Shown: positions 1 through 64,000 of the stretch, one piece after another
Numbering within the stretch: position 1 is the first letter of the stretch
Layout: each line of letters opens with the position of its first letter
Source of the DNA: an uncultured bacterium
Lineage (GTDB): Bacteria; Chloroflexota; Anaerolineae; B4-G1
NCBI GenBank assembly: GCA_965612745.1
Contig: CBFDTD010000001.1
Location: forward strand, 6,937 to 70,936
Length of the DNA stretch: 64,000 bases
Direction of reading: 5' to 3'
The notes under the pieces: generated by a model
Told to the model about the DNA's origin: nothing
Databases searched by the model: none
Seen by the model: the letters and a program-made list of their open reading frames with translations, nothing else
Program-made: the position numbers and the translations under genes

Positions 1-996
1 ACCAATCTGGAAATCGGTATCAACTGCTGGATTGGGGCGAAAGTGGAAGACGAGGGGGCGATCACCGTTCCAGCGCGCACCTTCATTGACCTGGTCAACG
101 CGCTGCCGCCGGAGCGGGTGGATATGGAACTGATCGTGCGCACGCAGACGCTCAATCTGCGCGCCGGCCGGAGTGAAGCGAACATCAAGGGGATTGATGC
201 ACAGGAGTTCCCCATCGTGCCGGTGCCTGAGGGAGAGGGAGGTATTCCTGTCGAACCAGATGTGCTGCGCACGGCAATTTCCCAGGTCACCTTCGCCGCT
301 GCCACCGATGAGAGCCGCCCTATTCTCACCGGGGTGCTGGCCAAGTTCGAGGACGCGCAACTCACGCTGGCCGCCGCCGATGGGTTCCGCCTCTCGGTGC
401 GCACCGTCTCGCTGCCTCAGTCCGTCTCCGATCCTTTCAACATCATTATCCCTGCCCGGGCGCTGGTCGAACTGGGACGCATCAGTGGCGAGCAGAAGGA
501 GCCCATTGTCATCATCATCACCCCCACCCGCAACCAGGTGCTCTTCCAACTCACCGACGTGGTGCTGGTGTCGCAATTGATTGACGGCAATTTTCCCGAT
601 TATCGGCAGATCATCCCCCGTGATTACACGACCCACACGGTGGTGGATACGGCTGCATTCCTGAAAGCGTGCAAAACGGCGCTCATCTTCGCCCGCGACG
701 CGGCCCACATCACGCGCCTGCACATCAAGCCGGGCACGGAGTTGGCCCCTGGCTCTATGCTCGTCTCCGCCACCTCAGCCGAGACCGGCGACGACGTGAG
801 CGAACTGGATGCCAGTATTGAGGGGGATGAGATTGAGATCGCCTTCAACGTCAAATATCTGATTGATGTGCTCTCGGTGGTCGGTACCCCTCAAGTCGCA
901 CTGGATACGACCACGCCCTCCAGCCCAGGCGTCATCAGGCCCGTGGGTGACCTGAATTTCACCCACGTGATTATGCCGATGCATTTGGGACGGTAG
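1..996 (+). CDS. dnaN: DNA polymerase III beta sliding clamp, 5'-truncated by the window edge (the reading frame is open from base 1)
   Basis: The translation of 43..996 has the beta-clamp domain II/III pattern and the frame continues to position 1 without a stop. It is followed by a hairpin plus T-tract. Confidence 0.85.
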   Translation, partial: TNLEIGINCWIGAKVEDEGAITVPARTFIDLVNALPPERVDMELIVRTQTLNLRAGRSEANIKGIDAQEFPIVPVPEGEGGIPVEPDVLRTAISQVTFAAATDESRPILTGVLAKFEDAQLTLAAADGFRLSVRTVSLPQSVSDPFNIIIPARALVELGRISGEQKEPIVIIITPTRNQVLFQLTDVVLVSQLIDGNFPDYRQIIPRDYTTHTVVDTAAFLKACKTALIFARDAAHITRLHIKPGTELAPGSMLVSATSAETGDDVSELDASIEGDEIEIAFNVKYLIDVLSVVGTPQVALDTTTPSSPGVIRPVGDLNFTHVIMPMHLGR

Positions 997-1014
997 TCTC
1001 CCTGTCAAGATGTC

Positions 1015-1054
1015 AAACGCCCTCAGAGGTACAGTCCTGAGGGCGTTTTATTTG
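1015..1054. terminator. Intrinsic terminator hairpin (aaacgccctcag...ctgagggcgtttta + tttatttga) between convergent dnaN and the GYD gene
   Basis: A 10-bp GC-rich inverted repeat followed by a T-run, read directly in the sequence. Confidence 0.5.
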
Positions 1055-1118
1055 ATGCCAGGCGCACTTGATGTGAAGTGGAGGGCCGATGAAAGCAGCC
1101 GTGATCGAAACCCCCGCA

Positions 1119-1415
1119 CTACACCTCTTCCAGGATGGCACGAAACTCGTCGAGCGGGATCGCGGTCAGCGTCTGAGTAGTGCCTGCGCCAAAGGTCTGT
1201 GCCAACAGCGCCACCTTGGTCGCGGTCCTCGCGTCGGGGGCCTCGAAGATGTGCAGGAAGTCGTACTCGCCCAGGAGCGCGTAACTGGCGATGCGCTTGG
1301 CCTCGGGACATTGCTCCGCCAGTTTCTGCTCAAACTCCCGATCCATCTCGCCCAGATTCTTGACCTCGCCTGGACTGCGCAGCGAGACCTTTGAGAGTAG
1401 AACAAACGTCGTCAT
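1119..1415 (-). CDS. GYD-domain protein (small, about 98 aa)
   Basis: The size and sequence pattern, including the ...EYDFLHIFEAPD...TATKVAL motif, are typical of the GYD family. Confidence 0.55.
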   Translation of the reverse strand: MTTFVLLSKVSLRSPGEVKNLGEMDREFEQKLAEQCPEAKRIASYALLGEYDFLHIFEAPDARTATKVALLAQTFGAGTTQTLTAIPLDEFRAILEEV

Positions 1416-1460
1416 CTGTCCTTTGTCCTCCTATCCGTCATTGTCTTGTGATCCGTCGTT

Positions 1461-3212
1461 CTACCGCCCGAACTCGCGGGCCAGTTGCTCCACGCTCAGG
1501 TGGATCATCGTCGGTCGCCCGTGGGGGCAGGTGCGTGGACTGGCGCATTGCTCCAGCGCCCGCACCAATTTTTCCATTTCCTCCTGCGCCAGTATCTGCC
1601 CGGCCTTGACCGCGGCCCGCTTGCAGACCTGGCGTGCCACCGCCTCTTCGACCGTGTCCGCCAGCGGCACATTGCCCGCTGAGAGTGCCGCCGCCACGTC
1701 CTCCAACACGCGAGCAGGGTCCGTCTCCGCCACGATCGCCGGGAGCGCACGCACCAGCATCGTCATCCCGCCAAAGGGCTCCACCCGAAAGCCCAGGCTA
1801 CCCAGCACATCCAGGTGCTCCTCCAGCAGGCTCGCCGCCTCGGGCGTCAGTTCCACCGGCACGGGCTCCAGCAGCGCCTGCGACGCGACCTCCGCCTGCT
1901 CTCGCTCCGCCAGCAGCCGCTCGAACAGCACCCGCTCGTGGGCAGCGTGCTGGTCAATCAGATACATCCCCTCCGGCCCTTCAGCCACGATGTAGGTTGC
2001 GCCCAACTGCCCCACCACCCGCAACGGTGGCAGTTTTCCCGCCGGTGGAGTAAAAACGCGCCCAGGTGCCTCCACATCCGGCCTCTCCCCCCTCAAGCGC
2101 AACTGTTCGCCGGCCGGTCGCGGTTTCAATCCGGTCAGCCGCTCGCGGCGCTCTCTCCATTGGGCAGATGGAGCGGGCCAGGCGGCGAGCGGACGGGCAG
2201 CGATGGGCACGGGGGAGCGCTCGAGCAACGTACGTCGCACCGCCTTCTGCACCGCTCGGAACACCGCATCGCTGTCGCGGAAGCGCACCTCGGCTTTGGC
2301 CGGATGCACGTTCACGTCCACCTCCTCTGGCGGCAGACGCACCATTACCACCGCCAGGGGATAGCGCCCGCTGGGGAGGAGCGTGTGGTAGGCTTGGATG
2401 ACCGCGTAGGTCAGGCGAACGTCCTGCACCCAGCGCCCGTTGACGAAGAGCGTGATGTAGCCCCGGTTGGCCCGATGCAGCGAGGGCGGACTGACGAAGC
2501 CCGTGACCCGGATGCCGGACACCGGTTGCTGGTCGTCGGGGACGATTTCCAGGACGGCGGCACCGACCTCCAGGCCGTAGACCGCGATGAGGACATCGCG
2601 CAAGCGGTCGTTGCCGGGCGACTGGAAGACGACCCGTCCATCGTGGGCCAGCGTGAAGCGCAATGCCGGGTAAGCCAGCGCATAGCGGGTGAGCCACCCG
2701 TCAATATGCCTCCGTTCGGTCCGCTCGGAGCGCAGAAACTTGCGGCGGGCGGGGACGTTGAAGAACAGATCCTCTACCGTCACCGCCGTCCCCGGCGGCC
2801 GCCCGCTTTCCTGGCGGGTGATCACCCGGCCCCCTTCCAGCCGCAGGAGCGTTCCCACCGGCTCATCTACTGCCCGCGTCACGAAGGTCACGCGGCTGAC
2901 GGCGGCGATGGATGCCAGCGCCTCGCCCCGAAAGCCCAGCGTGGTGATGCGGGCCAGGTCGTCCGCCGTGGTCAGTTTACTGGTCGAGTGGCGGTGAAAG
3001 GCCAACTCCACCTCGGCGGCCGGCACGCCGCAGCCATCGTCGGTCACGCGGATGGACCGCTTGCCGCCAGCGCGGGTCTCCACTCGCACGTCGTGTGCGC
3101 CGGCATCTATCGCGTTCTCGACCAGTTCCTTGACCACGGATGAGGGGCGCTCCACGACCTCGCCGGCGGCAATCTGTGAGGCGACCTCCTCCGGCAGCAC
3201 TCGAATGGACAT
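1461..3212 (-). CDS. mutL: DNA mismatch repair protein MutL
   Basis: The N-terminal GHKL ATPase motifs are present (MSIRVLPEEVASQIAAGEVVERPSSVVKELVENAIDAGA). The start was chosen at the MSIRVL Met rather than at the ORF-track start. Confidence 0.9.
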   Translation of the reverse strand: MSIRVLPEEVASQIAAGEVVERPSSVVKELVENAIDAGAHDVRVETRAGGKRSIRVTDDGCGVPAAEVELAFHRHSTSKLTTADDLARITTLGFRGEALASIAAVSRVTFVTRAVDEPVGTLLRLEGGRVITRQESGRPPGTAVTVEDLFFNVPARRKFLRSERTERRHIDGWLTRYALAYPALRFTLAHDGRVVFQSPGNDRLRDVLIAVYGLEVGAAVLEIVPDDQQPVSGIRVTGFVSPPSLHRANRGYITLFVNGRWVQDVRLTYAVIQAYHTLLPSGRYPLAVVMVRLPPEEVDVNVHPAKAEVRFRDSDAVFRAVQKAVRRTLLERSPVPIAARPLAAWPAPSAQWRERRERLTGLKPRPAGEQLRLRGERPDVEAPGRVFTPPAGKLPPLRVVGQLGATYIVAEGPEGMYLIDQHAAHERVLFERLLAEREQAEVASQALLEPVPVELTPEAASLLEEHLDVLGSLGFRVEPFGGMTMLVRALPAIVAETDPARVLEDVAAALSAGNVPLADTVEEAVARQVCKRAAVKAGQILAQEEMEKLVRALEQCASPRTCPHGRPTMIHLSVEQLAREFGR

Positions 3213-3323
3213 CAAATGACCTCCCACATTCATTTTATCACACAACTGCCTTCATTAAAAGCCTCCCGTCTTGGTGCGCAAACGGGGTGCGTTCGATCCG
3301 ATCTCCGAATCCGTTGACAGTTC

Positions 3324-3409
3324 CAGGGAACGTTTAGGAGTCCAAACTGCGTCGAAAAAGCACGGGCTCGCCCGCCGGAGGCTCCACTCGACGCTCTAAA
3401 CATTCCCTG
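3324..3409 (-). mobile_element. Internally deleted copy (about 86 bp) of the MITE-like element family, retaining both terminal inverted repeats
   Basis: The reverse complement reads cagggaatgtttagagcgtcg...agtggagcctccggcgggcgagcccgtg...ctttttcgacgcagtttggactcctaaacgttccctg. This matches the ends and 3' half of the elements at 6249 and 11277. Confidence 0.5.
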
Positions 3410-3439
3410 AATTTGACAATTCGCCTTCCCTGCGGTAAC

Positions 3440-3640
3440 ATAATAACGGTCGTGCTAGACGGGGAGCTGGCGGTGCCCTGTACCCGCAATCCGCCATAGC
3501 GGGGTCGAATTCCCTCCCGAGGGTCGGGCCACTCGATACTGTCGGCGTCAAGCGGTGTTGAAGACCGGGTCCTGCGCGGCAGGAGCCTCCGAACCCCGCC
3601 AGGTCCGGGAGGAAGCAACGGTAAGGAGCCCCTCCTGGGC
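3440..3640 (+). promoter_or_regulatory. Candidate c-di-AMP (ydaO/kimA-type) riboswitch in the long 5' leader of the YabE-like gene
   Basis: Three blocks occur in the expected order. ACGGGGAGC...ACCCG is at about 3459-3490. GGGGUCGAAUUCC is at about 3503-3515 and resembles GGGGUGAAUCC. CCGAACCCCGCCAGGUCCGGGAGGAAGC is at about 3589-3616 and resembles CCGAACCCGNCAGCUAACCUCGUAAGC. A downstream hairpin, ggaggcggcgg-caatc-ccgccgcctcc, sequesters an AGGAGG. The consensus is recalled from memory and was not computed. Confidence 0.35.
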
Positions 3641-3768
3641 GCCGCAGGGGTGCCTAGTCGGAGCCGGTTGATTCCGGTAAGCCGGGTGGTGCGGTTCGAC
3701 GGGGGGTGCACGACCATTCGTCAAAGGAGGCGGCGGCAATCCCGCCGCCTCCCTTGCACCGATAGCGT

Positions 3769-5187
3769 ATGGAGACAACCGCAACCATCCCGCTCAGACG
3801 TGTGCATTTGCCACGAGGACTCAAGGCGTTCGTGGCGCTGACGTTCATCGTCGCTACATTGGCGGCTACCTATCAGACGACGCTGACGCCAGTCACACTG
3901 GTGGTGGATGGTCAAGTGCAGCGGCTGCATACCCACCAGGATACCGTCGCTGCGCTGCTAATGGATGCCGACCTCACTATTCGCCCTGAGGACCTCGTCA
4001 CCCCCGCACCGGACACGCCGCTTAAGCCGGGCTTAATTGTGGAGGTATGGCGGGCCCGCCCCGTGCGTATCAGCGCCGATGGACACATCATCGCGCTCCG
4101 CACCCACGCCACATCGGTCAAGGCAGTGCTGGAGGAGGCGAAAATATCGCTGGGGCCGCACGACAGGGTAGAGGTCGAGGGAGAACTGCGCCCGACCAAT
4201 CCCAGCCTGGCCGACCCTCAACCTGCCCGCGTCACAGTCCACCGCGCCGTTCCCTTCACATTGCACGAGGACGGCCAGGCGACTACGCTCTACACCACCG
4301 CCCCCACCGTCGGAGAGGCGTTACGTCAGGCTGGGCTGACCCTCTACCTGGCCGATTATGTCCAGCCAGGTCTTGGTGAGCGCATATCGGCGGGGATGCA
4401 TATTTACGTTGAGCGCTCTATACCGGTGACGGTGCAGGTGGACGGACGGACAGTCCGCACCCGCACGCATCGGCAGCGCGTGGGTGAGGTACTGGCCGAT
4501 CTGGGCATCGTTCTCACCGGTCAGGACTATACTACACCTACACTCGACGCTCCCCTGGGAAAAGACACCGCCATCCGTGTTGTGCGCGTTAGCGAGCGCT
4601 TCCTGATCGAGCAAGAGCCCATCCCTTTCGAGACAGTGTGGCAGGCTGACCCAGACCTGGAGATTGACCATCAGCGGTTGTTGCAGGAAGGGATGCGGGG
4701 CATACTAGAACGCCGCATCCGCGTACGCTACGAGGATGGTCACGAGGTCGCACGGGCGGTTGAGGACGAGTACGTCGCTGTCCCGCCCATGAACAAGATC
4801 ATCGGCTATGGGACCAAGATCGTCATCCGTACTCTTGACACCCCATCCGGCCCGGTCGAGTACTGGCGCGTGATCCGCATGTTGGCGACCTCTTACTCGG
4901 CCGCGACGGCCGGCACGCCGAGGACCAGTCCCTATTATGGACGCACAGCCACGGGGATGAACATGGGATACGGCATCGTCGCCGTGGATCCACGGGTGAT
5001 CAATCTGCACAGCAGAGTCTACGTGCCCGGCTATGGTATCGGCATCGCTGGTGATACCGGCGGTGCGATCAGAGGGCGGCGCATTGACTTGGGGTACGAC
5101 GACGATAGCCTGGTGCTCTGGTACCGCTGGGTGGACGTCTATCTGCTGACCCCCGTGCCCGATAGGATTGATTACATCCTCGACTAG
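3769..5187 (+). CDS. YabE-like cell-wall protein with an N-terminal TM anchor, DUF348 repeats, a G5 domain and a C-terminal 3D (MltA-like) domain
   Basis: The G5-like segment (ETVWQADPDLE...IIGYGTK) and the C-terminal 3D-domain motifs (GIAGDTGGAIRGRRIDLGYDDD...VDVYLL) are present. Confidence 0.7.
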   Translation: METTATIPLRRVHLPRGLKAFVALTFIVATLAATYQTTLTPVTLVVDGQVQRLHTHQDTVAALLMDADLTIRPEDLVTPAPDTPLKPGLIVEVWRARPVRISADGHIIALRTHATSVKAVLEEAKISLGPHDRVEVEGELRPTNPSLADPQPARVTVHRAVPFTLHEDGQATTLYTTAPTVGEALRQAGLTLYLADYVQPGLGERISAGMHIYVERSIPVTVQVDGRTVRTRTHRQRVGEVLADLGIVLTGQDYTTPTLDAPLGKDTAIRVVRVSERFLIEQEPIPFETVWQADPDLEIDHQRLLQEGMRGILERRIRVRYEDGHEVARAVEDEYVAVPPMNKIIGYGTKIVIRTLDTPSGPVEYWRVIRMLATSYSAATAGTPRTSPYYGRTATGMNMGYGIVAVDPRVINLHSRVYVPGYGIGIAGDTGGAIRGRRIDLGYDDDSLVLWYRWVDVYLLTPVPDRIDYILD

Positions 5188-5196
5188 AGCCGGCCG

Positions 5197-6090
5197 ATGG
5201 ACGTGCGCCGATTGCTGGAGCAATGGGACCTCCGGCCAAGCAAGGGGCTGGGCCAGAATTTTCTCGTGGACCAGGCCGCACTAGAGAGAATCGTCGCCGC
5301 TGCTGAACTGACCCCCGATGACATCGTTTTGGAGGTCGGTGCGGGACTGGGGACGCTGACCAGACGGCTGGCTCAGAATGCCGGACACGTGGTGGCCGTC
5401 GAACTGGACCAACGGCTGATCCCTGTGTTACGGAGCGTCCTGGCCGACTTCGACAACGTCACGCTAGTCCAGGGCGACATCCTGTCGCTTGACCCCGTCG
5501 CCCTGATCGGCGCCGCCAACCTCCAATCTCCAACCCCAAACCTCCAATCTCCAACCCCAAACCTCCAATACAAAGTCGTCGCCAACCTTCCCTACTACAT
5601 CACCTCGGCCGTGCTGCGCCACTTGCTGGAGGCCAACCTCAAACCCCAGCGGATGGTGGTCACGGTGCAGCGGGAGGTGGCAGAGCGCATCGTCGCGCAG
5701 CCGGGACAGATGAGCCTGCTGGCAGTGAGCGTGCAATTCTACGGGCGGCCGCAACTGCTCTTTCGCATCAAGCCGGGCAGTTTCTATCCCCCGCCGGAGG
5801 TGGAATCAGCGGTGGTGCGGGTGGATCTCCATGCTGCACCGTCTGTGCCCGTGGGGGATACAGATACCTTCTTCCGCGTAGTGCGGGCCGGCTTCGCCCA
5901 GCGCCGCAAGCAACTCCGCAATGCCCTGGCCGCCGGCTTGGGGCTGTCACCCGAAGAGGCGGCGGCCAGATTGAGGGAAGTAGGCGTGGATCCCCGGCGG
6001 CGCGCACAGACGCTCAGCCTTGAGGAGTGGGCCAGGATCGTCCGTGCCTTAGGCACTGCTGCCCCCAGGGCTTTCCCAAAGTCCAGATAG
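5197..6090 (+). CDS. rsmA: 16S rRNA (adenine1518/1519-N6)-dimethyltransferase RsmA/KsgA, carrying an in-frame 21-bp tandem-repeat insertion
   Basis: The N-terminal GQNFLVD motif, the SAM-binding EVGAGLGTLT motif and the NLPYYI motif are all present. Confidence 0.9.
   Translation: MDVRRLLEQWDLRPSKGLGQNFLVDQAALERIVAAAELTPDDIVLEVGAGLGTLTRRLAQNAGHVVAVELDQRLIPVLRSVLADFDNVTLVQGDILSLDPVALIGAANLQSPTPNLQSPTPNLQYKVVANLPYYITSAVLRHLLEANLKPQRMVVTVQREVAERIVAQPGQMSLLAVSVQFYGRPQLLFRIKPGSFYPPPEVESAVVRVDLHAAPSVPVGDTDTFFRVVRAGFAQRRKQLRNALAAGLGLSPEEAAARLREVGVDPRRRAQTLSLEEWARIVRALGTAAPRAFPKSR
5516..5568 (+). repeat. 21-bp tandem repeat (aacctccaatctccaacccca), about 2.5 copies, in frame inside rsmA, encoding NLQSPTPNLQSPTPNLQ
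   Basis: The repeat is directly visible in the sequence. Confidence 0.85.
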
Positions 6091-6127
6091 GTTGGGTCTG
6101 GCTAAAATTCGTGGGGAGAAAAGGTCG

Positions 6128-6186
6128 GACGCCCCGCTTCAGCGGGGATTTTCCGGCTGCAGCCGGACGTCCAACCGATTTTAGCC
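6128..6186. repeat. REP-like double-hairpin element (ccccgcttcagcgggg + ccggctgcagccgg), family copy 1
   Basis: The same about 55-bp unit recurs at 31742-31848 (two copies) and at 56802-56850. Confidence 0.5.
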
Positions 6187-6248
6187 ACACCCAAATAGAT
6201 CAGCCAACCATTTGCCTTCACGTCGTGGGCGTGGTAGAATGAGTAATA

Positions 6249-6493
6249 CAGGGAACGTTCAGAGCGCCGTCTGGGTGCTGGCCATTCCCAAAAAGTCGCT
6301 GCCGGTTTCCCGCGCATCCGCCCGGCGGTGAACCACCGGGCTCAGCCGGCAAAGCCCTGCGGGCTGATCTCAGCCCCGAAGGGGCTTCGCTTTTGAGCCG
6401 GAGGCTTGAGCGTAGTGGAGCCTCCGGCGGGCGAGCCCGTGCTATGGCGGAAGCGACTTTTTCGACGCAGTTTGGACTCCTAAACGTTCCCTG
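6249..6493 (+). mobile_element. MITE-like element, about 245 bp, with terminal inverted repeats (cagggaacgtt...aacgttccctg) and long internal self-complementarity
   Basis: It is near-identical to 11277-11521. The TIRs are read directly. No transposase is encoded. Confidence 0.55.
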
Positions 6494-6526
6494 TTCACTC
6501 GCAATCTCAAAGGAGGTACGCTTCAA

Positions 6527-7573
6527 ATGAAGACCGAAAGTTTTCGTGGTCGCGACTTCATCACTTTGCTCGACTGGAGCAAGGAGGAAGTCGAGACCAT
6601 CCTGGACGTCGCCCTCGACCTGAAGAGACGGTACGCTATGGGCGAACTCCACGATCATATCCTGCGGGCCAAGACCCTGTTCATGATCTTCTACAACCAA
6701 TCCCTGCGCACCCGCAACTCCTTCGAAGCCGGGATGACCCAATTGGGCGGCCATGCCCATTACCTGGACCCCAGCAAGATCTACACCCCCGCCCTGCCCG
6801 GCAAAGAGGTGGCCTACTCCACCGAGCGCGTCTCCGACGTAGCGCGGGTGCTCTCCCGCATGGGCAATGCCATCGCCATCAGGTGTTATGGCGATCCGGT
6901 GGATTGGGTCTACGGCGGGGCCAACGAGATGATCCGCAACTTCGCCTACTGGGCCGACATCCCCGTGTTGAATATGGAAGACGATAAGTACCATCCCTTT
7001 CAGGCCCTGGCCGACGTCCTGACGGTCAAAGAGAAGTTCGGCACCTTCAAGGGCGTGAAATTCGTCATGTCCTGGGCCTACTCCCCCAGTGTCCACAAAC
7101 CCCGTGCGGTGCCCCAGAGCGCCATTATCGCCGCCACGATGATGGGCTGCGATACCGTGCTGGCCCATCCCCCGGAGATGGCGCTAGACCCCGAGGTCAT
7201 TGCCGCCTGCGAGAAATACGCCCAGATGAACGGCTCCTCCTTCGAGGTCGTCCACGATTTTGAGGAGGCGGCAAAGGGAGCCCACATTCTCTACCCCAAA
7301 GCCTGGGCGCCAGTTCAAATCTTCAAGCCCCCTGTGGGTGAGGACGACCCGCAACTGGCGCAGGAAATCTTCGATCGCTACAAGGACTGGAAGGCCACAC
7401 CCGAGTACATAGCCCTGGCCGATCCCAACGCCATTTATATGCACTGCCTGCCTGCCGATCGGAGTTGGGAGGTCGAGGACGAGGTCATTGATGGCCCACA
7501 GTCGGTGGTCTTCGACGAGGCCGAGAACCGACTGCACGTGCAGAAGGCAGTGATGAGTTTGGTGATGCGGTAG
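6527..7573 (+). CDS. YgeW-type (unknown/oxamate-type) carbamoyltransferase, paralog 1
   Basis: It belongs to the OTC/ATC superfamily. The carbamoyl-phosphate motif is SLRTRNSFE. The second-substrate loop motif is YMHCLPADRS. SWAYSPS...AHPPE blocks are present, and the overall pattern matches E. coli YgeW as recalled from memory. The RBS is aaaggagg. Confidence 0.75.
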   Translation: MKTESFRGRDFITLLDWSKEEVETILDVALDLKRRYAMGELHDHILRAKTLFMIFYNQSLRTRNSFEAGMTQLGGHAHYLDPSKIYTPALPGKEVAYSTERVSDVARVLSRMGNAIAIRCYGDPVDWVYGGANEMIRNFAYWADIPVLNMEDDKYHPFQALADVLTVKEKFGTFKGVKFVMSWAYSPSVHKPRAVPQSAIIAATMMGCDTVLAHPPEMALDPEVIAACEKYAQMNGSSFEVVHDFEEAAKGAHILYPKAWAPVQIFKPPVGEDDPQLAQEIFDRYKDWKATPEYIALADPNAIYMHCLPADRSWEVEDEVIDGPQSVVFDEAENRLHVQKAVMSLVMR

Positions 7574-7700
7574 CGAGTCAGCGAGTCGGCGAGTCAGCGA
7601 ATCAACGAATCAGCGCACTTGCAGACCTGCAAACTTGCAGACCTGCAAACTTGCAGCCTTGCAGACCTGCAAACTTGCAGCCTTGCAGACCTGCGGGAGG
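7574..7700. repeat. Two adjacent tandem 8-mer arrays in the spacer between the carbamoyltransferase paralogs. The first is (CGARTCRG)x5. The second is (CTTGCAGMC/CTGCAAA) in about 10 copies.
   Basis: The arrays are directly visible. ttgcagacctgcaa is itself near-palindromic. Confidence 0.85.
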
Positions 7701-7706
7701 AGTATA

Positions 7707-8744
7707 ATGGACCTGTATGGACGTGACTTTATCTGCACCCAGGACTGGACGTTCGATGAACTAATGGCGGTGCTCGATCTGGCGGCCAAGATGAAACGGG
7801 ATCGCTTCTCCGACCGCTGGACGAGCATCCTGAAGCACAAGACTTTCCTGATGTTCTTCTTCAACCCCTCGGTGCGCACACGCCTCTCCTTTGAGGCAGC
7901 AGCGACCGAACTGGGCGGCCACGCGCAGTTTATGACCCCCTCGGCGGGTCGCTTCAAGACGGAGAAGAAGGCCGGGGAGACCATCGAGGACGCCGCCCAG
8001 GTGATGGCCCGTTACGTGGCCGGCATAGGCATCCGCATCCTTGAGGACAAGATCCCCTACTACGGCGCGGGCGACGAGATGCTGCTGGAATACGCCCGGT
8101 GGGCCGACGTCCCCATCATCAACATGGCCGACGACCGCTTCCATCCCTGCCAGGCGCTGGCCGATGTGATGGGCTGGGCCGAGTGGTACGGCGAAGGCCC
8201 CGGTCGCCCGAATTACGAGGCCCTGCGTGGCAAGAAGTTCCTGCTCACCTGGGGCTCCGGCGCACTCGCCCGCTCCTGGTGCAGTGTGCAGGCCGCGCTG
8301 CTCATCGCCTCCCGCTTTGGCATGCACGTCACGATGGCCTACCCGGAGGGGTACGACCTCGACCCAGAGGTCATCGAATGGACCAGGCAGAACTGCTCCG
8401 CCAATGGAGCCTCCTTCGACATCGTCCACGACCCCGACAGCGGCTACGAAGGCGCGCACATCGTCTACTCCCGCAACTGGGTCAGCCCGGAGGCATACCA
8501 GGACGGCGTGTTCCAGAGGCAGGCCGAGATCGAGAAAGCGATGGCCCATCGGGGCTGGACGACCACCGCCGAGCGGATGGCCCGCACCGAGAACGCCATC
8601 TTCACCCACCCGATGCCGGTGGACCGGGGCAACGAGGTGACCGACGAGGTGGCTTCCGGCCCCCGCTCGGCCATCTACGACATCGCCGAGAACCGCCTGC
8701 ACGTGCAAAAGGCGCTGATGGCGCTGACGATGGGAGGGTATTGA
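7707..8744 (+). CDS. YgeW-family carbamoyltransferase, divergent paralog 2
   Basis: The motifs are SVRTRLSFE and HPMPVDRG (in place of HCLP), and the C-terminal ENRLHVQKALMAL is shared with paralog 1. The start was set at MDLYGRDFI after the gggaggag RBS, because the ORF-track start lies inside the repeat array. Confidence 0.7.
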   Translation: MDLYGRDFICTQDWTFDELMAVLDLAAKMKRDRFSDRWTSILKHKTFLMFFFNPSVRTRLSFEAAATELGGHAQFMTPSAGRFKTEKKAGETIEDAAQVMARYVAGIGIRILEDKIPYYGAGDEMLLEYARWADVPIINMADDRFHPCQALADVMGWAEWYGEGPGRPNYEALRGKKFLLTWGSGALARSWCSVQAALLIASRFGMHVTMAYPEGYDLDPEVIEWTRQNCSANGASFDIVHDPDSGYEGAHIVYSRNWVSPEAYQDGVFQRQAEIEKAMAHRGWTTTAERMARTENAIFTHPMPVDRGNEVTDEVASGPRSAIYDIAENRLHVQKALMALTMGGY

Positions 8745-8745
8745 T

Positions 8746-9699
8746 ATGAGGAAACGCATTGCGGTAGTCGCCATCGGCGGCAACTCGCTCATCAAGGATA
8801 AGAAACACATCACCGTGCCCGATCAATACCAGGCAGCGAAGGAGACCTGCTATCACATCGCCGACATGATCGAGCAAGGGTGGGATGTGGCCATTGGCCA
8901 CGGCAACGGCCCCCAGGTGGGCTTCATCTTGCGCCGGTCGGAGATCGCGGCCAAGGTCGCGGGGATGCACAAGGTGCCGCTCGACTCCTGCGGAGCCGAC
9001 ACTCAAGGAGCCATCGGCTACCACCTTCAGCAGAACCTATACAACGAGTTCAAGCGCCGGAGGATGAAGAAAGCCGCCACAACAGTGGTCACCCAGGTGC
9101 TGGTGGATAAGAACGACCCGGCTTTCCAGAACCCCACCAAGCCCATCGGCGGGTTTATGGATGAAGATGAGGCCAAAGAGCGCGCTGAGAAAGAGGGATG
9201 GACGGTGGTAGAGGACGCCGGGCGCGGCTGGCGACGGGTGGTACCCTCCCCTCTCCCTCAGGAGATCATCGAACTGGACGCGGTGCGGGAACTGCTGGAC
9301 GCAGGCATCATCACCATCACCGTCGGCGGTGGGGGCATCCCCGTCATCCGCAACGAGGAGGGCGACCTGCAAGGGATAGCGGCGGTCATTGACAAAGATT
9401 ACGCCTCATCGCTGTTGGCCCGCTCCATCGGTGCCGACCTTTTCCTCATCTCCACCGCCGTGGAGAAGGTCTACCTCAACTTCAACAAGCCCGACCAGAG
9501 GCCCATTGATGTGATGACGGTCGCTGAAGCGCAGAGGTACATGGAGGAAGGGCACTTCGCCAAGGGGAGCATGCTCCCCAAGATCCAGGCCATCGTGTGG
9601 TTCCTGGAGGCCGGGGGCAAAGAGGCGATCATCACCAGCCCCGAGAACATCGCCCGCGCGCTGCGAGGGGAGACCGGAACGCGCATCCTGCCGGATTGA
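8746..9699 (+). CDS. arcC: Carbamate kinase
   Basis: The N-terminus RIAVVAIGGNSL and the overall carbamate-kinase pattern are present. The gene is immediately downstream of the transcarbamylases. Confidence 0.85.
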   Translation: MRKRIAVVAIGGNSLIKDKKHITVPDQYQAAKETCYHIADMIEQGWDVAIGHGNGPQVGFILRRSEIAAKVAGMHKVPLDSCGADTQGAIGYHLQQNLYNEFKRRRMKKAATTVVTQVLVDKNDPAFQNPTKPIGGFMDEDEAKERAEKEGWTVVEDAGRGWRRVVPSPLPQEIIELDAVRELLDAGIITITVGGGGIPVIRNEEGDLQGIAAVIDKDYASSLLARSIGADLFLISTAVEKVYLNFNKPDQRPIDVMTVAEAQRYMEEGHFAKGSMLPKIQAIVWFLEAGGKEAIITSPENIARALRGETGTRILPD

Positions 9700-9726
9700 G
9701 TGGCACACCATTCTAAAGGAATTGAA

Positions 9727-10293
9727 ATGAGCAAGCAAACCGTATCCGTATCTCGTTTCACACGACTCATCCACCCTATGCCGGCCTTTCTGGTCACCTG
9801 TGCTGGAGAGGATGGCCGGCCCAACGCAATCGCCATCGCTTGGCTGACACCTGTCAGTGTTAATCCACCCCTGCTGGCCTTCGCCATCCGACCGCAGCGT
9901 TATTCCTACGAACTGCTGCAAGAGAACCCAGCCTTTGTGGTCAATGTGATGGCCTACGAGCGGGCCGTCGAGGTGCTCTTCTGCGGGCGCTGCTCGGGGC
10001 GGGATGTGAACAAGTTCGCCACAGCCAACCTCACGCCGGTGCCCGCTCAGGCAGTGAACGCCCCCGCCATCGCTGAGGCGCTGGCCCACGTGGAGTGCGA
10101 GGTGGAGGCGGAATATCCGGCCGGCGACCACGTCATCGTGGTGGGACGGGTGATGGCAGCCTCGGCCGAGGAGGGAATGCTGGTGGAGGGCCTGCGCGAT
10201 CTTATGGCCGCCCCGCCTCTTTTCCACCTCGGTGGCAGCTGCTTCACCACCAGCAGCGGCGAGATCTCAGAGCCGGACGTAGGACTGGATTGA
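9727..10293 (+). CDS. Flavin reductase-like (FMN-binding split-barrel) protein
   Basis: The flavin reductase-like domain pattern is present (HPMPAFLVTCAGEDGRPNAIAIAWLTPVS...). The start was set at MSKQ after the aaagga RBS. Confidence 0.65.
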   Translation: MSKQTVSVSRFTRLIHPMPAFLVTCAGEDGRPNAIAIAWLTPVSVNPPLLAFAIRPQRYSYELLQENPAFVVNVMAYERAVEVLFCGRCSGRDVNKFATANLTPVPAQAVNAPAIAEALAHVECEVEAEYPAGDHVIVVGRVMAASAEEGMLVEGLRDLMAAPPLFHLGGSCFTTSSGEISEPDVGLD

Positions 10294-10374
10294 AAGGTGG
10301 GTATGTCGGGAACCCGGTGCTGGGCATGAAGATCGCCTGCGACGTCATCCGGGAGTGTGCGTGGCATAGGTCCC

Positions 10375-10403
10375 TTGTCAATAGAACATTTAAGTGCTAT
10401 AAT
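10375..10403 (+). promoter_or_regulatory. Sigma70-type promoter for ssrA: TTGTCA, a 17-nt spacer, then TATAAT
   Basis: The -35 and -10 hexamers and spacing are read directly. The mature tmRNA 5' end lies about 19 nt downstream. Confidence 0.5.
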
Positions 10404-10421
10404 AACATCGCCGTGAGAAAT

Positions 10422-10845
10422 GGGGATGACAGGCTTCGACGGGGAAGGCTGATCACGGACGGCAAGCCGGGGCGCTCTGCCCCCGTTAACAACGGAGCAC
10501 ACACTCCAAAGTGCCAACAACACTTGGATCCCTGTCCCGCAGGCCGCGATGGCTGCCGTTCCACTGGCGGCCTAATCCGGCCCGAGGGATAAACTGACCG
10601 CACAGACGGTCACGTCCGCCCTGGTCTCGCGCCGGCAGGCCGGGGGCCGGGCGTAAGAGAGCCGGCGTGCGGCGCTCTGACGCCGATAGGAGCGCTCAAG
10701 CGGGAGTTTCGGCTCCCATCGGCTAGGCCCGGGTGTAGCGCGGTCGGCGGCGACTCCCCGGGCGAGAGGTAAAAGGCCGACTATGCTTGTAGAAGTCCCT
10801 GGTCGAATTCCTCGGACGCGGGTTCGATTCCCGCCATCTCCACCA
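10422..10845 (+). ncRNA. ssrA: tmRNA (SsrA)
   Basis: The 5' end is GGGGAUGACAGGCUUCGACGGGG. The 3' end is a tRNA-like GGACGCGGGUUCGAUUCCCGCCAUCUCCACCA with an encoded CCA. An internal tag reading frame ends ...AAMAAVPLAA followed by TAA. Confidence 0.85.
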
Positions 10846-10848
10846 CAG

Positions 10849-10886
10849 ATGACGAGGCTGGTATCATCAGATACCGGCCTCGTTGC
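10849..10886 (+). terminator. Hairpin (acgaggctggtat-catcag-ataccggcctcgt) immediately after ssrA
   Basis: A 13-bp stem is read directly, but there is no clear T-tract. Confidence 0.35.
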
Positions 10887-11276
10887 GCGTCGGGCTAGTG
10901 GGCTGTGGTGCAAGTTCCGCACGAAATGGGATGCTTTGCCGCCCCGCCGGTGGATGAATCCAGCGGCTAATGCAGGTGAAAGCGCGGTGAACCGCGCTCC
11001 CGGCCGGGTTTCAGCCCGGTTTACCGGGCTTTGATGCTACTCGGCCGGGCGATTCATCGCCCGGCGTGGGCGGCCAATCTCTTGCAATATTTGTTGGCGC
11101 GCATAGGCTCCGGGATGAATGTGCGACAAGATGGCCTCTTGTCCTACTTGACCCACCGTTTACGCGCGCTAACCAATGTTTTGACTGCACACCACTGGCA
11201 GGGAAATGGCGAGATGTTGCACGGGCGGCCGACTTGTGCTACACTGTTTCCGTCTCAGGGGCGCAGCGGAGGATTC

Positions 11277-11521
11277 CAGGGAATATTTAGAGTGTCGTCT
11301 GGGCACTGGTCATCTCCAAAAAGTCGTTGCCGGTTTCTCGCACGTCCGCCCGGTGGTGAACCACCGGGCTCAGCCAGCAAAGCCCTACGGGCTGATCTCA
11401 GCCCCGAAGGGGCTTCGCTTTTGAGCCGGAGGCTTGAGCGTAGTGGAGCCTCCGGCGGGCGAGCCCGTGCTATGGCGGAAGCGACTTTTTCGACGCAGTT
11501 TGGACTCCTAAACGTTCCCTG
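11277..11521 (+). mobile_element. MITE-like element, second full copy (TIR ggattccagggaa...ttccctggattcc)
   Basis: It is about 95% identical to 6249-6493 by eye, with perfect 13-bp TIRs at 11271-11283 and 11515-11527. Confidence 0.55.
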
Positions 11522-11557
11522 GATTCCTGATGGCAATAGAAAAGAGGAGGGTGGACT

Positions 11558-12067
11558 ATGGAGTTCTCGGAGTTGATCGAAGCGCGGTACAGTGCACGGG
11601 CGTACAAGCCCGATCCGGTGGAGGACGAAAAACTGCAACAAGTGCTCGAAGCGGCACGCCTAGCACCGACCGCGGCCAACCGGCAACCCTTCCAGATCAT
11701 CGTGATCCACACGGTGGGGCGGGAGGCGGAGTTGAAGCGCATCTACAACAAGGACTGGTTCGTGCAAGCGCCGTTGGTCATCTGTGCCTGCGGGATTCCT
11801 GCCCGGGGCTGGAGGCGCCGGGACGGTAAAAGTTACTGTGATGTGGACGTCGCCATCGCTATGGATCACCTGATCCTGGCCGCCGCCAACCTGGGGCTGG
11901 GCACGTGCTGGATTGCCGCCTTTGATCCCGTTGCGGCGCGTGAGGTTCTGGGTCTGCCCGACGACGTGGAGCCTATCGCCTTCACGCCATTGGGGTACCC
12001 TGCTGACCGGCCCGGGCCGAAGAAGCGCAAAGCATTATCCGAACTGGTGCGGTATGAACGCTGGTGA
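11558..12067 (+). CDS. Nitroreductase-family protein
   Basis: The nitroreductase fold pattern (ARYSARAYKPDPV...LEAARLAPTAANRQPF) is present, and there is a strong RBS (aagaggagggtgg). Confidence 0.8.
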   Translation: MEFSELIEARYSARAYKPDPVEDEKLQQVLEAARLAPTAANRQPFQIIVIHTVGREAELKRIYNKDWFVQAPLVICACGIPARGWRRRDGKSYCDVDVAIAMDHLILAAANLGLGTCWIAAFDPVAAREVLGLPDDVEPIAFTPLGYPADRPGPKKRKALSELVRYERW

Positions 12068-12085
12068 GAGCGGAAGGACAGGCGT

Positions 12086-13327
12086 ATGAACATCGGCTTC
12101 ATCTCCACTCGGCTGGCGGGCAACGATGGTGTCTCTTTGGAGGCAGCCAAGTGGGCGACTGTGCTGCGTCGCATGGGGCATGAGGTCTTCTACTGCGCTG
12201 GCGAGTTGGAAGACGGTGGACCACCGGGCCTGTTGGTGCCCGAGATGCACTTCAATTCCCCGGAGAGCATGTGGATCAGAACACGGGCCTATGGAACCAC
12301 AACACCCCATCCCGAACTTTTCCCCCGCATTGAACGTCTCCAGGCGACGCTCGAAGCCGGCCTCAAAACCTTCATCACCGATTACGCTATTGATCTGATC
12401 ATTCCGCAGAACGTCCTCTCTATCCCTTTGCAGATTCCCCTGGGCCTGGCCCTCACCCAGGTCATCGCCGAGACGGGCATCCCCACCGTGGCCCACCACC
12501 ACGACTTTTACTGGGAACGGGATTGCTACGAGCCGAACTGCATCCCACACCTTCTGGATCGCGCCTTTCCGCCCGATCTGCCATCCATCCGCCACGTGGT
12601 CATCAACAGCCTGGCCCAACGGGCACTAAAGGCCCGACGGGGCATCGAAGCGATAATCGTGCCCAACGTCTTTGACTTCGCTACGCCACCGCCCGGCATT
12701 GATGAGTTTAACGCCGACTTGCGGGCGGCTATTGGCTTGGCACCCGGGGACATCTTCATTCTGCAGCCCACACGGGTGATCCGCCGCAAAGGGATAGAAT
12801 TGGCTGTGGAGTTTGTGCAGCGGCTGGGCGATCCCCGCTGCAAGTTGGTGCTCACCCACGGGGATGACCTGGACCTCGATTACCTGCGTCAGATTCAGGA
12901 ACAGGCCCAGCGGGCTAACGTTGACCTGCGTTTCGTGGGCCATCGCATCAGTACCAGTCGGCAGATAAAGGATGGCAAAAAAGTCTACGCTCTGTGGGAT
13001 GCCTACATCCACGCCGACTTTGTGACCTATCCCAGCCTTTACGAAGGCTTTGGCAACGCCCTGCTCGAAGCGATGTACTTCAAAAAGCCGATGCTGGTCA
13101 ATCGCTACCCCGTTTACGTCGCTGACATCGGGCCTTTGGGGTTCGACTTCATCGAAATTGACGGTCGGGTGACCGAGGAGGCAGTGACGCAAGCGCAGCG
13201 AGTGTTGACCGACCCCGACTTACGCCAGCGGATGGTGGAGCAGAACTTCCAGTTGGGTAAACGGTATTTCTCTCTGGAGGTATTGGCCGGATTTATTACC
13301 CGACATCTCCTGAAACCCGGCAACTAA
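12086..13327 (+). CDS. Glycosyltransferase, GT4-like
   Basis: An E-x7-E motif (YEGFGNALLEAM) lies near the C-terminus and the overall GT-B pattern is present. The substrate is unknown. Confidence 0.6.
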   Translation: MNIGFISTRLAGNDGVSLEAAKWATVLRRMGHEVFYCAGELEDGGPPGLLVPEMHFNSPESMWIRTRAYGTTTPHPELFPRIERLQATLEAGLKTFITDYAIDLIIPQNVLSIPLQIPLGLALTQVIAETGIPTVAHHHDFYWERDCYEPNCIPHLLDRAFPPDLPSIRHVVINSLAQRALKARRGIEAIIVPNVFDFATPPPGIDEFNADLRAAIGLAPGDIFILQPTRVIRRKGIELAVEFVQRLGDPRCKLVLTHGDDLDLDYLRQIQEQAQRANVDLRFVGHRISTSRQIKDGKKVYALWDAYIHADFVTYPSLYEGFGNALLEAMYFKKPMLVNRYPVYVADIGPLGFDFIEIDGRVTEEAVTQAQRVLTDPDLRQRMVEQNFQLGKRYFSLEVLAGFITRHLLKPGN

Positions 13328-13417
13328 AGTCACGGGCTACCATCGTCAGGCCGGCCTACGCGGGCCAGAAGCCGCCCCAGGGCGGCTTCGCGGAGGTAGC
13401 ACGCGGTTTTAACCGCT

Positions 13418-14260
13418 GTGCGTGCTCAGGTATCGGGTAATGAGACGATAGACCTTTCACGGGTGAAAACCTATCCCCTAGCACATATGCCATACTCGGA
13501 AATCACCGCAGGTTCTATTTTCTACACCGTAGGTCGAGGGCCGACAGAGGAGCAGAGGAGCGAAGGAAGGCCCGTGCTGATATTGGTACATGGGGCCGGA
13601 GGAAATCACCTACAATGGCCGGCCGAACTGCGCCGACTGCCCGAAGCCACGGTCTACGCGCTTGACCTGCCCGGCCACGGGCGTTCGGGGGGGCAGGGAC
13701 GTGACACCATCGCGGGCTACGCGGAGGCCATCGTCGGGTTCCTCGACGCGCTAGGAATTGAGCGAGCGGTGGTCGTAGGTCACTCAATGGGCGGTGCCAT
13801 CGCTCTGACGCTGGCACTGGACTTCGCTGACCGGATGGCGGGGCTGGTGCTGATAGCGACCGGAGCGCGGCTGCGTGTGGCTCCTGTCATCCTGGAGGGG
13901 ATGCGCAGCGATTTCGAGGGAAGCGTGGAACTCATCACCCGCTTCGCCTGGTCGTCAGAGGCGTCGCCGGCGCTGATCGAACTGGGGCGGCGAGCGCTCC
14001 TGGAGACAGGTCCCGACGTGCTCTTGGGCGACCTCAACGTCTGTGACCGCTTCGACGTGATGGAACGATTGGGAGGGATCGAGATTCCCGCGCTGGTTAT
14101 CGTGGGCACGGCGGACCAACTCACCCCCCCCAAGTATGCTCGTTTCCTGGCCGAACATATCCCCAACGCACAACTGGTATTGATCGAGGGCGCGGGGCAC
14201 ATGGTAATGCTGGAGCGACCGGCGGAGATAGCGGGGGCGGTGCGAGAGTTCTTGGAGTAG
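13418..14260 (+). CDS. Alpha/beta hydrolase
   Basis: An HGAGGN oxyanion region and a GHSMGG nucleophile elbow are present. The start may instead be at the later Met (13487). Confidence 0.75.
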   Translation: MRAQVSGNETIDLSRVKTYPLAHMPYSEITAGSIFYTVGRGPTEEQRSEGRPVLILVHGAGGNHLQWPAELRRLPEATVYALDLPGHGRSGGQGRDTIAGYAEAIVGFLDALGIERAVVVGHSMGGAIALTLALDFADRMAGLVLIATGARLRVAPVILEGMRSDFEGSVELITRFAWSSEASPALIELGRRALLETGPDVLLGDLNVCDRFDVMERLGGIEIPALVIVGTADQLTPPKYARFLAEHIPNAQLVLIEGAGHMVMLERPAEIAGAVREFLE

Positions 14261-14284
14261 GACAAGTTGACGACTTGTCCTACG

Positions 14285-15580
14285 CTAGCGGCCCTCCATC
14301 TCCGCCATTCTCGCGAACAGGTTGAGAAATTCCTCGTTACTTTGGGTGCGCTTGAGGACGCGGAGCAACTCCTGCATCGCCTGGGCGATGTTGTAACCTG
14401 AGGAGAGGGAATCCAGGAAGCGTTGGCGCATCAGCCATATTTTCTGCAGTGTGTCCCCATCGAGCAGCAATTCCTCCCGCCGTGTGCCGGAGCGCTCGAT
14501 GTCGAAAGCGGGGAAGATACGCCGTTCCTGCAATTTGCGGCTCAGGTGGAGTTCCATGTTGCCGGTGCCTTTGAACTCCTCGTAAATCATATCGTCCATT
14601 CGGCTGCCGGTATCAATCAGGCAGGTGGCGATGATGGTGAGGCTCCCGCCTTCCTCAATGTTGCGCGCTGCACCGAAGAAGTGCTTGGGTGGGTAAAGCG
14701 CGGCCGGGTCTAGCCCACCGGAGAGGGTGCGGCCACTGGGTTGCACCACCAGGTTGTAAGCCCGCGAGAGGCGGGTGATGCTATCGAGGAGGATGACGAC
14801 GTCCCGTTTCCCCTCCACCAGCCGTTTGGCCCGGGCCAGCGCTATCTCTGCCACCTTGGCGTGGCTCTTCACCGGCTCGTCAAAGGTCGAACTGATGACC
14901 TCGGCATCAACCGAGCGGTCCATATCGGTGACTTCCTCGGGCCGCTCGCCGATGAGCACAACCATCAAGTGCACCTCAGGATGATTGGCCGTGATGCCAT
15001 TGGCGATGTGCTTGAGCACGGTGGTCTTACCGGCTTTGGGTGGTGACACGATGAGCCCGCGCTGTCCCTTCCCGATAGGAGCGATCATGCTCAATAGTCG
15101 CGTTGTCAGATTACCGGGAGAGGTTTCCAATATGAAGCGCTCGTTGGGGAAGATCGGTGTTAGCGATTCAAACTGTGGTCGCAGTTTCGCCGCCTCCGGG
15201 TCTATCCCATTCACTGCCTCCACGCGCAGCAGGCTATAGTATCTCTCGTTTTCCTTCGGTGGCCGCACCTGCCCGACTACCATATCGCCGGTGCGCAATC
15301 CAAAGCGACGTATCTGAGATTGCGAGACGTATATATCATCGCGTCCTGGCTTGTAATGATCGCAGCGCAGGTAGCCCTTGCTCTCATCCACAATGTCCAG
15401 CACGCCGCCGCCGAACATCAGGCCCTCTCGCTCCGCTTTGGCTCGCAGCAGCCGCAGGATGAGATCCTCCTTCTTCAACCGACTGTAGCCGGAAATCTCC
15501 CACTCTTTAGCCAGTTCGCGCAGTTCGGCCAGTCTCTTGGTTTCCAGGCTGGCCATATCTATATCGTTCATATCGTTCAC
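14285..15580 (-). CDS. rho: Transcription termination factor Rho
   Basis: The Rho N-terminal and cold-shock-like domains are present, and the P-loop is [15 protein letters not shown]. The start was chosen at a GTG with a gggaga RBS; the ORF-track ATG at 15595 is an alternative. Confidence 0.9.
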
Positions 15581-15601
15581 GGTACTTTCTCCCATCTCCT
15601 A

Positions 15602-16615
15602 TCACTGTCCATCGTATTCCGAGATAAACTCCTCGGCCTTCTTAACCAGTTCCAGATTGCCGATGAAAAGAGGGATACGCTGGTGCAGACTTTTGGGCTG
15701 TATATCTAAAATATTGCGCTGTCCGTCCGAAGCGTAGCCCCCGGCCTGTTCAACTATAAAAGCCAATGGGATGGCTTCGTAGACCAGACGCAGTTTACCC
15801 TCTGGCTTTGTGGCTTCGGCCGGGTAATAGTAAATCCCTCCCTCCAGCAAGTTGCGGTGAAAATCAGCCACCAACGAGCCACTATAACGACCCGAGAGCG
15901 GCTTGCGCGGATCCTCTCGATCCATTCCTTGCAACCACCAGGTGAATCGCCTCACTCCTTCACTCCAGTACTGCTCGTACCCCTGGTTGACACTGTAATA
16001 CTTTGACCTCTCCGGCATACGAATGTCGGGATGGGAGAGAAGGAATTCACCTACACCAGGATCGAGCGTGAAACCATGCACCCCCTGACCGGTCGAATAG
16101 ACCATCATTGTGCTCGACCCGTAGATGATGTAGCCGGCGGCGACGAGATCGCGTCCCATCTGGAGACAATCCTCTAATGTGCCTGGCCCCTGCTTGCTTT
16201 TGCGCCGGTAGACGCCGAAGATGGTGCCGATACTCACGTTGACGTCCACGTTCGACGAACCATCCAGCGGATCGAAAACCAACACGTATTTGCCGATGCC
16301 ATATTCCTCCGGGACAGGTATGATGTCTTCCTCCTCCTCCGAGGCCATCACCGCCAGCCGCCCGGTGTAACTGTTCATACGGATCATCGTCTCATTGGCG
16401 AAGAGATCCAGTTTCATCTGTTGCTCGCCCTGGACGTTTATCCTGCCTGCCAGACCCAGAATCTCGACCAGCCCAGCACGGGTGGTCTCATAGGCGATGA
16501 TCTTGGCCGCCAAGGCGATGTCGTACAGCAGGTTGGAGAAAACGCCGGTCGCCTGCGGATACCTGCGCTCCTGTTCGACAATGTGCCGTTCGATGGTAAT
16601 GATCTGGTCGTGCAT
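15602..16615 (-). CDS. fbp: Fructose-1,6-bisphosphatase class 1
   Basis: The FBPase class I pattern is present, including DPLDGSSN. The start was set at MHDQIIT after the gaggga RBS. Confidence 0.85.
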
Positions 16616-16635
16616 TTGATCCCTCACTACGTACA

Positions 16636-17043
16636 TCAATCCAGGTACCACACCCAGCGGGTACCGCGCATCTCCCGGATAATATCGGTGGTCGAAAGGA
16701 TGCCCAGTGGCTTGCCGGTCTCGCCCACCACCAGCAAACGATGGATATGACTCTCCAGTAATTTGCTGGCCGCTTCTTCCACGGTGGCGTCTTCGGAGAT
16801 GCTGATAACATCGGGTGTCATCACTTCGCGGGCCTGGATGGCCGTCAGGTCCTCACCGTAATGGGCGATGGCATCGGTGTGAGATACCACGCCCACGGGC
16901 GGTTCTCCCTCGCGCTCGGCTACCATGATGGCGTGGATTTCAGTATCAGCCATCACCCGTACCACCTCCTGAAGGGGAGTGTCCGGCTTGCAGAATATGA
17001 CACCCTTGTGGTAGATGTCGCGCACCCGTCGCTCCTTGTCCAT
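16636..17043 (-). CDS. CBS-domain pair protein
   Basis: Two CBS motifs are present. The start was set at MDKERR after the ggaaggagg RBS; the longer ORF-track N-terminus is low-complexity. Confidence 0.7.
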
Positions 17044-17152
17044 CAGTGTCCTCCTTCCGGTGGCCGTACCGTCGTGAACGGACGGTGCTGGGGGCTTTCT
17101 CCCTCTCCGTGGGGGAGGGGCGGTGCGTTGGCACTGCCCTTCAGATCGATGC

Positions 17153-17965
17153 TCAAGATGCAAACCACAGCACGTAATAGTAGCCGATCACGGCCGCCCA
17201 CAGGATGCTATCCATCCGATCCAGTGCTCCTCCGTGGCCGGGAATGATGCTGCCCGTATCCTTCACGCCGACCTGCCGCTTGATCATTGAGATGGCTAGA
17301 TCCCCTAGCGGGGCGAAGGTGGCAACTAGTAGTCCTAGGATTAGACCGTGCATACTGTTGATGGCGCTCTCCGTGCCTGCCCCGATGCGCCACAGCGAAG
17401 CCAGCAGCGCCGTTATCAGTCCGCCGCTGACCACGCCTGCCACGTATCCCTCCCACGTCTTACCTGGGCTCAGCGTGGGGGCTAATTTGTGCCGTCCCCA
17501 TGCCCGTCCGACAAAGTAGGCACCGGTGTCGGCGAACATAATGGCGGGTACAACGGTCAACGTCCACCATAGGCCATCGGGGCGCAGGCTCCGCAGTCCG
17601 ACCAGGCAGGCTCCGCACAACCCCAGGTACAGACCACTTGTCACGGTTAGCGCCCAATCGGCCACCGGGGAACCCTGGCAGTGGAACAGTTGCCAGGCGA
17701 GGGAGCCCAGCAGAATCAGTGCCAAGCCAGGCCGCAGCAACCCTAGCGTCGGGAATTGAGCATCCGCCAGAAAGAGCCATACCAGCCCGATGCCGAAGAC
17801 GAGGAGAGGTCGAAAGCCGTCACGGGCCATCAGGTAGCAGAACTCGATCTCGGCCAGCGTCAGTAGCGTAGCGACCAGCGCTAGGAACGGCAATGCACCC
17901 AGGTAGATGAGGTAAACGACAATCGGAATTAGAACGGCGGCGGTGAGTAGACGTGTTCGCAGCAC
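17153..17965 (-). CDS. cdsA: Phosphatidate cytidylyltransferase
   Basis: The CdsA signature (GKTWEG...IPGHGG(A/I)LDRxDS) is present, and the protein is multi-TM. Confidence 0.85.
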   Translation of the reverse strand: MLRTRLLTAAVLIPIVVYLIYLGALPFLALVATLLTLAEIEFCYLMARDGFRPLLVFGIGLVWLFLADAQFPTLGLLRPGLALILLGSLAWQLFHCQGSPVADWALTVTSGLYLGLCGACLVGLRSLRPDGLWWTLTVVPAIMFADTGAYFVGRAWGRHKLAPTLSPGKTWEGYVAGVVSGGLITALLASLWRIGAGTESAINSMHGLILGLLVATFAPLGDLAISMIKRQVGVKDTGSIIPGHGGALDRMDSILWAAVIGYYYVLWFAS

Positions 17966-18017
17966 GGATTAAGAAGCGTTCGAGAGTGGCATTTTGACAT
18001 TCCGCGTAGGGGCGCGG

Positions 18018-18764
18018 TTAGCGCGTCCTTTGCCCAGGCACCAAGCCAAAACGGCGCTCACGCCGGCTGTAATCCACCAAGGCTTTGTAGAGTTCATCTT
18101 TGTCGAAATCGGGCCATAAGGTGGGAGTCACATAGAACTCGGCATAAGCTCCCTGCCAGATGAGGAAGTTGCTGATCCGCATCTCCCCACTGGTGCGGAT
18201 GATCAGGTCAGGATCGGGCAGACCTGCTGTGTAGAGGTAACGACTGACAAGTGCCTCATCTACCCGTCCGGCAGGCACGCCATCGGCGATAATGCGGCGT
18301 ATTGCATCCACTAATTCGGCCCGTCCCCCGTAATCGAAGGCAACGTTGAGGATCAGCCGCTGATTGTCCTTGGTCAGTTCGATGGCATCACGAATCTTCT
18401 GTCGCAACCAAAGGGGAATACGCTCCAGCCGGCCAATATGACGCAGTTGGACGCCTTCCTTGTGCAATTCCGGTAACTCTCGGTCAATCACCCGCCCTAG
18501 GATGGACAGCAAGCCCTGAACTTCATCCTCCGGACGGCCCCAGTTTTCGGTTGAGAAGGCATAGATAGTCAGGATTTGGATGCCAAACTCGACCGCTGCC
18601 CGGAGCACACGGTGCAGGTTTTCTGTCCCGGCACGATGCCCGGCCATCCGGGGTAAACCTCGTGCCCGAGCCCAGCGGCCGTTTCCGTCCATGATGATGC
18701 CGACATGCCGGGGCACCCGTTCAAGGGGTGGATATCGCTGCTCGCTTTGTGGTTGGGAGGGCAT
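18018..18764 (-). CDS. uppS: Di-trans,poly-cis-undecaprenyl-diphosphate synthase
   Basis: The [13 protein letters not shown] motif is present. Confidence 0.9.
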
Positions 18765-18803
18765 TATCGTAGATCGTCCGAGGCGGTCTTGTGGGAGATT
18801 GCG

Positions 18804-19361
18804 TTAGCCTTCCAGGATCTCACGTTGCTTACGCTCGCTAATTTCGTCCATTTGCTCGGAGTAGCGATCAATGAGATCCTGAAGGTCGTCTTTCCCACGG
18901 TAGAAGTCGTCTTCGGAAATGAGTTTTTCCTTCTCAAATTCGCGCAAGTCGTCCAGCGCCTCGCGGCGAATGTTGCGCAGTGCCACTTTTCCTTCCTCAA
19001 CGCGATGGCGCACTAACTTTGCCAGTTCCCGCCGCCGCTCTTCGGTGAGGCGTGGAATGGGGAGGCGAATGATCCTGCCATCATTACTAGGGGTGAGGCC
19101 CAGTTCGGATTTGAGGATAGCCCGCTCGATGTCGCCCAGTGACCCTGGGTCGTAGGGCCGGATGGTGAGCAACTGGGGTTCCGGTGCCGAGATGACGGCT
19201 AACTGTTTGAGGGGCGTAAGTGTGCCATAGTATTCCACCATCACCCGTTCCACCAACGCCGGGGATGCGCGCCCGGTGCGGATGGTGCGCAGATCGGCCT
19301 CTAGCACCTCAATGGATTTGCGCATGCGCTCTTCTGTCTCACGTAGCAGTTCCTTAATCAT
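18804..19361 (-). CDS. frr: Ribosome recycling factor
   Basis: The Frr pattern is present, and the gene sits in the conserved tsf-pyrH-frr context. Confidence 0.9.
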   Translation of the reverse strand: MIKELLRETEERMRKSIEVLEADLRTIRTGRASPALVERVMVEYYGTLTPLKQLAVISAPEPQLLTIRPYDPGSLGDIERAILKSELGLTPSNDGRIIRLPIPRLTEERRRELAKLVRHRVEEGKVALRNIRREALDDLREFEKEKLISEDDFYRGKDDLQDLIDRYSEQMDEISERKQREILEG

Positions 19362-19363
19362 CG

Positions 19364-20080
19364 CTATCGAGAAATCAATGTCCCAATGCTCTCCCCTAAC
19401 ACGGCCCGTTCCAGGCTATGGGGCTGCCATAGATTGAGCACAATGATAGGCAGGTCGTTTTCCATACACAGTGAGATTGCCGTGGCGTCCATCACGCCCA
19501 CCTGCATTTCGAGTGCTTGCATATAGGTCAGATTATCAAAGCGCTCAGCGTCGGGATTCTCGTGTGGATCCTCGGCGTAGATGCCATCCACCTTCGTGGC
19601 TTTGATCAGCAGATCGGCGTCAATCTCCATCGCCCTGAGCGCAGCAGCCGTGTCGGTGGTGAAGTACGGGTTCCCTGTACCACCGCCGATGACGACGACT
19701 CGCCCTTTTTCCAAATGGCGGATCGCCCGTCGGCGGATGTAGGGCTCGGCGATGGCCCGCATCTCAATAGCGGTCTGCACGCGGGTGACGATTCCCAGGC
19801 GTTCTAAGGCGTCGGCCAGAGCGAGAGCGTTCATCACTGTCGCCAGCATGCCCATATGATCTGCTGTGGCACGGTCTATCCCATGTGCAAGCCCATTCCG
19901 GCCGCGCCAGATATTACCTGCTCCCAAAACGATGGCTACCTCCACCTCCAGGTTGCGCACGGCCAGCACTTTAGCAGCGACTTCCTCCGCCATATGAGGG
20001 CTGATGCCAAAGCCACCTGGACCAGCCAGCGCCTCACCGCCTAGTTTGAGCAAGATCCGCTTGTATTTCGCGATGGCCAT
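19364..20080 (-). CDS. pyrH: UMP kinase
   Basis: The N-terminus [12 protein letters not shown] is present. Confidence 0.9.
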
Positions 20081-20128
20081 CCCGTCCTGATCCGTTACTG
20101 TCTTAAAATCTGTGTTATTAGGATTGGG

Positions 20129-20731
20129 TCACTCCAGGCCCTCTCCTACCTCGTAGCGCACGAAGCGACGGAGGACGATGTTTTCGCCAAGTTTAGCGAT
20201 GGCTTCGGTGATCAGATCCTGTATCGTCTTATCCTCGTCCTTGACGAAAGGCTGCTCCATCAGACAGACCTGCTGGTAGAACTTCTCCAGCCGTCCCTCG
20301 ACGATGCGATCCACAATGTGTTCAGGCTTGCCTTTCTCCAGGGCTTGGGCTCGGTAGATGGCTCGCTCGCGCTCGATCACCTCCGTGGGCACCTCCTCAC
20401 GGGTGTGGTAGTGCGGGGCAGCGAAGGCGATATGGAGCGCTAAATCGTGAGCCAGGGTCTTGAAATCATCCGTGCGAGCGACGAAGTCGGTCTCGCAATT
20501 CAGTTCCAACAACACAGCCACCCGACTGCCGGGGTGGACGTATGCTTCCACGACCCCATCGGAGGCCTGGCGGCCTGTCCGCTTGGCTGCGGCAGCCAAG
20601 CCCTTTTCACGCAAATAGGCAACTGCACTCTCGAAGTCGCCAGCAGAGGATTCCAACGCTTTACGGCAGTCCAGTACTCCGGCGCCGGTCGCCTGCCGTA
20701 GTTCCTTGACCATTGCAGCGGTGATTTCCAA
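20129..20731 (-). CDS. tsf: Elongation factor Ts
   Basis: The N-terminus [24 protein letters not shown] is present. Confidence 0.9.
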
Positions 20732-20749
20732 GTTTCGCTCTCCTAGTAT

Positions 20750-21682
20750 TTATGTTTCTTCTTCATATTCCACGACTATCGCACTATCTGCCACGGGTTC
20801 CTCTGACACCTCGGCCCCGCCCGGTTGTTCAACCACTTCGCCTGTTTCCCCCGCCTGCACCGCCTCCACAACTGGCTCCTCTTCTTCCTCTTCCTCGAAT
20901 GACAATTCCTTCAAGCGGGCCAAAGTAGCGGCGCTGAGGTATCTTTCATCCTCGATCTCGAATTCCTCACCTGCAAGGACTTCTGGCTCGTAGGCTTTCC
21001 GTTGTGCAATTCCCTCCAGCACAGCGTCGGCCATTTTCGAGGTAATCAACTTGATGGCGCGGATGGCGTCGTCGTTGGCCGGGATCACATAGTCAATTGG
21101 GTCGGGATCACAGTTGGTGTCCACAATAGCGATGATAGGAATACCCAATTTGTTGGCTTCCTTCACTGCGGTGGCCTCCCGTCGCACGTCTACGACGAAG
21201 AGCAAATCGGGGAGGTCGCGCATTTCTTTGATGCCCCCCAGCCGTTTGTTGAGTTTCTCAATCTGACGTTGCAGCCCCAAGGCTTCTTTTTTCGTTAAAC
21301 GCTCGAAGTCACCCCTGTCGCGGCGAGCCTCGAGGTTGAGCAAATAGTCTATCCGCTGCCGGATGGTGCGCCAGTTGGTCAATGTACCGCCCAGCCAGCG
21401 CTGGTTGACGTAGGGCATCTCACAGCGCTGTGCCTCTTGAGCGATAGTATCCTGAGCCTGCCGCTTCGTGCCTACGAAAAGCACCGTGCCTCCGGCCGCA
21501 ACAGTGTCTCGGATCAGTTCATAGGCTTCATCAATCGCGGTGATCGTCTGCTGCAGGTCTATGATGTGCACCCCGTTGCGCTCGGTAAAAATGTAGGGCT
21601 TCATCCTCGGATTCCAGCGCCGGGTGCGGTGACCGAAGTGCACTCCGGTTTCCAGGAGTGCTTTCATGGAAACGACAGCCAT
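20750..21682 (-). CDS. rpsB: 30S ribosomal protein S2 with an acidic C-terminal extension
   Basis: The S2 core is present, and the C-terminus is Glu-rich (EEEEEEEP...EYEEET). Confidence 0.9.
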
Positions 21683-21848
21683 AGAGGAACCTCCTTAAAT
21701 TATCGTTGTTATCCTCCGCCTCCATCATTCCGTTGAGAGACCGGACGGGCTGCTCATCCGGCACGCTCTCACCGGTCAGGAGGCGTGTGTATTGGGTTAC
21801 CCCTGATGTGATTGTACCACAAAGTGGGATTTGAGCAACTCCGCCGGC

Positions 21849-22508
21849 CTATTCCTCTTCCGGTGCCTGCAAGCAGTAACCCAGTCGGCGGATCGTGCGC
21901 AGGTAGACTGGCGACCTGGAGTCTTCCTCGATTGCCTTGCGCACCCAATGGATGTGGACATCGAGAGTGCGCGTATCACCCACATAGTCGGTCTCCCATA
22001 CCTGCTTCATCAAGAAGGCCCGGGTCAAAATCTCGCCCGGATGGCGCATAAAGGTTTCGAGGAGGCGAGCCTGCTTAGGGGTGAGATGGGTTTCGCGCTC
22101 ACCGCGGATAACACACCGCTGATTGGTTTTGAAGACCACATCGCCTACCCGTAGCACTTCGAGCAGTCCATCTATCCGGTCAAGCAGTTTCTCGGCGGAA
22201 AAGGGATAATGCAGATAGGCATGCGCCCCCACGCTACGGTCAATCTTCTCTCCTTCTGGCAGCAGCATCAATACAGGGATTTCGTGAGCGGCCTTCTGCA
22301 AAGCCTGGCAGAAGCGGTGGCTGTTAAAGCGGAGTGAGGGGGAATCCAACACTATCAACGCTGGATGTGCTTCATGTACTTTGGCCCATGCTTCTTTTCG
22401 TGTGCGGGCCACAACAATATGGTACCCCTGGTCGTTAAGAACCGGGACCAGATGCCCTGCCATGGGCTTTCTCCCCCCCACAATCAGGATAGTGTAGACT
22501 GGCACCAC
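21849..22508 (-). CDS. OmpR-family DNA-binding response regulator
   Basis: It has a receiver domain plus a winged-helix Trans_reg_C domain (...YVGDTRTLDVHIHWVRKAIE...). Confidence 0.8.
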   Translation of the reverse strand: MVPVYTILIVGGRKPMAGHLVPVLNDQGYHIVVARTRKEAWAKVHEAHPALIVLDSPSLRFNSHRFCQALQKAAHEIPVLMLLPEGEKIDRSVGAHAYLHYPFSAEKLLDRIDGLLEVLRVGDVVFKTNQRCVIRGERETHLTPKQARLLETFMRHPGEILTRAFLMKQVWETDYVGDTRTLDVHIHWVRKAIEEDSRSPVYLRTIRRLGYCLQAPEEE

Positions 22509-22641
22509 CTGCTATATTCTCCTTGCTGCCTGTACTGGGCCACGGAGCGGGTTGTATTATACTTCATCCCATTGCTGAGGGCAAGTCAAGCAGACAGCCA
22601 CCCAACGGTTGACAGCAGGACACCAGAGTACCACAAGGTAA

Positions 22642-22728
22642 GGGGGTCGTAGTGGCGACTTCAGTCGCTCTGACCTCGCTTTGAACGACTGAAGTCGTTA
22701 CTACGAGCAAAATCGCCAGTGTGTAGGG
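22642..22728. repeat. About 87-bp direct repeat, copy 1, containing a 21-bp imperfect inverted repeat (tcgtagtggcgacttcagtcg...cgactgaagtcgttactacga)
   Basis: It is near-identical to 23075-23163. The pair flanks a roughly 350-bp non-coding segment. Confidence 0.7.
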
Positions 22729-23074
22729 CAACGGATGGACAGCGGATAAACGGATGAGATGACCGACTTTATCATCGTTGGCTCGGTGCGGCGATTTTGC
22801 CGCCGGACACCTTTGGGCAAGGGGTATCACCGTGGGATATGCTTCGCTCCTTAGCCCGGGCCACTACTCCCTCGGTGTTCACTCTCTCACCATCTGGATA
22901 CGCCCTCGGCAAGAGTGCCCGCCGGGGAATGCGGTGCTTCCGGAGGTTGCAATGCCGGAAGGCTATCCGCTTATCCGTTTCTCATCCGCTGCCCCGGTAA
23001 ACAGATACTGCTGCGAGGCCACGAAAGGGCGGCCGGCGCGGCCTACTTCTGCGCACTGATGAACCGCAAGATAT

Positions 23075-23163
23075 GGGGGTCGTAGTGGCGACTTCAGTCG
23101 CTCTGACCTCGCTCTGAACGACTGAAGTCGTTACTACGAGCAAAATCGCCGGTGTGTAGGGGG
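23075..23163. repeat. About 87-bp direct repeat, copy 2, with the same internal hairpin
   Basis: The sequence identity is read directly. Confidence 0.7.
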
Positions 23164-23212
23164 ATGATCAGTCGCCGGCGCTACAGAGTGCTGCGTTGTT
23201 GACCGCTAATGG

Positions 23213-23752
23213 CTAGCCGCTGGCCAATGTTGCACCTTTGCGTAATGCCTCCTTGTTCAACCCTAGCAGTTTGCGGTGGCGCTCCGGCAGGTGATCGTCC
23301 AGTGCCTGCTCCACTGCCTCCAGTGGCACGACGCCGGTGGCCTGCACCAGCGCACCCAAACAGATCACGTTCGCCAGCCGGGTGTTCCCAACCTCCTCGG
23401 CCATGTCGGTGGCGGGGACGTAGAAAACGCGGATGTCGTCTCGCTCGCTCTTCTGCGGAACGAGCGAACTGTTCACCACCAGCACACCGCCCGCTTTTAC
23501 TGCCGGCTCGAAGGCCTCCATCGAGGGAAGGTTGAGCACGATGGCCGCGCTGGGCCGCCGCACCAGCGGCGAGCCGATTTCCTCGTCGGAGACAACGACG
23601 GTGCAACGGGCCTTGCCGCCGCGCATCTCTGGACCGTAGGAGGGAATCCATGTCACGTGATAACCGCTGTCCATCGCAGCGTAGGCGAGCAATTGCCCGG
23701 CGAAGAGCGCCCCTTGCCCCCCAAAGCCAGAAATGATGATCTCTTCCTGCAT
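23213..23752 (-). CDS. 2-oxoacid:ferredoxin oxidoreductase, gamma subunit
   Basis: The N-terminus [14 protein letters not shown] is typical of POR/VOR/KOR gamma subunits. Confidence 0.85.
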
Positions 23753-23863
23753 CCTGTGCCTCCTGCTTCCTGCCTCCTGCTTCCTGCCTCCTGCCTCCTG
23801 CCTCTTGCCTCCTGCCTCCTGCTTCCTGCTTCCTGCTTCCTGCCTCCTGCCTCCTGCTGCCTC
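23753..23863. repeat. Heptamer tandem array (CCTGCYT)x about 15, filling the whole beta-gamma spacer. On the mRNA (minus) strand it reads as repeated AGGAGGC/AGGAAGC, which is Shine-Dalgarno-like.
   Basis: The array is directly visible, and its boundaries coincide with the beta stop codon and the gamma start codon. Confidence 0.85.
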
Positions 23864-24685
<822 letters not shown>

Positions 24686-24723
24686 GGTTCCAGGTTACAG
24701 GTTGAACCTGGAACTTGAAACCC

Positions 24724-25788
24724 TCAATGGCATTCCTCGTCCAACTTCTCTAATTCGGGCAAAATCTCGTCGGGCAGGGGGATGACGCCGCCTAACCGGC
24801 CATAGAAGTGCACCGGGCATCTCCCCTCGACGGCCAGCCGCACGTCCTCAAGCATCTGCCCGGCGTTCATCTCTACGACCAGCATGCCGCGCACCTGCTC
24901 GGCTAGTTCCCCAAGGCGGGTGCTGGGGAAGGGCCAGAGAGTGATGGGGCGCAAGAGCCCGACCTTCAGCCCTTTCTCTCGTCCCTCCCGCACCACCGTC
25001 TGGCAGACCCGCCCCACGGTGCCGAAGGCGACCAGTAGCAGGTCGGCGTCCTCGGTGTCGTACTCCTTCCAGCGCACCTCGTTGGCGGCAATCTCCTTCA
25101 GTTTGGCCTGCAAACGCAGGTTGACCCGCTCCATGTTCTCCGCACCCAGGTAGAGGGAGGTGATGATGTTGTGCTCACGTCCCTTAGCGCCGGTCAGCGC
25201 CCAGGAGGGCCGTTCCTCAGGCGGACGGACGGGTCGCATCGGCGGCAGTTCTGCCGGTTCCATCATCTGGCCGATGGAGCCATCGGCGACGAACATAACG
25301 ATGGTGCGGTACTTCTCCGCCAGGTCGAAGGCCAACACCATTAGGTCGATCGCCTCCTGAACGTTGGCCGGGGCCAGGACGATCATATGGAAGTCGCCGT
25401 GACCGGCGGACTTGACTGCCTGGAAGTAGTCGCTCTGCGCGGGCTGGACGTTGCCCAGGCCCGGCCCACCGCGCATGATGTTCGTCACCACCGCCGGTAC
25501 CTCGGAGCAGGCGATGTAGGAGAACCCCTCCTGCATCAGGCTGACGCCGGGGCTGGATGAAGAAGTCATCACCCGCGCGCCGGCGCAGGCTGCGCCGTAG
25601 ACCATATTGATAGAGGCCACCTCGCTTTCGGCCTGCAGGAAGACGCGCCCCAATTCCGGGAGGCGCTTGGAGAAATGCTCCAACACCTCCGTCTGAGGTG
25701 TGATGGGGTAGCCAAAGAAGGCTTCGACCCCGGCCCGTATGGCGGCCTCGGCGATGGCTGCGTTCCCTTCGAGAAGTTCTTTTGCCAT
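24724..25788 (-). CDS. 2-oxoacid:ferredoxin oxidoreductase, alpha subunit
   Basis: The N-terminus [26 protein letters not shown] is present. Confidence 0.85.
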
Positions 25789-25798
25789 TTTTTACCTC

Positions 25799-26047
25799 CT
25801 ACGCGACGGCGGCCGCCCGTCTGGGCTGCCGCTTGCGCCGATATACGGTGAAAACCACATCGGGGCAGATGATAGCGCACACCGTGCATCCGGTACACGC
25901 TTCCGGGTCCGTCACTTCGACGGGCCGATACCCTTTGGCATTGAACCGGTCCTCTGCCAGTTGGAGGATGTGCACGGGGCAGACGGTCACGCATAGACCG
26001 CATCCCTTGCAGCGATCCTCGTCAATGATGACCATTCCTTTTGCCAT
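25799..26047 (-). CDS. 2-oxoacid:ferredoxin oxidoreductase, delta subunit (2x[4Fe-4S] ferredoxin)
   Basis: Two CxxCxxCxxxCP motifs are present. Confidence 0.8.
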   Translation of the reverse strand: MAKGMVIIDEDRCKGCGLCVTVCPVHILQLAEDRFNAKGYRPVEVTDPEACTGCTVCAIICPDVVFTVYRRKRQPRRAAAVA

Positions 26048-26120
26048 ATTGTCCTCCGTATTTCATGTTGCTGAAGTGGCTGAAAGTCAACCAGGATTAT
26101 ACAACCGCCAACGTTGCCCG

Positions 26121-26651
26121 TCAATCTCCATTGCCAAAGGGCTGTCTCAGCCGTGCCTCGATCTGTGCCAACGCCGCGTCCAGTTGCTCCAGATAGCCGA
26201 CCAGCGGTGTCTCGGCGATGGCGATCTCTAGCGGCACATCTACATCCAGCGGCACTGTGGTGGCAATGCTCACCGTCTGGCTGACCGGCACGGTGAACTC
26301 CAGATCCACCGGAATGACGGTGCGGATGGGCACCTCTAGGTTGTAGGTAGTCACGCCCAGGTCAATGGGCACGATGACGGTGGTGTTGATTGGGATAGTT
26401 GTATTGATGGGTACGGTGACTTCTTCATTGAAGGGGATGCTGGTCGCGATGGGAATCTCCTGGTTCACTTCGAGGGTGTAGGAAAAGGTATCGTCGCCGA
26501 TGTCGGTGACGAGAGCGCGGGCGTCGGCCACCGTATCCAGGGCAATCTGCCGCGCCCGCATCAGGCTGAGGATGATGGTGGCATTGAGCGTCAGCGAAAG
26601 TAGCGTCAATATAGCCAGCACAATCAGGATCACGAGGTAGGCTTTCCTCAT
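26121..26651 (-). CDS. Hypothetical membrane-anchored protein with internally repetitive VPI/TTIP(I/V) segments
   Basis: It has an N-terminal TM helix followed by short repeats (PINTTIPINTTVIVPIDLGVTTYNLEVPIRTVIPVDLEFTVPV). It lies 15 bp downstream of the MTase-like gene. Confidence 0.45.
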   Translation of the reverse strand: MRKAYLVILIVLAILTLLSLTLNATIILSLMRARQIALDTVADARALVTDIGDDTFSYTLEVNQEIPIATSIPFNEEVTVPINTTIPINTTVIVPIDLGVTTYNLEVPIRTVIPVDLEFTVPVSQTVSIATTVPLDVDVPLEIAIAETPLVGYLEQLDAALAQIEARLRQPFGNGD

Positions 26652-26666
26652 CGGTGAACTCCTTGC

Positions 26667-28976
26667 TCAGAACAGTGGGATCTGGGCCACTTCTTGCTCG
26701 ACGATGGGGTCGAGGCCCAGCACGGTCTTGAGAGCGTGGCGGTCCAGTTCCTCCTTGGCGACCAGGCGGCGCAGATGACGAAACTTGATGAACTGCCATC
26801 CGCCCGCTTCGACGGCACTGGTCAGGCGCGGGTCGCGCTGCAATTTGAGGCCGACCAACTGTGCCCGCCCGCCGGGCAGGACAAGGCAACGCTGCGCCCC
26901 CTCATCAGCGGTGCGTTCGACGAGCAGGTGAGGCCCCAGGAGCGCCGTGGCCGAGACGGCGAAGACGTAAGCCTCCCGTCCTTCCTCCAGCCAGCGCACG
27001 TCCCAGCCATTGCCGCGCCGTCTCACCCTGAACCCCAGCCGTTTCCCTAACTTCACCAGATCACCACGCAGCGCCTTGAGTTCGGCGGCGCGCCGCTGAG
27101 GGTCGTCTTCGGGACGCAGTCGCCGTATCCTGTCTTCCTGCACACTGTACGAGTCTATGCAGACTTGAACCAGCGCCAGGTCGGGTGTGAGTGAGCCGGG
27201 GAAGCAGGCGTAGATAGCGTTGACCAATTCCTCCTCGTCCCACGTTGTACGCCGCCTCAGTAGTTCAAGCACCGTTGTTTCGACCCGGTCGGCCAGAGGT
27301 TCTTGCGCACCACAGGGGTCGGCCAGCCACCACAGCGGCTCATCGCCTGGCGCGGCCGTTTCCACTTGCACCAGCGGTGCCTTCTCGATGGCCTGCCGCG
27401 TGGTGTGAGCAGTGAAGCCAAGCGGGGGTGGGCCGTCATCGGGAAGGGCTGCGATGACGGTCAGCGCTCCCTCCCTGGTCAGCCCCGCATACACGCCGGC
27501 GTGCAGCATAGCCCAACCTGTCGGCTCCCCACGCTCCCGGAGGGTACTTACTGCTGCCTCCCCTGTCACGGTCGCTAGTTTGTGCTCCAGTACCTTCATA
27601 TCGGTCGTCGCATCTTGCCTCTTGCGTCTTGCCTCTTGCGGCTCCCAGCGCCAGACCAGCCGGTAGCCAACCTCGGGGCTGTAGCCCCAGCCCTCCAGGG
27701 TGTAGCCCGCGCCGCCGGCTGCCAGGCAGACCGATTCCAGCAGCGCGTCGTCGGGGTCGGAGAAGAGCGTGACCAGGTAGCCGTCGGAGGCGAGCAGCGG
27801 GCCGGCGGCCTCCAGCGCTCTCCGCAGCACGCGCCAATGCCACTCCCAATCGAACCTGCGGCGGCGCAGGAAGGGACGCATGGCTCGGGCGGCCGGCAAC
27901 TCCCATAGCCATCCCGCCCACAGCGCCGAGAGCGCCCAGAAGACCCCATCGGGCCGGGGCGGATCGGCGAAGATGAGAGAGACGCTGCCGGGCGGGACGA
28001 TCTCTCCTGCGTCGCGGGTCGCACGGCTGACCAGCGCGTACCCCTGGGCCTCGCCTCTCACCAGCGCCGTGACATCTGAAGCCTGCGGTATAGGAGACGG
28101 CGTCTCTGCGGTCAGCAAGCGCGAGAACCCCTCTTCAAAGCACAGCCAGACGTTGCGCTCGACATAGCGGGAGGGGACGCGCAGTGTGCGGGGGCGCGGT
28201 CGCTCCTCTCCGTAGGGGTCGAGGCTGGAGCCGGCATCGAAGCAATCGAGCAGTGTGCCGGTTAGTGCGACCTTGGCCTCCTCGTCGGCCTCCAGCCCTT
28301 CCAGCCGCAGCGCCAGATCCATCAATGCGGAGAGGTTGCGCGGCGTGTAGAGCGCGACCAGTTCGGCGGCCCGCTCCCGCGCCGGGTGGCCCGGGGGAGC
28401 CACGCGGTCGAGCGCGTAGTAGTAGGCCAGACCTCGCGGCAGGATGCGGCGGGCGGATGCGACATCCTCGTCGTCCGGCACCCCCTCCCGTACCTCCTCG
28501 CACCTGGGGCAGTGCACTGCTTTCCTGAACGGACGGCCCTCGTCGCGCTCCCAGGCGAACCACACAGCGGTGCCCGCCGCGCCGCAGGCCGGGCAGGTCG
28601 AGCGGTAGAGGGAGGTCAGGTAGCGGTGCAGAGGCACGTCCCCCTTGGGGCTATCGGCCAGGCGGGTGAAGGCGGCGTTGAGCGCGTCGGGTTCGCAGCG
28701 GCTCAGTCCCAGGCGAGCGATGACGAGGAGCAGGGGGTTGACGCTCAGGCCCAGTGCGCGGCGGTCAGCGGCGACCGTCTCCCGCACGAGCGTCGGCCCC
28801 TGGCAGAACAGGTCTACCACCAAGTCGCCGGGCCGAGTGAGGCTCTGCACGTATGCCCCCACCGCCCCGACCGGCTGAGTGGGGCGGTAGCGGGCCAACG
28901 GTCCGCCAGGTGCGCCTGGCCTTCCGGGGATGAACCAGGCTCGCTCGGTCGGGTGTGACTCGCGCAGGTCGTTCAC
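26667..28976 (-). CDS. Large (about 770 aa) methyltransferase-like protein with degenerate SAM and catalytic motifs and an inserted zinc ribbon. Its function is unknown.
   Basis: A motif-I-like VVDLFCQGPTL resembles the DxFxGxG loop but has the glycines replaced. DPPRP stands in for the (D/N)PP(Y/F) motif. There is a CPACG...CPRC zinc ribbon. The C-terminal roughly 300 aa show no recognised pattern. The start was chosen at an in-frame GTG (28976) preceded by a tatact -10-like box. The ORF-track N-terminal 50 aa look non-coding. Confidence 0.45.
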   Translation of the reverse strand: MNDLRESHPTERAWFIPGRPGAPGGPLARYRPTQPVGAVGAYVQSLTRPGDLVVDLFCQGPTLVRETVAADRRALGLSVNPLLLVIARLGLSRCEPDALNAAFTRLADSPKGDVPLHRYLTSLYRSTCPACGAAGTAVWFAWERDEGRPFRKAVHCPRCEEVREGVPDDEDVASARRILPRGLAYYYALDRVAPPGHPARERAAELVALYTPRNLSALMDLALRLEGLEADEEAKVALTGTLLDCFDAGSSLDPYGEERPRPRTLRVPSRYVERNVWLCFEEGFSRLLTAETPSPIPQASDVTALVRGEAQGYALVSRATRDAGEIVPPGSVSLIFADPPRPDGVFWALSALWAGWLWELPAARAMRPFLRRRRFDWEWHWRVLRRALEAAGPLLASDGYLVTLFSDPDDALLESVCLAAGGAGYTLEGWGYSPEVGYRLVWRWEPQEARRKRQDATTDMKVLEHKLATVTGEAAVSTLRERGEPTGWAMLHAGVYAGLTREGALTVIAALPDDGPPPLGFTAHTTRQAIEKAPLVQVETAAPGDEPLWWLADPCGAQEPLADRVETTVLELLRRRTTWDEEELVNAIYACFPGSLTPDLALVQVCIDSYSVQEDRIRRLRPEDDPQRRAAELKALRGDLVKLGKRLGFRVRRRGNGWDVRWLEEGREAYVFAVSATALLGPHLLVERTADEGAQRCLVLPGGRAQLVGLKLQRDPRLTSAVEAGGWQFIKFRHLRRLVAKEELDRHALKTVLGLDPIVEQEVAQIPLF

Positions 28977-29089
28977 GGTGTTCGTAGTATACCACCACAA
29001 GGGGGAGACGAAAAGTGATGAGTTGCTGGAGATTCCGCTTATGCTATAATGCACCACGTCTTGGCAAACCCACGCGGAGGTGAGGCAAT

Positions 29090-30280
29090 ATGCGTCACAG
29101 AGAGCACAGAAGGCGGCTACGCACATTGACGTGGATCACGGCCGGGTTAGCAGCGGTGGCACTCATCTCGGGCGCGCTGGGCGGCTGTGGCGGCGGGATG
29201 GCGGCTGTGACCCCCACACCGACCCGCACCCCTGCGCCCCCTGCGCCAACGGTCACTCCGCTCCCAACCTCCACGCCCACACCTGCCTCCACCCCTACTC
29301 CCACCCTTACTCCCACCCCCACGCCGTGGCCCGAAAACGTCAACCCGCTCACCGGCGAGGTGGTGGATGACCCTAGCCTGCTGGATCGGGTGCCGGTGGC
29401 GATCAAGATCTCTAATTACCCACCCCAGTACGTGTGGCCTCAGGCCGGCATCAACAGCGCCGACCTGATCTTCGAGCACTACAACGAAGGCTGGTTCGCC
29501 ACCCGCTGGACGGCGGTCTACCTGGGGAAGGACCCGGAGCGTGTGGGGCCGGTGCGCAGTGGTCGCCTGATTGACCTGGAGATTCCGGCGATCTACAAGG
29601 CGGTCCTGGCCTGCTCCGGCTTCAGCAATGGCGTGCTGGAGTTGGTCAGGAACTCGGACCTTTACCCCGACCGGGTCGCCTCGCCCAGCGTAGGCGTCGG
29701 TGAGCCGGTTTTCTACCGCGACTTCAGCCGTGACGTGCCTCTGGAACACACGATGTATACCAGCCCGGCGCTGGTGCGCACCTGGGCGGCTGAGCACGGC
29801 GTCGGCGGACGGCAGCATCTGGAGGGAATGGTCTTCTCCGAGGAAGCGACGGTCGAAGGGGAGCCCGCCACCTACGTCTATATCCCCTGGCATCTGCTTG
29901 ACGCCGAGTGGCGCTACGACGAGGCCGGCGGGCGCTACCTGCGCTGGTCCGATGGAGTCCCGCACACCGATGCGCTCGACGGGCGGCAACTCAGCGCGGC
30001 CAACGTGGTGGTGCTCTACGTGCCGCAGTGGGACACGGACATCATCGAAGAGCCGCACAGTGGCGCACTCTCCATCCAGTTTGCGCTCTGGTACTCCAAC
30101 CGCGCCATCATCTTTCGCGATGGAGTGCGCATTGATGCTTTCTGGCAGCGCTGGGAACGGGAGGACATGCTGACACTGACGGACGAGAAGGGCAACCCGA
30201 TCCCGCTGAAGGTCGGCAACACCTTCTTCGAAGTCGTTCCGGCCGGGGAACGGGAAATCGAGATTGTCGTTAAACCGTAG
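29090..30280 (+). CDS. Lipoprotein with a Pro/Thr-rich linker and a DUF3048-like (YerB-type) domain
   Basis: A lipobox (LGGCGG) and a PT linker are present. The mature domain's resemblance to the DUF3048 family is from memory and is low-certainty. Confidence 0.5.
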   Translation: MRHREHRRRLRTLTWITAGLAAVALISGALGGCGGGMAAVTPTPTRTPAPPAPTVTPLPTSTPTPASTPTPTLTPTPTPWPENVNPLTGEVVDDPSLLDRVPVAIKISNYPPQYVWPQAGINSADLIFEHYNEGWFATRWTAVYLGKDPERVGPVRSGRLIDLEIPAIYKAVLACSGFSNGVLELVRNSDLYPDRVASPSVGVGEPVFYRDFSRDVPLEHTMYTSPALVRTWAAEHGVGGRQHLEGMVFSEEATVEGEPATYVYIPWHLLDAEWRYDEAGGRYLRWSDGVPHTDALDGRQLSAANVVVLYVPQWDTDIIEEPHSGALSIQFALWYSNRAIIFRDGVRIDAFWQRWEREDMLTLTDEKGNPIPLKVGNTFFEVVPAGEREIEIVVKP

Positions 30281-30306
30281 AACAAATTGCCGATTTGTTC
30301 CATCTA

Positions 30307-30870
30307 TTACTCCTCAAACTTCTCCACCTGGTAGGTGTACACTTTGAGGTCGGAATGGCGGTAGGCATCGGCGGGCAGGAGGGCTTTGAGACACAGGTGT
30401 TGCAGGAACTGGTGTGGGTCCGGTAGTTTCTCCCACACCTGGGGGAGGAAGGTGGCCCGGTTCCATCCACGCTCGATGACCACGCCGTCCACGCCTGGGC
30501 GCAACTTGGCGATGAGGTCGTCAGGGCCATCGTAAGATAGCGGCTGAGGGAGGCTCAAGACGGAAATCTCGATGTGCAGGTCATCTAGCTCCTCTGGACG
30601 CAGGGGGGGGAAGCGGGGGTCGCGGAAGGCCGCGCCCACAGCGTTTTCGCGCACGTCCAGTACCAACGGGCGGCGCGGCTCCAAAGAGCCGATGCAGCCC
30701 CGCAACGCGCCGTGCTTGGTCAGCGTGACGAAACTGGCTCCGTCACGCCGCAGGTCCTCCGAGACTGCCTCCAGGTCCACCGGCGGCAGTTCCCGGTGAT
30801 AAGCCGTGCGTGTGATCGTCTCCCGCGCCAGTTGGAGCAGATAGCGACGATCCTCTGGTGAAAGGGGCAT
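30307..30870 (-). CDS. AmmeMemoRadiSam system protein A (AMMECR1 domain)
   Basis: The AMMECR1 pattern (LRGCIGSLEPRRPL) is present, and the gene sits in the conserved three-gene context. Confidence 0.8.
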   Translation of the reverse strand: MPLSPEDRRYLLQLARETITRTAYHRELPPVDLEAVSEDLRRDGASFVTLTKHGALRGCIGSLEPRRPLVLDVRENAVGAAFRDPRFPPLRPEELDDLHIEISVLSLPQPLSYDGPDDLIAKLRPGVDGVVIERGWNRATFLPQVWEKLPDPHQFLQHLCLKALLPADAYRHSDLKVYTYQVEKFEE

Positions 30871-30900
30871 CGTAGTTCCCTCCTTATGTCGTTGGCGTTC

Positions 30901-31704
30901 TTAATCCGTGTACGCGACCGAGGCGTAGCCTACGACCTGCCATTTGTCGCCCGCCGTGTCGCCAGAATTGCGGTAGTCCAGTAAGTGGGGGCTCCAGCCC
31001 TTGCGGCGGGCAATCCCCATCAGCGTCACTATAGGGGCACGGCCACAGGCTTCGCCTCTCAACACCCCCATCTCGTCGCCGGCCAGCAACGCCTCCAGCA
31101 GGGCGTGATCCAATTGTCGGGCCTTAGCATAAGGGTAGAAGTGGCTCAGATCGCTGGAGACGACGATCAGATCGTCCTCACCGATATGATCGGCCAGTTC
31201 CCCGGCCACCTCCCGTGGGTCCACGTCGCCGAACAGCATAGGCACCAGCCGGAAATCCGGCAGCGTCATCTGGAGGAATGGCACCTCGACCTCAAGGCAG
31301 TGCTCAGGCGCGTGGGCCTCCGGGGCGTGGGTGTAGAACGGCGAACGTGCCACCATCTCCGCGACCCGGTCAACGGCAATGGGAGCGTCGCCTAGCGGGG
31401 TGCGAAAAGCGGAGTAGTCCCCCAGTGCCACGCCGCGGAAGTAGGCACGGTGGGCCGGCCCCAGTAGAAACACAGTCCACTTCTTCTGGGGCAGCGCGGC
31501 CAGCGCTTTGAAGGCATATCCGGCAGTAGGGCCGGAGTAAATGTAGCCGGCATGGGGTGCGATGATGGCGCGGACGGGTTCCAGGTCCTCAGGCACAGTG
31601 GCCATGTCGAGGTACTCCTGGATCATCTTGCGCAGCGTATCGGCGTCGCCAGGGTAAAACTGGCCGGCAACAGCCGGCCGACGGATGGGTAATTCACCTC
31701 TCAT
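30901..31704 (-). CDS. AmmeMemoRadiSam system protein B (Memo-like)
   Basis: The Memo family pattern (PAVAGQFYPG...IIAPHAGYIYSGPTAGYAF) is present. The start was set at MRGEL after the ggagg RBS. Confidence 0.8.
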   Translation of the reverse strand: MRGELPIRRPAVAGQFYPGDADTLRKMIQEYLDMATVPEDLEPVRAIIAPHAGYIYSGPTAGYAFKALAALPQKKWTVFLLGPAHRAYFRGVALGDYSAFRTPLGDAPIAVDRVAEMVARSPFYTHAPEAHAPEHCLEVEVPFLQMTLPDFRLVPMLFGDVDPREVAGELADHIGEDDLIVVSSDLSHFYPYAKARQLDHALLEALLAGDEMGVLRGEACGRAPIVTLMGIARRKGWSPHLLDYRNSGDTAGDKWQVVGYASVAYTD

Positions 31705-31739
31705 AACCCACCTCCTCAATCTTGACGTCCCCTTCCGGA

Positions 31740-31850
31740 GGCCCCGCTTCAGCGGGGATTTTCCGGCTGAAGCCGGACGTTCCACTCCGGCGGGCTCGCT
31801 TCAGCGGTGATTTTCCGGCTGAAGCCGGACGTCCCACTGATTTTAGCATA
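31740..31850. repeat. Two tandem REP-like double-hairpin units (ccccgcttcagcgggg / ccggctgaagccgg)
   Basis: These are family copies of 6128-6186 and 56802-56850. Confidence 0.5.
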
Positions 31851-32091
31851 AATATCGTGACTACTCAGCCACCCCGCCGAACTCAGAATCGGACGCAGAT
31901 TCGCGCAGATTTTCGCAGATAAGATCAAAAAATCAGCGTTTATCAGCGTTCATCTGCGTCCTAAAGAATACGTTTCAACGCTCTGCCTGGGGATGGCTGG
32001 GCAGTTACTAAATATCTTTAAATCGCAGTTCGATTTTCAGTAGTGCCGGTCCAGGGTGGTATCGCTGCAATGCAGGCATACCTCTGATTTT

Positions 32092-33114
32092 CTACGCCCA
32101 TACTCCCGCGATCGAATATCCGCATTTAGGGCACATCCCGCGTTCGGTCCATAACTCCCTCACACTGTACCAGCGGCGCTGGATCAGTTTTTGCCCGCAC
32201 TGGGGACAATACGTGCTCTCCCGATCCGCATCCATCACGTTGCCCACGTAGACGTAGTGCAATCCGGCCTGTTTGCCGATCTCGTAGGCGCGGGCCAGCG
32301 TGCGCTGAGAAGTCGGCGGTCGGTCGAGCATCTGATAAGCGGGGCGAAAGGCAGTGATGTGCCAGGGCATCTCCGGGTCCACCTCTGCCAGCCACTCCGC
32401 CGTCGCTCGCAGTTCCTCTTCGGAGTCATTGAGCCCGGGGATCAGCAGCGTGGTGACCTCGATCCAAATATTGGTCTCGCGGGCGATATGGGCGATGTTG
32501 CGCTTGACCGGTTCCAACCGCGCCTGGCACTGCTCGCGGTAGAACCCCTCGGTGAACGCTTTCAGGTCCACGTTGATGCCGTCCAAATAAGGCTCAATCA
32601 TATCGAGCGCCGCCTGTGACATATAGCCGTTGGAGACGTAGACGTTTTTGATCCCGTGCTCGTGGGCCAGTTTTGCGGTGTCGTAGGTGTATTCAAAGGA
32701 GACAGTGGGCTCGTTATAAGTGTAGGCGATCATCGGGATATGGTCTCTGAGACAGGTATTGACAAGCGCCTCAGGCGGTGCATGTTGTCCCAGATAGTCG
32801 CGCTGATCGTCAAAGTCGCGTATCTGTGACATCTGCCAGTTCTGACAGAAGGGACAGCGAAAGTTACAGCCATAGGTACCGATGGAAAGGATATCGCCAC
32901 GGGGCATGAAGTGGAAAAGAGGCTTCTTTTCAATGGGGTCTACGTGGACCGCGATAGCCTCTCCGTAGACAACCAGGTAGAGTGTGCCATCAATGTTCCG
33001 GCGCACACCGCACTTGCCTGCCTCGCCTGGCTTGACAGCGCAGAAGTGCTCGCAGACCTGGCACTGCACAACGTCGCCCGAAAGCGGTTTGAGGAGATAG
33101 GCTTCCTTACGCAT
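32092..33114 (-). CDS. AmmeMemoRadiSam system radical SAM enzyme
   Basis: The CxxxCxxC pattern (CNFRCPFCQNW) is present, and there is an N-terminal Cys-rich region (CQVCEHFC...C). Confidence 0.85.
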   Translation of the reverse strand: MRKEAYLLKPLSGDVVQCQVCEHFCAVKPGEAGKCGVRRNIDGTLYLVVYGEAIAVHVDPIEKKPLFHFMPRGDILSIGTYGCNFRCPFCQNWQMSQIRDFDDQRDYLGQHAPPEALVNTCLRDHIPMIAYTYNEPTVSFEYTYDTAKLAHEHGIKNVYVSNGYMSQAALDMIEPYLDGINVDLKAFTEGFYREQCQARLEPVKRNIAHIARETNIWIEVTTLLIPGLNDSEEELRATAEWLAEVDPEMPWHITAFRPAYQMLDRPPTSQRTLARAYEIGKQAGLHYVYVGNVMDADRESTYCPQCGQKLIQRRWYSVRELWTERGMCPKCGYSIAGVWA

Positions 33115-33131
33115 TAGATACCCCTGTAATG

Positions 33132-34115
33132 TTATGGTTTATGTGCCAGCGCCACCGCCGCTGCCCCTAACACCCCCACGTCTTTACCCAATTTGGCCTG
33201 CACGACCTGCACCGTTTGCGCCTGTGCACGAAAGGCACGTCGGTCAATGGCGCGTCGCACCGGCCCGAAGAGCAGTTCCCCGATGTTCGTCAACCCGCCA
33301 CCGATGACGATGAGTTCCGGGTTGAACAGGTTGACCAGGTTGGCCATCCCTATCCCCAGATAGTTCATCGCCTCGGCCAGGATTTCCCGTGCTTCCGCGT
33401 CTCCCTGGTGGGCAGCCTCGGCCACCAGTTTGGCCGTGATGCGTTCCGGGTCACCTGCTGCCAGATCGGCCATCAGCGTCGGTACGCCGCGAGCCACGCG
33501 CTCGCGTGCCTGGCGTGCGATGGCTGTGCCAGAGGCCAGCGCCTCCAGGCAGCCTCGATTCCCGCAGCCGCAAAGCGGGCCGTAGGGCACGATAGTCATA
33601 TGACCAATCTCGCCCGCCATTCCGCTGGCCCCGTGGTACAGTTTCCCATCGAGAATCAATCCGCCGCCGATGCCGGTGCTAACTGTGACGTAGATCATAT
33701 GTTGTCTCCCCCGCCCAGCACCGAAGCGATGCTCGCCCAACGCCGCTGCGTTGGCGTCGTTCTCTAGAAATGTCGTGATCCCTAGGGCATCCTCAATTAT
33801 TCGCTTAAGGGGCACGCGATCCCAGCCGGGCAGGTTAGGTGGGGCCACCAGTACACCTGCTTCGATGTCCAGGGGGCCTGGCGCACCGATGCCCACCGCT
33901 GCCACCTGTGCTTGAGTCACTTCTGCCTGTGCTATCACCCGGCGAGCACTGTCCAGCATACGTTCGATGACTGCCTCCTGACCCTCCGCCGCCTGGGTCT
34001 CCCGGTAGTCACGGGCCATGATCCTTCCGACACTGTCTATCAGGGCAGTGCTGATTTTAGTGCCGCCCAGGTCAATGCCGATGACCGGTTGTTTGGAAAG
34101 CATAACATTCTCCAA
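33132..34115 (-). CDS. ROK-family sugar kinase (glucokinase-like)
   Basis: The N-terminal IGIDLGGTK motif and a ROK zinc motif (CGCGNRGCLE) are present. Confidence 0.8.
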   Translation of the reverse strand: MENVMLSKQPVIGIDLGGTKISTALIDSVGRIMARDYRETQAAEGQEAVIERMLDSARRVIAQAEVTQAQVAAVGIGAPGPLDIEAGVLVAPPNLPGWDRVPLKRIIEDALGITTFLENDANAAALGEHRFGAGRGRQHMIYVTVSTGIGGGLILDGKLYHGASGMAGEIGHMTIVPYGPLCGCGNRGCLEALASGTAIARQARERVARGVPTLMADLAAGDPERITAKLVAEAAHQGDAEAREILAEAMNYLGIGMANLVNLFNPELIVIGGGLTNIGELLFGPVRRAIDRRAFRAQAQTVQVVQAKLGKDVGVLGAAAVALAHKP

Positions 34116-34148
34116 TCTTATCTTCGGCCCGGCGTAGATTGATACATT

Positions 34149-34703
34149 TTAAAAGCCCAGCCAGCGCAGCGGAGCGTAGAGAATGTCCGGATAGTTCGCA
34201 TCCATATACCAGACGAGTGCGAGCAGCGCCCCGCATAATATCAACGCTGCCAGACACCCGCACCCAACCCACAGCCATGTTTTACTTTTCTCCTCCTCCT
34301 CGGCTGGCGGTGCAGGCTCGAAGGTTGGAGGGGGCGGGGTGTAACTCGGTGGCGGCGGCACAGCAGTAGGTTGCCCGACGATGGTCTCGGTCGCATCTAT
34401 ATCTGCTCCATAATAGGTCAACGTCACGGCGTCACCCAGGCCGATCACGTCACCGTTGGCCAGCGTGTGTGGGCCGGTCAAGCGCATCCCGTTGACAAAG
34501 GTACCGTTTGTGCTCCCCAGGTCCTCAATCACCATCAGCCCCCCCTGGCGGGTGATACGTGCATGCTGTCGCGAAACCTGCGGATTGCCGATCACAATAT
34601 CGTTGCCCGGGTCCCGCCCCAGACTGATGGAGTCTTTGTTCAGAGGAAACGTTCGCCCTGGTTCAGGGCCTTGACTCATCACCAGCCGAAAACTATCCGT
34701 CAT
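34149..34703 (-). CDS. FHA-domain protein with a Pro-rich linker and a C-terminal TM helix
   Basis: The FHA pattern (SLGRDPGNDIVIG...VSRQHARI...TNGTFVNG) is present. The start was set at MTDSF after the gaggagg RBS. Confidence 0.7.
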   Translation of the reverse strand: MTDSFRLVMSQGPEPGRTFPLNKDSISLGRDPGNDIVIGNPQVSRQHARITRQGGLMVIEDLGSTNGTFVNGMRLTGPHTLANGDVIGLGDAVTLTYYGADIDATETIVGQPTAVPPPPSYTPPPPTFEPAPPAEEEEKSKTWLWVGCGCLAALILCGALLALVWYMDANYPDILYAPLRWLGF

Positions 34704-34952
34704 CGCCTTCCTCCTCATTGGGTTGGTAGTCGGTGTGAAACGTAACGGGAGTCCCGACTTCAGCCGGGAAATCCTCGATAAATCAGGGTTTCCGTCGTGT
34801 TTTGCACCGCAAACCAGGTTACGTTTTATTCCTTACGCCGTGCTTTCAGTATATGACGATTGCACCCGCTTGTCAACCCCACCACCTGTGGTACACTTGT
34901 CACCACCGGCATTTGCTCATTGTTTCACTATATCATTGTAATGGGGTGTTCT

Positions 34953-36011
34953 ATGCCTATCGTAGATGCCCACGAGGATATTGCCTGGAATGCGCTCGTC
35001 TTAGGCCGTGACGTGCGTCGCAGCGCACTTGAGACCCGCCGTCTGGAGCAGGATACCGATGTCCCTCAACGCAACGGCCTCTGCATGGTGGGCCTGCCTG
35101 AGTGGCTGACCGGTGGCGTGGCGATCGTCTGTGGCTCTATCTTCGTCTCGCCAGCCCGCCGGGGCTTCCCGGAGTCCCACACCTACGCCACCCTCGAAGA
35201 GGCTCACGTGCTGGCCCAGGCGCAACTCGATTTCTACCACCGCCTGGCCGACGAGTGTGACCAGATTGCGCTGATTGGCGCCTGTGCCGACCTTGATGCT
35301 GTGCTGACCGGTTGGGAGGGCGAGACCCCTCAGGTGGGTCTTATCCCGCTGATGGAGGGTGCAGATCCCATTCGCGAGCCCGCCGAGGCCGAGCAGTGGT
35401 TCGAGCGTGGCGTGCGGCTGGTGGGCCTCTCGTGGAAGACTGGTTCCCGCTACGCTGGCGGTGATGCCGTCCCCGGCCCTCTCACCGACGCTGGCCGCGA
35501 ACTTCTTGAGATGATGGCTGACCTGGGCCTGATTCTGGACGTGAGCCATCTGGCCGAGGAAGCATTTTTTGAGGTGGTGGATCGCTTTGAAGGCCGCATC
35601 GTCGCCACCCACGCCAATCCCCGCGCCCGTGTGCCCGGTCCCCGCCAACTCTCCGATGAGATGATCCGCCGCCTGGTCGAGCGGGATGGCGTCATCGGCA
35701 TCGTGCCCTTCAACCGTTTCCTGCGGCCCGACTGGGCGAAGGGCGACCCCAAGGAGGCCGTCACCGTTGCCGACGTGGCTGCGGCCGTAGACCACGTCTG
35801 TCAAGTGGTGGGGGACGCGGCCCACGTGGGATTGGGTTCCGATTTCGACGGCGGCTTTGGGGCCGAGAGTGTCCCGGCTGAGATAGACACCGTCGCCGAT
35901 CTGGCCCGTATTGGCCCGGCGCTGGCCGAGATGGGGTACGATGAGGGAGACATTGCCGCCATCCTGGGAGACAACTGGCTGCGTGTCCTGCGGGACGCGC
36001 TGCCGGAGTGA
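34953..36011 (+). CDS. Membrane (renal-type) dipeptidase, peptidase family M19
   Basis: The M19 pattern is present (N-terminal PIVDAHED; ...VSHLAEEAFFEV...THANPRA...). The start was set at MPIVD. Confidence 0.8.
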   Translation: MPIVDAHEDIAWNALVLGRDVRRSALETRRLEQDTDVPQRNGLCMVGLPEWLTGGVAIVCGSIFVSPARRGFPESHTYATLEEAHVLAQAQLDFYHRLADECDQIALIGACADLDAVLTGWEGETPQVGLIPLMEGADPIREPAEAEQWFERGVRLVGLSWKTGSRYAGGDAVPGPLTDAGRELLEMMADLGLILDVSHLAEEAFFEVVDRFEGRIVATHANPRARVPGPRQLSDEMIRRLVERDGVIGIVPFNRFLRPDWAKGDPKEAVTVADVAAAVDHVCQVVGDAAHVGLGSDFDGGFGAESVPAEIDTVADLARIGPALAEMGYDEGDIAAILGDNWLRVLRDALPE

Positions 36012-36232
36012 GAATACGGGTTTCAGGACATCAACGGATGGCGGTGCATTTCGAGTGGGCGTTCCTCCTGGACGGATGCCATTGGCGCTTTCAGGTGGAG
36101 AGGTGAGCGTTTAATTTGCCTTCTTATCCTGTCTGTGCTAAAATATTTTCGATCCCGGAGTCTGGCGATCCTTGAAAACGCACAAATTTGGATAGGATGC
36201 AGATTCTTGTGGGCTTCGCACGCAGATTCTCT

Positions 36233-36316
36233 TAATCCGTTACCGTCCTGTGATCCGCTGTTCTAATGCTCCGCAGGCGTAATCCGTTACCGTCCTGTAA
36301 TCCGCTGTTCTGATGC
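36233..36316 (+). repeat. 37-bp direct duplication (taatccgttaccgtcctgtRatccgctgttctRatgc) x2 with a 10-bp spacer. The second copy contains the trmD start codon. The first copy's ATG opens a 15-codon uORF (36266..36313) whose TGA overlaps the trmD ATG (TGATG).
   Basis: The duplication and the reading frame were read codon by codon. Confidence 0.7.
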
Positions 36317-37041
36317 ATTTTGACGTCCTCACCCTCTTCCCCGCGATGTTTCGCGGCCCTTTGGAAGAGAGCATCCTCAAACGGGCCCAGGAAAGCGGCC
36401 GCGTTTCCATTGCGCTGCACAACATCCGCGACTACGCGCCCGACAAGCACCACGTCACCGATGATGCCCCCTATGGCGGCGGAGGCGGGATGGTGATGAA
36501 GCCGGAGCCCATCTTCGCCGCCGTCGAGGCGATCCTGGCAGGGGAGACGGAGGTGCCCATCATTCTCCTGACCCCTCAGGGGCGGCTCTTTACGCAGGCC
36601 GTCGCTACGGAACTCTCCCGCCACCGGCGTATCGTCCTCATCTGTGGGCGATACGAGGGAGTGGACGAGCGGGTGCGGCAACACCTGGCGACCGATGAGA
36701 TATCCATCGGTGATTACGTACTCACCGGCGGCGAGTTGGCCGCGATGGTCATCATTGATGCCGTGACCCGACTGCTGCCGGGTGTATTGGGGGACCCTGG
36801 CGCTACTTTTGATGATTCCCATGCTCGCGGGTTACTGGAAGGACCACAGTACACCCGTCCGGCCGTCTTCCGCGGCTGGGAGGTGCCGGAGATACTCCGT
36901 TCTGGAAACCACGCTGCCATCGCCCGCTGGCGTCGTGAGCAGGCTCTCCGTCGCACCTTCGAGCGGCGACCCGATCTGCTGGAGCGGGCCGAGTTGACCC
37001 CCCAGGATCGGGAGTTCCTGGCGCGGTTGGCGGAGCGATAA
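36313..37041 (+). CDS. trmD: tRNA (guanine37-N1)-methyltransferase
   Basis: The N-terminus [13 protein letters not shown] and the TrmD SPOUT pattern are present. Confidence 0.9.
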
Positions 37042-37100
37042 TTTGAACCTTTTGTGGCCAATGTGAGTATATAAATTGGGTTAATCCATCTGGAGGACGG

Positions 37101-37688
37101 ATGGCCATACGGCACGCAGATGGCTGGCTTATCGCCCGTCTGCAGGAGGGCGATATCGAAGCCCTGGGCGAGCTTTACGAAAGGTACAAAATCCAGGTCT
37201 ATCGCACGGCCCTGGCGATAACTCACGATGAGCAGATGGCGGAGGATATTCTGCAAGAGACCTTCCTCCGCATCTATGCTTATGCCGACCGCATTGATGA
37301 GACCCTGCCATTGGGGCCCTGGCTCTATCGCGTTACCGTCAATCTGGCTTACAGTTGGATCGGGCGGGCCAGGCTGTGGCTGAATTCTATCGAGGGCCTT
37401 CTGGAGCATTTGCTCGTTCCGACATATGAGCAGCCCGAGTGTTGGGTGGAGGAAGCGGAGCGCCAACACATCTTACAACGTGCTATCGAGGCCCTGCCGC
37501 TGAATCAGCGGGTGGTTGTGGTCCTGTATTACTTGGAGGGATTGAGTCTGAAAGAGATCGCCTACGTGATAGATGTTCCAGAAGGGACGGTCAAGTCGCG
37601 TCTTCACTATGCCCGTGAGAGCCTGAGAAAAGCCGTTTTGGAGCGGGAGCGCAGGTTGGTGCCCGAGGTGGCGTATGACTTCACGTAG
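37101..37688 (+). CDS. ECF-family RNA polymerase sigma factor
   Basis: Sigma region 2 (ETFLRIYAY) and region 4 (LEGLSLKEIAYVIDVPEGTVKSRL) are present. Confidence 0.85.
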   Translation: MAIRHADGWLIARLQEGDIEALGELYERYKIQVYRTALAITHDEQMAEDILQETFLRIYAYADRIDETLPLGPWLYRVTVNLAYSWIGRARLWLNSIEGLLEHLLVPTYEQPECWVEEAERQHILQRAIEALPLNQRVVVVLYYLEGLSLKEIAYVIDVPEGTVKSRLHYARESLRKAVLERERRLVPEVAYDFT

Positions 37689-38019
37689 GAGTGGATTGGA
37701 TAGACGTTCTGCGGACGAACTGGACAGTTTGATCCATTGGGCACTGCGGGAAAGGGTAGCCGGGGCTTACCCTTCGCCGCGTGTGTGGGAACGCATCCGT
37801 GCGCTTGTAGAGCGACCAACGATGTGGAGACTGATGGCACTCAGATTCTCCAGAGGCTATTTGGCAGTGATGGCGCAACTATCCAGAGTGGACGCGTTTC
37901 TCTCTGCGCAGGTTGCTTCATGGACATGGCCTGAGAGCGGGTGGGTGGAATGGAGAGGGGATTCTTCCTCCGTGCGCTTTCTTGATCAGTACGCCTTTCT
38001 ACTGCAGTTGGCGTTTTAG
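37675..38019 (+). CDS. Hypothetical protein, a possible anti-sigma factor partner (it overlaps the sigma factor stop codon)
   Basis: The call rests on position only. No recognisable motif was found. Confidence 0.3.
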   Translation: MTSRRSGLDRRSADELDSLIHWALRERVAGAYPSPRVWERIRALVERPTMWRLMALRFSRGYLAVMAQLSRVDAFLSAQVASWTWPESGWVEWRGDSSSVRFLDQYAFLLQLAF

Positions 38020-38070
38020 ATGTCCTGCGCGGGCAGGGTCTGATGACGTAGAGATGTGGTGTTTTTTAGG

Positions 38071-38098
38071 TTGCACTTTTACAATAATTGGGTATAAT
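38071..38098 (+). promoter_or_regulatory. Candidate sigma70 promoter (TTGCAC, 16 nt, TATAAT) upstream of the ABC transporter operon
   Basis: The hexamers are read directly. Confidence 0.35.
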
Positions 38099-38146
38099 GT
38101 GGCGCAGGTTCTGCATTAAGTTATTGTACTTTCCCAAAGGGGTGTT

Positions 38147-39166
38147 ATGTCTGACCAGCAACGAAACCGATCTTCTAACATCTTGCTTGATATAAGAGGC
38201 CTTACTACCCGTTTCTACACTGAGGACGGGGTAGTACATGCCGTCAATGGGATCTCCTACACCATGCAGGAGGGGGATACGCTAGGAGTCGTCGGCGAGA
38301 GCGGTTGCGGCAAGAGCGTCCACGCCCTCTCAATTATGCGCCTCATCCCCAGTCCCCCGGGCAGAATCGAAGAGGGGGAGGTCTGGTTCGACGGGCGTGA
38401 CCTGTTAAAGGTGAGCGAAGCGGATATGCACCGCGTGCGTGGGGCAGAGATCGCCATGGTCTTTCAGGACCCAATGACCTCTCTCAACCCGGTGTACACC
38501 GTCGGCTTCCAGATTATGGAGGCGCTCAAACTTCACCAGGGGATGGACGAGGCACAGGCGCGGGAACGAGCCGGGGAACTGCTGGCGATGGTCGGCATTC
38601 CGGAGGCCCGTGAACGGCTGAATGACTATCCCCACCAATTCTCCGGCGGCATGCGGCAGCGGGCGATGATTGCTATGGCCCTCTCCTGCAACCCTAAACT
38701 CCTTATCGCCGACGAGCCAACCACTGCCCTGGACGTCACCATCCAGGCCCAGATCGTGGACTTGGTGAAGCGGCTTCAGGAGAAACTGGGGATGGCGGTG
38801 ATGTGGATCACTCACGACCTGGGAATCGTGGCCGGACTGGCAAAGAAGGTCAACGTTATGTACGCTGGCTACATCGTCGAGCGCGGCAACGTGAAGGACA
38901 TCTACGGGCGACCGCGCCACCCCTACACGATGGGGTTGCTGGGGTCGCTGCCCCGGCTGGACGAAGCACCGGGCACCAAACTGATCTCCATCCCGGGTCT
39001 GCCACCCGATCTGATTGACCTGCCACCGGGCTGCCCCTTCGCTGCCCGATGTACTTACGCGGTAGACCAGTGTTTAGAAGAAATGCCGCCGCTAGAGGAG
39101 ACGGATGGGGAGGATCACACTGTGGCCTGCTGGCGGTGGGAAGACGTCGCAGGGGAGAGAGCATAA
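38147..39166 (+). CDS. Peptide/nickel ABC transporter ATP-binding protein (OppD/DppD-like)
   Basis: Walker A (GESGCGKS), the signature motif (FSGGMRQR) and a C-terminal oligopeptide-type extension are present. Confidence 0.85.
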
Positions 39167-40158
39167 TGACCGCTGAGAGTGAACCCTTGGTTCAGGTCCA
39201 TCACCTTAAGAAGTATTTCCCCATTACCCGGGGGATCATCATCCAGCATCACATCGGCGATATCAAAGCAGTGGATGATGTCAGTTTCGATATTTACAAA
39301 GGAGAGACGTTGGGGTTGGTCGGGGAGACCGGCTGTGGCAAAACCACCGTGGGCCGGACGATGCTCCGGCTGTACGAACCGACGGACGGACAGGTCATCT
39401 TCGACGGGGTAGACCTGGCTGCGCTGCGGAGGGACGAGATGCGACGCATGCGGCGAAGGATGCAGATGATCTTCCAGGACCCTTACGCTTCCCTCAACCC
39501 TCGTATGACGGTCGGTAATATTATTGCCGAGCCGCTGGAGGTGCACGGGGTTGCCCACGGGAAGGAGAAGCGGGAGCGGGTACAGGAACTCCTGCGGCTG
39601 GTGGGGCTCAATCCCTATTTCGTCAACCGTTACCCGCACGAGTTCTCCGGCGGGCAGCGGCAGCGCATCGGCATCGCTCGTGCCTTGGCCCTCAACCCTG
39701 ACCTCATCATCTGCGACGAGCCCATCTCCTCACTGGACGTATCCATCCAGGCCCAGGTGGTCAACCTGCTGGAGGACCTGCAGGACCGATTGGGTCTGAC
39801 CTATCTGTTCATCGCCCATGACCTGAGTATGGTGCGTCACATTAGCGACCGCATGGCGGTGATGTATTTGGGCAAGATCGTGGAGTTGGCCGACCGGAAT
39901 GAGATCTACTTGAACCCACTCCATCCCTACACCCAGGCGCTGATGTCGGCGGTGCCGGTACCAGACCCGGTGGTTGAGGAGAAGCGTCAGCGCATTATCC
40001 TCAAGGGGGAGATACCAAGCCCGGCTAACCCGCCTGAGGGTTGCAATTTTAACACCCGCTGCCCGGTGGCTATAGACACCTGCTTTGAGGTGGAGCCGGA
40101 GTTCATTGAGGTGCAAGAGGGGCACTTCTGTGCCTGTCACCTGGTTAAAGGCCAGTAG
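39166..40158 (+). CDS. Peptide/nickel ABC transporter ATP-binding protein (OppF/DppF-like)
   Basis: Walker A (GETGCGKT) and the signature motif (FSGGQRQR) are present. The start overlaps the previous stop (TAATG). Confidence 0.85.
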
Positions 40159-40470
40159 ACTGGTGAATTGGTAAGAGTAGCAGCACCTCGATCTATCAAT
40201 TTACAGGAGTTACGCACTTGCGGCCAGAGGTCAACCACAGAGACACGGAGGACACGGAGAAACACCGAGAAAGGCGAGAAACTCCGCGGAACTCTGTGCT
40301 CTCTGTGCCTCCGTGGTGAGAATCTATGAAACTGCGTAGGTCCTGTCAATTTACTGATTGCAATGTACCGACGAAAGGAGGTGATGCATCGGGGAGAGAG
40401 AAGTGCATAGTCTATGTAAACAATGTGTGACAAAGTCTATCCCAATCTCTAACTCTTAAGGAGGAGAAAA

Positions 40471-42195
40471 ATGCTTGCTAAGAAATGGCACGTTCTTGCC
40501 GCCGCTGTAGTGGTGGGCAGCCTGTTGCTTTCGGCCTGCGCGCCGAAGGAGGTCGTTAAGACCGTGGTGGTCACATCACCGCCCGAAGTGGTGACTGAGG
40601 TTGAGGAGGTTGAGGTGACTGTCCCGCCCGAGGTCATCGAGATCACCCCGACACCGGGGCTGGGCGCTGGCTGCACCTACAATGCCTACCGCATGGGCTG
40701 GGTGATGGACTATTCTGACGCCAACAACATCGTCAACGAGGTCTTCCACCCAGATTCGCCGTTCCAGTACACCTTCTGGGACGATGATACCTTCCGTGAC
40801 CTGGTGGACCAGGCGCTGGTGGAGACCGACCCTGATGCCCGCGCGGCGCTGTGGCGACAGGCGGAGAACATCCTGGTGACCGACTACGCCGCGGTCATCC
40901 CCATCTTCCACTACGACCGCACCGCCCTGGTCAATCCCGATATCGAGTACGAGTTCCCGCCCTTTGGTCAGGCCCATTACATGAAGTGGCGGCTGCCTGA
41001 GGGGAGGGACACCCTGCGGGTCCGTCTTGGCACGGAGCCGCCCACGCTGGACATCAATCTGGCCACCGACACCACCTCCCACGCGGTGCTCAACCAACTG
41101 ATGGAGGCTCCCTACCGCTATAAGGGGGACGGCACCATCGAGCCGGCGGGCGCCGAGTCCTACGAGGTGTCGGAGGATGGGACGGTCTACACCGTGCACC
41201 TGCGCCAGGACGCCACCTGGTCCGACGGCGAGCCGGTGGTGGCCCAGCACTACGTGGACGGGGTCCTGCGGCTCCTGAACCCGGAGACGGCGGCGGAGTA
41301 CGCCTACGTGATGTACTATATCTCCGGCGCTGAGGCCTACAACACTGGCGAGACCGACGATCCCTCCACCGTGGGCATCCGCGCCGTGGACGACTACACC
41401 CTAGAGATTACGCTCGATAAGCCCCAGGCCTTCTTCGACAGCATCCTGGCCTTCTTCACCTTCTATCCGGTTCGCCTGGATGTCATCGAGGAGTACGGCG
41501 ATCTGTGGACCGAGCCAGGGAACTTCGTGGGGAATGGCCCCTACGTGCTGACCGAGTGGGCTCATGAGGACCACTTGGTCATCGAGAAGAACCCCAATTA
41601 CCACGACGCCGATCAGGTGACCATCGAGCGGGTGGAGTACCCCATCATCGTCGAGGATGCCACGGCGCTGGCCGCCTATGAGCGGGGTGAACTGGACGTC
41701 AGCGGCTACCCCTCAGAAGAACTGCCGCGCATCCTGGAGGAGATGCCGGAGCACTTCGTCCGCCTGCCCTACCCCGGCACCTACTACATCGGCCTGAACA
41801 CCCTCCGGGCGCCCACGGACAACCTGAACTTCCGCAAGGCCCTGGCCTCCTCCATTGACAAGCGGGCCATCCTGGACTCGGTGCTCAACATGCCCTGGCG
41901 TCTCGATGCCTGTGGCGTGATCCCGCCGGAGATCCCCGGTTACCAGGGCTGCGGTGAGGTCGGCTACCAGTTCGACCTGGATGCTGCGCAGCAGTACCTG
42001 CAGGCAGCGCTGGACGAGATGGGCATTGAGGATCCAGGTGACATCCGCCTCAATCTGTGGTTCAACCGCGGCAACGAGGACGTCATCGAGTCAGTTGCCG
42101 AGCAATGGGAGACCAACCTCGGTATCAGGGTCTACGTGGTCAACATGGAGTGGGGTGCTTACCTGCAGACCCTCGACGAGTGCAACAACCCGTAG
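40471..42195 (+). CDS. Family-5 (peptide/nickel) substrate-binding lipoprotein that appears circularly permuted relative to canonical DppA/OppA
   Basis: A lipobox (LLSACAP) is present. Residues about 60-185 look like the C-terminal end of SBP_bac_5 (compare DppA ...GWTGDNGDPDNFF...IIAHSTVFEPVRKEVKGY). Residues about 190-574 start like the canonical N-terminus (TLRVRLGTEPPTLD...). They end at MEWGAYLQTLDE, the point where the canonical C-terminal segment would begin. Confidence 0.75.
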   Translation: MLAKKWHVLAAAVVVGSLLLSACAPKEVVKTVVVTSPPEVVTEVEEVEVTVPPEVIEITPTPGLGAGCTYNAYRMGWVMDYSDANNIVNEVFHPDSPFQYTFWDDDTFRDLVDQALVETDPDARAALWRQAENILVTDYAAVIPIFHYDRTALVNPDIEYEFPPFGQAHYMKWRLPEGRDTLRVRLGTEPPTLDINLATDTTSHAVLNQLMEAPYRYKGDGTIEPAGAESYEVSEDGTVYTVHLRQDATWSDGEPVVAQHYVDGVLRLLNPETAAEYAYVMYYISGAEAYNTGETDDPSTVGIRAVDDYTLEITLDKPQAFFDSILAFFTFYPVRLDVIEEYGDLWTEPGNFVGNGPYVLTEWAHEDHLVIEKNPNYHDADQVTIERVEYPIIVEDATALAAYERGELDVSGYPSEELPRILEEMPEHFVRLPYPGTYYIGLNTLRAPTDNLNFRKALASSIDKRAILDSVLNMPWRLDACGVIPPEIPGYQGCGEVGYQFDLDAAQQYLQAALDEMGIEDPGDIRLNLWFNRGNEDVIESVAEQWETNLGIRVYVVNMEWGAYLQTLDECNNP

Positions 42196-42386
42196 CCTCC
42201 GGGCTACCCAGAGGTTTCCCTGGGGTTCCCGCGAGGGAACCCCAGGGTCCTTATCTCCAAAGGTTGGGGCCATCCACGAACATGATCACGAGTCCACGAA
42301 TTCACGAGTGATATATATGGTTCGCAGATTCGTGACCAGGTTTGTGGGAGTTGATCCCGGGGGGAGAGATTTCTAAGGAGGAGATC

Positions 42387-43520
42387 ATGCAGAGATTTAT
42401 TTTACGGCGAATCCTGTGGAACATCCCGGTGTTGATCCTGATCAGCGTCGTTACCTTCGGAATGATGCAACTTGTGCCGGGAGGGCCCTTCACGGCGGGC
42501 GGGGGAGGCCGACCAATCCCGCCGGAGATCCGGGCTAATATGGAGGCCAAATACGGGCTCGATAAGCCAATCTGGCAACAGTACCTGAACTATATGGGGC
42601 GGCTGATCTTCCACTTCGACTTCGGTCCCTCCCTGCGGAACCCTGGCCGCACGGTCAACGCGATGCTCTTCGGTGGCAACTTCCTGGTGGACGTGCTGCG
42701 GGAGCAACTGAAGGCCACCTTCGGCACGGAGGCCAGTTCGATGACCTTTGCCGAGTCTCCCAGTATCTTCGATTCCTCCGCCCTGGTGGTGAAGACTAAT
42801 GGGGAAGTGGTGGGCTACATCGCCATCACCGGGTCCGACCGGCTCGAGGCCATCAGACGCTTCCTGTCTTTGGCGCCCATTATGGTCTCAGCCCAGGTGG
42901 GGCTGGTCTCCATCGGCCTGGCCCTTTTCGTCGGCATTCCCCTGGGCATCGTCTCTGCTCTGAAGCAGAACTCGTGGGTGGACTATAGCGCTATGTTTGT
43001 CTCCATGCTGGGGGTCTCTATCCCTAACTTCCTTCTTGGTATCGGATTAATTCTGGTCTTTGCCCTTTGGTTGGGATGGCTGCCTACCTATGGCTGGGGG
43101 GAGGACTGGAAGCAGGTGATTATGCCGGCCATCACCTTGGGCACGGGTGGTATGGCCATTATCGCCCGGCTGACCCGGGCCAGCATGCTAGAGGTGATCC
43201 GCGCCGACTACATCCGTACTGCCCGGGCTAAGGGGCTGGCGGAGCGGATCGTGATCGTCCGTCACGCACTGAAGAATTCTCTCATCCCAGTGGTCACTGT
43301 CATGGGGCCGATGATGGCCGGTTGGCTCACCGGCTCCTTCCTGGTAGAGTGGGTTTTCTCCATCGGTGGCATCGGCAAGTTCTTCGTCAGCGCGGTCACC
43401 AACCGGGACTATACCCTGATTATGGGTACGATTCTGATCTATTCGGTGGCCCTGGTTGTGTTCAACCTGCTGGTGGATATCGCTTATGGGTTCATTGACC
43501 CGCGCATTCGGTTTGAGTAG
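42387..43520 (+). CDS. ABC transporter permease (DppB/OppB-like) with a roughly 90-aa insertion after TM1
   Basis: The N-terminus ILRRILWNIPVLILISVVTF and the EAA-like loop are present. The start was set after the aaggagg RBS. Confidence 0.8.
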   Translation: MQRFILRRILWNIPVLILISVVTFGMMQLVPGGPFTAGGGGRPIPPEIRANMEAKYGLDKPIWQQYLNYMGRLIFHFDFGPSLRNPGRTVNAMLFGGNFLVDVLREQLKATFGTEASSMTFAESPSIFDSSALVVKTNGEVVGYIAITGSDRLEAIRRFLSLAPIMVSAQVGLVSIGLALFVGIPLGIVSALKQNSWVDYSAMFVSMLGVSIPNFLLGIGLILVFALWLGWLPTYGWGEDWKQVIMPAITLGTGGMAIIARLTRASMLEVIRADYIRTARAKGLAERIVIVRHALKNSLIPVVTVMGPMMAGWLTGSFLVEWVFSIGGIGKFFVSAVTNRDYTLIMGTILIYSVALVVFNLLVDIAYGFIDPRIRFE

Positions 43521-43586
43521 TGACTTGAGAGAACCCGGTTTGCTGAAAGAAAACGGGTTTCTAAACTTCTGTGAGAGGTGTGAACT

Positions 43587-44585
43587 ATGGCTGAGAGTGC
43601 TTCTGAGCGACGCAGGCGGGAAGAGGAGGCCCAGTTCGCCGAGCGAGGTGTAAGCCTGTGGCAGGACGCCTGGCGGCGATTGCTGCGCAACCGTATGGCG
43701 GTGGCAGGGCTGCTCTTTATTGGTTTCCTGGTCTTTTGCTTTATCACCGCCGACTTTCTTCCACCGTACAGTTACCGGGAGGCCGACTACGAGAACACGC
43801 GCATCGGCCCGCGCTGGCCCGACCATATTTTCGGCACCGATAAACTGGGGCGAGACGTGTTTAGTCGAGTGTGGTGGGGCACACGTGTTTCTCTCACTGT
43901 TGCAGTCGTTGGTTCGCTGACGGCGCTGGTCATCGGTGTCACTTACGGGGCCATCTCCGGCTACCTGGGTGGCCGGATAGATAACCTCATGATGCGCTTT
44001 GTGGACGTGATGTATGGCTTCCCCACCCTCCTTTTCATCATCCTGATTATGGTGGTCCTGCCGTCGGAGACCGCTATCCAGGGTATGATCAATATCTTCA
44101 TCGCTATCGGTGTCGTGGGGTGGATGGGGATGGCCCGCCTTGTCCGGGGGCAGTTCCTCTCCCTGCGAGAGAAGGAGTTCGTCCTGGCGGCGCGAATGGT
44201 CGGTGCCGGCCCGGCCCGTATCATCTCCCGTCACCTGTTGCCCAACAGCCTGGGTCCGGCCATCGTCTCGCTGACGCTGGGTATCCCGAGCCTGATCCTG
44301 ACCGAGGCGGTGTTGAGTTTCATTGGTCTGGGCGTACCACCGCCGTACCCCAGTTGGGGCCAGATGGTGTCCGAAGGGTGGCGCGGGCTGCGGGCCACGC
44401 CCCACCTGACCGTCTTCCCCGGCCTGGCGATTAGTCTGACTATGCTGGCTTTCAACTTCCTGGGGGACGGTCTGCGGGACGCGCTGGACCCGACAATGCG
44501 GGGCACCGCTTTGGTCCGCGCAGCACGACGGAAGAAGCGGCGAGCGAGGAGGGCAGCGCGTAGAGCGGCAGCCAAGGCCGCTTAG
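43587..44585 (+). CDS. ABC transporter permease (DppC/OppC-like)
   Basis: The DppC pattern is present. The C-terminal tail is basic (RRKKRRARRAARRAA). Confidence 0.8.
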   Translation: MAESASERRRREEEAQFAERGVSLWQDAWRRLLRNRMAVAGLLFIGFLVFCFITADFLPPYSYREADYENTRIGPRWPDHIFGTDKLGRDVFSRVWWGTRVSLTVAVVGSLTALVIGVTYGAISGYLGGRIDNLMMRFVDVMYGFPTLLFIILIMVVLPSETAIQGMINIFIAIGVVGWMGMARLVRGQFLSLREKEFVLAARMVGAGPARIISRHLLPNSLGPAIVSLTLGIPSLILTEAVLSFIGLGVPPPYPSWGQMVSEGWRGLRATPHLTVFPGLAISLTMLAFNFLGDGLRDALDPTMRGTALVRAARRKKRRARRAARRAAAKAA

Positions 44586-44702
44586 AGTGCTTGGCTGCTG
44601 CGAGCAAGCAGCGGAGTGCGGAAAGGCGGGGGGTACGGGTCGAGAGATTAGGCGTGCCCCCCGTTTTCCTATGTCAAATGCCCCACATGGGGGGGAGGCG
44701 GA

Positions 44703-46400
44703 ATGAAGCGGTGGGGATACTGGATCATCGTCGGAGTGGTGTCACTGGCCTTGGCTGCCCTGATCGGATGGGCCACCACTTACACTCCGCTGTTGACGCC
44801 CTCTGCGTCGGAGGAGTGGAGCCGGGGGCGGCTCCTCGGCGTGACGCCGGTGAGTATTCCGGTGGATGTCCAGGCGGCCCCCGATGGTGGGGTGTTCCTA
44901 ACCTGGGTGGACCTCGACGACCGGCTACACGTGGTGCGATTGGGGACAAGCGGGCAGGTCATCGCAGACTGGACGCCTGGCGTGGGAGCGGACATCCCAC
45001 GGGAACCGCGTCTCCTTGTGGGACCGGGAGACGAGATTCATCTTATCTGGCGGGAGACGGGTGGGGGACGCTCACTCTTGACCTATGCCCGGCTGAGCAG
45101 CGGGGCCTCTGTGCAGGTTGGCCCGCTCTCCCTTTCGCTGCCGGGGGATGAGGCCCAATCCCCATGTCTGGCTTTCGACCGTCAGGGCGAGGTTGAGGTC
45201 TTCTGGGTCGGCCAGGCGGGTATCTACCAGGTTGCCCTCAGCGCCGAGGGGGAGGTGCAGGGCGACCCTGTCCTGCTGGTCGAAGGTGGTGAGGACGTCA
45301 GTATCCAGGTGGACCGAGAGGGCATCTTCCATCTCACCTGGCTACAGGGGATGGGGCCAAACGAGAGGGTAATCTATTATGCTTTACTTGATCCAGAGCA
45401 GGGGGACTTGAGCCAGCCGGAGGAGATGAGTAGGGTCTTTCTACGTACCGGTCAGCGTGTGGAAAGTCTCGCCGTGGGCATTGATAGCAGTACGGGCTAC
45501 ATCTTGTGGGTTATCCAGGACTTGAGGGACATCAGTTCCAGAGCCCAGTATGCTTTCTTTCCTCTTGAGATACCGCGGCAGAAGAAGGTCAGGACCCTGC
45601 AGCTGGACGAGGGGAGCGATCCGCTGAGCCTTTGGGCTATGCGCGGCCAGTACGAGACGTTGCTGGTCGCCCTGACTGAGACCACTATGACGCCAGATGG
45701 CCCACAACTTCAAATCGGCGTCATCGGCTTGCGCGGCGAGCAGACGTCAGAGAATGCCGTTTGGGCAGCGGTTGAAAATCGGGGATCAACGACCGTCGTT
45801 GACCAGAGCAGTTGGCCGGAGGATCAGTACATCGTCACTGCTTCGGATCGCCCCTCCCTCAAGCCAAGTTTGGCAGTGGATACACAGAGCCATCTCCATC
45901 TGGTCTGGCTGGAGACCGGGGGCTTCGGAGTGTACCGTGTGGCCTACGCCAGCACCGCTCCAGGGGTGAAGGAGAATTATAATGCCTTGACCTTGTGGGA
46001 TGTAGTCAATGGTGCTTTGAGCGTCGCTATGCAACTTTTCCTGGCAGTGGGGCTGGCACCGGTCCTGGCTGTTGGTTGGTCTCTACTTCCTCTGATGTGG
46101 TTGATCGGCTATCATCTGGTCACCGGGTATGAGACCCTGACGGTACCGGGAGCACGAGTGGCCCTGGGCGTATCTGTGTTGCTGGAAGTGGTGTGCACGT
46201 ATTTGCTCTCTCCTTATCGAAGCGGCGTGCCTGGAATGATTCGGTGGATTGTGCCGCTTGCTGTTGCTGCTGTTGCTCTACTGTTAACCATGCTGTATCT
46301 GCGGAAGCGGGATGAGCAGTCCTTATTTGGGGCTTTCTTTGTCTTCGCTCTCATCTACGGTTTTTTTCAAGTGGCGTTTGTGGCACTCCTGCATTTGTAG
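44703..46400 (+). CDS. Hypothetical membrane protein with an N-terminal TM helix, a roughly 400-aa extracytoplasmic repeat (beta-propeller-like) region and a C-terminal four-TM bundle
   Basis: There are recurring strand motifs (HLIWRETGG, VEVFWVGQAG, FHLTWLQGMG, GYILWVIQD, LHLVWLETGG), and the ends are hydrophobic. No family was recognised. Confidence 0.45.
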   Translation: MKRWGYWIIVGVVSLALAALIGWATTYTPLLTPSASEEWSRGRLLGVTPVSIPVDVQAAPDGGVFLTWVDLDDRLHVVRLGTSGQVIADWTPGVGADIPREPRLLVGPGDEIHLIWRETGGGRSLLTYARLSSGASVQVGPLSLSLPGDEAQSPCLAFDRQGEVEVFWVGQAGIYQVALSAEGEVQGDPVLLVEGGEDVSIQVDREGIFHLTWLQGMGPNERVIYYALLDPEQGDLSQPEEMSRVFLRTGQRVESLAVGIDSSTGYILWVIQDLRDISSRAQYAFFPLEIPRQKKVRTLQLDEGSDPLSLWAMRGQYETLLVALTETTMTPDGPQLQIGVIGLRGEQTSENAVWAAVENRGSTTVVDQSSWPEDQYIVTASDRPSLKPSLAVDTQSHLHLVWLETGGFGVYRVAYASTAPGVKENYNALTLWDVVNGALSVAMQLFLAVGLAPVLAVGWSLLPLMWLIGYHLVTGYETLTVPGARVALGVSVLLEVVCTYLLSPYRSGVPGMIRWIVPLAVAAVALLLTMLYLRKRDEQSLFGAFFVFALIYGFFQVAFVALLHL

Positions 46401-46749
46401 GATGAATATAGGGCACCATTGGACTCGCTGCGGGGCATCCCTGTTGGTACTGACAGTTCTCCTGGTCGCCTGCGCCTCGCTGCCCCACGGGGCTAAGGAG
46501 GCTGTCTTGCGCACCTTTGACTCCGAGGAGCAGCCGCGTATTCACTCTGCTCGCAGAGTAGATCCCCTGCTGGAGGATCTGAAGATGGGAGTGTCAACTC
46601 ATTCTGAACCATCCCCTTAGTTTTGCATACCCCATCGTGCGCGACGACCAGCACCTCCTCCGAGGGACTGGTCGTTTGCTGTTGTCCAACCTACCAATCT
46701 TGCACTCCGGCCCGTATGATGTTATACTCTTCTCCGTGAGGAGGGATAA

Positions 46750-48693
46750 ATGCTGTACCAACGGCGATGGGTCTTTGTCGCTTTCGCCGCAGCGCTCCTG
46801 CTGTTTGCTGCCTGCGCTCCCCAAATCATAACCGTCACCGTGACGGCGCCACCGGAGACAGTCGTCGTCACGGCTACACCTTCACCTACACCTCTACCCA
46901 CCCCCTTGCCCCCGCCGGGGCCTAAGGTGCTCACCGTCTGCTTGGTTGGCGAGCCCGATACACTGTACCTCTACGGTGGCTCTCGTATGGCGGCTACGCG
47001 GCACGTGATGGAGGCGCTCTACGATGGCCCCATTGACCACCTCAACTATGCTTACCGGCCGGTGATCCTGCAGAAAGTGCCCAGCATCGCCGATGGTGAT
47101 GCGGTCACGCGCACCGTGCGTGTGCGGGAGGGCGACCGCGTGGTTGACGCCGAGGGTGCAGTCGTGGAACTGACAGAGGGGGTGCGTATCCGTCCGCCCG
47201 GCTGCCACGCCGATGAGTGCACGGTCGAGTTCGAGGGCGAACCGCTGTGGATGGAGAGAATTGAGGTCACGTTTGCCCTGCGGGAGGATGTCACCTGGGC
47301 CGATGGCGAGCCGCTCACGGCGGCCGATTCGGTCTTCGCTTTCCAGGTGGCCTCCGATCCCGCCACGCCCGGCAGCCGCTACCTGGTGGAACGCACGGCC
47401 CGGTATCGTTCCCTGGGCAAGTGGCGCGTAAAGTGGGTCGGGCTGCCTGGATTCATTCCCTCCACCTACTTTTTGAACTTCTTCACCCCCCTGCCGCGCC
47501 ATCAATTAGAGGGCCGTTCTCCCGCCGAGTTGTTGCAGGCCGATGAGACCCGGCGCTATCCCCTAGGTTGGGGACCGTTCGTCGTCGAGGAGTGGATACG
47601 GGGAGATCACATCACGCTCTCCCGCAATCCCCATTATTTCCGCGCCGCCGAGGGGCTGCCCTATCTGGACCAGGTGGTGTTCAAGTTCACCTCCGGCGCG
47701 CCGGAGATGATCGCCCGTCTCCTCTCAGGCGAGTGCGACATCGGCGCTCAGGATGCCGACTTCGAGCCGTTCATGCCGCTGCTGGTGCAGGCTGAGCAGC
47801 AGGGCCTGCTGAAGATGATTTCCGCGACCGGCAACGGGTGGGAGCACATTGACTTTGGCATTGACCCCGTTCCTGACTACCGGCGGGCGGATTTCTTCGG
47901 GGACGTGCGGGTGCGACAGGCTATCGTCCAATGCATTGACCGCCAGGCTATCGTGGACGAGGTCGCTTATGGCCGCAGCGTCGTGCCAGATAGTTACCTG
48001 CCGCCGGAGCATCCCCTCTACGCGGGCAACGATCTGGTGCATTGGGACTACGATCCGATGGCCGGACGGGCACTGCTGGAGGAGGTGGGGTGGCTGGATG
48101 AGGACGAGGATGGCGTGCGCGAGGCGCACCGCGTTCAAGGGATCCGTATCGGCACACCGTTCGAGATCACGCTCTTAACGTCTTCGGAGAGTACGGTCTC
48201 GCAACAGGTGGCGCGCATTGTCAAAGCCAACCTAGCAGATTGCGGCATCCGCGTCAATTTGGAGGCCCGGCCTTCGTGGGAATTCTTCGCCGACGGGCCG
48301 GAAGGGCCTCTCTTTGGTCGCCGATTTGATCTGGCCGAGATGGCGTGGCGGTTTGAGGACATCCCTCCATGTGAGCACTACATGTCTTCTGAGATACCGG
48401 ACAAGGGGCACTGGCACGGGAGCAATCCCACCGGCTACAGTAATCCCGACTATGATGCAGTGTGCCGGGCAGCACTCCAGGCACTGCCTGGCACCCGGGA
48501 GTACGAGAAATATCATAAGCAAGCACAGGTCATTCTCTCGGAAGAACTTCCCACCATCCCGCTCTTCATATGGCCGCGGATCGCTCTAGCCCGACCGGGG
48601 GTGCTTAACTTCGCGCTGGATCCCACCGCACAGAGCGAGTTGTGGAACATCGAGGTGCTGGACTTGCAAGACGTGCCACCGGCTAACCGCTGA
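46750..48693 (+). CDS. Family-5 substrate-binding lipoprotein in the canonical domain order
   Basis: A lipobox (LFAACAP) and a PT linker are present, and both the N- and C-terminal SBP_bac_5 patterns are found. Confidence 0.8.
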   Translation: MLYQRRWVFVAFAAALLLFAACAPQIITVTVTAPPETVVVTATPSPTPLPTPLPPPGPKVLTVCLVGEPDTLYLYGGSRMAATRHVMEALYDGPIDHLNYAYRPVILQKVPSIADGDAVTRTVRVREGDRVVDAEGAVVELTEGVRIRPPGCHADECTVEFEGEPLWMERIEVTFALREDVTWADGEPLTAADSVFAFQVASDPATPGSRYLVERTARYRSLGKWRVKWVGLPGFIPSTYFLNFFTPLPRHQLEGRSPAELLQADETRRYPLGWGPFVVEEWIRGDHITLSRNPHYFRAAEGLPYLDQVVFKFTSGAPEMIARLLSGECDIGAQDADFEPFMPLLVQAEQQGLLKMISATGNGWEHIDFGIDPVPDYRRADFFGDVRVRQAIVQCIDRQAIVDEVAYGRSVVPDSYLPPEHPLYAGNDLVHWDYDPMAGRALLEEVGWLDEDEDGVREAHRVQGIRIGTPFEITLLTSSESTVSQQVARIVKANLADCGIRVNLEARPSWEFFADGPEGPLFGRRFDLAEMAWRFEDIPPCEHYMSSEIPDKGHWHGSNPTGYSNPDYDAVCRAALQALPGTREYEKYHKQAQVILSEELPTIPLFIWPRIALARPGVLNFALDPTAQSELWNIEVLDLQDVPPANR

Positions 48694-48714
48694 CTGCTAA
48701 CTGCTAATCGTGAG

Positions 48715-50370
48715 ATGAGCGAGGTACAACAATCATCTCCTCCCCGCATCCTGATCGTCGAAGACGATGTCGAGATGTTGGAATTGCTGCAAAACATACT
48801 GGCGCTGGTGCGTTGCCAGGTGCACATTGCGCATTCTGGCGAAGAGGCGCTCACCTTTTTGCAGCGGGAAGCGGCGGCGGGACGCGAGGTTGATCTGATC
48901 CTGCTGGATATTATGATGCCGGAAATGGACGGCTACGAGATGATTGCCAGAGTCAAGGCCGACCCTGCGCTCCGCAACACCTCGATCATTATGACCACGG
49001 CCCTTAATTCGGTCAGCGATAAAACGCTGGGCCTGGGGTTAGGGGCCGACGATTATATCACGAAACCTTTCGACCCCAGGGAATTGCTGGCGCGGATTGA
49101 CGCCGTGATGCGCATTCGTCGCAGCGAGCAGGCGCTGCGCCGGCGCAATCGAGAACTGGCGGCTCTCATCGAGATTAACCGTATGGTCACCTCCAGCCTG
49201 GATCTCGATGAGGTCCTGGAAGCGACGATGCGTGGTATCCGTGAAATCTTGCAGGTCGAGGCCGGCTCATTGGTACTGTTGGATGAGGAAACAGGCAGGT
49301 TGGTCTTCCGTAAAACGTTGAGCCCTGAGCAGGGTTGGGTTACTGGACGGACTATTCGACCGGGAGAGGGCATCGTGGGCTACGTGGTGCAATCTGGCGA
49401 GCCCAAACTCGTCAACAACGTCGAGCGTGACCCCCATTTCCTAGCCGAGGTTGACGAGGAGACAGGCTTTACTTCCCGTGCTATCCTCTGTGTGCCGTTG
49501 ACGATCCGCAATCGGGTGATCGGGGCCATCGAGGTAATCAACAAACTGGATGGAGCGTTCACCGAGCAGGACCTGGAGTTGCTGCAGGCGATGGCAGCCT
49601 CGGTCGCGGTGGCAGTGGACAACGCCAACCTGTACAGTGAGTTGGCCGACTTCGCGAAGGAATTGGAGCGTTCCCAGGCGCAACTTGTGCAGGCGGAGAA
49701 GATGGCTGCCATCGGTCGGCTGGCCGCTTCCATTGCCCACGAGATCAATAACCCCCTTCAAGCGATCCATAATAGTCTGCATTTGAGCCTGCGTGAGGGT
49801 CTCGAAGACGATAAACGCTTGCAGTATCTGAGTATGGCCCAGGCCGAGGTGCAACGGTTAATCGAAATCGTGCAGCGTATGCTGGATTTCTATCGGCCCT
49901 CGCGCGGCGGTGCGGTGCCCACCGACATCAACAGTATCGTAGAAAACGTGCTGACCCTGGCCCACAAGCGGCTGCAATATGGCGGTGTACGTGTGCTTAC
50001 TCATTTGGCCCCTGACTTGCCCCCTGTCCCTGTAGTCCCCGACCAGATCACCCAGGTGTTCTTGAACATCGTCATCAACGCCATTGAGGCCATGCCCTCG
50101 GGGGGTGACCTGCGGTTGGAGACGCTGCTTTCTGGGGATGGAGAGTGGGTGTTGACAAGTTTCCAGGACACCGGGCAAGGCATGTCGCCGGAACAAATCA
50201 CTAATCTGTTTGAGCCTTTCTATACAACCAAGCCTACCGGCACCGGACTGGGATTGGCCATCAGTTACGGGATTATCGAACGTCATGGCGGTGCGATAGA
50301 AGTATCGAGCCGACCAGGTCAAGGTGCTACCTTTGTCGTGAAGTTGCCTGTGCGCCCGGCGCTGACGTGA
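48715..50370 (+). CDS. Hybrid sensor histidine kinase: receiver, GAF, HisKA, HATPase_c. It has no TM segments.
   Basis: A receiver domain (ILIVEDD...D), a GAF region, an H-box (AHEINNPLQAI) and N/G boxes are present. Confidence 0.85.
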   Translation: MSEVQQSSPPRILIVEDDVEMLELLQNILALVRCQVHIAHSGEEALTFLQREAAAGREVDLILLDIMMPEMDGYEMIARVKADPALRNTSIIMTTALNSVSDKTLGLGLGADDYITKPFDPRELLARIDAVMRIRRSEQALRRRNRELAALIEINRMVTSSLDLDEVLEATMRGIREILQVEAGSLVLLDEETGRLVFRKTLSPEQGWVTGRTIRPGEGIVGYVVQSGEPKLVNNVERDPHFLAEVDEETGFTSRAILCVPLTIRNRVIGAIEVINKLDGAFTEQDLELLQAMAASVAVAVDNANLYSELADFAKELERSQAQLVQAEKMAAIGRLAASIAHEINNPLQAIHNSLHLSLREGLEDDKRLQYLSMAQAEVQRLIEIVQRMLDFYRPSRGGAVPTDINSIVENVLTLAHKRLQYGGVRVLTHLAPDLPPVPVVPDQITQVFLNIVINAIEAMPSGGDLRLETLLSGDGEWVLTSFQDTGQGMSPEQITNLFEPFYTTKPTGTGLGLAISYGIIERHGGAIEVSSRPGQGATFVVKLPVRPALT

Positions 50371-50380
50371 GGAGCAAGGT

Positions 50381-51199
50381 ATGGTGGAGCGGAATCAAGT
50401 AGCGCGCATTATGGTGGTGGATGATGAGCCCGTGGCACGCATCTCTCTGGCGGAAGTATTGAGGTTGGAGGGTTACCAGGTCGCCACAGCCGCCAGCGGC
50501 GAGGAGGCGTTGAGCCTGTTAAACAAAAGCGGTCCCTTTGATCTGATGGTGCTTGATCTGAAGATGCCGGGGATGGACGGGCTTGAAGTGACCGAGGTGG
50601 TACGGAAGCAATCTCCTGGCACAGTGATCATCCTGCTGACCGCTTTTGGGACGCTGGAGACGGCGATTCAGGCCATCAGGCATGGTGCGCACGACTACTT
50701 GCTGAAACCCTGTCCTATCCCTGACATTCTAGAGAGTGTGCGCAAAGGTTTGGCGAAGCGGCAGCAAGAGCAGCAGCGTCAGCATTTGGTCAGCCAGTTG
50801 AGACGGACGCTCTCCGAGTTGGTCGCAGTGGAAGGTGCGGAGATGGTTGAAAAAGCGGTATCTCCTCAGCCTGGCCGCTTCCTCCAGGTTCGCGATGTCG
50901 TGGTGGACCGTCAAAAACACGTTGTCATGCTGCGGGGACAACCGTTGGATCTGACCCCAACCGAGTTCAAAATACTGGTTTGCCTGATGGAGACACCGGA
51001 TCAGGTTTGGAGCCCGCAGGAATTGATACGGCGCGCCCAGGGATACGAAACCGACGCTTGGGGTGCGCGTGCAATCATCAGGGTTCACATTCGCCGCTTG
51101 CGCAAGAAAATGGAGACAGACCCCTCTAACCCCGAGTATATCCTCAATGTGCGTGGCGTGGGTTATATGTTTGCCAGCAGTGGCCCTAGCCAGGACTGA
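50381..51199 (+). CDS. OmpR-family response regulator
   Basis: A receiver domain plus a winged-helix domain (LTPTEFKILVCL...VRGVGYMF) are present. Confidence 0.8.
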   Translation: MVERNQVARIMVVDDEPVARISLAEVLRLEGYQVATAASGEEALSLLNKSGPFDLMVLDLKMPGMDGLEVTEVVRKQSPGTVIILLTAFGTLETAIQAIRHGAHDYLLKPCPIPDILESVRKGLAKRQQEQQRQHLVSQLRRTLSELVAVEGAEMVEKAVSPQPGRFLQVRDVVVDRQKHVVMLRGQPLDLTPTEFKILVCLMETPDQVWSPQELIRRAQGYETDAWGARAIIRVHIRRLRKKMETDPSNPEYILNVRGVGYMFASSGPSQD

Positions 51200-51287
51200 T
51201 ATTTTCCTCTTGTAACCAAATCGTAACCCCTTCGCAACCCCCAGGCGCGGCCTTCTGTGGTATGCTAGGTCAACCTTACGATGATGA

Positions 51288-51896
51288 GTGGAGGTGGGTC
51301 CCGTGGTGATGGCCTGGTTCGACAAGATTAAGATGAGTGTCGGGTGGGATAGGACCGATCAAGCAAGGCTTGCCGAACTGCGTCGCTGGCTGGACTCTGA
51401 CATCACCGAGGTGATCGAGACTCTCGGCAGGCAGTTGGCACAATTCAAAGGTACGCAGCCACTGATGGCCAATGCGCGCTTCGTCCAGCGTTTGCACGGT
51501 GTGCTCTGTGAGTGGCTAGAGGGCTTGCTCGATGGAACATTCGATGGGGAATATGTCAAGGAACGTTGGGCATTTGGACAGAAATTGATGGAGATTGATC
51601 TGACGTTTGAGGACGTTATCCTGTTGGAGGAATTGGCACGAGGGCAGTTGTTTGAATTGGCCCAGACGCGGCTGAGTGAACGACCTCAGGCACTCTCAGC
51701 CACGATGCGTACACTGGATAAGGCATTGAATCTTGACTTGACGTTGATCTACAATGGCTATCTCCAGGTTCGTGACGCCGAAATGGAGCGCATGCTGCTG
51801 GACAGATTCCTTGCGATTACTGGATTCAGCCGTACACTGTATGAAAACTTGGCGGAGGCATGGGAGTGGAGTGAAGGCGGGCCGGTAAGTGCTTGA
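51288..51896 (+). CDS. Sensor-globin (protoglobin)-like domain protein that apparently lacks the proximal histidine
   Basis: The pattern ...RLHGVLCEWLEGLLDGTFDGEYVKERWAFGQKLMEIDL... matches the globin-coupled-sensor helix E-F region, but Leu occupies the position where the heme-ligating His is expected. The call is memory-based. Confidence 0.35.
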   Translation: MEVGPVVMAWFDKIKMSVGWDRTDQARLAELRRWLDSDITEVIETLGRQLAQFKGTQPLMANARFVQRLHGVLCEWLEGLLDGTFDGEYVKERWAFGQKLMEIDLTFEDVILLEELARGQLFELAQTRLSERPQALSATMRTLDKALNLDLTLIYNGYLQVRDAEMERMLLDRFLAITGFSRTLYENLAEAWEWSEGGPVSA

Positions 51897-51930
51897 CGCG
51901 AGGGGGCTTTGTGGTAAAATGAGTGCGTCA

Positions 51931-52005
51931 GCCCCCATCGTCTAGTCTGGTCTAGGACACGGGCCTTTCAAGCCCGCGACAGGGGTTCGAATCCCCTTGG
52001 GGGCA
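51931..52005 (+). tRNA. tRNA-Glu (anticodon UUC)
   Basis: A cloverleaf was read by eye. The acceptor stem is gccccca/ugggggc, the T-arm is agggg-uucgaau-ccccu and the anticodon loop is cuUUCaa. CCA is not encoded. Confidence 0.85.
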
Positions 52006-52063
52006 CAGAGCAATGGTCAAACCCTGGCGATGAGCCGGGGTCTGTTGTTATATCGGGGGGCAA

Positions 52064-52558
52064 ATGGGACCACCAGACGAGAACGCCCTTGAGGTGATCG
52101 TCGGCCTATTGCTCAAGCAGCGCGGGTTGACGTTGGCAGTGGCCGAATCGTGCACCGGCGGATTGATTGGCCATCGCATCACCAATGTCCCCGGCAGTTC
52201 AGCCTACTACCAGGGTTCTATCACGGCTTATTCCTACGATGTCAAAGAATTGCTCCTTCACGTGCGGCATGATACGTTGTATCACTATGGCGCGGTGAGC
52301 GAGCAGACGGCGCGGGAGATGGCACGAGGTGTGGGGCGAGCCTTTCGCGCCGACATAGGGCTGGCCGTGACCGGCATCGCTGGGCCAGGAGGTGGCATGC
52401 CGGAGAAGCCTGTGGGGCTGGTCTACATCGCGCTGGCTGCACCGGACGGCGAGTGGGTAGAACGGCACGTGTGGAGTGGCAACCGCTGGGAGAATAAAGC
52501 GCGCTCGGCCGAGGCAGCACTCGACCTGTTACGGCGCTATCTGGAGGGGCAGTTGTGA
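52064..52558 (+). CDS. pncC: CinA-family nicotinamide-nucleotide amidohydrolase (PncC-like, C-terminal domain only)
   Basis: The CinA C-terminal pattern is present (TLAVAESCTGGLIGHRITNVPGSS...GLVYIAL). Confidence 0.8.
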   Translation: MGPPDENALEVIVGLLLKQRGLTLAVAESCTGGLIGHRITNVPGSSAYYQGSITAYSYDVKELLLHVRHDTLYHYGAVSEQTAREMARGVGRAFRADIGLAVTGIAGPGGGMPEKPVGLVYIALAAPDGEWVERHVWSGNRWENKARSAEAALDLLRRYLEGQL

Positions 52559-52806
52559 TGGCCATGAGCGAAGCGACGGCTGTTGAGGCCCACTTCAGCA
52601 TAGCAGGTGAGATCACACCCCGCCGCTTCACCTGGCAAACAGGCACGCTGCTGGTGGAGGGGGTGGGCCGCCGTTGGAAGGAGGGAGACGAGCGTTGCTT
52701 TGCCGTCCTGGCAGCAGGCGGGCGGGCCTTTGAGTTGCGGTTGGACGAGAAAACACTTCGCTGGCGGATCTCCCGTGCCCCGGTGCTCAGGCCGGCCGCA
52801 GCGTAG
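52555..52806 (+). CDS. Hypothetical small protein (its start overlaps the pncC stop, TGATG)
   Basis: The call rests only on coding-like composition and the overlap. Confidence 0.3.
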   Translation: MMAMSEATAVEAHFSIAGEITPRRFTWQTGTLLVEGVGRRWKEGDERCFAVLAAGGRAFELRLDEKTLRWRISRAPVLRPAAA

Positions 52807-52930
52807 CAACCCTGTCCCTTCCATAGAGTTCCCTATCCTCCCGAGTGGTAACATTTTCGGGTAGCAGGTCAACCCCTGTTAGCACGCCTCGCATTACCTG
52901 ACGAGGCCGGATAAACCAAATGGAAGTGCA

Positions 52931-54325
52931 ATGAAACGTATACTGAGCATTGTGAGCAGCCTGTTGGGTCTGTTGGCACTGGGAGTGTTAGTAGCCATCC
53001 TAGTTCTTACCTTCAGAGGATTAGAGGGAGAGGTAGAACCGACTTTCCAATCATCGCTGGTGGCTATTGGGACCGAGACATCACCCTCTTCTTCTCTGCC
53101 TGAAACATTAACGCCTTCTAGCCCACCGGTCACACCCACAGCGTTGGCGACGTCGGTTTCTCTTTGTACCTTTGCGGGTCATCCTGCGACCATCGAACCG
53201 GGCCCATCGCTGGATGCTTTCATCTTCTCCGAGCCGGAGGTGGTATTGACCCACACCTCGGCTATTGGCATTGCCGGCTGGCTGCCGGATGGAGAGCGAC
53301 TGCTTATCACCCGCGACATACCCGGTACTAACCGCCAGAGTATCGAAACCTTCAACACCCGCACCGGTGAAATTCAAGTCTATGCGCAACGTGAAGGGGC
53401 TAACGGGAAACCGGTCTGGTTGCCGACTTTAAGGGCTGTTGCATATGTTACCCTTATAGAACGCTATCATGAGTTGTGGATAAGCCATGGAGTTTCTCAA
53501 CTAACAGAGCGTCTTGTGCCAAATGTATGGGGACCATCCCTAGCAGTTGAACCGGATGGAAAGCACTTGTGGTACTTTTCCCGCACAAATCCCGACTGTC
53601 CTCAGCGATTGAACGTGGAAACTAGGGAAGCGCAGCTGGTGTCATTAGATCTTGCTTCACTGCGATATCCCAAGTATCCAAAGCCAATACAGTCCATGCT
53701 CAGACCGTCACCCTTTCAAATTGCTCAACATCCCGATGGTTCTCAATTAGTGTTTTATACTCAGCCATGGACCTTCTTATTTGACAAGAGAACCAATCAA
53801 GCCTGTGAGATAGATTTGGGGCAGTCTGAGCCGGAGAATATGCCGATTTGGGCAATAGAAACACAATGGAGTCCCAATGGACGTTACCTGGCCCTTATTA
53901 CTACGGGCAGTTTCCCAGGCCAAGCTAGTGGTGTAGGAGCAGCGCTCCTTCATACTAACCTTATGGTGTTAGATACGAAAACAGGCGATCTGCGCACACT
54001 GCAAATAGCTCCTGACATTAACAATGGGCAACATTACGTAACAGACATGTCCTGGGCACCTGATAGTCGCCACTTGGCCGTCTTAGGAGTAGTTCGCATA
54101 ACAGAGACCGGCTCCGAAAAAGAAGGGGCATTCGTCGTAGATGTGTCCAGCGGTGAATTCCAACGAGTCCTATCTGGACATGAGCTTGGTGGTGGATTAT
54201 GGGGCTGGCAGATTGCTTGGAGTCTTTCTGGTTCACAATTGGCCGTGAACTGTCCTACTCCTGAGGAAGGAAGGCTCTGTATCATCTCTGTTGAACCTAA
54301 AGACACTAGGGAAGAACAACCATGA
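52931..54325 (+). CDS. Secreted or membrane-anchored beta-propeller (TolB/PD40-like) repeat protein
   Basis: An N-terminal TM helix is followed by repeated W(S/A)P(N/D)G(R)xLA motifs (WSPNGRYLAL, WAPDSRHLAV). Confidence 0.5.
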   Translation: MKRILSIVSSLLGLLALGVLVAILVLTFRGLEGEVEPTFQSSLVAIGTETSPSSSLPETLTPSSPPVTPTALATSVSLCTFAGHPATIEPGPSLDAFIFSEPEVVLTHTSAIGIAGWLPDGERLLITRDIPGTNRQSIETFNTRTGEIQVYAQREGANGKPVWLPTLRAVAYVTLIERYHELWISHGVSQLTERLVPNVWGPSLAVEPDGKHLWYFSRTNPDCPQRLNVETREAQLVSLDLASLRYPKYPKPIQSMLRPSPFQIAQHPDGSQLVFYTQPWTFLFDKRTNQACEIDLGQSEPENMPIWAIETQWSPNGRYLALITTGSFPGQASGVGAALLHTNLMVLDTKTGDLRTLQIAPDINNGQHYVTDMSWAPDSRHLAVLGVVRITETGSEKEGAFVVDVSSGEFQRVLSGHELGGGLWGWQIAWSLSGSQLAVNCPTPEEGRLCIISVEPKDTREEQP

Positions 54326-55686
54326 ACCTGAGAAGACACTTTGGCTTCTTGATCTTGCTTTTTCTGTTCAACACATCTAGGGCTATCGTTCCACAAGCCA
54401 TCGTAGCTCGATCCTCCTTAACTTACTCGCCACCTTCTCAAATAAGTGTTTGGATGTACTGGCTCACGCCAGACGGTGCGCGTAGAATACCCTATACCCT
54501 TTGTGCATCTGGACATACAACCTGGGGGTGCACTGCCTTTTGCGATGAGTCAGGTTATCCATGTGATTGGAGTCAAACTATCGCTTATCCTTATACGACT
54601 AACCCTGCTACCGTTTCCATAGAAACCGATTACCTCTTGGACGTGCTGCCCCAAGAGATGGGAACATATTACCATCCCACCGCTTTGCAAGCCCAGGCCA
54701 TCGCTGCTCGCACTTATGCCTACTGGCATATCAACCAGGGCAGCGCCATCAATAACTCCACCGAGTTCCAGGTCTTCATCCCCTACAAGTTCGAAAGCCT
54801 GTACCCAGCCACCTTCCCTGATAACACAGGTAACCCTTGTGCCAGCAGCAATCTCAACACCGACCAACGTATCGTCTGCAACGCCGTTGCCTCACAATAC
54901 TACATCTCCTACGGCACATCCCCCAACGACGACCTTCCGGCCTTCACCGAGTTTTTCGCCGACGCCTGGGGGCAAACGGCGTCGGGCAGCCAGCCCTACC
55001 TTCTGGGCGTGGAAGACCCCATCAGCACCGGTTGCGATGCCGATGATGATGGGCACGGGCGTGGGATGAGCCAGGATGGGGCCGGTCGCTGGGCGCGGGG
55101 CAATCGGTGTTCTCACACAGGAGCCGGTGATGACCGGTGGAGTGTGCGCTGGGGACACGCCGAACAGATTCTGACCCATTACTACACCGGTATCCACATC
55201 CGTGACCGCGACGGCAATCGCCTCACACCGGAGTACCGCTGGGTGCCTCTTGAAGTGAACTGGCACACGCCGGACAACCGGGTGCCGATTATGTACCACG
55301 ACCGCAGTTACGAGGTCACCTTCCGCGTTCAGAATTCCGGGACGATCACCTGGCCGGGTACTGGGCAGGTCTACTTGTGGTATCACGGCTGGGAGCAAAC
55401 CAAGCGTGGGGGAGAGGTAAGGTCGCTTGCAGCGCTGGAGCCGGGTGGGGTCAGGGAGGAGACTGTGATCTTGTATCCACCGGTTGCTCCGCATCCTGGG
55501 ACGCCTTATCGCTTGCGGTTTGAGATGTTTCTGGAGGTTGATGATGAGGGGATAGGATTCAGTGAGATAGAGCGGGGGCGTCCGTGGTACACCTATGATG
55601 TGGTGGTGTGTGTGGATGGGCCTTGTGCGACGTATCTTCCGCTGGTAACTGCCCAGCCGCTCATACCGGATCGCCGGATTCGGTAG
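54322..55686 (+). CDS. SpoIID/LytB-domain protein with an extra C-terminal beta-rich domain
   Basis: The SpoIID pattern is present (LQAQAIAARTYAYWH..., ...QPYLLGVEDP..., GHGRGMSQDGAGRWARG). The start overlaps the preceding stop (ATGA). Confidence 0.65.
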   Translation: MNLRRHFGFLILLFLFNTSRAIVPQAIVARSSLTYSPPSQISVWMYWLTPDGARRIPYTLCASGHTTWGCTAFCDESGYPCDWSQTIAYPYTTNPATVSIETDYLLDVLPQEMGTYYHPTALQAQAIAARTYAYWHINQGSAINNSTEFQVFIPYKFESLYPATFPDNTGNPCASSNLNTDQRIVCNAVASQYYISYGTSPNDDLPAFTEFFADAWGQTASGSQPYLLGVEDPISTGCDADDDGHGRGMSQDGAGRWARGNRCSHTGAGDDRWSVRWGHAEQILTHYYTGIHIRDRDGNRLTPEYRWVPLEVNWHTPDNRVPIMYHDRSYEVTFRVQNSGTITWPGTGQVYLWYHGWEQTKRGGEVRSLAALEPGGVREETVILYPPVAPHPGTPYRLRFEMFLEVDDEGIGFSEIERGRPWYTYDVVVCVDGPCATYLPLVTAQPLIPDRRIR

Positions 55687-55764
55687 CCGGGGTGCTCAAG
55701 GATGTCATTTCGCGACTGAGAACCATCAAAGACCGGTATCTGCGTCGCTGTGGGGGGTTAGGCC

Positions 55765-56772
55765 GTGGTGGCTGCTACGTTGCGTGGGAGGCATACCCAG
55801 AATGGGTTGCGTCCTTTTGATCCCTACCGTGATCTCGGACCTGTCGCTGAATTGACTGCCGTTGCTTTTGGTGACAAACTGGACCCCGCTGGCCAGATGG
55901 CGCTGGCGGAGATGCGCCGCATTGCTCGCAGAGGCCCGCTGTTGTGGTGGCTCTGCGGGCCCGTGCGAAGTGGTGCGGATGTCGCACCGGGCTTTGTGTG
56001 GGTCGAGGAGGGGCGTGTGGTGGGCAACGTCTCACTGCGGCGCGCGCTGGAGTGGGGCGGTTTCTTTGTTGGCAATGTGGCCGTCCATCCCGATTGGCGG
56101 GGACGTGGCATTGCCACCGCCTTGATGGAGGCGGCACTGAAGGAAATCTCCGCACGAGGCGGATGCTGGGTGGGGCTGGAGGTGCGGGCTGATAACCAGG
56201 TGGCGCGTCGGCTTTACGAGTGCCTGGGTTTTCGTGAGGTCGGCAGAACACTGCACATGCTGCGTCCGGCGGGTCTGCCGTGGGCCGGAAGTCCACCGCC
56301 GCATCCCTTGCTGCGTCGGGGGCGTAGCAGTGATGGCGCGGCGTTAATCGAGCTGGTGCGTACTATCGTCCCCAAACCCCAGCGCCCGCTGCTGGAACTG
56401 CGAAGGAGAGACTATCGGCCGGGCTGGGAGCGCGCCCTCGATCTCTGGCTCGAAGGGCGGCGTGAGGTCTGGTGGGTGGTCGAGGAAGACGGCGCAATTT
56501 GCGGAGCGGTGCGGGTGTTGCGCGAGCGTGGACGTCGTCCGGATCGGCTGGAGGTACTGGTGGCGCCTGAGTGTGGTGGTCGTTTTGAGACCATACTGGT
56601 GCGGCAGGGGATAGTTAGCCTGCGTGGCGCTCCCAAGAAGACGGTCGAGACCGTGTTGCCTAGTCCCACAGAGCCGCTGGTCATGGCGTTGGAGGCGGCT
56701 GGTTTCCAAAAACTGCGCGTGCTGGTACAAATGCGGCTGGACCTGGCACATCGCATTCCGGTGAGGGGTTAG
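55765..56772 (+). CDS. GNAT-family N-acetyltransferase (two-domain)
   Basis: The acetyl-CoA motif is present (VAVHPDWRGRGIATALMEAALKEI...LYECLGF). The start position is uncertain. Confidence 0.7.
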   Translation: MVAATLRGRHTQNGLRPFDPYRDLGPVAELTAVAFGDKLDPAGQMALAEMRRIARRGPLLWWLCGPVRSGADVAPGFVWVEEGRVVGNVSLRRALEWGGFFVGNVAVHPDWRGRGIATALMEAALKEISARGGCWVGLEVRADNQVARRLYECLGFREVGRTLHMLRPAGLPWAGSPPPHPLLRRGRSSDGAALIELVRTIVPKPQRPLLELRRRDYRPGWERALDLWLEGRREVWWVVEEDGAICGAVRVLRERGRRPDRLEVLVAPECGGRFETILVRQGIVSLRGAPKKTVETVLPSPTEPLVMALEAAGFQKLRVLVQMRLDLAHRIPVRG

Positions 56773-56801
56773 GTTAGTTTGCGGTGCGAAACTCGACGGA
56801 G

Positions 56802-56850
56802 GCCCCGATTTAGCGGGGTTTTCCCGGCTGAAGCCGGGCCTCCAACCGAG
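56802..56850. repeat. REP-like double-hairpin element (ccccgatttagcgggg / cccggctgaagccggg)
   Basis: It is a family member of the elements at 6128 and 31740. Confidence 0.45.
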
Positions 56851-56867
56851 AACTAGGTCAAGATACT

Positions 56868-56895
56868 TTTGACAAATTGGTTTTCCGTGTTATAA
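56868..56895 (+). promoter_or_regulatory. Strong sigma70-type promoter for rpoB: TTGACA, 16 nt, then an extended -10 TGTTATAAT
   Basis: The hexamers are read directly, and the element lies about 80 nt upstream of the rpoB ATG in an AT-rich leader. Confidence 0.5.
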
Positions 56896-56976
56896 TTTTT
56901 ATTCACCGATTTTGCATCGTGACATAAATACATCTTGCATGATCCGAGGGACCAGTGAGGAGAGGGAAATATAGTT

Positions 56977-59900
56977 ATGGCCTGTTTGGAAAGTAAGTCA
57001 TATGCTCGCATCACCAGTGCAGAGGAACTGCCACGGTTGATCGAGGTCCAACTCGAGTCCTTCCATTGGTTACAGACGGAGGGCCTGGCTCAACTTTTCG
57101 ACGAAATCTCCCCTATCGAGAGTTTCAACGGCAACCTCAAACTGTATTTCCCTGGTTCTAAGGCCCGGGAGGCTCAGTTTGATCTCAGTTATCGCTTCGG
57201 CGAGCCCAAGTATTCGGAGGAAGAGTGCCTCGAGCGGGATATTACATATGCGGCTCCGCTGTACGTTCAGGTGGTGCTCGATAACCGCGAGACGGGTGAG
57301 ATCGTCGAATCGGAGATCTTTCTCGGCGACTTTCCATTGATGACCGAGAATGGTACTTTCATCATCAACGGTACTGAGCGGGTTGTCGTCAGCCAGTTGA
57401 TCCGTTCGCCTGGCGTCTACTTCGACGTTGAGGAAGATCGGGTTACCGGCCGGCGGCTCAGTACGGCCAAACTCATTCCTGATCGCGGGGCCTGGATGGA
57501 GTTCGAGACACGCAAGTCTGACTACCTCACGATCAAGTTCAACCGTAAGCGTACTTTGCCTGTCACCATTCTGCTGCGGGCCCTGGCAGCGGTGGATGAC
57601 CGGACGGGGGACAATATCCTGGGCGATGGGAGCGATGAGGAGTTGCTGGCCCTTTTCCAGGACGCCGATAGCAATCCTCAGCACCAGTACATTGCCACGA
57701 CCATCCGTCAGGAGCCGCACTGGGAGCCCAGAGATGGGCGTACGCTGGCAGAAGAGGCACTATTGGAGTTCTACCGCCGCATGCGTCCTGGCGACCCGCC
57801 TACGCTGGAGAATGCACGTGAGTATCTGGAGCAGCAACTCTTCGATCCCCGGCGCTACGACTTGCAGCGAGTGGGCCGCTATAAACTGAACCAACGGCTT
57901 GGTCTCGATATGAGCCTCGATCATCGTACTGTTACCAAACGGGACCTGGTGGCCCTGGTGGAGCGCTTGATCCGCATCAACAATGGCATCGAAGATGCCG
58001 ATGATATTGACCATCTAGGCAACCGTCGTGTCAAGACAGTGGGGGAACTGGTCCAGAACAAATTGCGTATCGGTCTGCGTCGCATGGAACGAGTGGTGGT
58101 AGAGCGCATGTCCATCCGCGAATCCGAGTCGCTGACGCCGGTGAGCTTGATTAACATTCGTCCGGTCGTCGCAGCCCTGCGCGAGTTCTTTGGCTCCAGC
58201 CAACTCTCGCAGTTTATGGAGCAGACCAACCCATTGGCTGAATTGACCCACAAGCGCACCCTTTCGGCGCTAGGGCCGGGTGGGTTGCGACGCGAGCGAG
58301 CCCGTTTCGACGTGCGCGATGTACACTACAGTCACTATGGGCGTATCTGTCCCATTGAGACCCCTGAGGGGCCTAATATCGGGTTGATCGGTCGTCTGGC
58401 AACACACGCTCGCGTCAATTCTCTCGGCTTCATTGAGACACCTTATCGAAAAGTTATTCGCGCCGTAGAGCCCACCGTCGAGGCGCTTACCGGTCAGACG
58501 TTGAGGGAAGACATAGTGGACCCTGAGAGTGGTGAGGTGGTGGCCGAGGCGGGAACAGAGGTGACGCCTGAGTTGGCCGAGCGGATCGCTGCATTGGGCC
58601 TCGTGGATGAAGTGCCTATCGTGCCGGTGGTGAGTAGTGAAATCGTGTATCTCACGGCCGATAAGGAAGATCAATACACGATCGCCCAGTCCAATGCTGA
58701 GTTGGATGAGAAAGGGCATTTCGTGCAACCGCGCATCTCGGCCCGCCGTGCCGATAAGTTCCTGTTCGCCGCGCCGGAGAGGATTGACTATATTGATGTC
58801 GCTCCTTGTCAAATCGTGGGTGTTTCAGCATCGTTGATCCCCTTCCTGGAGCACGACGACGCCAACCGTGCGCTGATGGGCTCCAATATGCAGCGCCAGG
58901 CGGTGCCGCTTATTCAGCCTGAAGCGCCCATAGTAGCCACCGGGATGGAGCGTCGGGCGGCCCTTGATTCAGGGCAGTTTGTGTTTGCAGAAGATAATGG
59001 GGAGGTGGTTAGCGTCACGGGCGATAGGATCGTGGTTCGCTACGCCGATGGGTTGCGCGTTTATCCTCTTCGTAAGTACCAACGTTCAAACCAGAGCACC
59101 TGTATTGACCAGCGGCCTGTGGTCTACAAGGGGCAGCGGGTGCGTAAGGGGCAGGTGCTTGCGGATAGTTCTTCGACCGAGGGGGGTGAACTGGCGCTGG
59201 GGCATAACGTGGTGTGTGCTTTTCTCTCCTGGGAGGGTGGGAACTTCGAAGACGCCATCCTCATTAGTGAGCGGCTGGTACGTGAGGATAAGTTTACTTC
59301 CATCCATATCGAGAAGCACGAAGTTGAGGCTCGCGACACCAAACTCGGCCTGGAGGAGATTACCCGTGACATCCCTAACGTGGGCGATGAGGCGTTAAAG
59401 GATCTCGATGAGAGTGGTATCATTCGCGTTGGAGCGGAAGTGGGGCCTCTGGATATTCTGGTGGGTAAGATTACGCCCAAAGGTGAGAAGGAACTGAGCC
59501 CCGAGGAGAAACTACTGCGGGCCATCTTCGGCGAGAAAGCCCGTGAGGTGAAGGATTCCAGCCTGCGCCTGCCTCATGGAGAACGCGGCAAGGTCGTGGA
59601 CGTTAAAGTATTCGATCGTGAGGAGCATCGGGATCTCAAGGCTGGTGTGGAAAAGATGGTGCGTGTTAGCGTGGCCCAGTTGCGCAAGATCACCGAAGGT
59701 GACAAGATGGCAGGCCGTCACGGTAACAAGGGGGTCATCTCCCAGGTCGTGCCCATCGAGGATATGCCTTTCCTACCTGATGGTACTCCGGTTGATTTGA
59801 TATTGAACCCGTTGGGTGTTCCTGGGCGGATGAACATCGGTCAGATTCTCGAGACGCATCTGGGGTGGGCTGCTTCTCGGCTAGGTTTTCGGGCCGTCAC

Positions 59901-60879
59901 GCCGGTTTTTGACGGTGCGAACGAATCCCAGGTTGAAGCCGAACTGGCACGGGCCTGGCTCATTGATCGTGCCTGGGATGAGATCACCGAGCGTGCGTGG
60001 GCCTGGCTGAAAGCGCAGGATTATCCCCTGGAAACATTGAGGGATGATGATGAGGCGCGGCGGCTGTATATCGTAGCCTGGTTGGCAGAGCGTGGTTATG
60101 ACGTGGACCGCTTGATCATGGAGCACATCTACGCCCGGCGGGCAGTACTACGCGAATGGTTGCGGGAGAGAGGCTACGATCCGGACGAGTTGCTCTCCTT
60201 TGGGGATGACACACGCACGTTGGCCGAAGGTGTTGTGGCGGATCAGCGGGCGAGAATAACCTGCCTGCGTGTCTGGTTAGAGGACCGTGGTCGGGAAGTG
60301 GCCGATCTGGATGACGACGCGGTGGAGGCATTGGCCAGGCAGGTGAGTATGGAAACCTCCGATCCGCTGCCGATTCTGGGCAAGATGATCCTCCGCGATG
60401 GCAAGACAGGCGAGCCCTTCGATCGGCCGGTGACGGTGGGAGTGATTTATATGATGAAACTGGCTCACCTGGTTGAGGACAAAGTGCATGCGCGCTCTAC
60501 GGGACCTTATAGTCTGGTGACGCAACAGCCGTTGGGTGGCAAGGCTCAATTCGGTGGTCAGCGTTTTGGTGAGATGGAGGTGTGGGCGCTGGAGGCTTAT
60601 GGTGCTGCTCACGCGCTTCAGGAGATGCTTACCATTAAGTCGGACGATGTGCAGGGGCGTGTCAAGACTTACGAGGCCATCGTTAAAGGGGAGCCTGTCC
60701 AGGAACCGGGGGTTCCGGCTTCGTTCAAGGTGCTGGTGAAGGAACTGCAAAGTCTGGGGCTGGCGGTCGAAGCGGTCACTCAGGATGGCGAGGTGTTACA
60801 CTTCGGCAGGGATGAGGAGAAGACCAAGGTGCCCAAGTTGGGCATGGGGCTCTTAGGTTTGGGGCAGCAGAAACGGTAG
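56977..60879 (+). CDS. rpoB: DNA-directed RNA polymerase beta subunit carrying a lineage-specific roughly 150-aa insertion
   Basis: Universal rpoB blocks ([36 protein letters not shown]) are present. The insertion lies between TPVFDGA and [13 protein letters not shown]. Confidence 0.95.
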
Positions 60880-61094
60880 TCCGTGCAATCCGGGTTGGCA
60901 TTGGTGGAGCGGCTTCAGGTTTCTGATACGTGGTTTGACTTCTGGCAGTTTTGTGGTAATATATACTCACCAGATGGGCAGCAGCTAGAGCCCCTGCTGC
61001 CCGGTTGACAAGCAAAAGGGTTTGTTTAGGGATTTATGAAGGAGGCCATCGGTATGGGTGGATGGCCTTCTTCACTGAGTTTGAGGGGGTAAAG

Positions 61095-61514
61095 GTGCCT
61101 ACTATTAATCAGTTAGTTCGCAAGGGAAGAAAACCTAAGCCGCGCAAGTCCAAGGCGCCAGCGTTGCAGTATACTTTTAACTCTTTCAAGCGGCAGCGCA
61201 TCCGGCGTCCTGAAGGAGCACCACAGAAACGAGGTGTGTGCACGCAGGTACGCACGATGACGCCTAAGAAACCTAACTCTGCGCTACGGAAAATTGCTCG
61301 TGTGCGGCTGACCAACGGCATCGAGGTGACTGCCTACATTCCGGGTGAAGGGCATACATTGCAGGAGCACTCGGTGGTGTTGGTGCGGGGCGGGCGCGTC
61401 AAGGACCTGCCTGGCGTGCGCTACCATATCGTTAGAGGTGCTCTGGATGCAACGGGAGTAGATGGTCGTGCACAGCAGCGTTCCAAGTACGGCACCAAGC
61501 GACCCAAAAAATAG
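61095..61514 (+). CDS. rpsL: 30S ribosomal protein S12, with a roughly 13-aa N-proximal insertion and a GTG start
   Basis: The S12 pattern [11 protein letters not shown]...KRGVCT...[11 protein letters not shown] is present, and there is a gaggggg RBS. The insertion is [17 protein letters not shown]. Confidence 0.9.
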
Positions 61515-61531
61515 GAATCGAGGTAGGTGAT

Positions 61532-62002
61532 ATGCCCCGACGGTATCGTCCGCCAAAGCGACAGATTGAGCCCGACATTCGTTACAATAGCGTGATGGTG
61601 GCTCAGTTCATCAATAAGATTATGAAGAAGGGGAAGAAGAGCCTGGCAACGCGGATCATGTATGACGCACTGGATATTGTTCAGGAGCGGACGAAGCGGC
61701 CTCCGCTGGAGGTGATGGAAGAGGCGGTGAGGAACGTCTCACCGGTGCTGGAGGTCAAACCGCGTCGCGTGGGAGGCTCTACATACCAGATTCCGGTCGA
61801 GGTACCGCCACATCGCCAGGTCAGTCTGGCTATGCGTTGGCTGCTGGCTGCTGCGCGCAATCGCCCCGGTAAGTCAATGGCCGAAAGATTAGCCGGTGAG
61901 TTGATAGACGCGGCGCGTGGGACCGGAGCGGCTGTTAAGAAGAAAGAGAATACCCACAAGATGGCCGAGGCCAACCGTGCCTTTGCTCATTACCGGTGGT
62001 AA
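61532..62002 (+). CDS. rpsG: 30S ribosomal protein S7
   Basis: The S7 pattern MPRR...PDIRYNS...VMVAQFIN is present. Confidence 0.9.
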   Translation: MPRRYRPPKRQIEPDIRYNSVMVAQFINKIMKKGKKSLATRIMYDALDIVQERTKRPPLEVMEEAVRNVSPVLEVKPRRVGGSTYQIPVEVPPHRQVSLAMRWLLAAARNRPGKSMAERLAGELIDAARGTGAAVKKKENTHKMAEANRAFAHYRW

Positions 62003-62004
62003 TA

Positions 62005-62058
62005 TGCGTAATGCGTAAAACGTAATGCATAATTACGTTTTGCGTTTTACGTTTTACG
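62005..62058 (+). promoter_or_regulatory. AT-rich palindromic heptamer array (tgcgtaa tgcgtaa aacgtaa tgcataa ttacgtt ttgcgtt ttacgtt ttacgtg) forming a hairpin plus U-rich tail between rpsG and fusA
   Basis: An inverted repeat aaaacgtaat/attacgtttt with loop gcata is read directly, and the segment is a GC-poor island. Confidence 0.4.
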
Positions 62059-62061
62059 TGC

Positions 62062-64000
62062 GATGGACGGTGCCCGCTCTCTGGATCGCATACGGAACAT
62101 TGGCATTATCGCCCATATTGACGCGGGCAAGACGACGACGACTGAGCGCATTCTGTTCTACACCGGTCGTACCCATCGCATGGGTAGCGTGGACGAGGGG
62201 ACGACGGTCACAGATTGGATGGCGCAGGAGCGGGAGCGGGGCATCACGATCACGGCAGCAGCCGTGACCTGCTTCTGGCGGGGTTACCAGATTAACATTG
62301 TAGATACACCTGGGCACATTGATTTCACCGCTGAGGTGCAGCGCAGTCTGCGCGTTCTTGACGGTGGTATCGTCGTCTTTGATGCGGTGGCGGGAGTGGA
62401 GCCGCAATCGGAGACGGTGTGGCGGCAGGCACAGGGATTTGGTGTGCCGCTGATCGCCTTCATTAACAAGATGGATAAACTGGGCGCCGATTTCGCTCAT
62501 GCGATCGAAACGATCCGCGAACGGTTGGCCGTCAATCCGGTCGCCATTCAATGGCCCATTGGCTGCGAAGCCGACTTCCGGGGGGTGGTGGACCTGCTGG
62601 AGATGCGGGCCATCGTCTGGACGGACGAGTTAGGAGCGGCGCCTGAGGTCGTGGGGATACCGCCTGAATTGGAAGATGTGGTGCGTGAGGCGCAGGAGCA
62701 GGCCCTGGAGCAGATCGTCGAGACCGACGATGAGTTAATGATGCTCTACCTGGAGGGACAGGAGATTTCGGCTGCTCGACTGCGTCAAGCGCTGCGGCGG
62801 GCGACTTTGTCTGGGCAGTTGAATCCGGTCCTGTGTGGCTCGGCGTTGCGCAACAAGGGAATCCAGCCTCTGCTCGATGCGGTGGTGGATTACCTGCCCT
62901 CACCGCTGGATATTCCGCCGGTGGAGGGGCTCAACCCTTATACAAAAAAGATAGAGACTCGTCCTGCTGACCCCAATGTACCCTTGGCGGCATTGGTCTT
63001 TAAAATCGCGAACGACCCTTATGTGGGCCGCTTGGCTTATTTCCGGGTCTATTCCGGGAAGGTGAAGGTCGGTTCCAGGGTCTTCAACGCTACCAAGCGA
63101 CGCAAGGAGCGCATCGGCAAGTTGCTCCGTATGTTCGCCGATCGCCGGGAGGAGATCCAGGAGTTGAGCGCGGGGGATATCGGTGCGACGCTGGGGCTGA
63201 AAGACACTTTCACCGGCGAGACGCTGTGTGCGCCCCAGGGGCCGATCATCCTCGAGTCGATTTCCTTCCCGGAACCGGTCATCTCGGTGGCGATTGAGCC
63301 GAGGACGATGGCCGATCAGGATCGGCTGGCCGAAGGGTTGCGGCGTTTGGCCGAGGAAGATCCCACCTTTGTGGTGCGGGTTGACGAGAACACCGGGCAG
63401 ACGCTCATCTCCGGGATGGGGGAACTGCATCTGGAGATTCTGACCGACCGGCTGGTGCGTGAGTTCGGCGTGAGCGGGCGGGTGAGCCGTCCACGAGTCA
63501 GTTACCGTGAGACGATCACACAGCGGGCAGAAGGTGAGGGGTTGTTCGAGCGGCAGGCTGGGGGCCGGGCTCACTTCGGCCACGTGTGGCTGGAGGTGGA
63601 GCCTTTACCTACCGGTGGGGGATTCGCCTTTGAGGATGCCACACGAGGCCGGGCCTTGCCACCGGAGTTCGTCGAGGCAGTCGAACGAGGCTGCCGCGAG
63701 GCGATGGAGAGCGGCGTATTGGCCGGCTACCAGATGGTGGACGTGAAGGTCAGGCTGCTCGATGCGGAATGGGATGAGGAGGCGTCCTCGGAACTGGCTT
63801 TCAAAGTGGCAGGCTCTATGGCCTTCAATCAGGCAGTGGAGGAGGCCGGCCCAGTCCTGTTGGAGCCGGTGATGGATCTGGAGGTGGTTGTGCCGGAGGC
63901 ATACACCGGCGACGTAGTGGGGGATTTGAACGCTCGAGGAGCCGAGATCAGGGAGATGAATTCCCGAGCGGGAGGGTTGCAGGCGATACGTGCCTTCGTC
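62062..64000 (+). CDS. fusA: Elongation factor G, 3'-truncated by the window edge. It is absent from the ORF track because no stop codon falls inside the window.
   Basis: The translation from ATG 62062 reads MDGARSLDRIRNIGIIAHIDAGKTTTTERILFYTG...DTPGHIDFT..., the canonical EF-G G-domain. Confidence 0.9.

Follow-up and report, generated by a model that had tools for sequence, protein, structure and literature searches.

A probable low-copy family of ∼245-bp non-autonomous mobile elements and its recombination in an uncultured Anaerolineae-like Chloroflexota

We describe a repeated unit of ∼245 bp in an uncultured Anaerolineae-like Chloroflexota from hydrothermal and marine sediments and interpret it, with a probability of about 0.8, as a low-copy family of non-autonomous DNA transposons (bacterial MITEs) that behaves by the mechanism set out below. 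The same reading was put forward in the initial annotation of this DNA. It is now supported by (i) terminal inverted repeats (TIRs), (ii) a non-coding interior, (iii) dispersal to several sites, (iv) an empty site and (v) 5-bp target duplications at two sites. The transposase is the exception: neither a transposase nor a longer element with the same ends (CAGGGAAYRTTYAG) occurs within the window, i.e. the whole 64-kb stretch of DNA analysed here. The element is probably mobilised in trans by a transposase that is encoded elsewhere and recognises its ends.

Element copies in the window

The three copies reported earlier, two full-length and one of 86 bp in reverse orientation, are all present (Table 1), and an nhmmer profile search of the window reveals no others. 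Copies 1 and 2, described as near-identical, are collinear and each 245 nt long, with 17 differences between them (93% identity); all 17 are transitions and fall within nt 1–112. Copy 3 had been described as keeping both TIRs while lacking a single interior piece of ∼160 bp. The TIRs are indeed kept, but the loss resolves into two deletions of ∼144 nt and ∼15 nt, leaving element nt 1–21, ∼166–190 and 206–245. The same copy 3 sequence is found in three strain contigs (L002, L018 and L021). All three window copies sit in intergenic leaders, as had been proposed, and are co-oriented with the downstream genes at 33, 36 and 111 nt from their start codons. Copy 1 lies 33 nt upstream of the OTCase ATG at 6527, and the 5′ end of copy 3 lies 3 nt off the −35 hexamer of a predicted SRP RNA promoter (3413–3441).

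Table 1. Coordinates of the element copies and associated features in the window.
Feature	Position	Strand	Context or basis
Copy 1, full-length, 245 bp	6249..6493	+	Between ksgA (5197–6090) and the first OTCase gene
Copy 2, full-length, 245 bp	11277..11521	+	Between tmRNA (10422–10845) and a nitroreductase gene (ATG 11558)
Copy 3, internally deleted, 86 bp	3324..3409	−	Between mutL (start 3212, minus strand) and the SRP RNA gene
Copy 1 5′ TIR, CAGGGAACGTT	6249..6259	+	Motif count, 6 versus 0.08 expected; partner 6483–6493
Copy 1 3′ TIR, AACGTTCCCTG	6483..6493	+	Motif count
TIR pairs of the other copies	11277–11287 / 11511–11521 (copy 2); 3399–3409 / 3324–3334 (copy 3)
5′ arm of long internal helix, AAAAAGTCGCT	6290..6300	+	3′ arm AGCGACTTTTT at 6452–6462
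Terminator-like hairpin with U-rich tail inside the element, AGCCCCGAAGGGGCT TCGCTTTTGA	6372..6396	+	Consensus match only
Predicted sigma-70-type promoter, TTGCCT-17-TAGAAT with TG	6212..6240	+	Consensus match only; ends 8 nt before copy 1
Left target-site duplication of copy 2, GATTC	11272..11276	+	Read from sequence
Right target-site duplication of copy 2, GATTC	11522..11526	+	Read from sequence

Ends, palindromic structure and coding capacity

All three window copies have the ends CAGGGAAYRTT...AACGTTCCCTG. The sharing of TIRs noted initially is borne out by a motif count over the 64-kb window, in which CAGGGAAYRTT matches exactly at the six element ends and at no other position, against 0.08 matches expected by chance. 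The inverted repeat of copy 1 is perfect over 11/11 nt and extends to ∼16/17 nt if one mismatch and one indel are allowed for; in copy 2, the 11-mer terminal repeat contains two mismatches.

The extensive internal self-complementarity seen earlier is equally evident, with both helix arms (AAAAAGTCGCT and AGCGACTTTTT) present in copy 1. Moreover, the element profile matches its own reverse complement over nt 2–244 (E ∼1e-6), which indicates that the whole unit is an imperfect palindrome. Its folding energy is −131 kcal/mol on the plus strand and −133 kcal/mol on the minus strand (z = −5.1 and −6.9, respectively). A hairpin bearing AGCCCCGAAGGGGCU is, by consensus match only, a terminator-like candidate within the element, and a candidate of the same kind and basis recurs in copy 2 at 11400–11424. 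With a predicted sigma-70-type promoter ending 8 nt ahead of it, copy 1 would form the 5′ leader of the OTCase operon transcript. A promoter consensus scan finds no sigma-70-like promoter within the element itself.

The 245-bp unit shows no sign of coding, in line with the initial annotation. One open frame per strand runs through it. The 17 substitutions, spread 6/4/7 over the codon positions, lack codon periodicity, and among the length variants there are deletions of 7, 15 and 21 nt, not all of which are multiples of three. The open reading frames 6218..7168−, 11255..11641− and 11031..11576+, which had been set aside as artefacts, do cross the copies and are considered spurious; the one called across copy 2 in public annotations is without a Pfam hit on record.

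Dispersal, insertion sites and target duplications

Public collections were scanned with an exact 20-mer from the 3′ end of the element; diverged copies would escape this query, so the six sites reported here are what it finds. Besides the three copies in the window, related contigs contribute two sites and a second species one. Six distinct right-hand flanks are seen over all loci (OTCase, nitroreductase, mutL, truB, ‘site B’ and one site in a different Anaerolineales MAG, the second species, with ∼80% identity to the element). The insertion sites are mutually unrelated, both orientations occur, and the copies fall between genes or at gene ends. With at most six sites seen, copy number is low for a MITE. 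BLAST of the unit gives no match to plasmid or phage records, and scans of viral contigs find none.

A fourth copy in the window species lies between truB and ribF, its two junctions being read from different contigs rather than from a single spanning one. In a sister species (L038), truB and ribF are uninterrupted, 3 nt apart, and the sequence reads ...CAAGGTATTCTGTGC...; the occupied site in the window species reads ...CAAGGTGTT–E–GTGTTCTGTTC... (E, element). The junctions carry a 5-bp duplication, GTGTT, and taking out E together with one GTGTT gives back a collinear sequence. A 5-bp direct repeat also borders copy 2 on both sides (Table 1); it lengthens to 7 bp (GGATTCC) when the outermost C/G of the element ends is assigned to the target. 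Further copies and target-site duplications, on whose presence the initial annotation had made its reading depend, were thus both found, the latter at two sites.

Clean 5-bp duplications are present at these two of the six sites (copy 2 and truB/ribF), and none is seen at copy 1, copy 3, site B or the second-species copy; the flanks of copy 3 hold an imperfect 9/13 repeat only. Recombination between copies could explain the absence of duplications at these copies, and flank exchange by recombination is documented below. When the flanks without a partner (copy 1, copy 3 and site B) are cross-paired, no 5-bp matches result.

Copy 3 is absent from sister species whose MutL is 86–88% identical and in which the mutL–ffs synteny is kept: five such loci (L028–L032), with a conserved mutL–ffs–G5–ksgA order, have a mutL–ffs spacer without the element. 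Several other candidate empty sites were rejected. Nitroreductase homologues are uninformative for copy 2 because synteny is not conserved in relatives; one strain contig (L010) has an OTCase upstream region without the element, but this whole region differs; and the match of the site B left flank to window positions 31858–32009 reflects another repeat, 152 nt long.

Recombination among copies and proposed mechanism

The effect of the element copies on genome structure is visible in co-existing strains, where they drive rearrangements. In one contig (L024) the flank on the ksgA side is joined to the truB side, and in another (L008) the ribF side is joined to the OTCase side; these hybrid junctions, ksgA–E–truB and ribF–E–OTCase, are reciprocal products of an inversion. 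Two 5-kb contigs (L003 and L004) have exact k-mer end overlaps and assemble as circles. They span the segment that separates copies 1 and 2, with the left flank of copy 2 connected to the OTCase side via a hybrid element. The confinement of the 17 differences between copies 1 and 2 to nt 1–112 (Fisher p = 8e-7) points to a homogenised 3′ half, and the boundary of the identical tract shifts to nt 78 in two strains (L010 and L013). Internal deletions recur (copy 3, L027, L002 and L008), and many strain contigs break inside the element, which is the behaviour expected for a repeat.

We propose that a transposase from elsewhere would recognise the ends and move the element, which inserts between genes or at gene ends with 5 bp of target duplicated. 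In this model, copies decay after insertion via transitions and short internal deletions, and gene conversion partly homogenises them. They are also substrates for homologous recombination, in which inverted copies give an inversion and direct copies a duplication or a circle of the 5-kb segment. A copy within a transcript, possibly in the OTCase-operon and nitroreductase leaders and at the truB–ribF junction, would fold as a very stable hairpin and may alter the fate of the mRNA.

Alternative explanations

The very stable fold on both strands could instead mark a structured RNA whose copies are kept for their functional fold, be it a small RNA gene in several copies or a leader or attenuator that acts in cis. 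The co-orientation of the three window copies with genes starting 33, 36 and 111 nt downstream, the predicted promoter before copy 1 and the terminator-like hairpin inside the unit are consistent with such a role. So are the small hairpin at nt 15–31, all pairs of which are kept between copies 1 and 2 despite four substitutions, and the second-species copy (L001/L025), in which both arms of the long internal helix (AAAAAGTCGCT/AGCGACTTTTT) are lost together, as seen in structured RNAs. However, Rfam gives no match at gathering score and noise only up to E = 10, and covariation is within shuffled controls, 80 to 426 of 500 shuffles reaching the observed values depending on the measure (∼5 independent sequences, hence low power). 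The covariation term in consensus folding is unfavourable on both strands, and a tally of wobble pairs arising from substitutions finds them about as frequent on either strand. The genomic setting also argues against this explanation: the copies at truB/ribF and in the second species run antisense to the start of the neighbouring gene, the operon downstream of site B has a consensus-like promoter of its own with site B ∼110 nt upstream of it, the unit contains no promoter-like site, the genes downstream of the copies are functionally unrelated, and 93–100% identity between copies together with target duplications suggests recent insertion. We regard a structured RNA as very unlikely, and a cis-regulatory leader in particular is rejected on inconsistent orientation and gene context across the six sites.

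The recurrent internal deletions, and ends that start with CAGGG as reported for ISAs1-family IS (PMC11946415), might suggest that each copy is the remnant of a separate full-length IS whose interior was lost in place, rather than a miniature unit that transposes as such. This is highly improbable: the full-length copies, including that from a different species, share one 245-bp interior with the same junctions, whereas independent deletions would not yield identical products, and the copies hold no transposase-coding remnant. Even less probable is an intergenic repeat of the REP/BIME type that does not transpose and owes its spread to recombination or a RAYT-like enzyme. In favour of this, the window also holds several other palindromic intergenic repeat families, one of them 64 nt upstream of copy 1. 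However, REP/BIME are described as 20–40-bp palindromes with a GTAG or CGTC head (PMC3733652), and a 245-bp unit with true TIRs and 5-bp target duplications is not such a hairpin. Furthermore, the truB–ribF empty site indicates precise insertion.

Comparison with known elements

Correia (Neisseria), ERIC/IRU (enterobacteria) and RUP (Streptococcus pneumoniae) are classical bacterial MITEs, i.e. 100–250-bp non-coding units with TIRs that are intergenic, co-transcribed, able to form long hairpins and found in full and internally deleted forms. Copy numbers in these families run from tens to hundreds per genome, and the target duplicated by Correia and RUP is TA. The element is like these families in size, TIRs, intergenic sites, hairpins and deleted forms, but has no sequence relationship to them, at most six sites seen and a 5-bp duplication.

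TIME elements are alike in size, 5-bp target duplications and low copy number; most of their copies are without flanking repeats because copies recombine, as may be the case here. Their predicted RNA hairpins (−70 to −115 kcal/mol) and the ability of copy pairs to bracket host DNA are further likenesses. By contrast, the ends of TIME elements are ∼40-bp inverted repeats common to Tn3-family transposons such as Tn5563a, while those of the element are 11–17 bp with a CAGGG start; the host phylum also differs, and the element has no detectable similarity to plasmid records.

The TIRs of the ISAs1 family are 14–22 bp long and start with CAGGG, and its target duplication is 10 bp (PMC11946415). The element likewise has ends that start with CAGGG and match over ∼16/17 nt, but its duplication is 5 bp at the two informative sites, or at most 7 bp. 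No ISAs1-type transposase is found near any copy. An origin from ISAs1 would fit the ends but does not fit the target duplication, ∼10 bp there and 5 bp here.

Implications

We consider it very unlikely that the copies are more than a passive transposon, with copy 1 and the truB/ribF copy, the inverted pair, as a recombination switch and the direct pair serving 5-kb amplification or excision. The two arrangements are found side by side in natural populations and, if the switch were real, would exchange what lies upstream of the OTCase (arginine catabolism) operon and of the essential ribF; once inverted, ribF and the OTCase operon point away from each other and are separated by the element alone, which would require outward promoter activity from the element. 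For the direct pair (copies 1 and 2), the 5-kb OTCase–carbamate kinase–tmRNA cassette could be amplified or excised.

As a MITE, the element is an ordinary kind of mobile repeat: the family itself is new, the kind is already known, and existing understanding of how MITEs work is unchanged. In a search of the literature, no such MITE was found to have been described from Chloroflexi, and the family would be a documented one, with clean empty-site proof, for Chloroflexota/Anaerolineae, a phylum with few described mobile elements. It would also explain the MAG contig breaks at these loci and the spurious ORF calls across repeats in this lineage, as well as differences between co-occurring strains, namely the inversion and the 5-kb duplication or circle that includes tmRNA and the arginine-catabolism operon.

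Structure and genomic context of the element

Two collinear 245-nt copies with shared inverted ends, as proposed in the initial annotation, are borne out for the element (hereafter E): the end motif CAGGGAAYRTT occurs six times in the window, exactly at the six E ends, against a chance expectation of 0.08. A profile search of the window found no further E copies in the 64 kb. It also matched E to its own reverse complement over nt 2–244 (positions within E), which makes the whole element an imperfect palindrome. Copy 3 is reverse-oriented and keeps both ends, as described earlier, but it retains E nt 1–21, about 166–190 and 206–245, so its interior was lost in two deletions, not one.

Copies of E and other repeats and loci in the window
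Feature	Position	Description
E copy 1	6249–6493	245 nt; collinear with copy 2; between ksgA and the first of two OTCase genes, 33 nt upstream of ATG
E copy 2	11277–11521	245 nt; collinear with copy 1; 431 nt downstream of tmRNA (10422–10845), 36 nt upstream of nitroreductase ATG
E copy 3	3324–3409	86-nt derivative; reverse-oriented; between mutL (minus strand, start 3212) and SRP RNA gene (3450–3713)
Copy 3 flank repeat	3310–3322, 3410–3422	imperfect direct repeat (9/13), CCGTTGACAGTTC / AATTTGACAATTC
REP-like double hairpins	6126–6185, 31736–31795, 31788–31847, 56797–56856	CGGACGCCCCGCTTCAGCGGGGATTTTCCGGCTGMAGCCGGACGTCC; GGACG/CGTCC ends
REP-like inverted partner	34748–34814	
8-nt tandem repeat	7602–7702	CTTGCAGA/CCTGCAAA; between the two OTCase genes
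99-nt direct repeats	22630–22728, 23063–23161	95% identical; 433 nt apart
7-nt tandem repeat	23743–23882	TGCCTCC/TGCTTCC; ~20 units
152-nt non-coding repeat	31858–32009	GACTACTCAGCCACC...GCAGTTACT
tRNA-Arg (CCT)	44123–44223	101 nt; ARAGORN call

By the source names of identical or near-identical proteins, the host is an uncultured Chloroflexota/Anaerolineae bacterium, and it is abundant in metagenomes of hydrothermal sediment. The predicted SRP RNA promoter has its –35 hexamer 3 nt away from copy 3, and a promoter-like site ends 8 nt upstream of copy 1.

Evidence for insertion

A fourth copy lies between truB and ribF, its two junctions being read from different contigs: the 'site A' flank is the truB 3' end, and the odd left flank of contig L008 is the start of ribF. 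In a sister species (locus L038), the truB–ribF gap is 3 nt and reads ...CAAGGTATTCTGTGC...; in the window species, the sequence is ...CAAGGTGTT up to E on the truB side and continues from E as GTGTTCTGTTCGCC... on the ribF side. Deleting E and one GTGTT in silico makes the truB–ribF sequence collinear again. These sequences show a classical empty site at truB–ribF and a target duplication of 5 bp (GTGTT). The insertion exchanges the last five residues of TruB for 16 encoded by E. Copy 2 has GATTC on either side. The earlier interpretation of E as a MITE holds. No flanking duplication was found at copy 1, copy 3, 'site B' (contigs L019/L027) or the second-species copy.

Copy 3 is absent from all five sister-species mutL–ffs loci (MutL 86–88% identical), which retain the SRP RNA promoter and the order mutL–ffs–G5–ksgA, G5 being the protein gene between ffs and ksgA. 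The length of the copy 3 flank repeat does not match the 5-bp duplication at other copies, and its right-hand unit takes in the SRP RNA promoter's –35 hexamer.

Distribution and family affiliation

Collection scans required an exact 20-mer from the E 3' end. Among representative genomes of 185,579 species, the 20-mer had one match, in an Anaerolineales MAG (L001, the second species) whose copy is ∼80% identical to E and sits at an unrelated site; ten metagenome contigs also matched. Strain contigs were obtained through window proteins. Together with the 20-mer matches, they show at most six distinct right-hand flanks (i.e. OTCase, nitroreductase, mutL, truB, 'site B' and the second species). 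Many contigs terminate within E, as expected of a repeat. The invariant 3' end of four copies (L001, L019, L025 and L027) reflects ascertainment, because the scans demanded an exact 3' 20-mer. No copy was found in the ∼100 kb examined of the sister species.

No transposase with matching ends was found in the window, nor any other end-like sequences there with up to three mismatches. ISAs1-family elements have 14–22-bp inverted repeats starting with CAGGG and a 10-bp duplication (PMC11946415); the ends of E fit this family, but its 5-bp duplication does not. Tn3-derived TIMEs resemble E in size, 5-bp duplication, low copy number and loss of flanking repeats via recombination, but their ends are Tn3-type repeats of ∼40 bp (PMC4133298). 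Given these two mismatches, we assign E to neither family.

Could E be a structured RNA?

An alternative reading is that E is a structured RNA whose copies are retained for a functional fold. E does fold very stably (–131 and –133 kcal/mol; z = –5.1 and –6.9 for the two strands), but high stability on both strands follows from the palindrome. A small point for structural constraint is that both arms of one helix have been lost together in the second species. However, Rfam has no match to E. In consensus folds of either strand the covariation term is unfavourable, and no more than two pairs have both partners altered. Pair counts lie within those of the shuffled controls: 151/500, 80/500 and 426/500 shuffles equalled or exceeded the observed cells paired, pairs changed on both sides and covariation score, respectively, in a test of low power (∼5 independent sequences). 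By hand tally, single substitutions leave a wobble pair at similar frequency on either strand. Furthermore, four copies are co-oriented with the downstream gene and two are antisense, the genes beside the copies are functionally unrelated, and no promoter-like site was found inside E. We therefore consider a retained RNA function very improbable. E is a new low-copy MITE family of an uncultured Chloroflexota lineage, ordinary in kind.

Recombination between copies

This family is most useful for its clean empty-site proof and because repeat-mediated structural variation can be seen directly in co-existing strains, as an inversion, as a duplication or circle of 5 kb and as tracts of gene conversion. 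The ksgA–E–OTCase arrangement is present in the window and in contigs L002 and L009. In contig L024, the flank of copy 1 on the ksgA side is linked to the truB flank, and in L008 the ribF flank and a distinct E 5' half are linked to the OTCase flank; these are the two reciprocal products expected from inversion between inverted copies.

Two 5-kb contigs from different assemblies (L003 and L004) have exact k-mer end overlaps of 141 and 127 nt, and L003 shows directly a join from the copy 2 left flank through a hybrid E to the OTCase side. On this contig evidence, the segment between direct copies 1 and 2 appears to exist as a tandem duplication or circle. Each whole contig (∼5.1 kb) corresponds to window 6249–11276 and carries two OTCase genes, carbamate kinase, flavin reductase, tmRNA and one hybrid E; the overlap lengths equal the assembler's k.

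Between copies 1 and 2 there are 17 differences, each a transition and each within nt 1–112 (Fisher p = 8e-7), and the remaining 133 nt at the 3' end show none; the tract of identity begins at nt 78 in strains L010 and L013. The confined differences and shifting boundary fit ongoing gene conversion, which can explain why most copies have no matching flanks.

Other repeats and loci

The OTCase–OTCase spacer measures 69, 109 or 133 nt across strain contigs; these 8-nt steps indicate that the tandem array is polymorphic in length. In L010 (1–2215), the first OTCase gene has diverged (93% nucleotide identity versus 99.6% downstream), its upstream region differs and is without E, and the two OTCase genes are separated by an additional gene (PF05635, 23S_rRNA_IVP).

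The 152-nt repeat recurs in L019 (2078–2229) at 96% identity with unrelated flanks, and the MITE there lies 2 nt from its end. One REP-like copy sits 64 nt upstream of E copy 1. Each 99-nt repeat holds a 60-nt palindrome with GTAG...CTAC ends. The Rfam tRNA model is silent at gathering score for the tRNA-Arg, which may be insert-bearing or a false call.

Follow-up and report, generated by a model that had tools for sequence, protein, structure and literature searches.

A transcarbamylase pair with carbamate kinase in an Anaerolineae operon: a candidate lower module of a variant reductive uric-acid pathway

Introduction

What would an operon do with two dissimilar transcarbamylases and a carbamate kinase? 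The question is raised by a locus of an uncultured Anaerolineae bacterium, in a stretch of 64 kb analysed here as a whole (the window), where two such genes, referred to below as CT1 and CT2, precede a carbamate kinase gene (CK). A possible frame is given by the reductive uric-acid (2,8-dioxopurine) pathway. As described for E. coli and Clostridium, 2,3-diureidopropionate (DUPA) gives up one of its ureido groups to phosphorolysis by YgeW, the carbamoyl phosphate released is converted to ATP through the kinase YqeA, and YgeY hydrolyses the remaining ureido group (bioRxiv 10.1101/2025.04.24.650524; PMC12507026; PMC12990295).

Results

Layout of the operon

CT1, CT2, CK and a flavin-reductase-like gene form a single compact operon on the + strand, in the interval between ksgA and the tmRNA gene (Table 1). 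All four genes were found where a preliminary description of this DNA had placed them, and the kinase does lie within 2 bp of the second transcarbamylase, as it had said: CK starts at 8746, one base past the CT2 stop, so that the module has the carbamate kinase neighbour that accompanies E. coli YgeW. The true start codon of CT2 is ATG 7707, with a GGAGG site just upstream, and not TTG 7635, where the mechanically derived open reading frame begins; the gene calls from four further contigs of the same organism also give a protein of 345 residues. The spacer between CT1 and CT2 varies in length within the organism (133 nt here versus about 109 nt on the other contigs). The structured leader is one copy of a repeat, of which a direct copy, 92% identical, is located at 11269-11521, downstream of the tmRNA gene; it has no match in Rfam.

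Table 1. Features of the transcarbamylase operon, in window coordinates.
Feature	Coordinates	Strand	Basis
Promoter-like site TTGCCT, 17 nt spacer, TG-TAGAAT	6212..6240	+	consensus scan, pattern match alone
Structured 5' leader, 253 nt	6241..6493	+	fold z-score -5.7
CT1 transcarbamylase, 348 aa	6527..7573	+	PF02729 + PF00185
CT1-CT2 spacer, tandem 8-nt and 24-nt repeats	7572..7694	.	Tandem Repeats Finder
CT2 transcarbamylase, 345 aa	7707..8744	+	PF02729 + PF00185
Carbamate kinase, arcC type, 317 aa	8746..9699	+	NF009007, TIGR00746
Flavin-reductase-like gene	9700..10293	+	PF01613

CK exceeds both curated cut-offs for carbamate kinase (TIGR00746, 385.4 bits against 358.25; NF009007, 421.7 bits against 266). 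The coupling of a transcarbamylase to a carbamate kinase is common to this operon and to YgeW with YqeA in E. coli. With a true carbamate kinase within the operon the module looks catabolic, as had been proposed from the presence of the kinase beside a transcarbamylase, and this is the direction that we infer. The fourth gene fared differently. A PF01613 gene is present as described, though it is not a conserved partner of the module: among related loci it is found only on this organism's contigs and in one other locus (L146), where the gene order differs. It is a lineage-specific accessory, for which other gene calls give an alternative start at ATG 9727 and a product of 188 residues.

No deiminase or amidohydrolase was found nearby, in agreement with the preliminary description, and the remainder of the 64 kb window consists of housekeeping genes, with no ssnA, hyuA, ygfK, xdh, PLP-enzyme or GntR gene and no arg genes. 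A deiminase-linked scheme with a single transcarbamylase follows the same logic, phosphorolysis and then ATP formation by carbamate kinase, but the module has no deiminase near it, it has two transcarbamylases, and these score far below the cut-offs of the OTCase and PTCase models.

CT1 and CT2 fall below the cut-offs of the curated transcarbamylase models

Both proteins have the two domains of the aspartate/ornithine transcarbamylase superfamily and its motifs SxRT, HPxQ and HxLP, with a single deviation in CT2, where methionine replaces the leucine of HxLP. They are 39% identical to one another. The motifs SLRTR, HPFQ and HCLP of CT1 and SVRTR, HPCQ and HPMP of CT2 are each invariant in 120 homologues of the respective protein; the differences in S[L/V]RTR and between HCLP and HPMP, to which the preliminary description drew attention, are therefore family traits and not noise. 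In all, CT1 and CT2 differ at 63 family-specific positions, with a concentration in the substrate loops. As the carbamoyl-phosphate motifs are fully kept across the 120 homologues of each, both enzymes look to be active.

CT1 and CT2 fall below every curated cut-off for OTCase, ATCase, PTCase, AOTCase and YgeW, which bears out the earlier view that they are not anabolic ornithine or aspartate transcarbamylases and places them outside the canonical families. The best curated match is the AOTCase model NF003384 (283.8 bits for CT1 and 252.8 for CT2, cut-off 288), with lower scores for the OTCase models TIGR00658 (250.1 and 202.7, cut-off 280.85) and NF001986 (248.0 and 224.3, cut-off 306), PTCase (TIGR04384; 196 and 186, cut-off 500) and ATCase (TIGR00670; 109 and 99.6, cut-off 237). 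The YgeW models NF005538 and TIGR03316 gave 151.8 and 143.0 bits for CT1 and 123.9 and 120.4 bits for CT2, against cut-offs of 453 and 500. Both proteins scored highest with a profile built in this analysis from transcarbamylases in reductive uric-acid gene clusters: CT1 scored 399 bits on this urate-cluster profile, 297 on the AOTCase and 271 on the OTCase profile, and CT2 scored 298, 259 and 227 bits, the same order as for E. coli YgeW itself (290, 144 and 122 bits).

Structure models of both proteins (pLDDT 88) have their best solved matches in AOTCase and also in Pyrococcus OTCase. The closest is the Xanthomonas campestris AOTCase (PDB 3kzc and related entries), with a TM score of 0.85-0.92 and 36% identity. 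It is similar in length and in its extended 120s loop, and its extended 80s loop has a counterpart in CT1 only. An extended 120s loop and a proline-rich loop characterise the knotted transcarbamylases AOTCase, SOTCase and YTCase, and YgeW is further marked by additional helices at both termini, a lengthened 240s loop and a short 80s loop that contains a glutamine (PMC4581275). The extended 120s loop occurs in both CT1 and CT2, whereas the proline-rich loop is seen in CT1 (SWAYSPSVHKPRAVPQ) and missing from CT2 (TWGSGALARSWCSVQ).

The label 'YgeW-type' that had been given to the pair thus applies in a loose sense only. CT1 shares with E. coli YgeW the proline-rich loop WAYSPSxxKPxxVPQ, the LPAD motif and a conserved lysine, and both proteins, like YgeW, score highest on the urate-cluster profile. 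On the other hand both fail the YgeW models, the best model and structure are those of AOTCase, and YgeW structures lie outside the top 50 fold matches. YgeW is also longer, at 396 residues, and CT1 and CT2 lack both its terminal extensions and the insertions that it has in the 140s and 240s; the 80s loop of CT1 is long.

The AOTCase likeness, in the curated models as in the structures, together with the structural match to Pyrococcus OTCase, is what would favour an anabolic module, with the kinase supplying carbamoyl phosphate and either CT1 or CT2 serving as the cell's (acyl)ornithine transcarbamylase for arginine synthesis. The specificity residues argue otherwise. AOTCase W77, E92, N185 and K302 are replaced by Thr, Thr, a gap and Glu in CT1 and by Phe, a gap, a gap and Glu in CT2, and the ornithine-binding DxxxSMG motif of OTCase is missing, the region reading YPKAWAPV in CT1 and YSRNWVSP in CT2. 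Nor does the context fit: unlike the X. campestris enzyme, CT1 and CT2 are not encoded in an arginine cluster and have a kinase within their operon, no arg gene lies beside any of 82 CT2-clade loci, it is the matches of less than 40% identity that sit in argC-argB-argH clusters, and one contig with the CT1-CT2-CK triad carries an ordinary argF as well (L174). We consider the anabolic reading largely refuted and its probability very small.

In a neighbour-joining tree, AOTCase, YgeW, CT1 and CT2 form a clade that splits from the OTCases with 96% bootstrap; within it CT2 has its own clade (94%) and the AOTCase clade (82%) leaves out both CT1 and CT2, although the deep nodes reach only 10-20%. 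The tandem pair described earlier thus consists of two old, separate lineages and is not the product of a recent duplication.

The pair is conserved, and its members can occur apart

The triad is kept across many Anaerolineae contigs and in one actinomycete. Of 54 related loci, 41 have CT1 upstream of CT2, and CK follows CT2 downstream in 58 of 62; conservation in relatives, which had been put forward as a check on the pairing, is thus observed. Since transcarbamylases form their active sites between subunits, mixed CT1/CT2 trimers are conceivable, and the adjacency and co-conservation of the two genes would suit a single heteromeric enzyme acting on one ureido substrate. Several observations speak against this. 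CT2 occurs with CK but without an adjacent CT1 in 13 of the 54 CT2 loci, and genes of the CT1 clade are found in the absence of CT2, as with the singletons in unrelated ABC-transporter operons that have no kinase (L008, L010). Each protein has the full set of invariant catalytic motifs, and sister clusters fill the second position with an unrelated pseudo-ATCase or a hydrolase, a pattern more in keeping with a reaction step of its own than with a structural partner. A mixed trimer is accordingly improbable, and between the heteromer and the two specificities offered in the preliminary description the latter is the better option.

Relatives place the pair near reductive purine genes

In Chloroflexota, Actinomycetota, Acidobacteriota, Clostridia and further groups, proteins 41-48% identical to CT1 are encoded in gene clusters with ssnA, hyuA, xdh, ygfK, guaD and CK, the urate genes being present in most loci of this set. 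Relatives of the pair itself likewise adjoin ygfK, ssnA, hyuA and xdh, as in the E. coli YgeW system: at least one of these genes is beside the triad in 15 of 82 CT2-clade loci, with gene orders such as CT1-CT2-CK-xdhBC-xdhD-ygfK (L134) and CT2-CK-ygfK-ssnA (L121). Urate markers were found within 10 kb in 8 of 30 long related loci, about a quarter, versus 1 of 41 control loci with an ordinary OTCase (p = 0.003). The pathway, earlier supposed to be uncharacterised, is therefore probably a known one, since in relatives the pair falls within the reductive uric-acid route that was published in 2025.

These links may concern some relatives only and the copy in the window is isolated from pathway genes, which leaves room for other N-carbamoyl substrates, such as N-carbamoyl-beta-alanine from reductive pyrimidine breakdown or N-carbamoyl amino acids from hydantoins. 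The HyuA-like neighbours are of dihydropyrimidinase/hydantoinase type and below their equivalog cut-off, and for beta-alanine a catabolic transcarbamylase has been put forward, though not proven (PMC4581275). Such substrates seem unlikely to us nonetheless. The triad-adjacent YgfK (958.6 bits, cut-off 835) and SsnA (535 bits, cut-off 444) pass the curated equivalog models, PLP enzymes fit for an alpha-amino acid with a beta leaving group occur in 16-18 of the 30 long loci, and a di-ureido substrate naturally explains the need for two different transcarbamylases.

Allantoate (diureidoacetate), which a transcarbamylase has been shown to phosphorolyse (PMC4016543), is another di-ureido compound, alike in structure to DUPA (PMC12990295). 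The pair might strip both ureido groups in a fully phosphorolytic allantoin route, acting on allantoate and on the ureidoglycine/ureidoglycolate products, in the manner of the ureidoglycine transcarbamylase and carbamate kinase of Rubrobacter. Consistent with this, the triad of Ca. Hakubella adjoins allF, allG and allH (oxamate transcarbamylase), xdhC, mocA-type genes and a xanthine/uracil permease. We regard the allantoin route as unlikely, because the triad loci yielded no homologue of allB, allC, allD or allE, the genes that recur beside the triad in Anaerolineae, ygfK, ssnA and hyuA, mark the reductive route, and the known allantoate enzyme belongs to an ATCase-like clade and not to that of CT1 and CT2. 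That enzyme, the ureidoglycine transcarbamylase (pseudo-ATCase) of Rubrobacter xylanophilus, resembles the module in phosphorolysing one ureido group of a di-ureido product of purine breakdown with coupling to carbamate kinase, but belongs to an oxidative allantoin route with a single transcarbamylase (PMC4016543). Similar pseudo-ATCases adjoin CT1-like enzymes in 10 urate-type clusters.

A second transcarbamylase, proposed to take the place of the hydrolase

The module differs from the E. coli YgeW/YgeY system in having two transcarbamylases and no YgeY hydrolase. Among 30 loci that carry urate or xdh markers, counted with no correction for phylogeny, a YgeY-like M20 hydrolase alone was found in 10, a second transcarbamylase alone (CT2 or pseudo-ATCase) in 17, neither in 3 and both in none. 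No M20 hydrolase was found near CT2 in the 30 long related loci; a Thermotogae contig (L011) has one alongside CT1, CT2 and CK. YgeX is also absent from the module, and relatives have genes for ThrC-like and CysK-like PLP enzymes instead.

Discussion

On balance we favour, with somewhat better than even confidence, the reading that the operon encodes the lower module, removing carbamoyl groups and yielding ATP, of a variant reductive uric-acid pathway in which CT2 stands in for YgeY. The pathway assignment is based on gene context; the substrate, the assignment of each enzyme to a ureido group and the ATP yield we infer. Upstream steps are presumably encoded elsewhere in this organism's genome.

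In the reductive uric-acid reading, CT1 would be the equivalent of YgeW and phosphorolyse one ureido group of DUPA, and CT2 would take the place of YgeY, removing the second by phosphorolysis as well. Both groups would then leave as carbamoyl phosphate, from which the adjacent carbamate kinase could make two ATP per purine as against one. The product, 2,3-diaminopropionate, would be converted to pyruvate and ammonia, in relatives probably by the ThrC-like and/or CysK-like PLP enzymes associated with the module.

More tentatively, and at a little less than an even chance, CT1 and CT2 may represent two transcarbamylase specificities that previously had no name, one for each ureido group of DUPA, and together with carbamate kinase they would render the reductive purine pathway phosphorolytic throughout its lower half. 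Such an arrangement may have arisen at least twice, through CT2 in Anaerolineae and, in other Chloroflexota, Actinomycetota and Atribacterota, through a pseudo-ATCase, both times displacing YgeY, with ThrC-like or CysK-like PLP enzymes in place of YgeX. If true, phosphorolysis of both side groups would mean that each purine gives two ATP, not one.

Organisation of the operon and its surroundings

The two transcarbamylases under study (CT1 and CT2), a carbamate kinase and a flavin-reductase-like protein are encoded by four plus-strand genes, which are compactly arranged from ksgA/rsmA to the tmRNA gene (Table). Both transcarbamylase domains are found in CT1 and in CT2, and the kinase scores above the cut-offs of the curated models for carbamate kinase. 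The CT2 start was placed at ATG 7707, 3′ of a GGAGG site and in agreement with independent gene calls; the mechanical ORF opens at TTG 7635. The motifs named in the preliminary description, SLRTR and HCLP in CT1 and SVRTR and HPMP in CT2, are all present. Its statement that no deiminase that could supply the substrate is nearby also holds, as no purine, arginine or deiminase genes were found within the 64-kb window. The remainder, dnaN, mutL, SRP RNA, rho, fbp, cdsA, uppS, frr, pyrH, tsf, rpsB, peptide ABC transporters and rpoB, was all counted as housekeeping. Two long ORFs have no Pfam match; for the 819-residue one, the absence of the product from the gene-call collection and the GC-rich sequence mean that this may not be a real gene. 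The names given to homologues indicate Anaerolineae (Chloroflexota), and metagenomes of Guaymas Basin sediment and of hydrothermal vents contain identical copies. The flavin-reductase-like gene was rejected as a conserved partner, being seen only in the source organism and in one related locus, L146.

Table. Features of the window and of related loci on other contigs (handles beginning with L); positions are those of the window unless a handle is given.
Feature	Position	Strand	Remark
253-nt element, partial copy	3324-3396		inverted
Large SRP RNA gene	3450-3713		bacterial type
ksgA/rsmA	5197-6090		flanks operon
Heptamer/octamer array	5516-5569
Palindromic unit	6132-6159; 31742-31769; 31794-31821; about 56797-56849		intergenic; CCCCGCTTCAGCGGGGATTTTCCGGCTG
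253-nt element, first copy	6241-6493		CT1 5′ leader
CT1	6527-7573	+	348 aa
CT1-CT2 spacer repeats	7572-7694		tandem 8-nt (AGCGAGTC) and 24-nt repeats
CT2	7707-8744	+	345 aa
Carbamate kinase	8746-9699	+	start one base past CT2 stop
Flavin-reductase-like gene	9700-10293	+	PF01613; start probably ATG 9727
Near-consensus promoter-like site	10375-10403		TTGTCA, 17-nt spacer, TATAAT; directly upstream of tmRNA gene
tmRNA gene	10422-10845		flanks operon
ORF	11031-11576		no Pfam match; overlaps second 253-nt copy; probably not a gene
253-nt element, second copy	11269-11521		same orientation as first, just 3′ of tmRNA gene
Heptamer/octamer array	23757-23857
Long ORF	26667-29126	-	819 aa
Long ORF	44703-46400	+	565 aa
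tRNA gene	51931-52005		single
Triad and purine-related block	L001 1-13670		Ca. Hakubella thermalkaliphila
CT1-clade singletons	L008 11-2464; L010 6183-17836
PLP-enzyme pair	L007 13110-17685; L122 12041-14870; L130 6068-8839; L134 3191-6042

The 5′ leader of CT1 is a strongly structured element (RNA fold z = -5.7), and with its second, direct copy (92% identity) it encloses the operon together with the tmRNA gene. A riboswitch in this leader was considered and rejected, as no Rfam match was found at gathering or relaxed thresholds and the leader is a repeated element. A short palindromic unit, for which the chance expectation is none, resembles REP- or MITE-type elements. The spacer between CT1 and CT2 varies in length among metagenome copies of the source organism (133 nt versus about 109 nt), and comparable octamer runs lie in the same spacer of five related loci (L095, L096, L099-L101).

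Family placement of CT1 and CT2

CT1 and CT2 share 39% identity, and both score below every curated HMM cut-off for the ornithine (OTCase), aspartate (ATCase), putrescine (PTCase), N-acetylornithine (AOTCase) and YgeW families. Scores for CT1 and CT2 respectively were 283.8 and 252.8 bits with the AOTCase model NF003384 (cut-off 288), 250 and 203 bits with the OTCase model TIGR00658 (cut-off 281), and 143-152 and 120-124 bits with the YgeW models NF005538/TIGR03316 (cut-offs 453-500). Sequence comparison gives Xanthomonas AOTCase and Pyrococcus OTCase as the nearest solved structures, and the predicted folds (pLDDT 88) match these same structures best, with TM scores of 0.81-0.92; no YgeW structure is among the top 50 fold matches. 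However, neither protein retains Trp77, Glu92, Asn185 and Lys302, the residues that define AOTCases (PMC4581275), and the SMG motif of OTCases is missing from both. The WAYSPSxxKPxxVPQ loop, LPAD and a conserved lysine of CT1 recur in E. coli YgeW and in a large related group, but CT1 is without the terminal extensions and insertions of YgeW. In CT2 the proline-rich loop is missing and HPMP stands in place of HxLP.

Neighbour-joining groups AOTCase, YgeW, CT1 and CT2 apart from the OTCases (96% bootstrap). Both CT1 and CT2 fall outside the AOTCase clade (82%), and the CT1 clade (76%) is distinct from that of CT2 (94%). As the deep nodes have bootstraps of 10-20%, placement rests instead on three profiles built from groups defined by gene context: urate-cluster transcarbamylases, the AOTCase group and arginine-cluster OTCases. 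The scores, in that order, were 399, 297 and 271 for CT1, 298, 259 and 227 for CT2 and 290, 144 and 122 for E. coli YgeW. The initial label of YgeW-type is thus apt in a loose, clade-level sense, with the urate-cluster profile scoring best as it does for YgeW itself, but does not extend to the YgeW models, which both proteins fail. CT1 is closer kin than CT2 to the urate-cluster enzymes and YgeW. A recent tandem duplication was rejected given the low identity and the separate clades, each with other relatives.

Across 120 members of each family the carbamoyl-phosphate-binding motifs are all intact, while 63 family-specific positions separate CT1 from CT2, with most of them in the 80s, 120s, proline-rich and 240s loops. 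This pattern fits a pair of active enzymes that differ in second substrate; that the two proteins instead form one heteromeric enzyme seems rather improbable.

Conservation and gene neighbours

A search in which each species was represented by a single genome gave CT1 relatives of three kinds, by identity. Near relatives (54-70%) are few. A group at 41-48%, from Chloroflexota, Actinomycetota, Acidobacteriota, Verrucomicrobiota, Atribacterota, Caldisericota, Clostridia and Gammaproteobacteria, is almost always clustered with ssnA, hyuA, xdhA/B/C/D, ygfK, guaD and carbamate kinase. Matches below 40% are ordinary argF in argC-argB-argH clusters. An anabolic role for the module is argued against by an ordinary argF that shares a contig with a triad (CT1, CT2 and the kinase), and by the absence of arg neighbours at triad loci.

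A search with a CT2 alignment retrieved 80 metagenome loci (73-100% identity), and with other searches the CT2 clade comes to 82. CT1 lies upstream of CT2 in 41 of the 54 loci with sufficient upstream sequence, and the kinase lies downstream in 58 of 62; some CT2-kinase pairs are without CT1. Ca. Hakubella (Actinomycetota) and a Thermotogae MAG also have the triad. In 15 of the 82 loci ygfK, ssnA, hyuA or xdh directly adjoins the triad: the gene order is GntR, ThrC-like, CysK-like, CT1, CT2, kinase, xdhBC, xdhD, ygfK in L134, CT1, CT2, kinase, ygfK, xdhD in L130 and CT2, kinase, ygfK, ssnA in L121, and in L157 and L169 hyuA, ssnA and a ygfK-like gene are divergent from CysK-like, CT1, CT2, kinase, ThrC-like. 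The triad-adjacent YgfK (958.6; cut-off 835) and SsnA (535; cut-off 444) pass the curated equivalog cut-offs. Such markers occur at 8 of 30 long loci and at 1 of 41 OTCase loci used as controls (p = 0.003); in most related loci urate genes are not seen within 10 kb.

The most frequent companions in the long loci are a ThrC-like PLP enzyme (18/30), a 489-residue CysK-like PLP enzyme (16/30) and a GntR/UTRA regulator (13/30). The ThrC-like protein scores 301.5 bits, slightly below the threonine synthase cut-off of 303. These PLP enzymes go with the triad at 16-18 of the 30 loci, in the position in which one would look for YgeX, and at times an MBL-fold hydrolase and a DppA-type D-aminopeptidase lie between them. 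No YgeY-like M20 hydrolase or YgeX orthologue was found among these 30 loci. At L011 an M20 hydrolase shares one contig with CT1, CT2 and the kinase.

CT1-clade genes (69% identity) at L008 and L010 are without CT2 or kinase and are flanked by ABC-transporter permease and binding-protein genes, those at L010 also adjoining an ADP-ribosylglycohydrolase, a xylose-isomerase-like TIM-barrel protein and Fhc/Ftr/Mch one-carbon genes; these may have a different function inside the clade. The complete Anaerolineae genome CP070818.1 was set aside as uninformative, its CT2 locus being seemingly rearranged and the kinase gene truncated, and contigs of the distant CT2-like representatives P0211 and P0136 were too short for reading gene context.

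A second transcarbamylase, probably in place of a hydrolase

We compared 30 loci in which a transcarbamylase of the CT1 supergroup accompanies urate or xdh markers. A YgeY-like M20 hydrolase alone is present in 10, a second transcarbamylase alone in 17 and neither in 3, and no locus has both (Fisher p about 1e-5, ignoring shared ancestry of the loci). This exclusivity would be expected if the second transcarbamylase can do the job of the hydrolase.

In Anaerolineae this second transcarbamylase is CT2; elsewhere its position is taken by a pseudo-ATCase, a pyrB-like protein of about 317 residues. Ten species genomes (L016, L020, L025, L026, L027, L030, L035, L036, L038 and L039) have the pseudo-ATCase next to their urate-cluster transcarbamylase and kinase, upstream of the CT1-like gene by about 1 kb, or about 5 kb away in L026. 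It scores above the ATCase TIGRFAM cut-off, yet is without the RxQxER aspartate motif, and never occurs together with a complete YgeY-like hydrolase at these loci. They would be a second, independent two-transcarbamylase arrangement. All three arrangements occur in Chloroflexota.

Proposed pathway role

2,3-Diureidopropionate (DUPA) bears two ureido groups, of which YgeW phosphorolyses one and YgeY hydrolyses the other, with YqeA converting the carbamoyl phosphate to ATP and YgeX converting diaminopropionate to pyruvate (bioRxiv 10.1101/2025.04.24.650524; PMC12507026; PMC12990295). We infer a scheme, including substrate, regiochemistry, direction and yield, in which CT1 would phosphorolyse one ureido group of DUPA and CT2 the remaining one, and the carbamoyl phosphate from both steps would be turned by the kinase into ATP, ammonia and CO2.

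The Hakubella locus suggests allantoate-type substrates as an alternative, as the context of its triad is allFGH. There the triad is preceded by a GntR gene and by a series of xanthine/uracil permease, mocA-like, xdhC-like, allF, allG, PF04199 cyclase, allH and thiolase-like genes, and the cluster would contain three carbamoyl-phosphate-producing enzymes and one kinase. CT2 in two gene calls suggests a frameshift or assembly error at this locus.

Neither the two-transcarbamylase version nor the CT1 and CT2 clades are described in the primary papers, in commentary or in a full-text search on the pathway intermediates. YgeW homologues were found by Pfam domain only in one primary paper and by at least 63% identity in the other, so CT1 and CT2 would not have been singled out. 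The two-transcarbamylase module is directly testable. Confirmation of the DUPA scheme would give a function to two large protein groups annotated as ornithine or N-acetylornithine carbamoyltransferase, would provide two enzymes of opposite regiospecificity that could settle the choice of ureido group by YgeW-type enzymes, and would offer alternative parts for engineered urate-degrading probiotics. The anaerobic uric-acid pathway, resolved only in 2025 in gut bacteria, yields one ATP from one carbamoyl group. With both groups recovered, purines would give twice as much ATP by substrate-level phosphorylation, which would be relevant to energy-limited sediment fermenters such as the Anaerolineae.

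Follow-up and report, generated by a model that had tools for sequence, protein, structure and literature searches.

Tandem REP doublets and a truncated MITE lie side by side in an intergenic spacer of a Chloroflexota genome

The window analyzed here was the whole stretch of 64,000 nucleotides. In it, a 704-nt spacer at positions 22509 to 23212 separated two minus-strand genes, a response regulator gene and the gene for an oxidoreductase gamma subunit. The end of the oxidoreductase operon was located on one side of the spacer, and the promoter of the response regulator gene was located on the other. Inside the spacer, a segment of about 350 bp was bracketed by direct repeats that could form hairpins. 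The earlier note on this DNA, which was made from the letters alone, suggested that the block was either a small mobile element with hairpin ends or a structured noncoding RNA (ncRNA) gene with flanking terminator-like repeats. Which of these it was, if either, is the question that we address here. Our results indicated that the spacer very probably contained two unrelated types of nonautonomous repeat located side by side, namely REP doublets and a truncated MITE. The features that we identified are listed in Table 1.

Table 1. Genes, promoter-like site, and repeat features of the locus, in window coordinates
Feature	Position	Strand	Remarks
Response regulator, OmpR-type	21849..22508	-	Followed by rpsB-tsf-pyrH-frr
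Promoter-like site of the response regulator (TTGCCC-17-TATAAT)	22556..22584	-	Outside the repeat region; kept in relatives free of the repeats
Direct repeat 1, REP doublet (REPIN-like) with 17-nt shared left flank and 22-nt shared right tail (GCAAAATCGCCAGTGTGTAGGG)	22630..22728	+	
REP unit, left arm of hairpin 1: GTAG-T-GGCGAC-TTCA-GTCGC (GTAGTGGCGACTTCAGTCGC)	22649..22668	+	
REP unit, right arm of hairpin 1, inverted: GTAG-T-AACGAC-TTCA-GTCGT (GTAGTAACGACTTCAGTCGT)	22685..22704	-	
MITE copy, 5'-truncated, long internal variant	22729..23008	+	Begins at element position 29/30; left TIR and any TSD missing
Left subterminal repeat of the MITE (CGGATAA / CGGATGAGA motifs)	22740..22759	+	Pairs with 22964-22991
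Right subterminal repeat of the MITE (TATCCGCTTATCCGTTTCTCATCCGCTG)	22964..22991	+	
Right terminal inverted repeat of the MITE (CGGTAAACAGATAC)	22995..23008	+	
54-nt spacer from the MITE end to repeat 2	23009..23062		Found only at this locus, in every strain
Direct repeat 2, again a REP doublet, with the flanks of repeat 1	23063..23161	+	Ends 51 nt past the stop codon of POR gamma
REP unit, left arm of hairpin 2	23082..23101	+	
REP unit, right arm of hairpin 2, inverted	23118..23137	-	
2-Oxoacid:ferredoxin oxidoreductase gamma subunit (PF01558; POR gamma)	23213..23752	-	Final gene of its own operon

The direct repeats were 99 nt long, were spaced 433 nt apart from start to start, and were identical at 94 of 99 positions (95%). 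They had been described as repeats of about 87 bp that each contained a 21-bp hairpin, and this description was borne out except that the repeats were slightly longer; the 87-nt portion contained only 2 mismatches. In repeat 1, the arms of an imperfect palindrome occupied positions 22647-22670 and 22683-22706 (24 nt each, with a 12-nt loop), and in repeat 2, the arms occupied positions 23080-23106 and 23113-23139 (27 nt each, with a 6-nt loop). The arms were 85 to 88% complementary in both repeats, and each repeat folded with 21 consecutive pairs. The predicted folding energies of the hairpins were -22 to -23 kcal/mol as DNA (z = -6.4 and -7.6) and -40 to -41 kcal/mol as plus-strand RNA, for which none of 200 shuffled sequences folded as well; z-scores ranged from -5.8 to -8.0 overall. 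The 20-mers of the palindrome arms did not occur elsewhere in the 64-kb window (about 0.01 occurrences were expected by chance). A third copy of the 99-nt unit was absent from every sequence that we compared, and any mobility of the 99-nt repeat as a unit is therefore putative.

Each hairpin consisted of two GTAG-tagged REP sequences (GTAGTRRCGACTTYAGTCG) in inverted orientation, which is the layout of a REPIN or head-head dimer. The arms shared one pattern, which consisted of GTAG, a single T, and a 5- to 6-bp palindrome with a TTCA loop, and the pattern was the same in repeat 2. The small hairpins formed by single REPs were predicted to fold at -4.4 and -4.6 kcal/mol (DNA). A GTAG tag beside a short palindrome is the hallmark of a REP (PMC3733652), and two inverted REPs that fold together constitute a REPIN (PMC3116915, Bertels & Rainey 2011). 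Both descriptions applied to the repeats in the spacer; that is, a short imperfect palindrome had the tetranucleotide at one of its ends, and the two inverted REPs, with a short spacer between them, formed one hairpin with the GTAG tags facing outward. REPs of the GTAG type are known in Chloroflexi and Cyanobacteria, they form head-head dimers, and the dimers can be tandemly reiterated together with flanking DNA (PMC3733652, Di Nocera et al. 2013). The exact REP strings were not found in a literature search, in which an 11-mer matched unrelated primers only, and the REP string did not occur in PMC3733652, either in the text or in the supplements. In single-stranded DNA, each REP is a 5- to 6-bp hairpin with GTAG ahead of it, and this is the form recognized by REP-associated tyrosine (HUH/Y1) transposases.

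We searched one genome per species (GTDB) with the complement of the right-arm REP, the 20-mer ACGACTGAAGTCGTTACTAC. Exact matches were present in at least 118 genome stretches, and those listed were mainly from Chloroflexota and Oscillatoriales. Specifically, the matches listed included about 60 loci in Chloroflexota (Anaerolineae, Caldilineales, Herpetosiphon, and Chloroflexia), about 52 loci in filamentous cyanobacteria (Oscillatoria, Laspinema, Phormidium, and others), and single loci in Acetothermia, Terriglobia, Blastocatellia, Zixibacteria, and Poribacteria. The REP family was multicopy in other genomes among the matches listed; Oscillatoria sp. HE19RPO and Laspinema, for example, had it in many contigs. 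Of the 70 exact matches listed for Chloroflexota, 34 were the inverted doublet seen in the window, with a loop whose median length was about 15 nt, and the cyanobacterial matches listed were mostly head-to-tail arrays with a period of 31 to 36 nt. When 14 REP-bearing loci were compared with Rfam, borderline CRISPR-DR28 matches elsewhere in those loci were the only matches found. A CRISPR reading was considered and dropped for lack of regular spacers.

A tblastn search with E. coli YafM as the query identified homologous RAYT ORFs in five of these loci. The ORFs were 215 to 274 aa long and had this REP on both sides; four were in Anaerolineae (L098, L100, L091, and L028), and one was in a cyanobacterium (L088). 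The L098 ORF scored 89.1 bits against NCBIfam NF047646 (REP_Tyr_transpos), for which the cut-off is 80, and a subthreshold 17.5 bits against Pfam Y1_Tnp, for which the cut-off is 23. The other four RAYTs were 40 to 69% identical to the L098 ORF, and the HUH and YIxxNP motifs were present. At the C-terminal motif, these RAYTs had VWYKFxDxxIR in place of WQxxFxEH, and for this reason a regular expression for that motif had no matches. Since RAYT ORFs were flanked by the REP in five loci, the REP family of the hairpins in the window has cognate RAYTs, and in other genomes a cognate RAYT flanked by this REP (a REPtron) was present.

In the window itself, the REP was present as the two doublets at this locus only, and genes for a RAYT, a Y1 transposase, tnpA, and tnpB were all absent from the 64 kb. 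The REP was also absent from about 130 kb of metagenome contigs that carried the MITE. Because the REP was confined to this locus in 64 kb and the window lacked a RAYT, a REP/RAYT system that still operates in this genome is only putative. The doublets resembled the REPINs and BIMEs of Pseudomonas fluorescens and E. coli in their GTAG tag and short imperfect palindrome, in the folding of the inverted pair into one long hairpin, in their extragenic position just 3' of an operon, in their tandem reiteration with flanks, and in the location of the REP beside RAYTs elsewhere. They differed from REPINs and BIMEs in being restricted to one locus in 64 kb of a window without a RAYT. Furthermore, unlike REPIN doublets, the same REP formed long head-to-tail arrays (period, 31 to 36 nt) in Oscillatoriales.

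Described REP families are usually species or genus specific, whereas this REP core was identical base for base across several phyla. The core ACGACTGAAGTCGTTACTAC was the same in Chloroflexota, Oscillatoriales, Acetothermia, Acidobacteriota, Zixibacteria, and Poribacteria, and the RAYTs had diverged to 40% identity. One might suppose that this conservation reflects constraint, so that either the REP/RAYT pair is a recognition system of unusual age and rigidity or the REP serves the host, for example as a place where a conserved factor binds DNA or RNA. We regard this idea as rather improbable. If constraint rather than recent transfer between phyla were responsible, the doublets in the window would be functional operon-end elements and not junk. 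The finding of a REP/RAYT family that is nearly unchanged between Chloroflexota and filamentous cyanobacteria is a by-product of our analysis that may interest those who study REPIN-RAYT coevolution.

We now turn to the segment between the repeats. As the earlier note had stated, this core had no convincing ORF; the ORFs of 46 to 93 aa overlapped it mechanically, and since the internal deletions that distinguished related copies spanned 34, 106, and 116 alignment columns, the core was not coding. The core was a 5'-truncated copy of a MITE of the TIR/TSD type. A 21-mer from the MITE unit matched 20 contigs in a metagenome collection, and 16 of the contigs carried the unit. The other four contigs (L140, L147, L149, and L153) were AT-rich, had only the 21-mer in common with the unit, and were treated as chance matches. 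We assumed that the contigs with full MITEs came from the same organism or from closely related organisms. Copies of the MITE were found in at least nine gene contexts in these contigs, and no REP hairpin accompanied them.

Full copies of the MITE had 14-bp TIRs (GTATYTGTTTACCG) that were complementary at 13 of 14 positions; the copies began with GTATTTGTTTACCG and ended with CGGTAAACAGATAC, and three CGGATRA-type motifs were located inside each end. Of seven loci with both flanks available, six had 8-bp TSDs (four perfect and two matching at 7 of 8 positions), and L144 had no TSD. The TSDs observed were AAGGAGGC, AATTTTAT, GAAGGCCG, CATTATTC, CTCTACAA/G, and CTTTGGAT/C. Among 12 aligned copies, which ranged from 127 to 309 nt in length, the ends were nearly invariant and the interior contained nested deletions. 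The unit was thus small, noncoding, and present in multiple copies at unrelated sites, with TIRs and a TSD of fixed length, as is characteristic of MITEs. The copy in the window was assigned to the MITE by its 89 to 92% identity to full copies elsewhere. It had no TSD because its left end was deleted, and this 5' truncation was present in every strain at the locus. Since the left end of the copy abutted repeat 1 without a TSD, a deletion or recombination event must have occurred there. As a separate observation, the 11-mer GCAAAATCGCC occurred in the tails of both direct repeats and, in inverted orientation, within the MITE, and was absent from the rest of the window.

An 8-bp TSD is compatible with IS6, IS256, ISL3, IS66, and IS1595, and because it is shared by several IS families, the family of this MITE is not assignable. 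None of the sequences compared contained an autonomous IS with the TIRs of the MITE, and no pair of these TIRs enclosed a transposase gene. Two candidates for a parent IS, an IS1595-like fragment in L143 and an IS1-like 1.34-kb insertion in L145, were rejected since their ends were unrelated to those of the MITE. No match was found in a plasmid collection searched in distant mode with the 99-nt repeat and the full MITE as queries or in scans of viral contigs with the hairpin and the core as queries. The MITE was like other bacterial MITEs (Correia/NEMIS, RUP, ERIC, and cyanobacterial Nezha) in being short, noncoding, and present in multiple intergenic copies with TIRs and a fixed-length TSD, and it shared with them internal-deletion variants and a strong predicted hairpin. 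It differed from the named MITEs tested in its sequence, which was unrelated to theirs, in the head-to-tail array with 1-nt junctions formed by local copies, and in the truncation of the window copy.

The arrangement of the spacer varied among strains. Contigs with identical flanking proteins, which came from hydrothermal-sediment metagenomes and two Chloroflexota MAGs, shared the locus, and all 18 of the related contigs that reached the site carried the doublets. The spacing between the hairpin repeats was 328, 433, 632, or 638 nt because the number of MITE units in head-to-tail order was one, two, or at least three. The window allele consisted of the truncated left part and a long interior in a single MITE copy, and two contigs (L002 and L138) had the same truncated left part with a short interior. 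Both MITE copies were present in L001, L005, and L012, and at least three copies were present in L006. Tandem copies were joined by one nucleotide (a single C) rather than by an 8-bp TSD, and the one-nucleotide joins made simple repeated insertion an inadequate explanation for the array. Head-to-tail dimers and abutted-IR junctions are formed by IS30, IS21, IS3/IS911, and IS256. The array resembled the dimers of these copy-out-paste-in elements in having a single-nucleotide gap instead of a TSD between the ends of successive copies, a resemblance that we offer as an analogy only. Many assemblies broke inside the region, and L003 and L004 were chimeric, being joined to other loci there. The repeats explain such breaks and misjoins at this site in the Chloroflexota lineage. 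A further by-product of this comparison was the MITE itself, which was previously unnamed, has 8-bp TSDs, and was active enough to produce copy number differences among the hydrothermal-sediment strains.

Could the hairpins and the core nevertheless be parts of one unit, as the earlier note had envisaged? If the core were a structured ncRNA gene, with the flanking repeats as terminator-like or processing hairpins, its fold and its conservation should be considered. The core did fold somewhat better than shuffled sequences (z = -2.4 for the plus strand and -3.5 for the minus strand), its sequence was 89 to 92% conserved across copies, and the internal complementarity that had been noticed in it was real and yielded a long closing helix. 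That helix was formed by the subterminal inverted repeat of the MITE, and we attribute the fold of the core to the inverted ends of the MITE. In the alignment of 12 copies, the covariation term was unfavorable (+1.77), and double changes were seen in 2 of 57 pairs, both in one diverged copy. The copies shed most of the interior while the ends were kept, and they were flanked by TSDs. No match to Rfam was found at the locus when the whole window was searched at the gathering threshold, and a search of positions 22400 to 23400 at an E value of 10 or less yielded a single match at the level of chance (E = 9.5); comparison of the core with the Rfam models thus identified no family. A scan for tRNA and tmRNA genes at the locus found nothing, the only promoter-like site found was that of the response regulator gene, outside the repeat region, and terminator-like sites were absent from the repeat region. 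Taken together, these results make an ncRNA gene with terminator-like repeats very improbable, and the core is better described as a MITE.

The idea that the whole hairpin-core-hairpin block is one mobile element with hairpin ends, such as an IS200/IS605 derivative or a RAYT cassette, had in its favor the bracketing of a noncoding segment by hairpin-bearing direct repeats and the finding that the REP family of the hairpins is indeed associated with RAYTs. In this respect, the suggestion that the hairpins look like RAYT- or REP-type substrates was right, since they are inverted GTAG REP doublets of a family that flanks RAYTs; the repeats do not mobilize the core, however. At nine or more other loci, the core had TIRs and 8-bp TSDs of its own and no REP hairpin, REP doublets without the core were present in at least dozens of genomes among the matches listed, and the combined block was found at this locus only. 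The ends of IS200/IS605 elements are distinct left and right hairpins, whereas the block had 99-nt direct repeats, and with tnpA and tnpB absent, a hairpin-ended unit of the IS200/IS605 kind was not found. We therefore give hardly any credence to a composite element. Indeed, the 87-bp unit was essentially a dispersed REP copy, a possibility that the earlier note itself had set against its proposals. The direct repeats could also be imagined as att- or attC-type sites of a small integrated cassette, given that hairpin-forming direct repeats around an insert of variable length superficially resemble integron attC arrays. The hairpin ends read GTTACTA, which does not fit the attC core (RYYYAAC / GTTRRRY), and the attC reading was dropped for lack of core sites. 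In addition, the variation in length was entirely in the MITE copy number, with no cassette exchange, no integrase gene adjoined the locus, and the repeat is a member of a REP family that has RAYTs. We consider this reading very improbable. REP doublets with RAYTs and MITEs with TIRs and TSDs are both well-described kinds of repeat, and here they are found side by side. For annotation, the segment is best masked as a repeat region made up of a cluster of REP doublets and a MITE, and it should not be recorded as an RNA gene or as a new transposon with hairpin ends.

How might a pair of REP doublets and a MITE have come to occupy the same spacer? The two tandem 99-nt doublets would most likely have arisen by local reiteration of one doublet together with its flanks, in the manner known from ordered REPIN clusters. 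Identity between the two repeats continued past the doublet for 17 nt on the left and 22 nt on the right, and these extensions were shared with no other locus compared; such identity is the signature of reiteration with flanks. It is also conceivable that the doublets were two independent, adjacent insertions mediated by a RAYT. REPINs are thought to be mobilized as doublets, and unordered REPIN clusters arise by insertion beside existing REPINs (PMC3116915). The two copies differed at 5 of 99 positions, and repeat 1 was more variable between strains than repeat 2, which would suit this explanation. Against it stand the shared extensions and the absence of the REP from the rest of the 64 kb, which would make two independent insertions within 433 nt an unlikely coincidence. 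Judging from these sequence comparisons, we consider independent insertions unlikely, and local reiteration is favored rather than proven.

After such a reiteration, a MITE of the classical cut- or copy-and-paste type may have entered the DNA between the doublets and multiplied into a head-to-tail array, with loss of the left end beside repeat 1. Recombination among the tandem MITE copies could then have generated the one-, two-, and three-copy alleles and the long and short chimeras, and the window would represent the one-copy long variant. We infer this order of events, along with mobilization in trans and any effect on expression, from the arrangement of the repeats.

Relatives of the strain provided some information about when the repeats arrived. 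Three relatives had regulators that were 84%, 74%, and 73% identical to the one in the window; the promoter was kept in these relatives, and neither repeat was present. The absence of both repeats from this promoter region indicated that both were recent arrivals in the lineage. The genes upstream differed in those relatives, so the comparison was informative about the absence of the repeats but did not provide the clean empty site that had been sought. Likewise, among the fetched contigs and the window, a search for empty sites corresponding to the other MITE loci found no overlap.

Finally, the position of repeat 2 at the end of the oxidoreductase operon raises the matter of its transcript. 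In the minus-strand RNA that would be made by read-through from the operon, repeat 2 was predicted to form a hairpin of -37 kcal/mol without a U tract. REPs in E. coli are established as stabilizers of 3' ends or as barriers. The predicted repeat 2 hairpin would fit such a role as a 3'-end stabilizer or barrier and would not fit that of an intrinsic terminator.

The RAYT genes (REP-associated tyrosine transposases) that carry a REP on either side shared only 40 to 69% pairwise identity across the five stretches in which they were located (L098, L100, L091, L028, and the cyanobacterial L088), yet the flanking REP 19-mer was identical. The longest RAYT open reading frames (ORFs) began within the upstream REP, which was translated there as TTEVVTT or TTSVV. 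The layout of the REP 20-mer was also compared across phyla in L019 to L136. In Oscillatoria, Laspinema, and Phormidium, it was repeated head to tail every 31 to 36 nt in long arrays, and such arrays accounted for 93 of the 168 exact matches among those listed. Chloroflexota copies occurred mainly as inverted doublets (34 of 70 among the matches listed).

In relatives, three copies of CATTTGAGGGAAY were found as direct repeats upstream of the conserved response-regulator promoter, and these repeats may be regulator binding sites. They were absent from the window, in which the REP/MITE block occupied that place.

The MITE copy in L137, which is the same as that in L141, was inserted exactly into a Shine-Dalgarno sequence, and the 8-bp duplication AAGGAGGC kept an intact Shine-Dalgarno copy ahead of the downstream ATG. 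A comparison of L145 with L148 revealed a 1.34-kb IS1-like insertion with a 415-aa transposase-like ORF and inverted ends GGTACTGTCCCTTAACTGCC, the presence or absence of which was strain dependent. A 616-nt indel adjoined a MITE locus, and the two contigs concerned (L151 and L156) were 99.7% identical apart from it.

Two assemblies, L003 and L004 (MAG GCA_011192185.1), were fused to unrelated loci precisely at the MITE or the REP doublet. L003 ran on into the RidA locus of L144. In L004, the sequence beyond a stretch of Ns was that of the ftsZ 3' end. These joins look like repeat-induced chimeras.

The window contained another small dispersed repeat, which had two GC hairpins and the ends GGCTAAAAT/ATTTTAGCC (CCCCGCTTCAGCGGGG, TCCGGCTGCAGCCGGA). 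It was 92% identical to a copy in L155, and related copies were also found in L145 and L148.

As for RNA genes, a tRNA-Arg(CCT) of 101 nt was called by ARAGORN and was unreported by the Rfam tRNA model at the gathering threshold; the call may represent an intron-containing tRNA, an unusual tRNA, or a false positive.

Coordinates of repeats, insertions, and genes in the window and in the compared stretches (L-numbers; coordinates local to each)
Feature	Location	Score (bits)
RAYT genes, REP on either side	L098 6890-7564; L100 2446-3093; L091 244-906; L028 4568-5215; L088 2656-3480	
Example REP stretches	L034 1731-2193; L037 22-257; L128 7084-7314	
CATTTGAGGGAAY direct repeats	L158 ~3790-4000; L160 1-268	
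MITE copy	L137 1020-1345	
IS1-like insertion	L145 1255-2594 vs L148 1224/1232	
616-nt indel	L151 784-1399 vs L156 974/975	
Joins to unrelated loci	L003, L004 ~6700-7100	
Second dispersed repeat	window 6096-6203; L155 2445-2551; L145 and L148 near 1200-1290	
Bacterial SRP RNA, large type	window 3450-3713	179.6
tmRNA, 424 nt, long insertions relative to model	window 10422-10845	132.9
tRNA-Arg(CCT), ARAGORN call	window 44123-44223	
TGCCTCC array	window 23757-23857	

In the oxidoreductase operon, the whole spacer from the beta-subunit stop codon to the gamma-subunit ATG consisted of the heptamer TGCCTCC, repeated in tandem 14.4 times. Read on the minus strand, which is the coding one here, each unit is GGAGGCA and is Shine-Dalgarno-like. 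The copy number was strain variable, with beta/gamma spacers of 76, 83, or 111 nt.

Follow-up and report, generated by a model that had tools for sequence, protein, structure and literature searches.

The locus under study raised the question of how the spacer between the last two genes of a 2-oxoacid:ferredoxin oxidoreductase operon came to consist of tandem Shine-Dalgarno (SD)-like heptamers, and what such an array does for the gene that follows it. The window, i.e. the whole 64-kb stretch of DNA that was analysed, contained this operon on its minus strand, and the cistron order delta-alpha-beta-gamma was assigned by Pfam (Table 1). The gamma homologues carried the name 2-oxoacid:ferredoxin oxidoreductase subunit gamma.

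Table 1. Features of the operon and of its spacers, listed in the direction of transcription
Feature	Position in the window	Strand	Evidence or remark
Promoter-like site TTGACG-17-TATAAT (11/12)	26096-26124	minus	consensus match only; upstream of delta
delta gene (Fer4; 2x[4Fe-4S] ferredoxin-like)	25799-26047	minus	Pfam
alpha gene (POR_N, PFOR_II; 354 aa)	24724-25788	minus	Pfam
alpha-beta spacer, inverted pair of degenerate heptamer arrays, predicted stable hairpin	24656-24723	minus	followed by AGGAGGAG-CGAA-ATG
beta gene (TPP_enzyme_C; 263 aa from the gene-caller ATG)	23864-24655	minus	Pfam
beta stop TAG	23864-23866	minus	the array's first AGGAGG begins with the AG of TAG
Heptanucleotide SSR/VNTR filling the whole beta-gamma spacer	23753-23863	minus	sequence, TRF, alleles
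3'-most AGGAGG, candidate working SD of gamma	23759-23764	minus	6 nt before ATG
gamma start ATG	23750-23752	minus	used by gene callers in 10 independent contigs
gamma gene (POR, PF01558, 179 aa)	23213-23752	minus	Pfam, E 3e-44; last cistron

The beta-gamma spacer measured exactly 111 nt from the beta stop to the gamma ATG. Its description in the initial annotation as a 15-unit heptamer array filling the entire spacer was confirmed by parsing of the sequence, by TRF and by the genes assigned with Pfam. TRF reported a period of 7 with 14.4 copies, 91% matches and a score of 160. On the mRNA strand, the array was parsed into nine GGAGGCA, five GGAAGCA and one AGAGGCA heptamers, the first unit taking its G from the beta stop codon; a 3-nt insertion (GCA) followed unit 1, and a CAGG tail stood at the end. 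The base counts of the spacer (G56, A38, C17 and T0 on the mRNA) made it U-free. Exact AGGAGG was found 9 times, not more than ten times as initially annotated, and AGGAAG 5 times; a total of 15 SD-like sites was reached when AGGAAG and AAGAGG were included. The last AGGAGG ended 6 nt before the ATG instead of the 2 nt first reported, with CACAGG abutting the start codon. A heptamer dimer, searched with up to 2 mismatches, matched 15 times in the window, 14 of them inside the array, against a shuffle expectation of 1.2, and none of 100 shuffles reached 15 matches. Such short head-to-tail units far above chance are typical of a simple sequence repeat (SSR). The G-runs of the array were GG only, which would permit two-tetrad G-quadruplexes at best, a minor possibility.

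Spacer alleles of 111, 83 (two sequence types, 83A and 83B), 76 and 62 nt were found in ten strain-level contigs, which came from metagenome assemblies (JGI, ENA, NCBI and Logan) made mostly from short reads that can collapse or chimerise repeats. The contigs bearing different alleles were 98-99.7% identical, and all the alleles differed in length by multiples of 7, i.e. by the whole-unit copy-number steps among close genomes that characterize a VNTR. Over 1330 nt of beta and gamma coding sequence, not a single SNP separated contigs with the 111, 83A and 83B alleles, and the 83B and 62 alleles likewise occurred on SNP-free flanks. Since the alleles were decoupled from their flanks, the array changes much faster than point substitution proceeds; the earlier suggestion of a slippage-prone tract was thus borne out by these unit-step alleles. 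The array comprised from 8 to 15 units in the sampled strains and was never reduced to one, the approximate tandem SD counts of the alleles being 8, 10, 11 and 15. Both the 5' and 3' end units were conserved, and the beta TAG was preserved in every allele. The units were purine-rich and U-free across alleles, the sole U being seen inside an ATG, and some of the alleles other than that of the window included CGAGACA units. In the 83B and 76 alleles, an in-frame ATG was located 30 nt upstream, from which an alternative gamma N-terminus was predicted.

The source of the array was sought in the relatives. In most of 80 GTDB species loci, the beta-gamma spacer was from -1 to 9 nt long, and the polarity of this short ancestral state was deduced from its distribution in relatives, not from a rooted tree. 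A recurrent short junction had the form TAG-GAGGCAACG-ATG (e.g. in L014 and L064), so the array unit matches the ancestral SD. At the beta stop of the window, TAGGAGGCA had exactly the sequence of the SD that overlaps the stop in relatives, and the flanks of the array, TAGGAGGCA...ATGCAGGAA, matched their 9-nt spacers, as expected of an array of local origin. The lineages with the highest identity in beta and gamma (L016, L017 and L022) had a 3-unit proto-array of GGATGCA, GGAAGCA and GGGCGCA. Within the operon itself, the delta-alpha junction was of the unexpanded form, TAG-GAGGTAAAAA-ATG.

In sister lineages, where the homologous array was located past the ATG, gene calls included it in the protein in the form of an N-terminal tail, (QEAGGRR)n, with 7-residue steps. 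The junction of L219/P0039 read TAG-GAGGGGACAGG-ATG-(CAGGAGG)x12, which yields MQEAGGRRQEAGGRR..., and the original ATG was lost. Among the 120 best homologues, the called gamma N-terminal extensions were 0, 7, 14 or 28 aa long and always corresponded to whole triplets of heptamers. The in-frame start and the frame-keeping lengths of a translated repeat were found in sister lineages such as P0039/L219 but not in the window array, and one and the same repeat is seen to drift between leader and coding sequence.

The growth of 7-8-nt arrays with unrelated units was generic in this genome and clade. The spacer between two OTCase genes was filled by 8-mer arrays, and its length in different strains was 69, 93, 109 or 133 nt, in steps of 8; the L095 contig had an N gap at this locus. 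TRF applied to 789 kb from relatives detected 29 arrays of period 6-9, period 7 being the commonest. The initial annotation had recommended a search for the heptamer at other operons: within the 64-kb window, it formed an array at the beta-gamma spacer only, and other spacers were filled by unrelated, length-polymorphic 7-8-nt units. It had also held that its reading would fail if the array occurred at many non-genic sites, as a generic microsatellite would, or was absent from all relatives with no consequence for expression, and this was largely what was observed, the array being absent from most relatives and (GGAGGCA)n being present at at least 120 unrelated metagenome sites without linkage to starts. 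ORF starts were located downstream of these sites in 10 of 65 sense cases and in 7 of 65 antisense controls, i.e. without any excess; (GGAGGCA)n as a specialised ribosome-binding element was rejected on these grounds.

The heptamer repeats of cyanobacteria (STRR) are over-represented intergenic SSRs. The account of SSR classes given by Rehm et al. (2015, PMC4692102, citing Mrazek 2007) presents heptamers as an over-represented class of long SSRs in bacteria, for which polymerase slippage was proposed. Intergenic examples are the GGGAATC repeats of Xanthomonas and the GGGGA(C/T)T repeats of Nostoc, where such an array stands e.g. between pecE and pecF (PMC4692102), and 22 (GATAGRA)n satellites were described in Chloroflexus aurantiacus (Subirana & Messeguer 2019, PMC6749651). 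The window array resembled them in its 7-nt head-to-tail units, in its placement in a short intergenic or intra-operon spacer, often abutting the upstream ORF, and in the variation of length and sequence between close relatives. Those SSRs, however, are single units dispersed at many loci, whereas the units observed here were locus-specific and apparently seeded locally, the window unit matching the SD of its own gene. In addition, the Xanthomonas and Nostoc type units contain G3-4 tracts with demonstrated G-quadruplex potential, unlike the GG tracts of the window unit.

The array was presumably part of a polycistronic mRNA, since the sole promoter-like site ahead of the operon preceded delta; neither an internal promoter nor a terminator was found within or close to the array. 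As the array contained no U, none of its frames held a start or stop codon and it was non-coding in the window, and the gamma ATG was the first U-containing codon and the first possible start in any frame past the beta stop. GGAGG was the SD used in this genome: of 51 naive ORF starts, 15 had it at -4 to -20, compared with 3.3% of random positions, and it preceded the ATG of all four cistrons by 5 nt (delta) or 6 nt (alpha, beta and gamma). The reading of the spacer as tandem SD sequences held in this narrow sense. The 3'-most AGGAGG was invariant in all ten alleles, lying inside the conserved end GGAGGCACAGG-ATG, and the last unit was the only one both invariant and spaced like the other ribosome-binding sites of the operon. 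This copy probably acts as the gamma SD. No start codon stood at SD distance downstream of the other exact copies (8 of 9), because the array lacked U. These copies thus had the sequence properties of a stabilising SD (STAB-SD), i.e. SD-like but not directing initiation, with the anti-SD deduced from SD usage as the 16S gene is outside the window.

The spacer was predicted to be less structured than its shuffled versions (z +2.47), folding worse than 199 of 200 of them. In the predicted centroid structure, the array was unpaired, and both the gamma SD and the AUG lay within the unstructured tract. The 25 longest inverted pairs that were listed contained no partner for the array in the operon. 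An RNA structure or a long-range partner of the array was rejected based on the weak fold and on these pairs. Rfam assigned no family to the array region, its only matches elsewhere in the window being SRP RNA, tmRNA and one tRNA.

We proposed that the spacer was probably a hypermutable heptanucleotide SSR (VNTR) that had been amplified by slippage from the ribosome-binding and start region of gamma, its extra units being near-neutral. The array would have arisen in one Thermoflexia-like Chloroflexota lineage by slipped-strand amplification, with gamma's native ribosome-binding site and start as the source. In its deduced ancestral form, the junction reads TAG-GAGGCA-acg-ATG-CAG-GAA; its SD is matched by the GGAGGCA unit, and a related unit, GGATGCA, carries the start codon. 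In the window species, the array would be transcribed within the delta-alpha-beta-gamma mRNA and left untranslated, with the invariant 3'-most unit alone serving as the gamma ribosome-binding site (AGGAGG-CACAGG-AUG). The upstream units would most likely be a tolerated by-product of a tendency, seen throughout the clade, of short spacers to gain 7-8-nt arrays. A unit that is SD-like, unstructured and free of codon signals would be tolerated because the ribosome-binding site stays open, and a U-free array would offer no false starts to ribosomes terminating at the beta stop 111 nt upstream. We inferred the slippage mechanism, the use of the last unit as the SD and the near-neutrality of copy number, the last of these being adopted as the default. 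Against near-neutrality, the array was kept in every sampled strain, which could reflect selection for a minimum length and not mutational bias, and the purine-rich, U-free units could reflect purifying selection on the leader. For the time being, the array should be regarded as an ordinary microsatellite, striking though it is.

The sponge, enhancer and stoichiometry-tuner roles put forward in the initial annotation are hypothetical. An array acting as a contingency-type locus, in which gain or loss of SD units would heritably alter gamma translation and the gamma:beta stoichiometry, was considered unlikely. Its effect would arise from a changed reinitiation distance past the beta stop and from how many 30S docking sites compete or assist. 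It is consistent with the unit-step hypermutability on identical backgrounds and with the placement of the array exactly between a stop and a start that are tightly coupled in relatives (-1 to 9 nt). Graded control by 5'-UTR repeats also has precedents: expression was inversely proportional to the repeat number of (ATCTTTC)n at hmw1A (PMC12721329), and an optimum at 18 copies of the AGAT repeat is attributed to uspA2 in the citing text of PMC4679880. Like the H. influenzae hmw1A/hmw2A repeats (Rapun-Araiz et al. 2025, PMC12721329), the window array would be a transcribed heptamer SSR between promoter and start with natural copy-number variation. The hmw mechanism, however, depends on RNase III and on a long hairpin in which the repeats pair with a G-rich arm, whereas the window array was predicted to be unstructured, had no partner among the inverted pairs listed and is intercistronic in a core metabolic operon. 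Neither the fold nor the inverted pairs listed contained a hairpin or other defined cis element of a contingency locus, and gamma is not a surface, host-interaction or restriction-modification gene; as a core subunit of an obligate hetero-oligomer, it offers no obvious benefit from the variation of one subunit. Moreover, unrelated units in other spacers varied alike, so locus-specific selection is not needed, and the last, presumably functional unit never varied.

The TAACTGA repeats of marine Beggiatoaceae and cyanobacteria (MacGregor 2015, PMC4679880) are likewise heptamers directly upstream of starts that change mostly by 7-nt indel steps. A role in translation was suggested for them (PMC4679880). 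They have little SD character, usually replace a recognisable ribosome-binding site, contain stop codons in forward orientation and occur about 170 times per genome (PMC4679880), whereas the window unit resembles an SD, has neither stops nor starts and is confined to one locus within the 64-kb window.

It was also considered unlikely that the beta-gamma junction of the Thermoflexia-like clade is a mutationally labile cassette of SD and start codons used by selection. A single G-to-T change would convert the SD unit AGGAGGCA into the start unit AGGATGCA, and the gain or loss of units would shift the start site along the array. The states of such a cassette would be the untranslated multi-SD leader of the window species, the alternative in-frame starts of 83B, 76 and L220, and the translated (QEAGGRR)n tail of L219, and selection would tune gamma synthesis, stability or assembly through array variability. 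If this were true, 7-8-nt intercistronic VNTRs would be a general means of heritable operon-stoichiometry adjustment in these bacteria.

A selected landing pad or mRNA stabiliser, in which the extra SDs would hold 30S subunits that do not initiate, was given a similarly low probability. The array might serve as a standby platform feeding the real ribosome-binding site, or as a STAB-SD-type roadblock against 5'-to-3' decay that would protect the distal gamma segment once the operon mRNA is cleaved. The tract was predicted to be single-stranded, with the positive z score given above, and was rich in perfect anti-SD complements, and the adjacent alpha-beta hairpin could be a processing or stability element. 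In de Smit and van Duin's standby model, a single-stranded tract upstream of the ribosome-binding site could preload the 30S subunit, and unstructured upstream tails boost initiation in this way (Sterk et al. 2018, PMC5934652). However, standby compensates for a sequestered, structured site and saturates at 16-18 nt (PMC5934652), whereas here the site was predicted to be open and the tract was 62-111 nt long. Non-initiating SD-like or polypurine sequences stabilise mRNA in Bacillus and mycobacteria: the STAB-SD of B. thuringiensis cry3A blocks RNase J1 (PMC4113751), and mycobacterial katG has a stabilising polypurine, SD-like leader (PMC2358910). These leaders pair with the 16S 3' end without directing initiation (PMC4113751, PMC2358910), and the SD-like sequence of the window array might do the same. 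Each of them holds one element whose effect on half-life was demonstrated, but the window has 14 extra polymorphic copies, where a STAB-SD would need only one or two. Furthermore, such a tract was absent from most relatives, and 5 of the 15 units were the weaker GGAAGCA, with CGAGACA in other alleles, so the SD core was not conserved along the array.

Translation of the array, as a linker produced by read-through of the beta UAG or as a gamma N-terminal extension, was regarded as very improbable. The window allele is in frame and stop-free over its 111 nt, the homologous array was called coding in sister lineages, and the 83B and 76 alleles have their upstream in-frame ATG. However, the allele lengths modulo 3 (0, 2, 1 and 2 for 111, 83, 76 and 62 nt) varied, so that no beta-gamma frame is conserved; lengths that are neither multiples of 21 nor consistently of 3 fit non-coding DNA in the window species. 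The U-free window array also provides no canonical or near-cognate start, and the TAG is kept in all alleles. The in-frame, stop-free tract of 111 nt had suggested a fusion by read-through or a linker that is translated; this was rejected because the 62-, 76- and 83-nt alleles break the frame. That the repeat or its length differences were made by short-read assemblers was hardly credible: all data came from metagenome assemblies and L095 had its N gap at the second VNTR locus, but the locus, its conserved ends and the array were recovered in 10 contigs from four sources (JGI, ENA, NCBI and Logan), identical alleles were found in independent assemblies and differed from others by internal unit substitutions and not by length alone, and homologous arrays were present in other species.

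The locus is a clear natural case of a short intercistronic junction inflated more than 10-fold by what appears to be repeat slippage, with the operon left intact. The population data indicated that uncultured Thermoflexia/Anaerolineae carry many hypervariable 7-8-nt intra-operon arrays, of which our literature search found no prior description; a search on tandem, multiple or repeated Shine-Dalgarno arrays and on heptamer repeats in Anaerolineae likewise found nothing specific. If copy number affected gamma output, the alleles with their graded SD counts would form a natural allelic series, which could be used to probe 30S standby, the action of SDs as decoys, the effect of reinitiation distance and protection of the STAB-SD type, and the locus would be a rare example of contingency-type variation in core metabolism.

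An antisense ORF of 63 aa on the plus strand (23733-23924) was composed of the repeat and was discarded, as length changes that are not in multiples of three preclude its conservation. Inside the same operon, the alpha-beta spacer was a contrast case to the beta-gamma array. Its predicted fold had an energy of -43.9 kcal/mol (z -6.6), and none of 200 shuffles was as stable; a 7-nt indel allele was found in L008, and homologous arrays were present in relatives.

The 2-oxoacid:ferredoxin oxidoreductase operon comprised four cistrons on the minus strand of the window, and the whole spacer between its beta and gamma cistrons was, as the initial annotation had described, a heptamer array, here counted as 15 units with the G of the stop codon included in the first. 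In mRNA order the array read GAGGCA GCA (GGAGGCA)2 (GGAAGCA)3 (GGAGGCA)2 AGAGGCA, followed by (GGAGGCA)2 GGAAGCA GGAGGCA GGAAGCA GGAGGCA CAGG. A tandem run of sites resembling the Shine-Dalgarno (SD) sequence was thus present, with nine exact AGGAGG and five AGGAAG sites instead of the more than ten AGGAGG-like sites originally described, and the last AGGAGG ended 6 nt before the ATG, not 2 nt. The base composition was G56 A38 C17 with zero U, and TRF reported a period of 7, 14.4 copies and a score of 160. When the heptamer dimer was sought with up to 2 mismatches, 14 matches were recorded in the array and one elsewhere in the 64 kb (1.2 expected); other short-period arrays of the window were built of unrelated units. 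The gamma protein had an identical counterpart annotated in "Thermoflexia bacterium" MAGs, and its best homologues came from Anaerolineae and Anaerolineales MAGs; the host is an uncultured Chloroflexota lineage (window G+C 59.9%). No promoter-like site was found near the beta-gamma spacer, and no terminator-like site in window 22400-26400.

Coordinates of the operon and of the repeats found in the window
Feature	Position	Strand	Remark
Delta	25799-26047	-	Fer4 domains
Alpha	24724-25788	-	POR_N, PFOR_II
Beta	23864-24655	-	TPP_enzyme_C
Gamma	23213-23752	-	PF01558 POR, E 3e-44
Beta stop TAG	23866-23864	-	
Array (beta-gamma spacer)	23753-23863	-	111 nt between beta stop and gamma ATG
Gamma ATG	23752-23750	-	
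Promoter-like site	26124-26096		TTGACG-17-TATAAT, upstream of delta
Alpha-beta spacer	24656-24723	-	inverted pair of degenerate heptamer arrays
OTCase-like pair spacer	7574-7706	+	133 nt, wholly two 8-mer arrays
Heptamers across a stop codon	48682-48707		GCTAACC/GCTGACT/GCTAACT
Arrays between convergent genes	62004-62059		(ATGCGTA)x4, then (TTACGTT)x4
In-frame repeat in ORF	5516-5569		perfect 21 nt x2.5, 7-nt sub-period CCAACCT
Repeat in 819-aa ORF	27613-27640	-	(GGCAAGA/CGCAAGA)x4
52-nt repeat	31724-31838		x2.2, TRF score 181
99-nt element copies	22630-22728, 23063-23161		downstream of gamma

The spacer length was compared in ten contigs (JGI, ENA, NCBI, Logan) that encoded the exact gamma protein and whose operons were 98-99.7% identical to the window. 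The spacer was 111 nt in L001, as in the window, 83 nt in seven contigs (two sequence types, 83A and 83B), 76 nt in L006 and 62 nt in L007. All differences were multiples of 7, which bore out the earlier suggestion of a slippage-prone tract. The ends were constant (5' TAG-GAGGCAGCAGGAGGCAGGAGGCA, 3' GGAGGCACAGG-ATG), and the interior varied in both the number and the sequence of units (CGAGACA, CGAGGCA, GAATGCA). The beta and gamma coding flanks of alleles 111, 83A and 83B showed 0 differences in 1330 nt, and alleles 83B and 62 likewise shared identical flanks; since different alleles occurred on identical flanks, the array mutates much faster than ordinary sites.

The origin of the array was traced in one genome per GTDB species, where gamma relatives of 51-92% identity were encoded at 80 loci. 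The beta-gamma spacer was -1 to 9 nt in most of them, with a recurrent junction TAG-GAGGCAACG-ATG, or a near variant, in which the SD overlapped the stop codon. The delta-alpha junction in the window, which is not expanded and reads TAG-GAGGTAAAAA-ATG, had the same design, and the first nine bases of the array, stop included (TAGGAGGCA), were identical to the ancestral junction. Absence from all relatives, with no consequence for expression, had been named as an argument against the idea; the array was missing in most relatives, and homologous arrays were present in some. In L016, L017 and L022, the loci closest by beta and gamma identity, a three-unit proto-array (GGATGCA GGAAGCA GGGCGCA GG) was found, and ATC or ATA stood in place of the old start, with a new ATG in frame 21 nt upstream. 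In L219 (gamma homologue P0039, 91% identity), TAG-GAGGGGACAGG-ATG was followed by twelve in-frame CAGGAGG units; the original ATG was lost, and in gene calls the array (2489-2600) was translated as an N-terminal (QEAGGRR)n tail, MQEAGGRRQEAGGRRQEAGGRRQEAGSRRQEEIIIS. The L220 array (290-360) had approximately nine units, several with ATG, in different frames. The SD unit AGGAGGCA and the start unit AGGATGCA are one base apart. Among the best 120 homologues, called N-terminal extensions of gamma were 0 aa in 107, 7 aa in 10, 14 aa in 2 and 28 aa in 1. They always consisted of whole heptamer triplets; hence in some lineages the repeat is called coding and is held to 21-nt steps.

The occurrence of the same array at many unrelated sites, proposed at the outset as the mark of a generic microsatellite, was observed when public metagenome contigs were scanned for GAGGCAGGAGGCAGGARGCA. 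At least 120 stretches were recovered, and none of the 80 looked at was the beta-gamma locus. These (GGAGGCA)n arrays came from diverse samples, measured 20-174 nt and often lay beside other heptamer arrays. In 10 of 65 cases an ORF start was located no more than 25 nt downstream (antisense control, 7 of 65). With so many unrelated sites and no excess of starts, (GGAGGCA)n is a recurrent microsatellite, not generally tied to ribosome-binding sites (RBSs). In 789 kb of relatives TRF detected 29 arrays whose period was 6-9 and whose copy number reached 3.5 or more; at three or more copies, 19 arrays had period 7, the commonest, and 14 had period 8, the next commonest.

Within the window, the spacer of the OTCase-like pair ran from the stop TAG to the SD GGGAGGAG in units (AGCGAGTC)~5 and (ACTTGCAG/ACCTGCAA)~10, and measured 133, 109, 93 or 69 nt across strains, in 8-nt steps. 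The GGTTTCA-like and TGAAACC-like arrays of the alpha-beta spacer were predicted to fold into a very stable hairpin (-43.9 kcal/mol, z -6.6) just before AGGAGGAG-CGAA-ATG; a 7-nt indel allele occurred in L008, and the architecture recurred with differing unit numbers in relatives L015-L018, L022, L026 and L059. This hairpin could act on the processing or stability of the mRNA. In the alpha-beta spacers of two relatives, purine-rich SD-like arrays were noted: (GCAAAGGA)x3.8 in L033 (~4955-4984), and GGGAGACA-like units with (GCGATAR)x6 in L219 (1600-1688). Their sequence suggests that SD regions seeded arrays more than once. The heptamers across the stop codon and short spacer before the next ATG resembled the TAACTGA repeats of Beggiatoaceae and cyanobacteria, and the array between convergent genes, directly abutted by its inverted complement, makes a hairpin that is possibly a terminator. 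The 21-nt repeat encoded NLQSPTP repeats, in an ORF whose N-terminal sequence looks RsmA/KsgA-like by eye, and has the appearance of a heptamer array that became fixed as an insertion in coding sequence. The repeat in the 819-aa ORF adjoining the operon, with units near the AGAGGCA variant, encoded QEARRKRQ; this ORF was called as 743, 769 or 819 aa depending on the strain.

Of 51 naive ORF starts, 15 had GGAGG between -4 and -20 (3.3% at random positions), usually at a spacing of 5-8 nt, and the motif lay 5-6 nt before the ATG in all four oxidoreductase cistrons; judged by position, it is the SD of this organism. As the only invariant part beside the gene, and at the usual spacing, the last array unit is probably the working gamma RBS. 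Having no U, the array contains no start or stop codon in any frame. Its upstream units would be able to pair with the anti-SD and unable to initiate. Of 200 shuffles, 199 were predicted to be more structured than the array, and none of the inverted pairs listed provided a complementary partner in the operon. Gamma would then be translated by reinitiation after 62-111 nt or by de novo loading, in contrast to the tight stop-start coupling of relatives. A U-free, unstructured, SD-ended tract would be about the least harmful insertion at this junction. We proposed that the array is probably a hypermutable simple sequence repeat generated by slippage from the native SD/start region, tolerated because the RBS is preserved and nearly neutral in copy number. 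The comparisons point to a microsatellite that is striking but of an ordinary kind.

By analogy with hmw1A (ATCTTTC)n (PMC12721329) and uspA2 (cited in PMC4679880), copy number might act as a rheostat on the output of gamma. This is unlikely, because the gene encodes a core subunit and other, unrelated spacers vary alike. Compared with an hmw-type contingency locus, the array differs in two features, lacking the hairpin element and preceding a gene of a different class. A selected standby platform or STAB-SD-like stabiliser has precedents (PMC5934652, PMC4113751, PMC2358910), but seems quite improbable: standby reaches its full effect at 16-18 nt and helps RBSs that are sequestered, whereas the gamma RBS is predicted not to be sequestered, one SD is enough for stabilisation, one third of the units are weakened, and the tract is missing in most relatives. 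A translated linker or extension, although called in L219, is very improbable here; in the window species, where the array is non-coding at 62, 76, 83 and 111 nt, it was ruled out by the lengths of the alleles and the lack of start codons. The allele data come from metagenome assemblies, and an assembly artefact is hardly credible, since identical alleles recurred in independent assemblies, and the alleles differed from one another in internal substitutions, not in length alone.

The array has the features that define a bacterial heptanucleotide SSR/VNTR: its units are in tandem, it is polymorphic in unit steps, and it is of local origin. In bacteria, heptamers are the over-represented class of long SSRs, with polymerase slippage as the proposed cause (PMC4692102). 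Chloroflexus aurantiacus carries (GATAGRA)n satellites (PMC6749651), and TAACTGA arrays closely precede start codons and differ between strains by 7-nt indels (PMC4679880). Unlike such dispersed families, the present array was built from sequence of local derivation, namely the SD itself. No description of tandem-SD arrays or heptamer VNTRs in Anaerolineae/Thermoflexia was found in the literature searched, coverage of which was incomplete. The main value of the locus lies in a natural allelic series of tandem SDs and in the drift of the repeat between leader and coding sequence.

In L003, L005, L006, L008 and L009 (83B and 76-nt alleles) a GAATGCA unit placed a further ATG in frame, 30 nt ahead of the gamma start, and these strains could produce a gamma isoform extended by MQEAGSRRHR. 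Elsewhere in the window, the 52-nt repeat lay near the start of a minus-strand ORF. The two 99-nt copies downstream of gamma were 95% identical, each with an internal palindrome of 24-27-nt arms; the element may be mobile and REP/MITE-like, or it may act as a terminator, and the region was rearranged or absent in strains L003-L005.
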